Source: Eledone cirrhosa
Lineage: Eukaryota
Direction: 5' to 3'
Length of the DNA: 64,000 bases
NCBI GenBank assembly: GCA_964016885.1
Contig: OZ024741.1
Span: 28,024,001-28,088,000 of the forward strand
Position 1 is the first letter of the stretch. Each line of letters begins with the position of its first letter. Position numbers and translations under genes: made by a program. Below are positions 1 to 64,000 of this stretch, in pieces. Below the pieces are notes generated by a model. The model saw only the letters and a list, made by a program, of their open reading frames with translations, made no database searches and was not told the origin of the DNA.

Positions 1-95
1 GTCACATTCATTCAGCGCATCGGTAGGAGTTCTCCTACATGGATATAAAGTAGTGCCCGTACTCGAAAACGAGTTGGCAGCCATCATGTATGTAT
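1..95 (+). mobile_element. 3' end of bipartite non-autonomous RTE element (same family as 28183-28592 and 57545-58172)
   Basis: GGATATAAAGTAGTGCCCGTACTCGAAAACGAGTTGGCAGC followed by an (ATGT)n tail; near-identical to 28510-28590 and to the reverse complement of 57560-57650. Confidence 0.75.
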
Positions 96-154
96 GTATC
101 TATATATTTATGTGTGTGTGTGTGTGAATCCATTTATCTATCTCTATCTTTCTC

Positions 155-157
<3 letters not shown>

Positions 158-221
<64 letters not shown>

Positions 222-237
222 GCATATATATATATAC

Positions 238-286
<49 letters not shown>

Positions 287-350
287 TATATATATATATA
301 TACACACACACACATATATATATACATATATATATATACATATATATATA
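158..350. repeat. (TA)n/(CA)n microsatellite
   Basis: Direct reading; flanks the 3' end of the RTE LINE. Confidence 0.95.
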
Positions 351-3300
351 TTCTATTCTAAGGTGGGTAAAATTCCCGAGATCCATGGACGAGTTCTCTC
401 CAGCGGTCTCTGTCCCTCATTATCGCTGTCATGTCCTGCGTCGCCAATAGACCAGTGTCTGTCCTTAGGACATCAACATACGTTAACCTTGGTCTTTCTC
501 TTCTAGTGTGTCCATGTAGGGGCTCCCAAAGGAGCACTGAGTGCAATGTCAACTCTGGATGTCGGTGAGCATGTCCAGCTAACCTCAGTCTCCTCTGTGT
601 CACTTTTGAGCTGACTTTTGGGATGCTCCCATACATCTCTGAGTTTTTCATCCTCAGTGTATACTGATTAATGTTCAGAGCCATCCTCAGCATTCTCGTG
701 TAGCACCCATCCACCATCTGAGTGAGTTTCTTGGTCAGTGTCCAAGTCTCAGACCCATACAGCAGCACAGACTCCACTACAGCAATGAAGAGGAGGATTT
801 TCAGGTCTCTACGAAGGTCCGACTTCCACACCGATCTCAAGCTGTGGCACGCCGCCCAGGCCTTGCTCTTCCTCTCAACCACATCATCTTCTGTATTCCC
901 AATCTTTGCTCCCAAATACAGGAAGCCCTCAACCAATTCTAGCGGCTTCCCGCTTACATTAGTGATCCCCTCTGGCTTCTCAACATTCTCTACCAGATAT
1001 TTTGTTTTAGTCTCATTCATTCTCAGCCCCACACTCATCGACACAGTCTCAACCTCCCGCATAAAATCCTCTGCCTCCTTCACTGTATTTGTCACCAAAA
1101 CTATGTCGTCGGCAAATTCAGCATCCGATGCCTTTTTCGCCCTAACTCTCCTGCTCTGAGCCGGTGCCACAGTAAAGCCAGAGTCCTGGTGTTTCTCCAG
1201 TGCAAGGCGCATACAATAGTCCACTACGATGATAAAAAGGTAGGGAGCCAATGTATCTCCCTGGAGCACTCCAGCCAGTATCTCAAAGAACTCTGTCATC
1301 CCATCAGGTGTAATGACTTGGGCTTTGGTGTTGGTGTAGAGCAGTGATATCAGGTCCACTATCTTCTTGGGGATTCCATAAGCCTGTAAGATCTTCATCA
1401 GGCAGTAACGGTCCACAGAATCAAAGGCCTTCCTAAAGTCAATGAAAACCATGACCGCAGGAAGGCACTTTGCTCTAGCTCCCTCTAATATCCTCCTCAG
1501 CATCAGGATGTGACTGGTGGTTGATCTACCCCCTCTGAAGCCGTTCTGGTTGTCCCTGAGCTTCTTCTCCATCTCAGGCTGGATCCTGTTAAGAATCATA
1601 CTGTTGAGGGTCTTTGCCACAAGTGACGTCAGTGAGATCCCCCTGTAGTTGTTGGTGTTAGAGAGATCTCCCTTCTTTGGCACTGGGACGATGTTACTGA
1701 TCCTCCACTGATTCGGGGCAACTCCTCTCTCCAGTGCCCCGTTACAGAACCCCAGGATGATATCATCAAAATCACACCTCTTCATCACCTCTGATGCCAC
1801 TCCATCTTCTCCATGAGCCTTGCCCTCCTTGATCCTCTTCTTGGCTCTCTGAAGCTCCTCTCTGGTGAAGCGCTCTGTCTCAACATCCAGTTCCTCAAAC
1901 AGCCGCCTGATCTCCCCAGTGCTCTGGGCTGTGGAGGGTGGCTCTCCTAGTAGGGTCCTAAAATGGTCTAGCCATTTCCTCTTCCTATCCTCGGGCCCCG
2001 TTCCCTGGATCTGACTCGAACACCTTCTCTTCCTCCCTGTGATCTCGTTGATGATCATCCAGCTCTCCTTACATCCAGATCTGTCAACCGCTCTCTCCAC
2101 ACTTCTGATCTTCTCTATCAGTGCCTCCTCTCTGACCTCATTGTAAGCGGTACAGAGTTCTTCCCTCATCACCTCCACAGTCTCCATCCTCTCCTCCGTA
2201 GGATCAGCATAGAATTGGTCCTTGGCAGCTTTCAGGTGTTCTCTGGCTGCACACACTTTTGGGTTTGCAGAGCTGACGTGCTTCCCTTTGTTATTTTTCC
2301 TCGGCACCAGGGTTTCACTTGCTTCCGCCACTGCATTGGAGAAGTGCCCGTACCTCCTCATCACACTCTCCTCAGTCCATCCAATCTCTCTCTCCTCTGA
2401 CACTCCACAAAGAGCACTAAACCTGTTTCTCACTTCCACTGTGAACCTCTCCTGTAGCTTATCATCTTCCTTGAAAGCTCCCCAGTCATAGATTGCTCTC
2501 CGGGGCCGAGCCTTGCTCTTTCTTAAGCTCACTCGGACCTCACTCATAACAAGCCGGTGGTCACTGCGCAGTGTACTGAAATAGCTGTATGGTTCTGTGT
2601 TCAGAACACTATTCCGCCACTTTTTTCTCACCAGAATGAAATCAATCTGGGACTTGGACAGGTGCATATCCGAGATGTAGGTCCACATCTTCCCCAGATT
2701 CTTCCTAAACCTTAGGTTGGTCGCCATCAAGTTCGCCTCCAGCAGGGTGTCTCTCAGTAGTCTTCCATTTCGGTTGGTGTTGTTATGGAAGTACCAACAA
2801 GGATCTTCACTGCCCTCCTTACTCAGATGTGCATTGAAGTCCCCCAAAACAAGCAGGATATAGTGTGCCTGAGTGGTGTTGACATCTCGACACACCTCCT
2901 CATGGAACTCTTCCGCACTCACATCACTGTACCCCTCGGTTGGACTATAGGCTGAGATGACTGTCAGTCTTGGGTTTCCATTGAAGGTCACCCTCAACAC
3001 TCGCGAGGAGATAGGCATTATTTCCCTCACCAACAGATTGGTTCCTGCACTGAACACAAAACCCACTCCTCCTACTGCAGCATTTGTTGTGTTCTTCACT
3101 GCCGATGTAGTGATGAGCTGGCTCCTCTTCCCGATCATCACACTCCTCACGGGCTCATCGTGTAGGATCCTGTGTTCTTGGATCGCAAGTATCTGCATAC
3201 CACTCTCCTCGAACAGATGTCCCAACTCCTCTCTCTTCTCCAGCGTCCGAATAGTCTTCACATTCAAAGTGCCCATTTTGATGGCTCTTCTGCAGGACAA

Positions 3301-3668
3301 AACTGCATTCTTTATATTTGTCTCAGAGACAGCTGATCCATCATCCACTGGCCCTCTCTGTGGCTCTAAACCAGCAGAGTCATAACGACCAGGCTGCTCC
3401 TTGACAGTGTAATTAGAGGCTCTAACCCTAGTGCTGTTAGATCGACTCTCCATATTTCTTTTCAATGGCTGACAATACCTTACCGGCGCCACTCGAATAA
3501 GGTAGTTATTTAACCCATAAGTGGAACCCTAACAGGTACTACCACCCTGGGCCAGGGCAGACCTGGGAGTCATGACAACTAAGGGGTAACTCCACATTCC
3601 CCACAACTCCTGAACTCCCGAACTGGAGCCTTGCCACTGGATGTAGTTTAATGTTATACCCAGGACTA
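351..3668 (-). mobile_element. Full-length RTE-clade LINE inserted in (TA)n
   Basis: Single APE+RT ORF, ~175-bp 5' UTR beginning GTCCTGGGTATAACATTAAAC, very short TAGAA-type tail after the stop, (TA)n on both sides. Confidence 0.9.
358..3492 (-). CDS. RTE LINE ORF: apurinic-like endonuclease + reverse transcriptase (1044 aa, uninterrupted; first ATG at 3453)
   Basis: APE motifs GTLNV, LAIQEHR, SAYSPT, GDFNA, IDFILV, SDH; RT motifs [43 protein letters not shown]; RTE-type C-terminus LLYGSETW...RRLRLAGH. Confidence 0.95.
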
Positions 3669-3803
3669 TATATATCTATATATATATCTATCTATATATA
3701 TACATATATATATAGATACACACACATACATACATATATATATATAGATATATATATGTATATATATACATATATATATGTATATGTATATATATATATA
3801 CAT

Positions 3804-3860
<57 letters not shown>

Positions 3861-3880
3861 CGTGTGTATGTATGTATGTA
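3667..3880. repeat. (TA)n-rich compound microsatellite
   Basis: Direct reading. Confidence 0.95.
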
Positions 3881-4385
3881 CACAGAGAAGGGTAAAAAAA
3901 AACATTTAGAATGAGAGAATATAATTAAATTCTCATCGTCTTCATTTCAAAGGAAAGGAAATGATCCTCACCTCACATCGAAAAAATACCCCCACGCCTC
4001 TTCTTTTTTTCCACCCTCAAAAAGAATAAAATTTTATTTATCAGCTTGCAAGAAATCTGCAACGTACTGGAAAAGACATTAACGAACGAAAAATAGAAAA
4101 GTAATATTAAAAATGTAAATATAAATGAAAACTATAAAACAAGAAAAATGACGAATGAAAATATGGTCAAAATAAGTTAAATTTATGTAAAAAACTAACA
4201 AAAAAGAACAAAAAACTAAACGTAAAATATTGAGAAATAAGAGAAAGTAGCTAGGACAATTATAACTGTCTTTGTAACAAATAAATGTGTAAAAATGTTT
4301 AATAAGCGTCTTAGTAAAAATGCAATTTCAAAATTGCCATCTTGTTAAAATATTTGATTCCATTTTTCTGTCTACTTATATATCA

Positions 4386-4545
4386 GTGAAGGCTCATGGC
4401 TCAGTTGTTAGAACGTCGGATAGAAAGGTTTATGGTATTACTTCCGGCTCTCTGCTCTTTGAGTTCAAATCCCGCCGAGGTCAACTTTGCCTTTCATCTT
4501 TTCGAGGTCGGTAAAAAAGTACCAGTCTAGTACTGGGGTTGATTC
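4386..4545 (+). mobile_element. tRNA-derived SINE with Meta/Nin-like central domain
   Basis: A-box TGGCTCAGTTG, B-box GAGTTCAAATCC, then CTTTGCCTTTCATCTTTTCGAGGTCGGTAAAAAAGTACCAG; same body recurs at 5056-5210, 5960-6130, 20325-20520 and 51625-51800. Confidence 0.75.
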
Positions 4546-4734
4546 TTCCTCTATATCTCTTTCTCATTCCCTCTCTCTCACTTTCTATCTTTCTCTGGAA
4601 GAAATCTGCTGTACTCAGGCCTGGTGAGAGATGGGCTCAGCCAGGCTTCAAATGCCCTCAAAATGCCATATGTCAATAGGGTGCTCCTACGATTTTATCA
4701 GGAGTTACGGGATCATACATACCTATATATCAGT

Positions 4735-5020
4735 GAAGGCACATGGATCAGTGGTTAGAGATTTGGGCTTGCAATCATGAGGTTGTGAGTTCGATTCTCA
4801 GACTAGGTGATGTTGTTCCAGTTCTTTCAGCCGTAGAAATGAGTTGTGACGTCACTGGTGCCAAACTATATCAGCCTCTGCCTAACTGTAGAGAGGAGAT
4901 AGGTATGTATGGGTGGGCGACTACTGGTCTTCCACAAACAACTTTGTATCTGGGAGGGGAACTTTCTAGGTACGAATCCCATGGTCATTTGTGACCGAAG
5001 GGGGTCTTTACCCTTTTACC
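4735..5020 (+). mobile_element. tRNA-derived SINE (second family, decayed)
   Basis: Head TGGATCAGTGGTTAGAG...GAGTTCGATTCTC (A/B boxes) followed by a non-tRNA body. Confidence 0.6.
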
Positions 5021-5055
5021 TATATACCATTGTAAGTATATACATTCTATATATA

Positions 5056-5210
5056 GAAGGCGATAAATTGGCGTCAGAATGTCAGATAGAATGCTTTGCG
5101 GTATTCGTCCCAGTTCTCTCTGAGTTCAAATCGCTATGAGGTCAACTTTTCATTTTTTTTCCCATTTGAGGTCGATAAATAAATGTACCAGTCTAGTACT
5201 GGGGTCGATT
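5056..5210 (+). mobile_element. SINE copy (Meta/Nin-like domain)
   Basis: GAGTTCAAATC...GAGGTCAACTTT...GGTCGATAAATAAATGTACCAGTCTAGTACTGGGGTCGAT, similar to 4386-4545. Confidence 0.65.
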
Positions 5211-5323
5211 TCTCCTCTTTATCTCTTTCTCACTACTTTTCTCTCACTTTTTCTTTCTCATTCTCTGGAAGAAATCTGATCTGTTCAGAGCTGGAGAGGA
5301 GATGGACTCCACCGAGTTTTTAG

Positions 5324-5356
5324 TGAGTAAGGAACACCGTCATTACACCCTTGCCA

Positions 5357-5412
<56 letters not shown>

Positions 5413-5445
5413 TGGCAAGGGTGTAATGACGGTGTTCCTTACTCA
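5324..5445. repeat. 37-bp perfect inverted repeat enclosing a (TA)n tract
   Basis: TGAGTAAGGAACACCGTCATTACACCCTTGCCACTGT-(AT)n-ACAGTGGCAAGGGTGTAATGACGGTGTTCCTTACTCA. Confidence 0.9.
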
Positions 5446-5460
5446 TATATATATATATAT

Positions 5461-5666
5461 ATAACGAAGGAAGTGTGGTAAGGAACCAGGTGGACCATAA
5501 CGCACCAGAGTACTCAATACTTAGGGTAGTAGAGTGGGTAAGAGGAAAATGTTCAAGACCCCGCCGACGGCAGAGCTCGAGCCGTTTCGACGGCTATTTC
5601 TGGACTAGTCCAGAAATAACCCTCGAAACGGCTTGAGCTCTGCTGTCGGGGTCTTGAACATTTTCC

Positions 5667-5668
<2 letters not shown>
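5461..5668 (-). mobile_element. Short fold-back Penelope pLTR fragment (family of the 51918-56412 element)
   Basis: Matches 55379-55520; palindrome 5543-5667 centred on CTGGACTAGTCCAG; contains the 3' half of the hammerhead. Confidence 0.85.
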
Positions 5669-5716
<48 letters not shown>

Positions 5717-5959
5717 TGTATGTGTGTATGTATGTGTGTGTGTGTGGATTGTTGTACTCCACTAACTTTGTGTGTGCTAAACTAGGAGGATACTGGCCGT
5801 TTTAGCAGATGAAATTGTGAGTACTTTAACGTTTTTATATGTTAAGCTGTTGAAACATAATTTCAATCTGATTTCATGGCTAATGCTTCTGATTTTACTC
5901 ATAACTATAATATTAATTTGCTATTTTAATGTATGAAATAAAAATAATTGTTTCTAATT

Positions 5960-6130
5960 TTGACACAAGGCCACCAATTATCCCAGTACATTACTGGTAC
6001 TTTATTTTATCGACCCCGTAAGGATGAAAGGTAAAGTTAACCCCGGCGGGGTTTGAACTCAGACCATAAAGGGACGTAACTCTTTGCTGCAAAGCATGGC
6101 GTCAGACCCTCTACCGATACTGCCAATTAC
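5960..6130 (-). mobile_element. SINE copy (Meta/Nin-like domain)
   Basis: Reverse complement reads GAGTTCAAACCCCGCCGGGGTTAACTTTACCTTTCATCCTTACGGGGTCGATAAAATAAAGTACCAG. Confidence 0.75.
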
Positions 6131-6169
6131 CTGAATTACCAAACGATACTATAAATAGACTGTACTCAC

Positions 6170-6508
6170 CAAGTGATACTAGCTGAAGCTGGTAAAGCAA
6201 TTTTCATAACACCATTATTCTTCTTATTGAACAATGGCGCTGGAAACAACATTAGTTCTACAATGATAATATTTGTTGTGGGTTATACACAGATAATGGA
6301 TCAAGTTGTTGTTCGTGAGCCCAGAGATGTTTTCCGTGTCTGTCTTTACATAATAAGTTGCTTAGCTTTGGTATATTTCACGACATTCTTCAATCAAAGC
6401 AAGAAATCGCTCAAATCGTCAGTTTTTATTTTCTTCACAACAGACTACAATTTATCTTCGTTCTGTGAAATTTGTTAATTCTTCAGTAGAAAGACTTTTC
6501 CTTCTTTC
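6170..6508 (-). other. Candidate spliced host-gene exon (5' UTR plus first coding segment from ATG 6252, MLFPAPLFNKKNNGVMKIALPASASIT, phase 2)
   Basis: Minus strand has a long T-rich tract ending TTTTTATAG|G (acceptor, exon starts 6508) and a consensus donor TTG|GTGAGT (exon ends 6170); non-repetitive sequence. Product not recognisable. Confidence 0.5.
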
Positions 6509-7019
6509 CTATAAAAACAACAACAACAACAGCAAACAAACAAAAAACAAAACACAAAAAAACGAAGAAAAAATAAACAAATACAAATAACAAAACAAAA
6601 CAAAAAATAAAACAAAATCAATCAATCAAACAAACAAATCGAACACAATAAGGAACACAGATTTATAACATAGGTTTAAGGCCACACATATGATGGTAGA
6701 GGGTATAGTAGATATAATCGCCCCCAATTCCTGTATAAAAGTCACCTTCGTACTGGGAGGAATTTGAACAGAGAACATAATTATATCTTCCAAGGTATTT
6801 TGTCCCCATAACTATAAAGACGAATTAAAAGAAGTAGAGAAGTAACTATGGTTACACAGCCTTCTCCATCTCGACGTCCCACATTTTGCTTTATCATCTA
6901 TTTAAGATTCGAAAAACGGTCATAAATTAAGACTTTTAAAACATTCATATTTTTAAAATATGGTTGAAAATCATCTCTTGGGATTGCTATGAGATATATG
7001 TTATTTTATTAATAACAAA

Positions 7020-7440
7020 ATAAATGCACACACACACACAGACAGACACACACACACAGACACACACACACAGACACCCACACACCCACACGCAAACACA
7101 CACACACACACACAGACACAGACACACGCACACACAGACACACACAAACAAATACACACACACACACACACACACTCTCTCACACACACACACTCATACA
7201 AACAAACAAACACGCGCGCACACACACACACGCACACATATATATATATGATTAATACATGTATATATAAATGTATTTATGTATATATATATATACATGT
7301 AGACACACACGCACACACATATATACATGATTAATATATATATGTATATATATGCATATATATATATATGCATATATATATATGTATATATATATGCATA
7401 TATATACATATAGACGCATGCGCACACACACATCTTCTCG
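7020..7440. repeat. (CA)n/(TA)n compound microsatellite
   Basis: Direct reading. Confidence 0.95.
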
Positions 7441-7557
7441 CATAAAGCACACAAATGACACAAACACCCAAACGACAGATGAGGAATACAAGATATATTA
7501 CAGTTTAATTTAAAAGAGGAAAACACATCGAAGCTACTAAACCATCCTCATTACGGC

Positions 7558-7800
7558 CAATAACAACAACAACAACAACTATAACAATAACAACAACAAC
7601 AATAACGATGACAATAACAACAACACCAACAACGATAACAACAACAACAGTAATGCTAACTTGAATAACAAGACCCCCCCACCCCTCATCACCACCACTA
7701 ACAACAACAACAACAACAACATCATCAGTAATGCTAACTACAATAACAACGAACCCCCCCATCACCATCACTAATAACAACAACAACAACATTGATAATA
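7558..7800. repeat. (AAC)n-rich trinucleotide repeat
   Basis: Direct reading. Confidence 0.9.
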
Positions 7801-7904
7801 AATTAATAACAATAAATAAATCAGTAAAAAATAAAGTTAGAAAACAACAACAGCAATAGGGTTGACATAAAGCAAACAATAAATGCAGCACAAGACGATA
7901 CAGT

Positions 7905-8174
7905 GGAAGTCTGTCTCAAGCCAGGAAGCTCATCAGGCCTGTGCTTATCCTGGTTTTGTGGCGTGAAGCGACTGAGAGTACAAGACTTCCCCCTGGACAG
8001 GACGCCAGTCCATCGCAGGGTTAAACCCCCAGCTATTGTATACTGAGTCTACTGGAGCAACGTGAAATGAAGTGTTTTGCTCAAAAACACAACACACAAC
8101 CTAGCCCAGGAATCGAAACCACAACATTATGATCGCAAGTCTAACACCCTTACCACAAGGCCACGGGCCTCCAC
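7905..8174 (-). mobile_element. tRNA-derived SINE with CORE-like and V-like segments
   Basis: Minus strand: GTGGCCTTGTGGTAAGGGTG (A box) ...GGTTTCGATTCC (B box) ...TTGAGCAAAACACTTCATTTCACGTTGCTCCAG...AACCCTGCGATGGACTGGCGTCCTGTCCAGGG; same family as 10605-10870. Confidence 0.75.
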
Positions 8175-8429
8175 TTTATAAACAATAAACATTAAAAAAA
8201 TTGAAACAAAACAAATTCCCCCAAAGATGGGAGACCACCGAGGGTCACTCGTGCAGAAAGCCCACATAAAAGCTATGGTCACGTGCCCCCCACCCTCAGT
8301 TGTCTTCCTCAAATCTACAGGTACATACACAGAGCAGGCCCATTCGCTCGGACCATGCTCGCAACTCTCACGCACCTTTCAGCAAATTTGTTGGAATGCA
8401 GTACTTCCTTTTTCACCCCGATTTCCTCT

Positions 8430-8732
8430 TTAAGTGACACCTGAAGCAGGTGGAGAAGTTCAAGTATCTCAGGGTCGTGCTCACGAGTGATGGAAGGCAG
8501 GAGGCTGAATTAAGTGCAAGAATTGCAGGAGCTGGTTCAGTAATTTGGTAATCAAAAGAAGGGAGGTAGGCGTAAAAGCTAAACTCGCTACCTTTAATTC
8601 TGTTTCTGTGCCAAATGTTACCTATGGCCGAAATGGGGCCCCTTCGAAGCGTCTTTAGAGTAACGTTGCTCGATAGATTGCGTAGCTCGGAGATCAGAGA
8701 ATAACTCCAGGTAGAGCCGCTACTACTCAGGG
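8430..8732 (+). pseudogene. Decayed RTE-type RT C-terminal fragment
   Basis: Translates to LKQVEKFKYLRVVLTSDGRQEAELSARIAGAG...KLATFNSV.VPNVTYG with indels. Confidence 0.65.
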
Positions 8733-8739
8733 TACAATT

Positions 8740-10260
8740 TGATAACGATCAGAGTCAGGAACGATTGTCGACAGTTACCTCCCCAGCTTCTGCTGGAATT
8801 CGCTAGATGGCGCTACGTCATCAGTTTCCAAAATTCATAGCTAAGGGCTTTCAAATGTTTTATTCATAAACATACCGTATATCGTTAGATATACAAAATA
8901 CACATACACATATGTGTACAGCTATATTGGAGCGAACAACTTAATTACAATATCAATATTTATAAGAAAACCAACTGGGATTGGTTTAAAAAAAATTCAG
9001 ATTTATAAATAAACCACTCACACTTAAACAACCACACTTCAGGTTTAAAGAGCATAAATCTGATTTTGATGATTATAGCACTTATTGGACTAACTAAACC
9101 GACGATGACTGACTGATATAGTTAATAACAGACGATATTGTTTCCAAAACAAAGGAAGTATCACTCTTACCTCTCTAGTTAATCTACATGCAGTCATAGA
9201 GTGGTTCAAATCTTTTCTGAACAAACAAAATTGTAAATTCTTGCAACTCGACACGAAACATCCTTTAACTCGTCCATCTAGATAACAGTAGTTACTAGTG
9301 CCCTAATCTTTACCAGATTGACTACAAACATCTACGACGAGAAAACTGATATTCTAAGTACCCATAAAACTCCCGTAAGCTACTTAAACCCAATCTAGAT
9401 TAAAACCCCGTCAATCATCCATTTGATTTGAGCCTAGGTTCAGCAGACGCCATTGATACCAGTGATCCTGAAAGCCTATTCCTATTTACTAACTTAAGAT
9501 CTAAATCCGAAATTAATGAAGGAAAAGGATTTCGATGCGATGATCTTTTGACAGTGAAACACTTTCCTCCTTCCTATAAGGTATTAATAGACCAAGTAAA
9601 AATCTTACAAACCTTGAAGAATTAACATCATAGAGTCTAACATTTCTGTTGTTACTCTTAAACTTACAAACACTTTGAACTTATCGTTTCAAAACCCCAA
9701 TGAAACCTTAAATTACATTCATAATTATTCTAACCACTTCTGAAATATTAACAACAGTTTAGTTAAGAATATTTTATTCAGACTTACACAACTTTTCTTA
9801 TAATAAACAATTTTTTAAACGTTTCTCTTACATCAAATTATATTGAAGTTTCGCTCTGAGGCATGTTTGAAGATAAGATTTAGTACATGGAGGTACTATC
9901 CAGACCATCCAACAAGAGAATTAGGAATAGATACAAGAAGATATATATTAGCTGGTTTACTCCTCCGTTTAATCTAGCATACACCATGCCTATTGCTATA
10001 ATCTTCTTCAAACATTTCACAAAACAGCATAAATATTACACATTTATAAATAGAAACACCATCACATCGTCTTACTCTACTACATCAAACTTTGCCAAAA
10101 CCATCGGTTTTTCAAACCCTTGTAAACGAGATCTATCTAACACTAATATACCTACCAACACTTGCAATTGCCTCAAACCTGTCCATTTAGTTCAAACTGT
10201 CTATCAGAAATAATTCTTTACCAACACAATGTACAAACCAACCAATCATCTAAGGCATAG
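8740..10260 (+). pseudogene. Heavily decayed Penelope-like element
   Basis: Remnant motifs FDLSLGSAD, ISWFTPPFN, YYTFINRNTI..SYSTTSN, CNC match the other PLE ORFs. The 5' part (CCCCAGCTTCTGCTGGAATTCGCTAGA) resembles the hammerhead repeat at 21801-22310. Confidence 0.7.
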
Positions 10261-10604
10261 ACCCCTTAGACCACAGGTGAGGAACCTTTTCATGTTGAAA
10301 GGCCACATTTAGTTACTTGTAATATAATAAGGCCACATTCAAGAAACCATAATTATATATATATTCTTAAAATCTACATTAGTTTATAAAAAATTTATTA
10401 CTATGTTCTAATTATCTAAAAAACGAAGAAAAAAAAATGTTTAAAGTTAACTACCTTTTAATGACATAGTTGTGACTGTTTGATGTACAGTTCACAAAAC
10501 ACCCAAACCCCAAACCTCAACAATGTTAGGTTACAGATTTATTACAGTATATTACACCGTCATTTCTTATAGAAACTAAACTATATGTTTTTACTTCTCT
10601 ATAT

Positions 10605-10870
10605 TTACCGCGTGGCCTAGTGGTAAGGGTGTTGGACTTACGATCATAATGTTATGGGTTCGATTTCTGGGCTGCAATGTGTGCTGTGTTCTTGAGAAAA
10701 ACACTTCATTTCCCGTTGCTCCAGTACACTCCGCTGAAAATGAGTACCAGCAATAGCTGGGGGTTTAACCCTGAGATGGACTGGCGTCTGTCCAGGGTGA
10801 GGGGAGTCTTGTACCACGAAAGCGGGATAAGCACTGGCCCGACGAGCCTTCTGGCTGGAGACAGACTTTA
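10605..10870 (+). mobile_element. tRNA-derived SINE with CORE-like and V-like segments
   Basis: CGTGGCCTAGTGGTAAGGGTG...GGTTCGATTTC...AACCCTGAGATGGACTGGCGTCTGTCCAGGG; same family as 7905-8174. Confidence 0.75.
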
Positions 10871-10994
10871 GACATTTAGATATTTACCATATTCAAGAAT
10901 GATTACTGTAAATTACGTCAAAGTTATGAAGGCCTTTACAAAACCTTTCGCTTGGTTGCCGTTCATAGAGGTACAGAGTCATAGATAGGGACAT

Positions 10995-11093
10995 TGGGGT
11001 CGATAAAATAAAGTACCAGTCACACGCTAGGGTCGGTGTAATCGACTTTCCCCTCCCCCAAAATTGCTGGCCTTGTGCCTAGATCAGAAACCA
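10995..11093 (+). mobile_element. SINE 3' half (Meta/Nin-like domain)
   Basis: GGGGTCGATAAAATAAAGTACCAG...AAAATTGCTGGCCTTGTGCC. Confidence 0.6.
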
Positions 11094-11566
11094 TTATATT
11101 ACTGGGTCAGTATATTACACCATCATTTCCTATACAAGTTAGACCGATATCACTATAATTACCATATCTCTGAATAGATATGATTGCTATGTCTTGTACG
11201 TATGAGACGGGGCTGGAGGAAGAGTCAACAAATAGAATTTTGATGGGAGGGAGAGAAAGAAGAGTTTTGGTGGAAAAAAGAAGAGAGAGGGAGAAGTTGT
11301 TGATGGAAAGGGAAGCGAGAGAGATGGAGAGATAGAGAAATAGATAGAGAGAGAAATAGATAGAGAGAGATAGAAAGAGATCAAGAGATAGATAGAGATA
11401 GATAGCGATATATATATATATATATATATATAGATAGATAGATAGGTAAAATAATATTGATAGAAGGGGAAGTAGTAATGGTGTGAGGAAGAAGGTGGTA
11501 GAAGAAGCAAAAAAAAAACTGAGAGAAAGTAAAGGGAAGCTACTTATAGACAAATGCAGTCAAACG

Positions 11567-11639
<73 letters not shown>

Positions 11640-12671
11640 AACGTTAACGGTAGGGGTATTAGTTAATGGTTGTGGCGGTGGTGAGAAAGAGTAGATGAAT
11701 ACTATATTTTTCTTAGTAATATTTAATTTTTTTTTTAAATCGTCAATTATTTAACGCATGCACTTTAGTGCAATTAACTGTTGCTAAACTGAACCTTTTA
11801 CAACGAACTAAGTTTCTACTTAGAATAGCTTATTCAATGACAATTAACAAAGGAAAGATATTTCCTTGCTACAATCAGTATTTAGTCGTAGACAGTTATA
11901 GGTTATATTCTCTAGGGCTAAGAAATTGACCGATGTTTTTGTTAGGGTAGTTAATACCAATAATCAAGGGAATAAAAATAACTAACACTTGTGTATAAGG
12001 AACAATTAAACTAATGATATAAATTATGATAATGTTAATTAATGGCCTAAGAACTCAAATGGTACAATGATGGAATACAAAAAATCTGTCAGAGTAGACT
12101 GCCCACAGTTCACAGATGTTAACACAGCTATGAATAGTAGAGCATTAACCTTATATTATCATTTTATTATAGGTTTCATGTTGTCACAATTTTGTTAATG
12201 AAATTCTAACGGGAATTTCAATCCCTCAAAAGAAGTAACCATTTAATAGTCGACTCCATAAATTCGACCTTAAAAATTAGTCTAAAAAATTCAACTGTTA
12301 CATGAGAATATACGGTATACATTGGTAAATAAACTATTAATAAATTAGTTAAATCTACTTCTTGAAGTACTAAGTACTTTATTTCGTATATGTATACTTT
12401 ATTCCTATGAACTGGTACGTTTTATATATATATTCGTAAATTCTTCAAATATTGGTCTTTTCCAATAGTTGCTTCTTCCTCGAATGAAACCATTGTAAGA
12501 AGATCGATATATAAGTGAGATAGACTTGTTTTTGGTCTGTCTGACTTATACTCCCATAAATAGCGTTTTTTCACTTAAATTTAATATGTAATATTGGTTC
12601 TCTGGTTAATAACTTATCTATATATTGTATCCATTCATTGAGATGTTTCAAGTATTAGAAACTGATTAAGA

Positions 12672-12711
<40 letters not shown>

Positions 12712-12900
12712 AATGGAAGTTTAGTAAAATCGAAGTTTTGTCTGTGGCCAAGCTAATACAATTAGGAATGTGCAGCAAAGCACTCGATAGGTTTGTGTCA
12801 CCTTAGAGTAATAACATACGTTAGATAGCTTGACAAATTGAAAACTGCGACAGGCGAGCCTAGCCACATGATACCAAAGCAACGAAAAAACCAATCAGGT

Positions 12901-13861
<961 letters not shown>

Positions 13862-14285
13862 AGGAAGAACGAGTCAAGTCCCAAATCTATAAATATTCAA
13901 AGATATTCCGTAAATAACCTGTCTTTTCCGGGTATCTCGAACTACATTATGTAACGTGTCCTACTCGTACATAATGATATATATAATTATATAAGGATGC
14001 CAGAATATATATACAAGTGTATATAATCATGACAAAATAAAAGAACCCGAACATTCTAGAATACTAGACTAGAAAAATGAAGTATTAGAGGGATATATAC
14101 AATGTGAAAATATTGAAATGTCTATATAACAATATATGAAAGAATACTTAGAAATAGCAGATTCGATTAGAAGACTAAAATATAGAAAATATATAAAAAA
14201 AAGTGTGAGAATATGTCATTAGAAATAATTATTGGGCTTTATCCCAGCTTTGCATTATCCCGAGTCCTTAAGAAACATCGTTTTA

Positions 14286-14287
<2 letters not shown>

Positions 14288-14332
<45 letters not shown>

Positions 14333-14347
14333 CACACACATACACGC

Positions 14348-14407
<60 letters not shown>

Positions 14408-14479
14408 ACACACACATATATATATATATATACACACATACATACATACACACACACGCGCACACACACACACACACAT

Positions 14480-14536
<57 letters not shown>

Positions 14537-14840
14537 CATACACACATACATACATATATATACATACACACACATCTATATACATACACATATACTTATG
14601 TATATATACACGCATACATACATGCATACGCACACACACACACACATATATATATATATACATACATCTATACATACATACATATATACATCTATACATC
14701 TATACATCTATACATACATACATATATACATACATACACACATAAACACCTACATACATATATACACACACGTGCATACAAATACACATACATACATGCA
14801 TACATATACACATACATACACATACACATACATACATATT
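14288..14840. repeat. (CA)n/(TA)n/(TACA)n compound microsatellite
   Basis: Direct reading. Confidence 0.95.
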
Positions 14841-16028
14841 CTCTCTTTTGGTAAATATTTGATACACACCTCTTCTCCCAACAGCTCCCCTCCCTTTCCA
14901 TGTCTTGGGAGATTTTGTTAGTTTTGAAAGAATTCTAAAGAATTGTTGAGCCGACAATGGAAACTATTCCAAACTAATGATGTCTTTCTGTCCCACCTGA
15001 ACCAGTTCTACCACTACCACCGCTGTCGATGTAATCTTTATTTTATCACTCTGTACTAGACAAGAACTGTAAAGAATCATTACAATAGACGTAGTAACTT
15101 TTAAGCAATGTATCTGAACGCCTTTACCGCTTTGGGAATTTTTTGAAATTGTCTTCTCGTTTTTAGTGTATGTTTTTTTAAAAATAGTAATTATGTCGTA
15201 CAAAAACCATTTCAGGCATGTAAAGGACTCAGAAAACTTTTACATTTATATATTTTACATTTATTTTTAACCTTAACACTTTTGTCACATCTTTGTGATT
15301 TAGTCACTGATACAATCCCAATGTTTCATTGTTTCATTTTTTTTATTGGATACGTCAAAATATTTAAAAGTTTTATTCAGAGGAGAAAGGGCAGCACCGA
15401 TTAACTTATCATGGCTGCCGTGACTGCTGGGTAGAAAAGAGAAATTATCCGTTGACAAGAGCCGTAGTTCGGATGTTTACAATAGAATGGTTACAGCTAA
15501 AACATCAAAGTATCACAGGCTGGTATTAAATCTGCTGACATATTAAGTCTTCCGATGAAGAACAGAAGGAGCTTCTTCAATGGCTTTCAACACAATTTTA
15601 GTCTATCAAATTTTAGCAAGAAGCTTTATATTTACTCCAGAAGTGACTGGAAGTAGGAAATAAAGAAAAGCGATGTACAAGAAAAATGTACAGTTTTAAA
15701 AGCTGTTCTAGCGATGAGTTTTCTCATTTTTATATGTATTCAAATACACTGTCGCTTCGTCTCGATCAGAGACAACATTGTTTTAACTTTATCATAGCTA
15801 TGATTAGTTTTCTATTTAGGACAGACACAATAGAATGAGGCCCGCTATCCCATTATTTTCCTTTTTTTGTTTTCTTTTGTTCTTCTATAAGTGCTGTTTG
15901 TTTCATCAAATACACATCATACCAGCAGAAAGATTTATTTTTCTGCTGCAAGATCCAGCATTTTGAAATGGTACTCTCAATTAAATCGTGCGAAACCACT
16001 TTGCTGGTTTGAGAGCTGATGAGGGTGA

Positions 16029-16129
<101 letters not shown>

Positions 16130-17708
16130 CGTGTGTGTGTGTAAACTTATTTTGTACATCGTCTTTCTTTATTTCCTTCTTCCAGTCACTTCTGTGCACC
16201 AACACATACGTGTAGAGAATAAGAGGTAGTAACAAATGACAGATAAAAGAACAAACAATAAATTAAAAATTAAGTGAGAGATACGAGGATGAGACATAAG
16301 GGATAAGGATGGATGGGGAAGGGGGGGGGGGGGGTTGATATGTGTGGTAAATATTTAGCCTGCTGATTGTCTTATCTTAATGGGGTTGATGTGGCTTCAG
16401 GGAGAGAGAGTGAAAGAAAGGTTAGGAGATTTATGATCTAGTGACCAGTCGGTCAGTTGACAGCTAATAACAGTGGGGTGGTATGTATTCCGTACGTTAA
16501 AATCCGGGTGGTTCAGTTCGAATTTTGGGATTGCTGGGTCGAATCATGCTGGTTTGAAATTTGTGAACTTGGTAGCTGCTTTGTGCCTACAGAAAATTGA
16601 TCTTTCTATTTTGCTGTTAAGCAGCATCTTATCGTACTTTAAAATATGGAATAGCTCCATATTGCAAAGTCCGCAGTGGGACATTCCATTGTTGTAGGCC
16701 CTTATTCCCGATAATTTTGACCAGCTAATCCTATATTCCTGGTTTGTGTTCTTAAGCTGCCAGATTTTATTGGCCAGCGTTGTAGAGTTCTCTAGTCTAC
16801 GGTTCTTCATGGAGTGTCTGTGAATATACCATCTTTTTTTGACTCCCTAACCGTGGACCCTATGTAGTGCCATATTAGGTTGCCTGAATTTATAGTACTT
16901 GAATCCAGGCATCTATTTTGTAGTGGGCACTTATCCGGTAGGTGGCAGTTACAGTTGGAGGCCTTCCTGTGTGCAGGTTCTCTATTGCGGTTTTGCATGT
17001 TGTTATGGGTGGGTTGAGATTTAGGCCTATTAATGTTTTGTTGTGATGCGCCCTGACGTGTGTGTGGTTGTGATGTTGTTATGTGTTTGCGTTTTGTATT
17101 TGGTGCTATGGTGTATGTTACTAGGTTATTTTCTTTAGAGATTCTTTTGTAGTTGATTTTATGTATGTGTGATTCTATGTTGGCTTCAGTAGAGTAAGAT
17201 AGTTTGATAGTTTTTCTGTTAAAGATTCTATGGTATTTGTGTAGTTTAGGGAAGTGTTTGTCAATTAGCTTAAAGAATGTAGAAGGTAGTTTGGTTTTTA
17301 TAGAGGAGTTGAATATTGGATTGAACCATAAGTATTTCCTATCTCTGGATTTTCTATAGTATTCGGTTCAGTTATTTCTGGTGCTCGTTGTCTAATTCTA
17401 TGTTTGCTATTTCTATAGGTGTGAGTAGTGTAGCTGTCATTAGGTTTGTTGCTGCTGTCTCTATCTGGTATGTATTTGAGCCCCTCCTTATGTCCAGCCT
17501 TATGTAAAGCTATGTTATAATAGTTTGCGTGTTCGTTAAAAATCTCTAGGTTAGAAGATAGGCGGGATATTCTGAGGGATATACTATGTGCTATGGAGTT
17601 AATTATGGATCGAGGGTGGTTTGAGTTATAACTAATGTAGGCTAGATTCTCGTTATTTTTATGGAAGGGCTCTATTAATCCTGTGTTTAGGTTGATTCTT
17701 ACATCTAA

Positions 17709-18620
17709 CTCAGACTCAGAAGCTCCCGCGTCTTGCGACGCATGAGGCAATCATAGTGTTCCATCGCGTTCAGTCAGCAGCCAGTTGCACAGCGTCCCGC
17801 CATTGTCTGTTTGTCGCTCGCAGGTCCATCTCAACTGTCTCGCGCCAGTTCATTTTGGGTCGCCCTCTCCGTCTGCTGCCCTGCGGGCTCCATTTAAGTA
17901 CTTGGTTCGCCAGTCTCTCCGGGGGAAGTCTCAAAGCGTGTCCAAACCAGCCCAGGCGTCCCTTGCAGATGGTAGAAGAGACTAGCTGCTGGTTGGTGCG
18001 GTTCCTGACTTCCTGGTTTGTTACATGGTCACTCCATTTAATCCCCAGGATCTTTCGCAGACATCTGGAATCGAATGCGTCCAACTTCTTCTCTTGGCTG
18101 GTCTTAAGGTGCCACGTTTCACTTCCGTACAAGAGTGTGGACAGCACGTTGTTGTTGTAGAATATCATCTTTGTTTTGATAGTGTACTTCCTGCTCTTCC
18201 AGATCTTGTCAAGCTGGTTAAATGCTGCTGAAGCCTTTCCCATTCTACATTGCAGTTCACTGTCCATGGTGCCCTCATTGTTAATGGAACTTCCTAGGTA
18301 GGTGAAGTTGTCCACTATCTCCACCTCCCCCTGTTCAATGAAGACACTGGTTGGTGGTTGGTGTGTCCCAGATAACATGCTTTTGGTCTTCTTGGCACTG
18401 ATATTGAGACCTAAGCTTCCTGATTAGACATTGATATTGTTCACAATGATTTACAGGTCAGCTGTGCTCTCTGCAAGTGCAGCAATATCGTCCGCAAAGT
18501 CCAGGTCAGACAACTTTTGCTCTCCCACCCAAGATATACCCTGGTCTTTAGACGCTCTTCTTTGTACCCAGTCAATGGCTATGGCAAAGAGAATTAGAGA
18601 GAGCGAGCAACCTTGACGCA
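17709..18620 (-). mobile_element. 5'-truncated RTE LINE nested in the Penelope element, 12-bp TSD
   Basis: Motifs [42 protein letters not shown]; (TCTGAG)2 tail; TSD TCTTACATCTAA at 17697-17708 and 18621-18632. Confidence 0.92.
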
Positions 18621-20081
18621 TCTTACATCTAAGAAGTTTGGTTTTTTAGAATTAAGTTCGAAAGTGATACTTAGGCCTAGTTTGTTGAAGAAGACTCTAA
18701 TGTTTTGCCGTAATTTTTCCATGTTTTGATTATTTAAGTTCTTAGCTAAAAGGAGTGTGTCGTCTCTATAAATTCCTCCTTGGAGGTTATTAAATTCCTT
18801 ATGTAAGTTATGCGCTATATATATATTCCAACTATGTCTGTTACCTGAGCTGAGTCGCTAGATCCCATTGTTATATCGAAGCTATTCTGTCTGTTTTTTT
18901 ATTTCCCAGTAACTATTTTCGAATCTAATGATAGTTCTCCTAGCAGCTAGTATTATTCTAATTTCATCAGAGGTTAGATCCGAGTTTTTCTGGGCAAAGG
19001 CTAGCGCTTTATCTAGGGTGACTGGGGAGATGGAGGAGTAGTAGTCATTAATGTCAAACTGTACGAAGTTGGATGTTTCCCTACTGTCTATTTTGCTGAA
19101 CCAGTCTATTGCTTCGTTAGTGTTATCCCATAGCTTAATTACTAGTTTGTCCTTGATTTGTGCTATTACTCTATCTAGTATATACTTGCTAATTTTGCCT
19201 ATATCCAACTTCGATGGGCATATTAATCTAATTGTGGGGTCTGTTTCGAAATTATTTTTATGATCCTTTAGATTAAACGTGGGGTTACAAGGGGTTAGCA
19301 GCTCGGTTCTATCAGGTATGTTCAGTTTTTTTTATTGCTAAGTCCTTCCTTATTAATTCTAGTGAGTGTAGATTCTGTAGTTTTCTTGTATTTTTTGTGT
19401 AGCTCACGGCGTATAAAGTTATTGTATGTATTAAGGCTCACGGTGTATACGTTTGATGTTTTGTCAGCTTTTACTATAATACCGTTGGTGTTGCGTAGTT
19501 TCTTCAGTAGTGTATTGATGTCGTTTTGCAGTTTGTTGTAACTCGTACGGGTTACAACTTATCATGTTCATGAGGTCAAGTTCGAAGGCATCAAGCTGGG
19601 GGTTATTCGGTGGATTTTTGCAGGATTTGAATCCGTATTTTTCCCTAGTAAATTCCTCTGTGTTATTAGCGTGTCCTTTATCGTAATGATAGGCCTTCCA
19701 TCGGATTTGACGGATTAAGTCATTAGTACACTCTATCATGCCGAGTGTATAGTCCTTGTTTGTAGTTATAAGTATGTTTTTTAAGGACATGCCTATGTGG
19801 TGCTTTTCCATGTTAGTGCCGTGCGTTAAGGTTGTTGCTCAACCTAGTGGGAGCTGGGTATATGGGATAACAAGTTATCGTTATAGGTAATCTAGTTAGA
19901 GGTTGTGAGTACTCTGTATTGTGGATAGTTTTAATGCAGGGCTTTATTTGACTCAACAAGATGTTTCCATAGTTAGGTAGCGAGTTCGCAAGAATTCCTA
20001 TGCAGGTTATACTTGGAGTAATAATAGTGAAAGATTGAAGAATAACATGGTCGGCTGTACTACAAGCGGCTTTATTTCAAG

Positions 20082-20190
20082 TATTAACAATTGTTTCATT
20101 GATCAGGTGAGTCTAAAGGCCGCTAATCACTCGAAGTTGCGTCACTCGACCTCAAATACAGTGTTTACCTCTGATCAAATCCTCAGAATA
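20082..20190 (-). ncRNA. Type I hammerhead ribozyme (long stem II) in Penelope 5' region
   Basis: Minus strand: UAUU CUGAGGA U-UUGAUCAG ... CUGAUCAA-U GAAA C AAUU GU U AAUA; stem III ACAAUUGU is palindromic; stem I only 4 bp. Confidence 0.6.
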
Positions 20191-20324
20191 TCAGACAACT
20201 CACATATGGCAATGGTATATATAGAGATACAGCGTAGAATCAAAACATATATATATATATATATATACATACACATGAATATGTATAACTATCTATGTCT
20301 CTCTTCCCCCTCTCTCTCTCTTTT

Positions 20325-20520
20325 GACCAGCAATTTTGGGGGAGGGAGAAGTCGATTAAATCGACCCCAGTGCGTGACTGGTACTTTATTGTATCGACCC
20401 CGTAAAGATGAAAGGCAAAGTTAACCTCGGCGGGATTTGAACTCAGATCATAAAAGGCCATAACTCTATGCTGTAAAGCATGGCGTCCGACCCTCTACCG
20501 ATACTGCCAACCGACCGCCC
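20325..20520 (-). mobile_element. SINE copy (Meta/Nin-like domain)
   Basis: Same body as 5960-6130 and 51625-51800. Confidence 0.75.
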
Positions 20521-20669
20521 TAATATTACCAGAAATAATAATAAAACACATTCACTGTTTGGTTTGGATTGGTGGTCGCTTCTGTATATTTTATATCTAC
20601 ATAGTTAATTTTGCTCGCAATCAATGTTTATCATTGATTGACCAACGGTTAAAAATATAGATATAAATG

Positions 20670-20702
<33 letters not shown>

Positions 20703-20880
20703 GTGTGTCAAAGTTCTTTCATCACACACCTGTGACATCATCAGTGGTACTATTATGTTTTCTCACGTTTATTGTAATGTCTATTCTATTTTTTATTATT
20801 ATTTATTTATTTATTTATTTATTCTTGTCTCTGTTTGCGCATGCGTTTGTGTGTGTGTTTTCTGTTTGATGTATGTTTGC

Positions 20881-20977
<97 letters not shown>

Positions 20978-20980
20978 GAA

Positions 20981-21133
20981 GTAGTTACACAACAGTTAGT
21001 ACACCATACCGAGAACAAATGTTTCACCTTATTCGGATCCTTAGCTCGGTTTAAATGAAGTTGTACGAGGTAAGGATCTGAATAAAGTGAAACATTTGTT
21101 CTCAATATGGTGAACTAACTGTTGTGGAACTAC
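20981..21133. repeat. Imperfect ~68-bp inverted repeat (fold-back fragment)
   Basis: Arms 20981-21048 and 21066-21133; contains a GAAACATTTGTT half-hammerhead-like motif. Confidence 0.8.
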
Positions 21134-21210
21134 TACTACCAAACTCGTCCCACGGACTGAGTGTTCTACTACTACGGATATAACCCTCCAGTGTTCTACT
21201 ATTATATATC

Positions 21211-21307
21211 CATGGTTCTTGGAGACGCAGGACACGGCAGCGATAATGAGGGACAGAGACCGTTGGAGAGAACTCGTCCATGGATCTCGGGAATTTTACC
21301 CGTCCTA

Positions 21308-21310
<3 letters not shown>
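21211..21310 (+). mobile_element. 3'-terminal ~100-bp fragment of the same RTE family as 358-3492
   Basis: Encodes [20 protein letters not shown], followed by (AT)n. Confidence 0.85.
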
Positions 21311-21351
<41 letters not shown>

Positions 21352-21673
21352 CAAGTATGATTTGTTAAAAATCTCCACCTTCCCAAGCACCAGAAAACAT
21401 ACAACTACCACCATATTACAATGACAGTTTGATGATATTCTTCGAATGAAACAGTTATAGTCCTGTAGAAGCCATTTCTATATATATATATAAATTAATA
21501 AAAACAATGAATAAAAACAAAGAGCAAGTTCCTTATATTAAAAAATTCATCATTTTACGATCGTTTCTAGGATATATATGTGTGTTGGTATGTATATCAT
21601 ATAGATCTATGTAAAAATATTACAAACTATCAGAGGAAATATACATACCTTCACATATATATGCTGTCTTCAG

Positions 21674-21756
<83 letters not shown>

Positions 21757-21820
21757 CATATTTATTTTATTATTTATAAAACCATATTTATTTTATTATA
21801 TATTCTCGCCTGTCTTCTAG

Positions 21821-21912
21821 TCCAGCAGTCGCAAGCGGTGGGAGTGACCGTCCTGGCGAAGGCCAGTTAAGCCTGAAATGCATAGACGGTTATCCCCCTT
21901 GCTTCTGCTGGA
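21821..21912 (+). ncRNA. Type I minimal hammerhead ribozyme, copy 1 (core CUGGCGA, A6G change)
   Basis: ACCGUC CUGGCGA AGGC cagUUAA GCCU GAAA UGCA UA GACGGU; stem III AUGCAU palindromic; stem I extends to UCCAGCAG/CUGCUGGA. Confidence 0.8.
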
Positions 21913-22129
21913 CTTCACCAGAGGGTGTTTGCATAGCTACGGCTTCCTAAAACCGTATTTCTTTGGAGATACGAAATATTTATACATATTGTATAAAGCT
22001 ATGCTTGAAGCGAAATCCTATTTCTTTTTTATTATAAGTTGAGCCAACTTATGCAGCTTCATATGCAAATGAGATTAATCATCTCATTTACACAGACGAG
22101 AAAAGTATATATTCTCGCCTGTCTTCTAG

Positions 22130-22221
22130 TCCAGCAGTCGCAAGCGGTGGGAGGGACCGTCCTGACGAAGGCCTGTTAAGCCTGAAATGTATAGACGGTT
22201 GTCCCCCTTGCTTCTGCTGGA
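22130..22221 (+). ncRNA. Type I minimal hammerhead ribozyme, copy 2 (canonical core)
   Basis: ACCGUC CUGACGA AGGC cugUUAA GCCU GAAA UGUA UA GACGGU; extended stem I. Confidence 0.88.
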
Positions 22222-22310
22222 CATTACCAGAGGTCGTTTGCCTCCCGGTGTTTGCATAGCTCCGGCTTCCTAAAACCGTATTTCAAGCTATGCTTGAAGC
22301 GAAATCCTAT

Positions 22311-22371
22311 TTCTTATTATATATATTTCAAGCGTACTAACATTTATTTTACGCTCTCATCAGATAAAATA
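22311..22371 (-). ncRNA. Type I hammerhead ribozyme (left arm of palindrome)
   Basis: Minus strand: UUUUAU CUGAUGA GAGCGUA...UACGCUU GAAA UAUAUA UA AUAAGA. Confidence 0.8.
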
Positions 22372-22497
22372 CAAAAGTTGTTTTACAGATAGAGACATAT
22401 CCAAAACAGGAACTTATCGTTTTAAGTTCAGTTCAAACTGAACTTAAAACGATAAGTTCCTGTTTTGGATATGTCCCTATCTGTAAAACAACTTTTG

Positions 22498-22559
22498 TAT
22501 TTTATCTGATGAGAGCGTACCAAAAATTTTGGTATCCTTGAAATATATATAATAAAATA
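22498..22559 (+). ncRNA. Type I hammerhead ribozyme (right arm of palindrome)
   Basis: UAUUUUAU CUGAUGA GAGCGUACCAAAA..UUUUGGUAUCCUU GAAA UAUAUA UA AUAAAAUA; 8-bp stem I; palindromic (AU)4 stem III. Confidence 0.85.
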
Positions 22560-22689
22560 AATATGGTTTTATGAAGATAGTTTCCATTTATTAATATTAT
22601 TGATATTATACTCCAGAAGAAACTGTAGGGTGCTTCTAATCTGTTATAAATAAATTTGTTGAATAACCAACAAATTAAATAACTCTTTG

Positions 22690-22721
<32 letters not shown>

Positions 22722-22729
<8 letters not shown>

Positions 22730-23362
22730 GAGAAGAAAGAATACTGCGTGGTTGCACATGGGTTACATATGATAAAAATACTCCTTTGTCAGTGATTTTC
22801 CAACCTTCATTGGTATTTCATCGCTTTAAAAATCATATACCTCCGGTTGGTGCGAGCAATAGCTAAATAAAGCTATTGGGACAAGTAAATCGCGTAAAGC
22901 GGGCGAGACAAGTAAACAAACATAGAAGGATTGATAGCAACGCAAAGATAGGAAAAAAACAAGCAACATGGTTATCCGGTCAGCTTAATCTGGGTGGATT
23001 TCATGAGCGAACGTAATACAGACCATCCGACGTGAGTGAGATGTGAGCAAGAAGAGAACCCACACAGGTCAAACGGGAGGAAGTGAGAAGGGGAGAAACA
23101 GAGAGTGAGTGAGTGGAAGTGGCCAGTCGAGAGAAAGTGTAACTGACAGAGGGGGCGAAAGAAGGTGAGAGAAACAGAGAGAGCGGGGAAGCAGTAAGAG
23201 AGAAACAGACAAACGCAGCCGAGGTAAATATATATAAAAAACATGATAAGAAAGAATACTGCGTGGTTGCACATAGGTTACATATGATAAAAATAGTCCT
23301 TTGTCAGTGATTTTCCAACCTTCATTGGTATTTCATCGCTTTAAAAACAATATACCTCCGGT
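22722..23362. mobile_element. Non-coding partial-tandem element (515-bp unit), homologue of 13026-13861
   Basis: 22722-22846 is repeated at 23237-23362; flanked by (TA)n. Confidence 0.7.
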
Positions 23363-23595
23363 ATATATATATAGCTAGTTACATAACACGCGCTTCATCC
23401 GAAAGATTCTCCAACCCGTGTATGATTATAGTTAATTTGTTCTGGATCTAACTTTATACCGGACTCGTACTTTAGACGGAGTGCTCTACCAACTTTGATT
23501 ATAACCTCCTGGTTTTTCACCACAATATATATATATCCAATAACTATATATATATATATATATATCCTTGAACTATATATATATATATATCCTTG

Positions 23596-23647
<52 letters not shown>

Positions 23648-23656
23648 TGAACTATA

Positions 23657-23777
23657 TATATTTAATATAGAAATGGCTTCTACGGGACAGAGAACTGTTT
23701 CATTCGGAGGAAATCATCAAGATTTCCTCCGAATGAAACAGTTCTAGTCCTATAGAAGCCATTTCTATATTAAATAT
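23657..23777. repeat. Fold-back palindrome of a pLTR-like fragment with degenerate hammerhead core
   Basis: Arms 23657-23715 and 23721-23777; minus strand UUGAUGA UUUC CUCC GAAU GAAAC; related to 21424-21482 and 43120-43155. Confidence 0.75.
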
Positions 23778-23841
23778 GTATACTCTGCTATGTATAGAGT
23801 ACCTTACTTACTGTGGTATCCCCCGATTGAACCCTGGATAA

Positions 23842-23880
<39 letters not shown>

Positions 23881-23884
23881 ATGT

Positions 23885-24066
23885 ATGACCCCGACGGCAG
23901 AGCTCAAGCCGTTTCGACGGCTATTTCTGAACTCAGAAATAGTCGTCGAAACGGCTTGAGCTCTGCAGCCGGGGTCATATTTTTTCCTATTTCCCACTCT
24001 ACTACTCTAAGTATTGAGTACTCTGGTGCGTTATGGTCCATCTGGTTCCTTACCACATTTCCTTTG

Positions 24067-24070
<4 letters not shown>
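23885..24070 (+). mobile_element. Short fold-back Penelope pLTR fragment (family of the 51918-56412 element)
   Basis: Palindrome 23885-23977 centred on TTTCTGA-AC-TCAGAAA, then the tail ending TTCCTTTGTTAT and (AT)n. Confidence 0.85.
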
Positions 24071-24137
<67 letters not shown>

Positions 24138-24261
24138 GGAGGTGAGTTTTATTGTAGTACAATAAAGCAATGCAGATATCGGATAAGAAGCACTCTACAG
24201 TTTGTAGGACTGGAGTATACATAATATATAAGAACAAAAGATGGTTAAAAGAGTTCCATGT

Positions 24262-24330
24262 ATTTTATTATGCGCATTTCAAAAACAAATATCATCATAC
24301 AATAATATTTGTGTTTTCATCAGATAAAAC
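24262..24330 (-). ncRNA. Type I hammerhead ribozyme in inverted pLTR
   Basis: Minus strand: GUUUUAU CUGAUGA AAACACAAAUAUU...GAUAUUUGUUUUU GAAA UGCGCA UA AUAAAAU; palindromic AUGCGCAU. Confidence 0.85.
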
Positions 24331-24734
24331 AGGAAGACATGATATGAAGGTTAAAAAACACTTGTGGATAGTGCAGTTTTAAATCAACATATGAAAAGTA
24401 GTTTTAGATTGATGTGTGATATTGGGAAAAAATATTTATTTTGAGGGTGGGTGGGGTGGGGTGGAAAGGTTGAAAAAGAGGAGGAGATGAGAGTAAAAAG
24501 TGGAGAGGGAGGAGTATAATGAGGAAGGATGAGATAGGAGGAGAGATGGGTGATAGAGAGAGAGAGATAGCTTTTATAACTGAGAAAGATATATTGTTTT
24601 ACATAGAGAGGTTGAAAACCGTTGGAAGATAATGTATAAATTAAAAGAATTTGAAAATTAACGAAGAGAAAAATAATGTAAAGTTAAGGTTTGTATATTG
24701 AGGGGTTTAATAATATGTGCGATGAAAAGAAAAT

Positions 24735-26802
24735 GTCCACTCTGACAAAACCAATAACTTATATGGTATTTCCAAGGATAATTATAACAACCTTATCCTA
24801 AAGGAACTTAGGAAAAAATATCGTAAAACCAACCATGATAATTTAGAACACATAAACTTTGAAGCCTCTGAGATTATGTCAAAACTTGGCATTGAAAAAA
24901 AGACCGAACCATTCCTCCCAAGAACTCCGAGGATAAATCTCAAGGATCACAAAAACAATTTTCGCACTGAACTACCTGTTAGATTAATTGTCCCCTCTAA
25001 ATCAGATCTGGGGGTTGTTAGTAAAGCCATCTTGGATAGAATTATCCCACAGGTTCGTTCTAATTGCTCTTCTTTGAACCTAAATTTATGGTTTGGTACT
25101 TCTGAAGTGATTAGCTGGTTCAACAAATTGAATAATAAAAACAAACTAAAATTTGTTCAATTTGATATTGCCAGCTACTATTCTTCTATTTCGCCTTCAC
25201 TTCTCAATAATGCTCTATCTGATATTATGCTCTATCTGATATTATAATGCACTTAAATATTCTGACATCACCACAGATGAACTTCACATCATTCTCACCG
25301 CACGTAAAACCATCCTAGAGTTCAACAACGAATATTGGACCAGAGCCGATACCTCTAACAACTTCGACATCACAATGGGAGCATCCGATTCATCCCAATT
25401 GACAGATTTAATTGGTATCTTTATTTTGAACTCTTTGAGTCGGAAAATTCCTCAACTTCGCGGTGGAATTTATCGTGACGATGGACTCTTTACTATCTTA
25501 AATTGCAACATAGTTAACCTTAATATTATTAAGAACAATATACGTAATCTCTTTAACCAACATAACCAAAAAATTGAATTTGATAACAGCATCAAACTAG
25601 CTAATTTCTTGGATGTATCTCTTAATCTTGACACTGGCCTATATTACCCTTACCATAAAAACAATGAGAACCTAAATTATGTTAACTTTAAATCTAACCA
25701 TCCTACTAATATTAAGAATGCTATAGTTAGTAATATTGGAAAAAGAATATCTAACCTATCTTCTAATAAAAACATCTTTGATGCTAACGCCAATTACTAT
25801 AATAACGCGCTTTCTAAAGCCGGCTATCCTGATAAAATCAAATATAGTAAAGAAACAAATTCTAGAAGAACTTACAGTAGAATAATTAATCATGATCATT
25901 CCAATAACTTTAATAAAAGACCTAGATACAAAAACATAATCTGGTATAATGCTCCTTTCTCCATCTCTATTAATAACAATATTCCTAAATTATTCTTTAG
26001 TGCCTTAAATAAATGCTTCCCTCCCTCACATATCTATAGTAAAATATTTAACAAACACACTATAAAATTTTCCTATTCGACATCCTCCAACATTCCCAAC
26101 ATTATCTCTAAACACAACAATAAAATACTAAATACTAAATCTCTTCCTTCCAACACTGAATATCATAATAATAGTAATAGTACTCCCGACGTCATTGTAA
26201 ACCCTAGGCTAATTTCTGCAAACCCAAATACAACGTCAAACACAACTTCGCTAAATGTTCTTAATACCATTCTAAATCAAGAAACTATTATTCCTATCGC
26301 AAATAACTTCTCCAATCCAATTCCTTCTATAGATAACACTAGGTCACTCGTTAATAATCTCTCTAATCGCAATTGCAATTGCCCTGTTAAAAATAAATGT
26401 CCTCTCAACAACCATTGTCTTGATAAAAACTTAATTTACGAATGTAAAGTTATAACTGACACCGATTCCTTCACCTATTTTGGCTCCACTTCCACCTCTT
26501 TTAAAGCTCGTCTTTATAACCATCATTCGTCTTTTAAATACAAACTTAAAAGAACCAACAAGGCTCTCTCAGAGCTCATATGGTCCTTGAAAGACAAAAA
26601 TATTAAATATAGCATCTTTTGGAAGAAGGTTTCTTCTGCTTCTCCATACTTGAACAGTTCTCTATCCAAAATTTGCAATCTCTGTCTAAATGAAACATTT
26701 ACCATTATATCTAATTTAGATTCTATAATAAATAGACGCACTGACTTGTTTTCTATCTGCTTGCATAAATTCCACAAAACATTCCACAAAGTATACAGCT
26801 AA
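24735..26802 (+). pseudogene. Penelope-like RT + C-terminal GIY-YIG endonuclease (disrupted near 25210-25250 by a local duplication)
   Basis: LKDHK, PVRLI, QFDIASYYSSI, MGASDS, GIYRDDGL, FLDV, HPTNI, IWYNAPFS, CNCPVKNKCPL, LIYEC...YFGST, FKARLYNH, CNLCLNE. Confidence 0.9.
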
Positions 26803-27219
26803 TATTCTTTATCAATTTAGAATCTTTTTCTCAAAGGCACATATATATATATACACTTATTTAAAAATATACCCATCTTTCTACCTTATTTCAAAGGTTA
26901 TTATACATTCTATAATACTTGTTACTCATTCTATATATCGCTCCTATTTATCACTTCCCTTTCTTCTCTTTTTCTTTTAATGTCTAACCCCTAATCTGTA
27001 CCTTTTCTCACTGTTGCCTGACATAGAATCAATTATTACATAATACAATACATTCTTACTCTATATCACCTTGTAAAAATCCTTTGTAAACAAACATTTT
27101 TTTGACCTTAGATTATTCATCCTCAATTCATTATTTTTTTCTCCCTTTCATCTAACTCATTCATGCTCATCTCACAATATATCCTTACTTAAACTACCTG
27201 TTATTCTTTTTAATAATAC

Positions 27220-27445
27220 ATATCAACATTTTCTTTCCATCGCACATATTATTAAACCCTTAATATCATTCTTAATACATATTAACTTTTTCTTTTCCAT
27301 CGCACATGTTATTAAACCCTTAAATATTATTCTTAATACATATTAACATTTTCTTTTCATCGCACATGTTATTAAACCCTTAAATATTATTCTTAATACA
27401 TATTAACATTTTCTTTTCATCGCACATATTATTAAACCCCTCAAT
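27220..27445 (+). repeat. ~60-bp tandem repeat (about 3.7 copies) in the PLE 3' region
   Basis: CGCACAT(A/G)TTATTAAACCC recurs at 27241, 27301, 27361 and 27421. Confidence 0.9.
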
Positions 27446-27804
27446 ATACAAACCTTAACTTTACATTATTTTTCTCTTCGTTAATTTTCAAATTCTTTTA
27501 ATTTATACATTATCTTCCAACGGTTTTCAACCTCTTTATGTAAAACAATATATCGTTCTCAGTTATAAAAGCTATCTCTCTCTCTCTATCACCCATCTCT
27601 CCTCCTATCTCATCCTTCCTTATTATACTCCTCCCTCTCCACTTTTTACTCTCATCTCCTCCTCTTTTTCATCCTTTCCACCCCCCCCCCTCAAAATAAA
27701 TATTTTTTCCCAATATCATACATCAATCTAAAACTACTTTTCATATGTTGATTTAAAACTGCACTATCCACAAGTGTTTTTTAACCTTCATATCATGTCT
27801 TCCT

Positions 27805-27873
27805 GTTTTATCTGATGAAAACACAAATATTATTGCATGATGATATTTGTTTTTGAAATGTGCATAATAAAAT
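27805..27873 (+). ncRNA. Type I hammerhead ribozyme in 3' pLTR
   Basis: GUUUUAU CUGAUGA AAACACAAAUAUU...GAUAUUUGUUUUU GAAA UGUGCA UA AUAAAAU. Confidence 0.85.
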
Positions 27874-27902
27874 ACATGGAACTCTTTTAACCATCTTTTG
27901 TT

Positions 27903-27976
<74 letters not shown>

Positions 27977-27985
27977 CATATATAC

Positions 27986-28040
<55 letters not shown>

Positions 28041-28050
28041 CATACATACA

Positions 28051-28114
<64 letters not shown>

Positions 28115-28182
28115 TGTATGTATGTATGTATGTATGTATGCATGTATGTATATATATGTATGTATGTATGTATATATATATA

Positions 28183-28590
28183 TGGGAGAGATGACCCCTT
28201 AGCCTTTGTCAAGGCAGAATTCTAGGAGAAGGAAAACTCTGATATAACACCTGCAACCCTGATGGTATCCAATGATGTTGACTTGTTCTTCTTTTTGGTT
28301 AATATCATCCTGGTTAAGAGAGTGGGACTGGCTTTGTGCAGTGCCTTTGCTCAATATAAAAGCTTCACGGCACAGGCATTGCTTTATATCTGGAGATCTC
28401 TCTGCACTTGTCGTCACAAGGTACCATGGATCCAGCACTATGTGTCAATAATTGTCACAAGTGTAGTGTTTGTACCAGAATTTTCAAGTCGCTGGCTGGA
28501 CTAAAAAGTCACACTCGTTTAGCGCATCGGTAGGGTTCTCCTATATGGATATAAAGTAGTGGCCGTGCTCGAAAACGAGTTGGCAGGCCA

Positions 28591-28592
<2 letters not shown>
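28183..28592 (+). mobile_element. 5'-truncated copy of bipartite non-autonomous RTE element
   Basis: RTE 5'-UTR motif CTAGGAGAAGGAAAACTCTGA joined to a C2H2 remnant [22 protein letters not shown] and 3' UTR. Confidence 0.75.
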
Positions 28593-28659
<67 letters not shown>

Positions 28660-28860
28660 TATGTACACTTACATACATATATGTATACAGACGTACAGTA
28701 GTATGTATATATATATACATACATGCACACATATATATATGTACGTATGGATTCACCGAACATTTATTATAATGCTCGGTGTGTTTGTAAACAAACAACC
28801 CGTATTAAGCCGTAGTGTCCAGCAACCATCGTTGCTCGTTTGTTCAACACTGACAATGGA

Positions 28861-28903
28861 ACGCTGTACTAGTTTCAAGCTTATTAGCTATCGTCAGCAA
28901 CGT
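28861..28903 (-). ncRNA. Type I minimal hammerhead ribozyme
   Basis: Reverse complement of 29195-29237. Confidence 0.8.
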
Positions 28904-29194
28904 ATACCTTCCAGCCAGATTGTTGAACGTATATACTTACCTTATGCATGTTAACGGCCGAGTAGCCCAATTTGCATATCGAGTGTGTTAATCGGCCGGG
29001 TGCACCGAAAACGATAAACGGAAAAAATGAAACGAAATTTCATTTCCCACTCTTAGTACGGCTGTTACTTAAATATAAGTATGTACACGTACATAAATAT
29101 ATGTATACAGACGTACAGTAGTATGTATTGGGCTACTCGGCCGTTAACATGCATAAGGTAAGTATATACGTTCAACAATCTGGCAGGAAGGTAT

Positions 29195-29237
29195 ACGTTG
29201 CTGACGATAGCTAATAAGCTTGAAACTAGTACAGCGT
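29195..29237 (+). ncRNA. Type I minimal hammerhead ribozyme
   Basis: ACGUUG CUGACGA U-AGCU aaua AGCU-U GAAA CUAG UA CAGCGU; palindromic stem III ACUAGU. Confidence 0.82.
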
Positions 29238-29498
29238 TCCATTGTCAGTGTTGAACAAACGAGCAACGATGGTTGCTGGACACTACGGCTTAATACGGAT
29301 TGTTTGTTTACAAACACACCGAGCATTATAATAAATGTTCGGTGAATCCATACGTACATATATATATGTGTGCATGTATGTATATATATATACATACTAC
29401 TGTACGTCTGTATACATATATTTATGTACGTGTACATACTTATATTTAAGTAACAGCCGTACTAAGAGTGGGAAATGAAATTTCGTTTCATTTTTTCC

Positions 29499-29616
<118 letters not shown>

Positions 29617-29872
29617 ATATATATATACATACTACCAGAAACATCAACAAGGAAATGGACAGACTTGGAATAGTTCCAAGATTAATTGAACCAAAACCAG
29701 TCGTAAATTCCCTGTAATATTGTCTGGTTCTTGTTAAACCTTGTGGAAGTGGAGTGGTGGTGGTGGTGGTGGTGGTCGTCGTAGTGGTTGACGTGGAGAT
29801 AGGTTCTGTGTCCCTGTGTATTGATGATACTTGATGATGTACAAGGTACACCTGCTAAAGTTGTATACCGAC

Positions 29873-30540
29873 TTAACTACCTACCCACATACATACCTAC
29901 CTATTACCTACTTAAATACCTACCTACTTATCTATCTACCTATCTACCCACTTACCTACCTACCCACCTACCTACCCACCTACCTACCTACCTACCCACC
30001 TACCTACCTACCTACCCACCTACCTACCTGCCTACCTACTTATCTATCTACCTATCTACCCACTTGCCTACCTACCCACCTACCTACCCACCTACCCACC
30101 TACCTACCTACCTACCTACCTACCTACCTACCTACCTACCTACCTACCTACCTACCTACCTACCTACCTACCTACCTACCTACCCACATACATACCTACC
30201 CACCTACCTACCGACCTACCTACCTACATACCTACCTACCTACCTACCTACCTACCTACCTACCTACCTACCTACCTACCTACCTACCTACCTACCTACC
30301 CACATACCTACCTACCTACCTACTTACCTACCTATCTACCTACCTACCTACCTACCTACCTACCTACCTACCTACCTACCTACCTATTTACCTACTTACC
30401 TACTTACCTACCTATCTATCTACCTACCTACCTACCTACCTACCTACCTACCTACCTACCTACCTACCTACCTACCTACCTACCTACCTACCTACCTACC
30501 TACCTACCTACCTATCTACCTACTTACCTCTATCTATCTA
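29873..30540. repeat. (TACC)n microsatellite
   Basis: Direct reading. Confidence 0.97.
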
Positions 30541-30763
30541 TCTCTGGGATAGACACATGTGCTGAGCTCGCTCGGTAAGTTTCGTTTAAATTTATCTGGA
30601 AATTGTGAACTGTAAACTTTCATTTTTGTACCATTTTGTAGAGAGACTGCCAGGTCAAACTTTGATATGGTCAGTCTCTCAAAATATTCTACGCCTTTAG
30701 GCGAAATAGTGTTGTAAAAATTTAATCTTTCGAAAAATTTCGAAAAATCCTATTCTGATAAAA

Positions 30764-32520
30764 ATGGCTGAAGCATCTTCACCAAAATTCGAAGGAGGAA
30801 AGGGGAAGATAAGCTTACAGCTTCCCCCTGCCACTGTCACAGTAGCAGAGGTCAAAAAGAAAGGTCAGCCAGAGGAAGGATTTTCTCCACCTGTTGACCG
30901 ACAACTTGACGTTGCCATGGCAACAACCCAAAGAACCAGCGGCACCAACAACAGCAACAACAACAACAATGCGACGGACGAAAACAACACCAATAACAAT
31001 AACAACAACAACAAGACCAATAACTGTGATAACAACAACAATGATAACAACAACACCACCAACTACAACAGCAACACAAACAAAAAAATTTCTCCTTCGC
31101 CGAGACGGCAAGGAAAACCCTCGATTATCTGCCAGTAGATATAACCAAAGCGAAGGAGCTACTGGCAGATGCCAAAAAATATATAGTGTACGGGGAAAAT
31201 GGTTCATTCACGATCCATTCCCCCCCGGAACTAAAAAGCCAGAGACTCCTAAACATTGTCATGTTTAGGACAATCTCAAATAAAAGCAAAAAAACAGCTC
31301 AACCATCACAGAGTGAGATAGAGCTGGTTTTAAAAGACGTCATGAAGGACATCACCTTCATTCAGAAGGATAGACTCTACGGGAGTCTATCCATTCTCAT
31401 GAAGGACAGGGGCACAGCAGTGAACTGTCCATCAAACCAATCACATCCACCGCATACACCTTCTACCCTACGTACATGGTTAGAAGAACACAAAAAATAA
31501 AAATCCACACCATCCTGCCGATTATGGACACATGGTGGGTTTTGACAGGTTTCCTGGACCTGGATGATGACACGCTGGTGTCCATGGGAAAGGCATCGGG
31601 TGACGCGTTCAGTGGAACGAGCCTCGAACTTGTAGTTCAAATGAGGCCTGAAAGGATCGCCCAGATCCCTGAACGCGTCATACTGGATGATCAAACTTTC
31701 ATCAACATTACCGTTGAGGGTAGGCGGCCCTCGTGTTACCTCTGCGGAACCAGAGGTCACCTGAGGGCTGTCTGTCCCCAACTTAATAAGAAAACCCCAA
31801 TCCTGCCTACACCACCAACAACTGCACAACCAACACAATCACCACAACTACCACTACAAAAACAACCACCACAGCTCAAACCAAAACAAAACAATGTCCA
31901 ACCCATCCCCCCCCACTAAAAAAACAAAAACAAAAACAATTTCCAAAACACCCGCACCGGAAACACAACCCGAAAATATACCCCTCCCCTCCAACGCGGA
32001 AGATGACCCTAGTTCGTCGTCAGACGAGGAGGAGCACTTCCACACAATCAAAAGAAAAAAAAGAAAAGACACCTCAGACACACAAATGAAAACAACCCCT
32101 CCCCAAAACATAACACTGACACCAACACAAAAGAGCTCACAACAACAGCAAACAAAAAACACCACACAAAAGCAAAAACATGCATACACATACATAAACA
32201 CAAGAAACAAAAAACTGTTAAACATTGTGTACAACAACAATCTAATAAAAACCCAAGGGCCTAACTTCACCCAGGCAGGGGATTTCCCCCACCTCAAAAT
32301 GATTAAGGCCCCACAGGACACCTATAAAACTTTAAAAAACAACTTTAAAGAGGACGTGGGTCCCCCCTGCGTCGGGTCCATTAACCGCGTTCTCCTAAAA
32401 ACTACCCCACCCCCTCCCCAAACACCCACACAACTCCAAACTCCCCAACCACACAACACACTAATGCCCCTACACCTCCACAAACCACCACCCCACCCAA
32501 CAACCCATCCCCCACCCTAA
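30764..32520 (+). pseudogene. Tx1-type ORF1 (gag-like, CCHC zinc knuckle), frameshifted
   Basis: ITVEGRRPSCYLCGTRGHLRAVCP, preceded by an Asn-rich region and followed by a Pro/Thr/Lys-rich region; split over several frames. Confidence 0.8.
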
Positions 32521-32585
32521 TGGAAATTGTGCAGCCCGATACCCGGGACGCAGAGAGGTAAGTGCCTTTCCTCTTCACCACCAAC

Positions 32586-35500
32586 ATGGCCATGCTAAGA
32601 GTAGGCTGTTTAAATGCGCGTGGCCTGGGCTCAACTTGGAAGCAAGCAATGCTTCTAAATGACCTCAGGTCACAACGTATAGATGTGATGGTTATTTGCG
32701 AGGCCCGGATCAGCAGCGTGCGACAGCTGGCCCCCACCTTTGATGACTTTGAGATGCACGCATCTCTCTGTCAGCCCGAAAGTGGGGGTGGGGTTGTCGT
32801 TCTGCTGCAAAAACATCTGGGTCTCGCAACACAGATGGTACATTTGGACCCGGAGGGTTGGCTAGTGGTTCTGGACCTTGGCAGTGGTAAAGGCGGAGCG
32901 TTTAGGTTGGTAGCCGCCTACGGCCCTTTCGGGTCAATGCGGCCGGACTTCTTCCATCGTCTGGAGGCTTTTCTAGGGACGTCCCGCTCCTTGCTATTAG
33001 TGGGGGACTGGAATGGTATCCTAGATGCACGCTGGGACTACGTAGGGGCCTGTCCCGATAGAGAGGGGTGTAATAGCCTCAAAGGGTTAATCGGTCGATT
33101 TGACCTGGCCGATAGATATCGACTAGATTTTCCGACTGCGCCAACCTGGACTTGGGCAAATCGTAGCGGATCATCTAGGTCGTACCTAGATAGGTTCTTA
33201 GTTAGAATTAAGGATAAGGACTTTTTAAGTTGTCAAAAAATGCGCATGGTTGGCTATTCAGACCACAAGTTAGTGAGCTGCATGGTCAACCTTGACAGAA
33301 CTCATAGACAGGGACCCGGTTACTGGAAACTCAACTTGTCCTTACCGGCAAGTAAGGCTTACAGGGACCGGATTAGCACTTTAGTTAAGGAGCGGCTGAC
33401 GGGCGCCATCGTCAACAGCAGGTGGTGGGGATCTCTCAAAAGAGAGATTAGAGTAGTCTCTATAGAATTTAGTAAGGAGTTAGCCTCAAATAGAAATAGG
33501 AAGGAAAGGGAGTTGGTAGATAGTGTAGAAGAGGCAATTAGAAGCGGCGACGTGGCCAGAGTGCTAGCGTCGAGAACGGCCCTGGGCCAGTTCTTCGACG
33601 CGAAACACGAAGGCTGCATCGTCCGAAGCAAAATACGTGCTCTGGGAAACGAGGAGACCAAAGCTGTTAGCTGGGCCCGCGTGACAGAAGCCAAAAGAGG
33701 GAGCAGATCCACTATCCGGTCTTTGCGAGACCAGGATGGACGGGTGATCCTTGAACCTAAGCAGATGTGCGAGGCTTTTCAAAAGCACTTTGCCGGATTG
33801 TTCGGAAGGGGCGGCGAGCCGGTTGGGGATGTGGACTCCGGTCCATACCTCGACGGCCTGCCGCGTCTCTCGGACAGGGAGGCGAAGTCCTGCGAGGAGC
33901 CGATTTCAGCCGCTGAGATAGAGGACGTGCTGAGCCAATGCGGCAAACGCAAATCCCCGGGTCTCGATGGTCTTCCATACGAACTATATCTAGCTATGCC
34001 GGACTTGTTCCCCGATCTCCTCGAGGCGGTCTACTGCAACTGGCAACAGAACGGGAGAATTCCCTGTACTGTGACCAAGGGCGTAGTCACGCTAGTGAGG
34101 AGGGACGAGAACAAGGGGGACGATATAAATAATTTCAGGCCCATAACTCTGCTAAATACAGAGTTACAGATTTTGGCCAAGGTGCTAACAAAGAGGTTGG
34201 CGCTTGTCGTGGGTAACCTGGTGGGAGATGCGCAGACATGTGCTATCCCGTCCAGGTCCATCCATGATAACCTCCACCTCATGCGATACATCATAGAGAG
34301 GGTTGGGAACGAACCCGGCTTTGGTGGGGCTCTGATCAACTTGGATCAATCTAAGGCATTCGATAGGGTCGACCATGGTTACCTGGATGCGGATGCGGTG
34401 CCCTCTCTCCTCCCTTCTGTATGTAGTGACTCTAGAGCCACTGCTGCGGAAGTTGGAGTTGTTGCAGTGCATCCCGTTGGAACCGGGATTGCGGAAAGCG
34501 GTGTCAGCCTACGCCGATGACGTAACAGTAATGGTGTCGACGGCCTCGGAAATCGGGGCGATCGGCACCTTACTGGAGGAGTACGAAAGGTTTACAGGGG
34601 CTAAGCTGAACCGGGACAAGTCGATCGGTCTGCAACTCGGCAAGTAGAGGGGCAGATCGATGCCCTCCGATGGCGTCGTCGGACGCTGGACGGAGGGCCC
34701 GGTGAAGTTGCTCGGGGTCTGATTCGGACCAGACCTCCAGGTGGAGAAGAACTGGGGTGAGGTAACGAACAGGGTGTTTGCACTGACCCAGAAGTGGGCC
34801 GAGTGCAAACTGTCCCTGAAAGGTCGGGCGGAGGTGGCGAACACTTATATAGCGTCCGTCATCTACTACCGCCTGGACGTTGTGCCTTGCCCAAGGGAAA
34901 CGCTCGCCAAAATGGAGCGCGCAATCTTCCAATTCCTTTGGAAGAGGCGGGCTCCTATGGTGAGGAGATCCATCTGCTGTCAACACCCTTCGAAAGGAGG
35001 GCTGGGGATGCCGTGGCTAATGATACGTAAACACGCATTAAGGCTACGGCACCTTCAGGTATTCCTCTCCGGTCAACCGGCGTGGGCCCCGTTTGTGAGG
35101 CGAGCCTTTCCCAGACTCGTCTCACTCACCGAGCTGCAATTCTGGGTCAAGCAAAGACCGAGAAAACTGGGCGCCTGGCACACCGAGTGTGCCCAGGCGC
35201 TCACGGCTCTCTGGCAGGCGGACCCGGCTGTCAGTGGTGAATCCACCTCGTCATTCCATAGAGGGCTGGTGGTTAGCAGGTGCGACGACGCCCTCAGAGA
35301 AGCCCTAGGCATGGAGGAAGACGAACTGTCCAACCTGTTCGGTAGGACATTCAGACAGGGACCCATGGATAACTTCCAGAAGTCCCTGGCCTAGCAATGC
35401 TACAGAAGGGCTCTGTCCGTTCGAGAAAGGCTCTACAGACACGGCCGCCCGGGTAGGGACCCCTCAAAAAGATCTGTCCCAGATGCGTGTGCGACGAGGA

Positions 35501-35891
35501 AACCGTTGCACACGCATTGGTACACTGCTCGGGCATTGCCGATCTGTGGGGCTATGTCGAACAACTGCTGTCAAGAGTGGGACCGATCCGGTTGACCACC
35601 GAGTCTATTGTAACGATCAAGCCGCCTCCCCTCTTCAAAAACGAAGAAGAGGCGGTATTTCTGTGCGTAATAGCCATGGCGAAAGAGGTTGTATGGTGGA
35701 CGCGTCTGAAAGGACTGAGGTCAGACACCTTTCTCTCTGGCCAACAACTGGTCCGTTTCTTCCGATATCATTTCGGAAGAAGGATCAGAATGGAGAGAGA
35801 GGTGCTGCACCCCAGCCGTTTTTATGAAAGATGGGTGAAAGTGGCGAGAATGGCCCGTGTGAATGGGCCTTCACTCTACATCAGACTATAG
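32586..35891 (+). pseudogene. Tx1-type ORF2 (APE + RT + CCHC), with ~135-bp deletion near 34391 and premature stops
   Basis: GCLNARGL, GDWN, YLDRF, SDH, GPGYWKLN, KSPGLDGL, NFRPITLLN, LDQSKAFDRVDH, YADD, GGLG, C..C..EETVAH..HC; compared with the intact frame of copy 2. Confidence 0.9.
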
Positions 35892-36163
35892 GTGAGGAAG
35901 ATGAAAGACCAAGGGAGCACCCCTTCTCTGTGCTCCAGAGGAAAAGGGTTGCACACTTTTTTTCGGGGGTGTGTGCGACCCCCCAAGGCGCCTCCTCTCT
36001 ATTGAGGATTTTGTTATAAATTTTATTTTTTATTTTTTGTTATATTTTATTTTATTTTATATATTGTTATTGCCTCCTCCTTATTGAGGACGCCTTGTTT
36101 TGTAAACTCCCCCCATTGTACTTGTCCCACTTTTGATGCCCTGGTGGCAAATAAAAGAAACAT

Positions 36164-36593
36164 ATCTACCTACCTACCCACAACCTACCTACCTATCTAC
36201 CTACTTACCTACTCACCACCTACCTACCTATCTACCTACTTACCTACCTACCTACCTACCTACCTACCTACCTACCTACCTACCTACCTACTTACCTACC
36301 TATCTACCTACTTACCTACCTACCTACCTACCTACCCACATACCTACCTACCCACCTACCTACCTACCTACCCACTTGCCTACCTACCTACCTACCTACC
36401 TACCTACCTACCTACCTACCTATCTACCTACCTACCTAGCTACCTACTTACCTACCTACCTACCTACCTACCTACCTATCTACCTACCTACCTACCTACC
36501 TACCTACCTATCTACCTACTTACCTACCTACCTACCTACCTACCTACCTATCTACCTACTTACCTACCTATCTACCTACCTACCTACCTACCC
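36164..36593. repeat. (TACC)n microsatellite between two Tx1 copies
   Basis: Direct reading. Confidence 0.97.
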
Positions 36594-39338
36594 CGCGAAG
36601 CACGAAGGCTGCGTTGTCCGAAGTAAAATACGTGCTCTCGGGAACGAGGGGACCAAAGCTGTTAGCTGGGCCCGCGTGACAGAGGCCAACAGTGGAACTA
36701 AATCCACCATCCGGTCTTTGCGAGACCTGGATGGACGGGCGATTCTTGAGCCTAAGCAGATGTGTGAGGCCTTTCAAAGGCACTTTGCCCGACTGTTCGG
36801 GAGGGGCGGGGAGCCGGTTGGGAACGTGGACTTCGGTCCATACCTCGACGGCCTGCCGCGCCTCTCGGACAGGGAGGCGAAGTCCTGCGAGGAGCCGATT
36901 TCAGCCGCTGAGATAGAGGACGTGCTGAGCCAATGCGGCAAACGCAAATCCCCGGGTCTCGATGGTCTTCCTTACGAATTATATCTAGCTATGCCGGACT
37001 TGTTCCCCGATCTCCTCGAGGCGGTCTACTGCAACTGGCAACAGAACGGGAGAATTCCCTGTACTGTGACCAAGGGCGTAGTCACGCTAGTGAGGAAGGA
37101 CGAGAACAAGGGGGACGAAATAAGTAACTACAGGCCCATAACTCTGCTAAATACAGAGTTACAGATTTTGGCCAAGGTGCTAGCAAAGAGGTTGGCGCTT
37201 GTCGTGGGCAACCTGGTGGGAGATGCGCAGACATGCGCTATCCCGTCCAGGTCCATCCATGACAACCTCCACCTCATGCGATACATCATAGAGAGGGTTG
37301 GGAACGAACCCGGCTTTGGTGGGGCTCTGATCAACTTGGATCAATCTAAGGCGTTCGATAGGGTCGACCATGGTTACCTGGATGCGGTGCTAGCGGCGGC
37401 AGGCTTCGGACCCGTTTTCAGGGGCTGGATCACTGCTATGCACAGCAGCCGCATCTGCTCTAGGGTCAAGGTGAACGGCTACCTCTCGGAGCCGTTCAAA
37501 ATCGCGCTGTCCATCCGACAAGGGTGCCCTCTCTCCTCCCTTCTGTATGTGTTGACTCTCGAGCCACTACTGCGGAAGTTGGAGTTGTTGCAGGGCATCC
37601 CTTTGGAACCGGGATTGCGAAAAGCGGTGTCGGCCTACGCCGATGACGTGACAGTAATGGTGTCGACGGCCTCCGAAATCGAGGCGGTCGGCACCTTACT
37701 GGAGGAGTACGAAAAGTTCACAGGGGCTAAGCTGAACCGGGACAAGTCGATCGGTTTGCAACTCGGCACGTGGAGGGGCAGACCGATGCCCTCCGATGGC
37801 GTCGTCGGACGCTGGACGGAGGGCCCGGTGAAGTTGCTCGGGGTCTGGTTCGGACCGGACCTCCAGGTGGAGAAAAACTGGGCGGAGGTTACGAACAGGG
37901 TGTTTGCACTGACCCAGAAGTGGGCCAGTTGCAAACTATCCCTGAAAGGTTGGGCGGAGGTGTCGAACACCTACATAGCGTCCGTCATCTACTACCGCCT
38001 GACCGTAGTGCCCTGCCCAAGGGAAACCCTCACCAAGATGGAGCGCGCGCTCTTCCAATTCCTTTGGAAGAGGCGGGCTCCTATGGTGAGGAGATCCATC
38101 TGCTGTCAACACCCTTCGAAAGGAGGGCTGGGGATGCCGTGGCTAATGATGCGTAAACACGCATTAAGGCTACGGCACCTCTACGTATTCCTCATCGGAC
38201 AACCGGTGTGGGCCTCGTTTGTGGGACGAACCTTTCCCAGACTCGTCTCACTCACCGAGCTGCAATCCTGGGTCAAGCAAAGGCCGAGAAAACTGGGCGC
38301 CTGGCACACTGAGTGTGCCAAGGCGCTCACCGCCCTCTGGCAGGCGGATCCGGTTATCAGTGGAGACTCCACCGCAACATTCTATAGAGGGCTGGTACGC
38401 AGCAGGTGCGACGACGCCCTCGGAGAAGCCCTAGACATGGAGGAGGACGAACTGGCCAGCCTGTTCGGTAGGACATTCAGCCCGGGACCTATGGACAACT
38501 TCCAGAAGTCCCTGGCCTGGCAGTGCTACCGAGGAGCTTTACCCGTTCGAGAAAGGCTCTACAGACACGGGCGCCCGGGTAGGGACCCCGCCAAAAAGAT
38601 CTGTCCCAGATGCGTGTGCGACGAGGAAACCGTTGCACACGCAGTGGTACACTGCTCGGGCGTAGCCGATCTGTGGGGCTATGTCGAACAACTGCTGTCA
38701 AGGGTGGGACCGATCCGGTTGACCACCGAGTCTATTGTAATGATCAAGCCGCCTCCCCCCTTCAAAGATGAAGCAGAGGCGGTGTTTCTGTGCGTAATAG
38801 CCATGGCGAAAGAGGTTGTATGGTGGACGCGTCTGAAAGGACTGAGGTCAGGCACCTTTCTCTCTGGCCAACAACTGGTCCGTTTCTTCCGATATCATTT
38901 CGGAAGAAGGATCAGGATGGAGAGAGAGGTGCTGCACCCCAGTCGTTTTTATGAAAGGTGGGTGAAAGTGGTGAGAATGGCCCGTGTGAATGGGCCTTCT
39001 CTTTACATGAGCCTGTAGGTGGAAAAGAGGAAGGAACGAGGGAGCACCCCCTCTCTGTGCTCCTGAGGAAAAGGGTTGCACACTTTTTTCGGGGGTGTGT
39101 GCGACCCCCCAAGGCGCCTCCTCTCTATTGAGGATTTTGTTATAAATTTTATTTTTTGTTATATTTTATAACAAAATCCTCTATTGAGGATTTTGTTATA
39201 ATTCTATTTTTTGTTATATTTTATTTTATTTTTATATATTGTTATTGCCTCCTCCCTATTGAGGACGTCTTGTTTTGTAAACTCCCCCCATTGTACTTGT
39301 CCCACTTTTGATGCCCTTGTGGCAAATAAAAGAAACAT
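36594..39338 (+). mobile_element. 5'-truncated Tx1/L1-clade LINE, copy 2 (open RT-CCHC frame 36595-39018)
   Basis: Starts at [10 protein letters not shown]; IRQGCPLS, AYADDV, CPRCVCDEETVAHAVVHC; 3' UTR near-identical to copy 1, AATAAA at 39325. Confidence 0.92.
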
Positions 39339-39778
39339 ATCTACCTACCTACCCACCACCTACCTACCTATCTACCTACTTACCTACCTACCTACCTACC
39401 TACCTACCTACCTATTTACCTACTTACCTACCTATCTACCCACCTACCTACCTACCTATTTACCTACTTACCTACCTATCTACCCACCTACCTACCTACC
39501 TACCCACCTACCTACCTACCTACCTACCTACCTACCTACCTACCTACCTACCTACCTACCTACCTACCTACCTACCTACCTACCTACCTACCTACCTACC
39601 TACCTACCTACCTACCTACCTATCTACCTACCTACCTATCTACCTACCTACCTACCTACCTACCTACCTACCTATCTACCTACCTATCTACCTACCTACC
39701 TACCTACCTATCTACCTACCTACCTATCTACCCACCTACCTACCTACCTATCTACCTACTTACCTACCTATCTACATA
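39339..39778. repeat. (TACC)n microsatellite
   Basis: Direct reading. Confidence 0.97.
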
Positions 39779-40057
39779 CATATATACATACATAAATACA
39801 TACACACATTCACTCTCACACTACATATACACATATGATGATGTCCATGTTTGTGTGTAACATAGTTAACATTTAAAATAACACACACACACACATACAC
39901 ACACATACACACACATATGTATATATATATACGAAATTCACACGAATGTGCCCACGCACGCACACACACAAAATGCTTACACACATGTACATAGGTATAC
40001 AGACACACACGTATATATGTGCATGCACACACACAAATACACAACATACATATATAT

Positions 40058-40376
40058 ATATTTCTTTATTTTATACAAGGGCGCATAAGAAAAGGGGACA
40101 ATACAAAGACATATGGCGGGGATTTTACATACAGTCGTGTAAAAAAAAATTAACATGAAAATATAACAATCGAAATCCCCAATAGTGGGGAGGCGTTACA
40201 AATGGGTTGCTTTATACCCCGTAGATAGAACAACCCTCAACTCCAGGAGCATGCTGTGCAAGTGCTCCTTTCTTCCTTTCGTTCTCTTCTTCAGCCTACA
40301 GGTTTATATACAAAGAAGGCCCAATCATTCGGGCCATTCCCGCCACATTCACCCACCTTTCAGTGGGTGAATGTGA
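40058..40376 (-). mobile_element. 3'-end fragment of a related Tx1 LINE with a 13-bp snap-back hairpin at its truncation point
   Basis: Homologous to 46290-46590; CACATTCACCCAC-CTTTCA-GTGGGTGAATGTG at ~40344-40375. Confidence 0.75.
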
Positions 40377-40501
40377 TGGGTATATAAATCCTCTCTCAAC
40401 GTATTTCTTCGTGGATTGTGAAAGATGTAGACGACTTCCGAGGAAGATCTGGACGAAACTTCGGCTGGAAATCTGTTTAAACAGATCGGAATTTCTTTAT
40501 A

Positions 40502-40695
40502 TACGAGGTTAGGCTGAAAGATTCATAGGTGGACCAAGATACTCTCACGGAATGACAAAATGAGGTTTATTTTTCAACATTATCACCTGGAAGAAACAAT
40601 GCAGTTATTAATAAGAAAAGTTGAAATTAATGCATGCAAGATTTCATAGATCTAGCATCATTCCTTCATAGTCACTCTATGAACTGTACAGCCTC

Positions 40696-40698
<3 letters not shown>
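40502..40698. mobile_element. Mariner-like MITE remnant
   Basis: TA|CGAGGTTAGGCTGAAAGATTCATAG ... CTATGAACTGTACAGCCTCG|TA, imperfect TIRs with TA flanks; a similar TIR at 43183-43219. Confidence 0.55.
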
Positions 40699-40754
<56 letters not shown>

Positions 40755-40755
<1 letters not shown>

Positions 40756-42540
40756 CTATCCTACTCTACTACTATGAACATAACACAAAATATAAATAGA
40801 ATTAATAATAGAAAGAAATTTAAACCCTAACCAAAATAACCAACATAGCAGTAATATCTCTAGTAATATCTAACATAATAGTACCGTTCCGAACAACAAC
40901 AACTCCGCAAAATGTAACTGTAGAATTAAATCAAACTGTCCTTTACAAAATAAGTGTTTAGATAAGGACGTGGTCTATAAATGTACAGTTAAAACTAGTG
41001 ATAATATATTTAACTATGTAGGTGCAACTTCTACAGAATTTAAAAGTCGCTGGAATAATCACAAATGTTCTTTCCAAAGAATTGATAAAAAATCTTCAAC
41101 TTCTCTTTCAAACCTGATATGGAACTTAAAATGCAAGAATATGGACTATTCTTTAGCTTGGGAAACAGTTTCAAAAGCACCCACGTACTGAAACACAGCT
41201 TTATCTAGATTCTGCAAATTGTGTATTGAGGAAATTCTTTTCATGCTTAAATGTAAAAACTATTAATCTAAGAACGAATTTATTTAATTCTTGTAGACAT
41301 CGCCAGATTTCAACATTCAGAACTATATATAACTTATAATTATATTTATAATATTTCTATTTATTTCCATAACAATCTTATCCACTTGGTTTTAATATAT
41401 TGATATCTCTAATTCATAATATCTATAACATTTGCTATAATTCCACTTCTTAAAGTTTCATAAAATATATACGTATATAATTCTAATTCTTTTTTAAATT
41501 TAAATTTAAATTTTAATAATTTTTATTTCTTTATTTTTATTTCTTTAATTTTTTATTTCTATATTTTTATTTCTTTAATTTTTATTTCTTTAAAAATTAT
41601 TTATCTCTTATAAATTATAAAAAAAAAAAGTTTTCTCAAATTTTTCAATTTTTTAAAAAATATTTTAAAAATACTTTATCAATATTGTTTCAATATTTTT
41701 CAATAGATTTATAACCACTAACTGATTCTGGCTAAATGTATCTTTCAACATCTATACTTATTTTGACTAAATAGTCTCACACTAACGAATAAATAAATTA
41801 AACCGGAGTTTTTCTGTATCTTCCCATTTTAAATCATATAAATATAAATATTCTTATTAACTCAGTTAATTTAATTTAATTTAACTTAATATTTATTTAC
41901 ATTAAATACAAAACCAATATCCCTCATAACTCATTAGAACAATTATCTATAACATGATATACCCATCTATTTATTCATTTATTTATTTATGTATTTATTT
42001 ATTTATTTATTTATCTACTTATAACAGAAGAAAAATATTATATTATAAACACATTTTAAACAACTAATAATCATAAATACACGTACTATTAAGATATATA
42101 CTTAGAATATATTTCCCTCAAATTAACGTTATATGAGGTTTTATTCATTTTCTCTTGTTTCTTTCTTCTCTCTCTCTCTCGCACTATTTTTTATCCTTCT
42201 CCTCTTATCTCTTCTCTCTTTCTCTCCACGGTCGTTTAAATAAACGGTTGTTTTTCAATTATTTACATATTCATTTGCATATTCACACATAAGTTTGAAA
42301 AATCCCTAATATATTTCCACTATACAGTGGATGTTTCTGAAGACGCATGTTTCAGATAGTATTTTCGATGCACAGAGAGTGGGATTAGTCGAATGCAAGG
42401 CCTTTCCCCACTTAAAAAACCTTCAAAGCACAGGCATTGCTTGTTCAGGATTTGTTACAGGTTCGTGTGGCTAACCGTAGCCTAAAAGTGCACCATTTTC
42501 TGTAATTTGACAAGCGATTTCAATACTCTTAGCAGAGTTA
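40755..42540 (+). pseudogene. 3' fragment of Penelope-like element (GIY-YIG domain 40905-41335 plus AT-rich 3' region)
   Basis: KCNCRIKSNCPLQNKCLDKDVVYKC...YVGATSTEFKSRWNNH...LSNLIWNLK...CKLCIEE. The 3' boundary is approximate. Confidence 0.8.
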
Positions 42541-42649
42541 TATATATATAGATATATGTTTCGAAGAGATTGGTTAGGTAAAAACAGGAACAAGCAGGAG
42601 AAAGCTCTCAACATTCGTAGCCTTGTTACGATGGAGATTTTTATAAAAA

Positions 42650-42787
42650 TAACAAAAATAATAATGCTGATGTTACATAAATCGTTTAATCATTACAATT
42701 ATTTCCACGGTTCTCCACAGGGACTCGGAGATGTTAAATGATTGCCTCTAAACGATTTATGTAACATCAGCATTATTATTTTTGTTA
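42650..42787. repeat. 39-bp perfect inverted repeat with 60-bp spacer
   Basis: TAACAAAAATAATAATGCTGATGTTACATAAATCGTTTA at 42650-42688; reverse complement at 42749-42787. Confidence 0.9.
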
Positions 42788-42796
42788 GATATACAT

Positions 42797-42864
<68 letters not shown>

Positions 42865-43004
42865 AGTAAGTATGTTTTGAAACAGTGAGCAGGTTTGAAA
42901 TTAGAAAATATATAGCTTTCACCGTATTTTTGACTAAAGGAATTTTAGCCTGATAATGGGGTTTAGAACCCTCAGATAAATGGAAAAAAGATGAGTATTG
43001 ACGT

Positions 43005-43036
<32 letters not shown>

Positions 43037-43740
43037 GAGTCCCGAGTTCAATTGGGGGTAACCGCAGTAAGTAAGGTACTCAATACAATAATAGAGTGTA
43101 TACAAGAAATTTAATAATATATACAGGACTAAAACTGTTTCATTCGGAGGAAACAACGAAGAAAGCTCTAGTATCACTCCTTTATAGTCAGCCAATGAAC
43201 TTTTCAGCCTACCCTCGTATATAATATTTTGTATTATATCAACAGTAGATTTCTCGAATTCACGTGTCTCACTGGGGGAGTCTAACAAACCCGTTCAATT
43301 CTTCAGATCGGCCATCTTAGAATTTAATACAATTCGTCCATCGGATTGAGTGCTCTACAAGCCTTACGTCACATCGAGGCTAAAGTAAAGACACTTGCCC
43401 GAGCACCTCTTAACTACTCAACCATGTCTGCGTCCAATCATCCTCCATACACACACGCAACCACTCATGCACGCACCCGCTTACACACACAGCGTGGCAA
43501 CACTAGTAATAGTACACTTTTACTGTATAATGGTTGTGTAGTCATACTCTTTTAATGTTGTACTCTTTCTCCATTACATAAAGTGATATTTGCATCGCCA
43601 TATAATTTCATTTGCGTCTCGGGAATATGTCTACCTATCTATTTATCAATCAATCAACTAATCTATCTCCCCTCTCTCTCTTTCTCCCTCTCCCATATAT
43701 ATATATATTGTATATATATACGCCTCTCACTCTCTTACCC

Positions 43741-43794
<54 letters not shown>

Positions 43795-44639
43795 TTATAT
43801 ACATCGTTCTTGTATTTGATGTGCAAGATTCTTGATGTGAAATCGCGTGTTGAAACAGATACTTAGATTTTAAAAAAAAATATTTGATTTCAAAACTTCT
43901 TTCGTCACACATTATGACACCTTCACAATGACTATTTTTGCTCCTTTATATCTCCTCGTCGTTCTTATTTTGTCTTATTTACCCCATCTTGTTTTTCAAG
44001 ATATAATAATCGACCAGTTAGTGTCCGAGGTGTTAAGACACTTTTCCTATTATTGCAAGCATTAGACTAATATATTTCTTCAATGTACTGTATCATTTGC
44101 TTTATATCTGTTTACGTTTGACACACACAGACACACACACATATATGTATATATATACACGCACACACACATATATATATACACGCACACACACATACAC
44201 ACGTTTGACGTCAATTATCGCGAGAGTGTGTTCAAAGATCACATCGTAAAACGACCATTTTAAAACGTCCAAAATTTGCTTCATACGAAATACAATTTCA
44301 ACATTTCCGATTCGGAAACCACACACAGAGAAAAAGCACACAATTCAAAATTACCACAAAAATAAATAAATAAATAAATAAACAAACAAACAAACAAACA
44401 AACAAATAAATAAATATATAAATTAAAACAAAACGAAACCAATACGAAAACAATTCCATATATAGAATGTTAATATAACAAAAAACAATGTATAAAAGTA
44501 GGATTTTTTCAGTTATAATAATGCGAAAAACAAAAACAAAAACACAACCAACAACCACGAAAGTCATGGGGGCTTTTTTCTCTTTTATAGTTTTGTGACT
44601 GTTGGGGGTCACTAACTTGTCTGATGAACATTTGTAACG

Positions 44640-44810
44640 ATAATGACAAATAACAATAACAATAGTAACAATAACAATAGTAACAACAGCAACAACAACA
44701 ACAACAACAACAATAACAACAACAATAACAACAACAATAACAACAACAATAATAATAATTACAATAATATTGACAATAATAGTAGTAACAATGAAACAAC
44801 CATACTACTA

Positions 44811-44896
<86 letters not shown>

Positions 44897-44904
44897 GATA
44901 ATGA

Positions 44905-44942
<38 letters not shown>

Positions 44943-44990
44943 ATATTATTACTATTAGTAATACTAACCATAATAATACTAATAAGAACA
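44640..44990. repeat. Compound trinucleotide array (AAC/AAT, CTA, CTG, CTA, TAG)
   Basis: Direct reading. Confidence 0.95.
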
Positions 44991-45109
44991 TTTTGTGCTA
45001 ATAAAAAGCAATGAAGTGACCAGGCTCCATTAAAAGTGTTTTTTCTCTCCACTCTCTGATATATTGATTCTGACTGGCTTTTAAGCTATTGTTTAAAAAT
45101 ATTATTACT

Positions 45110-45159
45110 AGAGAGTGTGAGAGAAAGAGGGGGAGATAGTGATAGATAGAGATAGAGAG

Positions 45160-45247
<88 letters not shown>

Positions 45248-46000
45248 TGATAGAGAGATAGATAGAGAGGGATAGATAGATAGATAGATAGAGAGAGAGA
45301 TAGTGATAGAGAGAGATATATATATAGAGAGAGAGAAATAGAGAGATAGATAGAGAGAGAGTGACAGAGATAGATAGATAGAGAGATATATAAAGAGATA
45401 GTGTGTGTGAGAGAGATATAGAGAGACAGAGAGAGAATAGGAGAGAGAGCGTGTGTGAGAGAGATAGAGATAAATAGAGATATATAGAGAGATAGAGAGA
45501 GAACGGGAGAGAGAGAGAGAGAAAGAGTGTGTGTGTGAGAGAGAAAGATAGAGAGATATAGAAAAAGAGAAAGATAGAGATAGAGAGAGATAGAGAAAGA
45601 GAAGGAGAAGGAGTGAGAGTGAAGAACAAATATAGAGATAAGAGGGAGAAGAGGAGAGAGAAGGAGATGGAGAGAAGGAGGAGAGAGTGAGAGGAGAGAG
45701 TGTGAGATATATATAGAGAGATAGAGAGAGAAGGGGAAAGAGAGATAGGGAGAAGGAGAGAGTGAGAGAGACAGAAAGACAGAGAGATAGAGAGAATGAG
45801 GGTGAGGGAAAGAGAGAGAGAGTGTGAGGGAATGTAAGAGATAGAGAGAGAAGGGGAAAGAGAGATAGGGAGAAGGAGAGAGTGAGAGAGAAAGACAGAG
45901 AGATAGAGAGAATGAGGGTGAGGGAAAGAGAAAGAGAGAGAGAGTGTGTGTGTGAGGGAATGTAATAGATAGAGAGAGCGAGTGAGAGGGAGAGAATGAG
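45110..46000. repeat. ~900-bp polypurine (GA/GATA)-rich tract with a ~120-bp higher-order duplication
   Basis: ATAGAGAGAGAAGGGGAAAGAGAGATAGGG at 45721 and 45841. Confidence 0.92.
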
Positions 46001-46284
46001 AAACGGAATTGAGAGCTTCAAGTTACGTTGCAGAGCTTTTCGAGTTAATTATTACCTTTTTTGTTTTCTATCATCTTCTTCAAAGGTACTGAATAGTGTT
46101 AGGGTGGGGGAGTGAGTGAGGGGGAGATAGACTGAGGGAGGGAGGGAGGGAGAGAGGGAGAGAGAAAGAGGCAGAGAGGGAGAAGGAGAGAGAGAGAGCG
46201 AGAGCAAGACCCCCCTCCCGATATATAGTTACGAATGTATGTATGTATGTATATATATATATAGAGAGAGAGAGATAGCTAGAT

Positions 46285-48578
46285 AGATATATTTCTTTAT
46301 TAGCCACAAGGGCGCACAAGAAAAGGGGACAATACAAAGACACATGCCGGGGATTTTACATACAGTCGTGTAAAAATATTGAAACAAACAATTATAACAA
46401 TCGAAATCCCCAATAGGGGGGAAGCCCCACAAATAAGTTGTTTAATACCCCGTCGATAGAACAACCCTCAACTTCAGGAGCGTGTTGTGCAAGTGCTCTC
46501 TTCTTCCTTTTGCTCTCTTCTTTAACCTACAGGCTTATAAACAGAGAAGGCCCAATCACTCGGGCCATTTTCGCTTCATTCATCCACCTGGGGTGTAGTG
46601 CCGCTCTCTCCACCCTGATTCTCCTTCTAAAGTGATACTTAAAGAAGGGAATCAATTGTTGTCCGGAGAGAAAGGCATTTGTCCTCAGTCCTCCCAATCT
46701 CGTCCACCATATAACCTTTTTCACCATAGCCACTGTACAGAGGAAAACCACCTCTCTTTCGTTTTTGAAAGAGGCTGTCGGTTTGATCCTTACTATGGAC
46801 TCGGAAGTCAACTGGATTTGTCTCATACGCGACAGCAGTTGTTCTGCATAGTTCCACAGGTCGCTTACGCCCGGGCAGTGTGCAATTGCGTGCAAGACGG
46901 TTTCAATGTCCTGCTCGCATCTTGGACACGTCCTCTTGGAACGATCCCTGCCGGGACATCCGTGCCTGTAGATCTTATCTCGAACGGGTAGAGCTCCACA
47001 GTAGCACTGCCAGGCCAGGGACCTCTGGAAGTTGTCCATAGGTCCCGGGCGGAAAGTCCTATCGAACACACTGGTGAGCTCGTCGTCTTCGACGCATAGA
47101 GTCTCCCCGAGCACGTCGTCGCACTTGTAAAATACTAACTCTCTATAGAATGTCGAAGTGGAGTCTCCACTGATTGCTGTGCCCGCTTGACAGAGAACTG
47201 TGAGCGCCTGGGCGCATTCAATGTGCCAGGCGCCCATCTTCTTCGGTCTTCGCTTGACCCAGGACTGCAGCTCCGTCAGCGAGACAAGTTGTGGGAAGGC
47301 CTGTCTCACAAACGGTGCCCACACTGGTTGGTCGGTGAGGAACACCTGGAGATGCCGTAGCCTCAGCGCATGTTTGCGCATCATTAGTCACGGCATTCCC
47401 AGCTCTCCGTTGGAAGGATGTTGACAGCAGACAGATCGCCTCACCAGTGGAGTCTGCTTCTTCCACAGGAACTGGAAGAGCATGCGTTCCATCTTGGTGA
47501 GGTATTCACGGGGACAAGGCACGACAGTCAAGCGGTAGTTGATGACGGATGCTATGAAAGTGTTCGCAACCTCCGATCGACCTTTCAAAGACAGTTTGCA
47601 CTCTGCCCACTTCTGGGTGAGCGCAAATACCTTGGCCATGACCTCGTTCCAGTTTTTCTCCACCTGGAGGTCTGGACTGAACCAGACCCTGAGCAATTTC
47701 ACCGGTCCTTCCGTCCAGCGTCCGACGACGCTGTCGGACGGCATCGGTTTGCCTCTCCACGTTCCGAGTTGCAAACCGACAGACTTGTCCGGGTTCAATT
47801 TTGCTCCTGTGAACCTTTCGTATTCCTGTAGTAGGTTGCCGATTACCTTGATTTCCGAGGTTTTCGATACCATTACCGTCACGGCGTCGGCATAAGCCGA
47901 CGCCGCTTTTCGCAGACCCGGTTCTAAAGGGATGCACTGCAAAAACTCCAACTTCCGCAGTAGTGGCTCTAGAGTCAATACGTAGAGAATGGAGGAGAGG
48001 GGGCATCCATGTCGAATGGAACGCGTGATTGCGAACGGCTCCGATAGGTAGCCGTTCACCTTGACCCTCGAGCAGATGCTGGTGTGCATCGCCTCGGTCC
48101 AGCCCCTGAAAACGGGACCGAAACCGGCCGCCTTGAGAACTGCTTCCAAGTATCGATGGTCGACCCTATCGAATGCCTTAGACTGATATAAATTGATCAG
48201 AGCCCCACCGAAGCCGGGTTTACACCCCACCCTCTCTATTATGTATCGCATGAGGTGGAGGTTGTCGTGTATGGACCTGGTCGGGATTGCACACGTTTGC
48301 GCTTTCCCTACCAGGTTTTCGACAAGCGCCAGCCTCGTTGCTAGCACCTTGGCCAAAATCTTTAACTCTGTGATGAGCAGAGTTATGGACCTGAAATTGT
48401 TTATTTCGTCCCCTTTGTTCTCGTCTTTCCTGATCAGCGTTACTCCGCCCTTGCCTGCAGAACTGGGAATTGTCCCGTTCTGCTGCCAATTGCAGTAGAC
48501 GGCTTCGAGGTCGTCAGAGAAAAATTCCAGGATGTCTATGTAAAACTCATAGCGTATACCATCTAGACCGGGTGATTT
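46285..48578 (-). mobile_element. 5'-truncated Tx1/L1-clade LINE, diverged copy 3
   Basis: KSPGLDG...QSKAFDRVDH, IRHGCPLS, AYADA, CPRCEQDIETVLHAIAHC, AATAAA; 5' flank TTTACCTACCTATCTACCT. Confidence 0.9.
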
Positions 48579-48730
48579 AGGTAGATAGGTAGGTAAATAA
48601 AGTTAGAGAGGGAAAGAGGGGGAATCAGTTTGTGTGTGTGTATATATAAACAATGTGTATATATAAACAATGAGTTATAATAAAATGAATTTGATTTTCC
48701 ATTTATTAATATTATTAATGTATATATATA

Positions 48731-48925
48731 TATTATAAAATAACAGGAGGCTGGACTGGTGTAAATCCTTGAAAGGTTTATTATACTATGATCATTTCAA
48801 TGACCGGGTTCAGACAAGAGGACGACCGACTATTTAGCAGCTTCTACCTCGGTCGGCCGACCGATCATAGTATAATAAACCTTTCAAGGATTTACACCAG
48901 TCCAGCCTCCTGTTATTGTATAATA
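48731..48925. repeat. ~63-bp inverted repeat with ~70-bp spacer
   Basis: Arms 48731-48793 and 48863-48925, one mismatch. Confidence 0.9.
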
Positions 48926-49061
48926 ATTAACTCCGTACTCGCACCACCAATTACACAAACGAAAACGGGTGAGTTGCATTACGTTAAGTGCTCTCCATAA
49001 TATTACATCGAGGTTGACCATACGGAATGATCAGTTCTATCCAGTGGTGAACCAACAAACC

Positions 49062-49368
<307 letters not shown>

Positions 49369-49461
49369 TAAAGATAAAGATAGATAGAGTCGAATATGAA
49401 TCACTGAAATGTCTATTTCTGTAGAGAATAGTTGGACCAAAAGGTACAAATGTATGTATGT

Positions 49462-50012
49462 ATGTTTTATCTCTTTCTCTTAATTTCGAGTATATTTTTT
49501 GACCGGCCACCTTCCTGGTGGCAAGGTTGTAAAAGAAAAAAAATTGTCATCCCTTGAATCGCAAGAATGTTTTGCAAATTTCGAAGGTGCCAACTATCGC
49601 AGCCATTTGTAGACTATGAATTAGGGAGCTGCGCTCTTTGTCCGCAAATCCAAGTTCAGTCATACTTTGGTCCAAGCGGGTTGGTATATAACCCGTAGCT
49701 CCAATAATGATGGGTATGAAGCTAAAGGTATATCTTGGATACTGGATTTGTAAACTCCTCATCAATGGTCCGTAGATGTCCTCCTCCAGTATTTTTCTGA
49801 CAACGTTTACATCAAGTGGGCAGCTGATCTCCACAACAGAACACGTTTTCAATGTGTGGTTCCAAACAACACTATCAGGCCGGTTGTGCTTTAATTTGGT
49901 GGCAGTTTTTATTTTCAGGTTCCACTAGTATTCCTTAGTGCCATCTGTCTCAATATATTCTTCCTCGTTTGTTGTTAATTTTGTTTTCCGAAGTGCGTTC
50001 CAGATGGTTCTA
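49462..50012 (-). mobile_element. 3' fragment of R4/Dong-like LINE (restriction-like endonuclease domain)
   Basis: W..KIKT.TKLKHNRPDSVVW...CSVVEISCP...PIIIGATG; short 3' UTR followed by (ACAT)3; 5' flank CATACATACATA. Confidence 0.82.

Positions 50013-64000: not shown

Follow-up and report, generated by a model that had tools for sequence, protein, structure and literature searches.

Hydra-clade Penelope-like elements (PLEs) are defined by an RWK-type motif, a DKG motif changed to DKT, a CxCx5C linker, CxxC and CxH motifs, a C-terminal GIY-YIG-type domain and the absence of CCHH (Craig et al. 2021, PMC8557442). In the same account, they insert into (TA)n targets, carry a hammerhead ribozyme near the 3′ end and a tail of 30–40 nucleotides (nt), are generally shorter than 3 kb, and occur as partial tandems and inverted 5′-truncated copies. 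In the anole Poseidon element PAc, two internal reverse transcription (RT) starts bound the tail, and the protein nicks and extends both strands of AT-rich targets, with uncleaved RNA as the template (Frangieh et al. 2024, PMC11167929). Inverted pseudo-LTRs with head-to-head arms, a tail on one arm only and junction palindromes have been read as products of self-priming on an antisense template, and TATA and initiator-like motifs were noted in a rotifer pseudo-LTR (Arkhipova et al. 2013, PMC3846280). A U3–A8 variant of the hammerhead core has been described (PMC4209133), the D. virilis Penelope transcript starts within the upstream repeat (PMC2377424), and non-LTR retrozymes are short non-coding derivatives of Penelope repeats, arranged as tandem units with a whole hammerhead each (bioRxiv 10.64898/2026.07.22.740005). 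Inverted repeats, tails and truncation are known PLE traits. In L1 twin priming, an inverted segment arises from a second primer, and retroviral minus-strand strong-stop DNA is a short cDNA that begins at an internal start and runs off the 5′ end of the RNA.

Here we analysed a 64,000-nt stretch of Eledone cirrhosa DNA (hereafter referred to as the window), which contains three mini-insertions, or stubs, of one PLE family together with a full element. We consider it probable that the stubs are run-off cDNAs that began at two internal sites and finished at a discrete 5′ end of the RNA, which is likely a transcription start inside stem II of the hammerhead, and that the palindromes among them arose by twin priming. 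The parent element shares with Hydra-clade PLEs the protein motifs, (TA)n targets, 3′ hammerhead, partial tandem arrangement, inverted 5′-truncated copies and tail. By contrast, it combines a U3–A8 core with a long, two-helix stem II, whereas the three Hydra rows of File S2 of PMC8557442 have C3–G8 and short stems; its tail is 80 nt long; and its family has a fixed 5′ stop, a feature that the main account of Hydra-clade PLEs in PMC8557442 does not mention. It resembles PAc in its two putative internal RT starts bounding a tail, its AT-rich targets and the presumed nicking and extension of both strands, whereas the text of PMC11167929, to which this comparison is confined, figures aside, reports neither a fixed genomic 5′ stop nor a link to transcription start. 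The head-to-head arms, the single tail and the TATA and initiator-like motifs recall the inverted pseudo-LTRs, although the stub joints favour two primings over self-priming, and the stubs lack the element body. Compared with L1 twin priming and strong-stop DNA, the primers would be target DNA ends at element-defined sites, the arms can overlap fully, there is no tRNA primer, and any strand transfer is putative. The stubs, which occur singly or as inverted pairs and retain no more of the hammerhead than its 3′ half, lie outside the retrozymes. Neither a fixed stop at a start site nor a promoter in a hammerhead was found in the literature searched by title and opening of the abstract, a question on which subscription papers, Repbase and figure-only supplements could bear.

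The stubs and the full element lie at the following positions in the window.

5461–5668, strand not assigned: palindromic mini-insertion in (AT)n, its long arm head to head with its short arm
23875–24070, strand not assigned: palindromic mini-insertion in (AT)n, a short arm joined to a long arm
49183–49323, minus strand: single-arm mini-insertion in (AT)n, equivalent to 55379–55519 of the full element (match 55376–55519)
51918–56412, minus strand: partial-tandem Hydra-clade PLE, with an upstream repeat (56412–55379), an open reading frame (ORF) and a downstream repeat (52876–51918)

The three stubs are 87–94% identical to the upstream repeat of the full element. In 5461–5668, the long arm (5461–5606, sense on the minus strand) has its 3′ end at the equivalent of 55379 and matches 55376–55520, and the short inverted arm (5607–5668) has its 3′ end at the equivalent of 55459 and matches 55473–55520; the centre reads ACT/AGT, with a possible 2-nt TA overlap. 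In 23875–24070, the short inverted arm (23875–23933, matching 55469–55519) runs to 55519, and the long arm (23934–24070, matching 55376–55515) runs from 55515. The 49183 copy carries one additional base at its 5′ joint, a G on the sense strand. The preliminary description, which gave the second copy as 23885–24070, had thus located all three correctly, along with their shared 3′ end before (AT)n (the equivalent of 55379 in each) and the folding back of two of them into palindromes. Its statement that all stop at TTCTG(G/A)ACT holds for four of the five arms, which end at 55519–55520, and fails for the fifth, which ends at 55515. Five uniformly placed ends would fall within one 6-nt window with a chance of about 1e-5, even with only 150 nt allowed, although the paired arms of a palindrome are not independent.

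Four variant columns are common to all four palindrome arms and absent from both the full element and the 49183 copy, and show that the palindromes derive from a subfamily other than that of the window's full element. Column 61, a 2-nt insertion and the base beside the centre are instead common to both arms of one copy and differ between copies. Because the variants in the regions near the centre group by copy and not by arm, they favour palindromes made anew, barring gene conversion between arms. The stubs would then be dead, independently made insertions of a Hydra-clade PLE.

The coding capacity of the full element and its ribozyme are located as follows.

53172–55291, minus strand: ORF encoding RT with a GIY-YIG-type domain at the C terminus, in two frames (55291–53819 and 53987–53172)
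55474–55569, minus strand: predicted type I hammerhead with a U3–A8 core, from a motif search (core 55564–55558, GAAA 55501–55498, cut after 55479)

The ORF contains the RWK-type motif as RLRWR (RWR), the DKG-to-DKT change as SDKT (DKT), CxCx5C as CNCPDGSIC, CxxC as CNLC, CxH as CKH, and YIGLT in the GIY-YIG-type C terminus, and CCHH is absent as judged by eye. Its homologues are ~700 amino acids long, one of them, from Argonauta hians, at 36%. A Pfam search with the two ORF halves gave no match at E 0.01, exact-pattern scans of viral and metagenome contigs gave 0 matches, and a protein scan of viral contigs gave none that was confirmed. The (TA)n targets and the hammerhead near the 3′ end agree with the Hydra clade, whereas the unit 51918–55459, at ~3.5 kb, exceeds the length general to it. 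The downstream repeat finishes at the short 3′ end (51918). Judged by its motifs and architecture, the parent is a Hydra-clade PLE.

The predicted hammerhead has the core boxes, stems I–III, a GUC cleavage site and a palindromic loop III, and its fold lies ~10 kcal/mol above the minimum. Stem II (55553–55505) consists of a proximal helix, in which 55553–55546 pairs with 55513–55505, and a distal helix, in which 55537–55530 pairs with 55522–55515. The break had been described as lying just beyond the 3′ strand of stem II; this is true of the proximal helix, and the break also falls within the 3′ strand of the distal helix, 0–5 nt into it; GAAA follows after 18 nt and the predicted cut after 41 nt. 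A second copy of the hammerhead is present in the downstream repeat (52026–51935). A search of 55300–56500 against Rfam gave no hammerhead match, and the window-wide Rfam matches (150 listed of 306) were hairpin or microsatellite noise. As a separate observation, pairing is possible at 55492–55508 between stem III and the stem II 3′ strand; the resulting hairpin (−7.6 kcal/mol) would hide GAAA and may represent an inactive state of the ribozyme.

Recurrence of the break beyond the window was assessed by mapping four public runs to 55250–55850, namely the contig sets X1 and X4, which have different organism labels and come from separate studies, and two RAD runs. Summed contig depth, which is not a copy number, was 17.5-fold higher over 55397–55501 than over 55523–55606 in X1, whose library type is not on record and which may be the window's own source, and 14.5-fold higher in X4; worst-case bins gave ratios of 8.9 and 5.4, respectively. 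Sequence divergence may contribute to the low depth upstream, yet depth is just as low over the 5′ half of the ribozyme, which is conserved. In X1, the summed depth over the stub region was ~460 times that on the ORF side. Stubs of 140–200 bases apparently make up most copies of the element. Among the 13 opposite-strand joints listed of 17, several of which rest on a single start position or a single contig, nine have one side at 55513–55519 and seven at 55518–55519 (p ~1e-6 under a uniform null), and the partner sides span 55421–55482. Only joints and loose ends were used from the RAD runs: depth steps and molecule ends at 55512, 55570 and 55573 fall on AATT sites and were set aside as products of restriction, and an end at 55523, where the reference has no AATT, probably reflects a variant AATT site. 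The preliminary description had proposed recurrent events at one point within stem II and named a uniform spread of breakpoints as the contrary outcome. The breakpoints are not uniform, given the ~17-fold and ~15-fold falls in depth and the nine joints at the site, and these joints, the differing centres and the grouping of variants by copy support recurrent events.

The 3′ side of the stubs is defined by two positions rather than one.

55379–55459, minus strand: 80-nt tail that separates the short 3′ end (55459) from the long one (55379), both being putative RT start sites by analogy with PMC11167929

The second fixed 3′ end, at 55459, recurs at the ends of the inverted arms, at the 3′ end of the full element (51918) and in many reads. 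All four runs contain loose ends in (AT)n at 55379 and likewise at 55459 (6,613 and 3,364 reads, respectively, in X9; 125 and 62 contigs in X1), and each palindrome consists of one long-end arm and one short-end arm. In the joints (55465, 55513) and (55465, 55519), the shorter sides measure 55 and 61 nt, respectively, which is precisely how far the break lies from 55459, and the long arm stops at 55465. A joint with a complete short arm and a long arm stopping at 55465 cannot be produced by one folding cDNA, whereas two primings can produce it. Partner ends lie at most 9 nt from 55459 in five of nine cases (p 0.007), or in three of seven (p 0.08) if the three 55465 joints are counted once. Twin priming that occurred repeatedly is thus a better fit to the evidence than snap-back or the spread of one subfamily. 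Snap-back of a stalled cDNA, as originally suggested, is disfavoured, since the second arm ends at the second 3′ start site and two read joints are incompatible with one folding cDNA.

In the Pol II promoter consensus, a TATA box (TATAWAAR) lies ~30 nt before the initiator A (TCAKTY or YYANWYY). Two candidate motifs of this kind are present at the break.

55543–55550, minus strand: TATA-like motif that differs from TATAWAAR at 2 positions and also forms the 5′ strand of stem II; putative in function
55515–55525, minus strand: overlapping initiator-type motifs, with A at 55523 (TCAKTY) and A at 55519 (YYANWYY), at the common 5′ break

The break coincides with an initiator-type A. Of the TATA-like matches in the 1,034-nt repeat that are paired with an initiator, the best lies 31 nt before this A. 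This repeat has 28 initiator-type sites, and a TATA-like motif (at most 2 mismatches) lies 27–33 nt upstream of 55523 and 55519 alone, one edge site being unscored; initiator consensus matches are common (2.7% of positions), and the motifs were sought once the break was known. At the TATA site, the loose-end consensus of variant copies, reverse-complemented by eye, reads TATTTAAA in X1 (10 contigs) and TATTTAT in X4 (1 contig). The TATA-like motif in stem II could persist only through stem II pairing.

We examined 83 loci encoding related proteins, most of them collapsed short-read contigs without a usable 5′ boundary, which contain 35 distinct hammerheads. A TATAWA starts 34–48 nt before the hammerhead core in 11 of the 35 (shuffles, mean 1.5, with 0 of 500 reaching 11), compared with 0–3 in each other bin from −108 to +56 and 7 of 33 at +57 to +71; the −48 to −34 bin was chosen post hoc from the listing, and the 35 hammerheads are akin, some maybe from neighbouring elements. 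TATA–initiator pairs accompany 5 of the 35, against 0.15 under the null. In many relatives, a promoter therefore appears to abut the hammerhead, the candidate lying upstream of the ribozyme and not inside it. The parent family has no TATA 34–48 nt before its hammerhead core, and its best pair sits inside stem II. In one related locus (L050), the first base of an upstream copy is precisely the A of TCATT; TATATAA lies 31 nt earlier, and an additional G precedes the copy. An additional 5′ G is expected from cap copying; it was seen in two cases only, L050 and the 49183 copy.

A run-off origin of the stubs can be laid out in steps. Insertions sit in (AT)n with two fixed 3′ ends, 55379 and 55459; by analogy with the anole element in vitro, the endonuclease would nick both target strands and RT would start at these two positions. 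The 5′ ends accumulate at 55513–55520, and this pile-up may mark a capped RNA 5′ end set by the TATA–initiator pair in the hammerhead of the upstream repeat. Since such an RNA would begin inside the upstream hammerhead, its cDNAs would be just ~60 and ~140 nt long. One priming would give a single-arm stub (49183), whereas two would yield one long and one short cDNA, and the joining of their free ends through an overlap of 0–3 nt would form a head-to-head palindrome (5461, 23885). Both arms were likely copied from one RNA, with the long cDNA displacing the short one or halting on meeting it. The text consulted of the retrozyme preprint, PMC8969392 and PMC13282606 holds nothing counter to this reading. 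On these terms, a base-precise and abundant stop would be a genomic read-out of the end of the RNA template, predicting a start at a named base, and would tie promoter, ribozyme and RT start sites together within ~170 nt. A core promoter inside a ribozyme helix would account for the unusually long stem II, and, if the reading is true, DNA sequence by itself could suffice to map PLE promoters from the ends of stubs. The stubs would also supply the host genome with many short palindromes and would offer a testable handle on how PLEs rebuild their ends.

A bolder extension, which we hold to be possible but rather doubtful, is that the stubs correspond, in Penelope, to the strong-stop DNA of retroviruses, with a template jump regenerating the pseudo-LTR. 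Transcription starting inside the hammerhead would leave the front copy unable to cut itself, whereas the complete rear copy would cut and set the RNA 3′ end, resulting in a 41-nt terminal repeat (55519–55479). RT would start behind the front copy, run off the 5′ end and jump through the 41-nt repeat to the RNA 3′ end, giving a full element, and the stubs would be leftovers of failed jumps. None of the 15 joints listed duplicates the 41-nt repeat. If true, this would provide a role for the ribozyme and a regeneration mechanism for pseudo-LTRs.

Other explanations of the break have to be weighed against a run-off end. A longer RNA may have stalled RT at the distal helix of its long stem II, whether that helix was bare or bound by protein, with the ends then joined or folding back, an account that we regard as unlikely. 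Stalling at a ribozyme helix had been suggested from the outset, and it is compatible with the break inside the distal helix, with the folding z of −2.63 for 55500–55560 and, as regards self-priming, with the interpretation of junction palindromes in PMC3846280. A second family in the window, family B (50424–51614), fits a stall equally well: its break, at 50693, lies 12 nt before GAAA, in the equivalent part of its hammerhead, at the base of a −14.8 kcal/mol hairpin, on a CA initiator-type site accompanied by a TATA with 3 mismatches only. For the parent family, however, stalling is a weak account, as the distal hairpin (−5.1 kcal/mol) is less stable than the −7.6 kcal/mol hairpin that RT had already passed in these copies, and the stop coincides almost to the base with an initiator-type A. 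Moreover, related loci with a short stem II break just upstream of stem I (in L050, at the initiator) and not in a helix, and in the family B insertion the downstream hammerhead was copied through, the break site having acted as an end in the upstream copy only. The spread of a fixed non-autonomous mini or palindromic subfamily as a unit, also raised in the preliminary description, seems to us improbable as the main cause. The four columns common to the palindrome arms and the excess of stub depth over the ORF side would suit such a unit, but a MITE-like family would have a shared centre and arm-specific variants. The centres of the just two assembled palindromes differ, the 49183 copy is not palindromic, the partner ends of joints vary over 55421–55482, and the stubs lack everything upstream of the putative start. 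The shared-mutation comparison proposed for separating a subfamily from recurrent events came out for the latter, in that column 61, the 2-nt insertion and the centre-adjacent base group by copy, a pattern that gene conversion between arms could mimic.

We likewise give little credence to a longer cDNA being cut or resolved, by the element's endonuclease or by host repair, at the first AT-rich stretch upstream of the GC-rich half of the ribozyme. The break does border an AT-rich loop, the anole enzyme cuts ATT motifs, including those of its own repeat (PMC11167929), and tails and inverted repeats have been ascribed to endonuclease resolution (PMC8557442); cutting of this kind nevertheless leaves the TATA–initiator spacing and the additional G unexplained, and other AT-rich stretches of the repeat have no comparable pile-up. 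More improbable still is that the break is a 3′ splice site and that the stubs come from spliced or half-spliced RNA. Its context, a polypyrimidine stretch followed by AG at 55519–55518, resembles an acceptor, and a D. virilis intron ends at the 5′ end of helix I (PMC4209133), but family B has no AG at its break, and the listed rows, from a region that ends at 55850 and leaves any donors beyond it outside, include no skipping joint from the site and no common upstream exon.

Hammerhead cleavage was tried and rejected as the cause of the 5′ end: the copies extend 37–41 nt past the cleavage site, and depth does not fall across it. A constant distance from break to cleavage site was also rejected, this being 41 nt in the parent family versus 26 nt in family B. 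Family B has a U3–A8 hammerhead (50755–50663) with a long stem II, and comprises an inverted short-end arm, a direct copy, a 100-bp body and a full repeat; it looks like an internally deleted element with complete terminal architecture. A third family, whose parent is absent from the window, is represented by a palindrome and two stubs (23653–23845, 21429–21478 and 43040–43153) that again have long and short 3′ ends, with the break ~14–19 nt before a GAAAC motif.

Further inverted structures occur in the window. A 242-bp palindrome at 22314–22555 has a complete canonical hammerhead in each arm and its centre ~70 nt upstream of the core. A full Hydra-like element at 24231–27904 has a 506-bp inverted repeat, a canonical hammerhead (27804–27874) and 60-bp tandem repeats (27214–27447). 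As the families at 22314–22555 and 24231–24736 break well upstream of their hammerheads, the stop pattern is not universal. Short palindromes lie beside or around (TA)n at 20976–21138, 48731–48925, 42650–42787 and 5325–5444, two of which, with GAAA and stem III-like motifs, may be stubs of other PLE families. A nested inverted duplication at 28653–29501, with 319-bp and 112-bp arms that are 99–100% identical, lies between (TA)n tracts, and two decayed Penelope-like ORFs are present at 16540–19840 and 58175–59846, the second with a weak Pfam GIY-YIG match. Outside the window, six of the related loci (L078–L083) are Hydra-type animal retroelements in contigs filed as bacterial genomes or MAGs, probably reflecting host contamination. 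One of them (L080) contains, at 4597–4813, a palindromic stub belonging to another family; it is centred ~13 nt upstream of the hammerhead core, near a TCA-type motif that is also found in L083.
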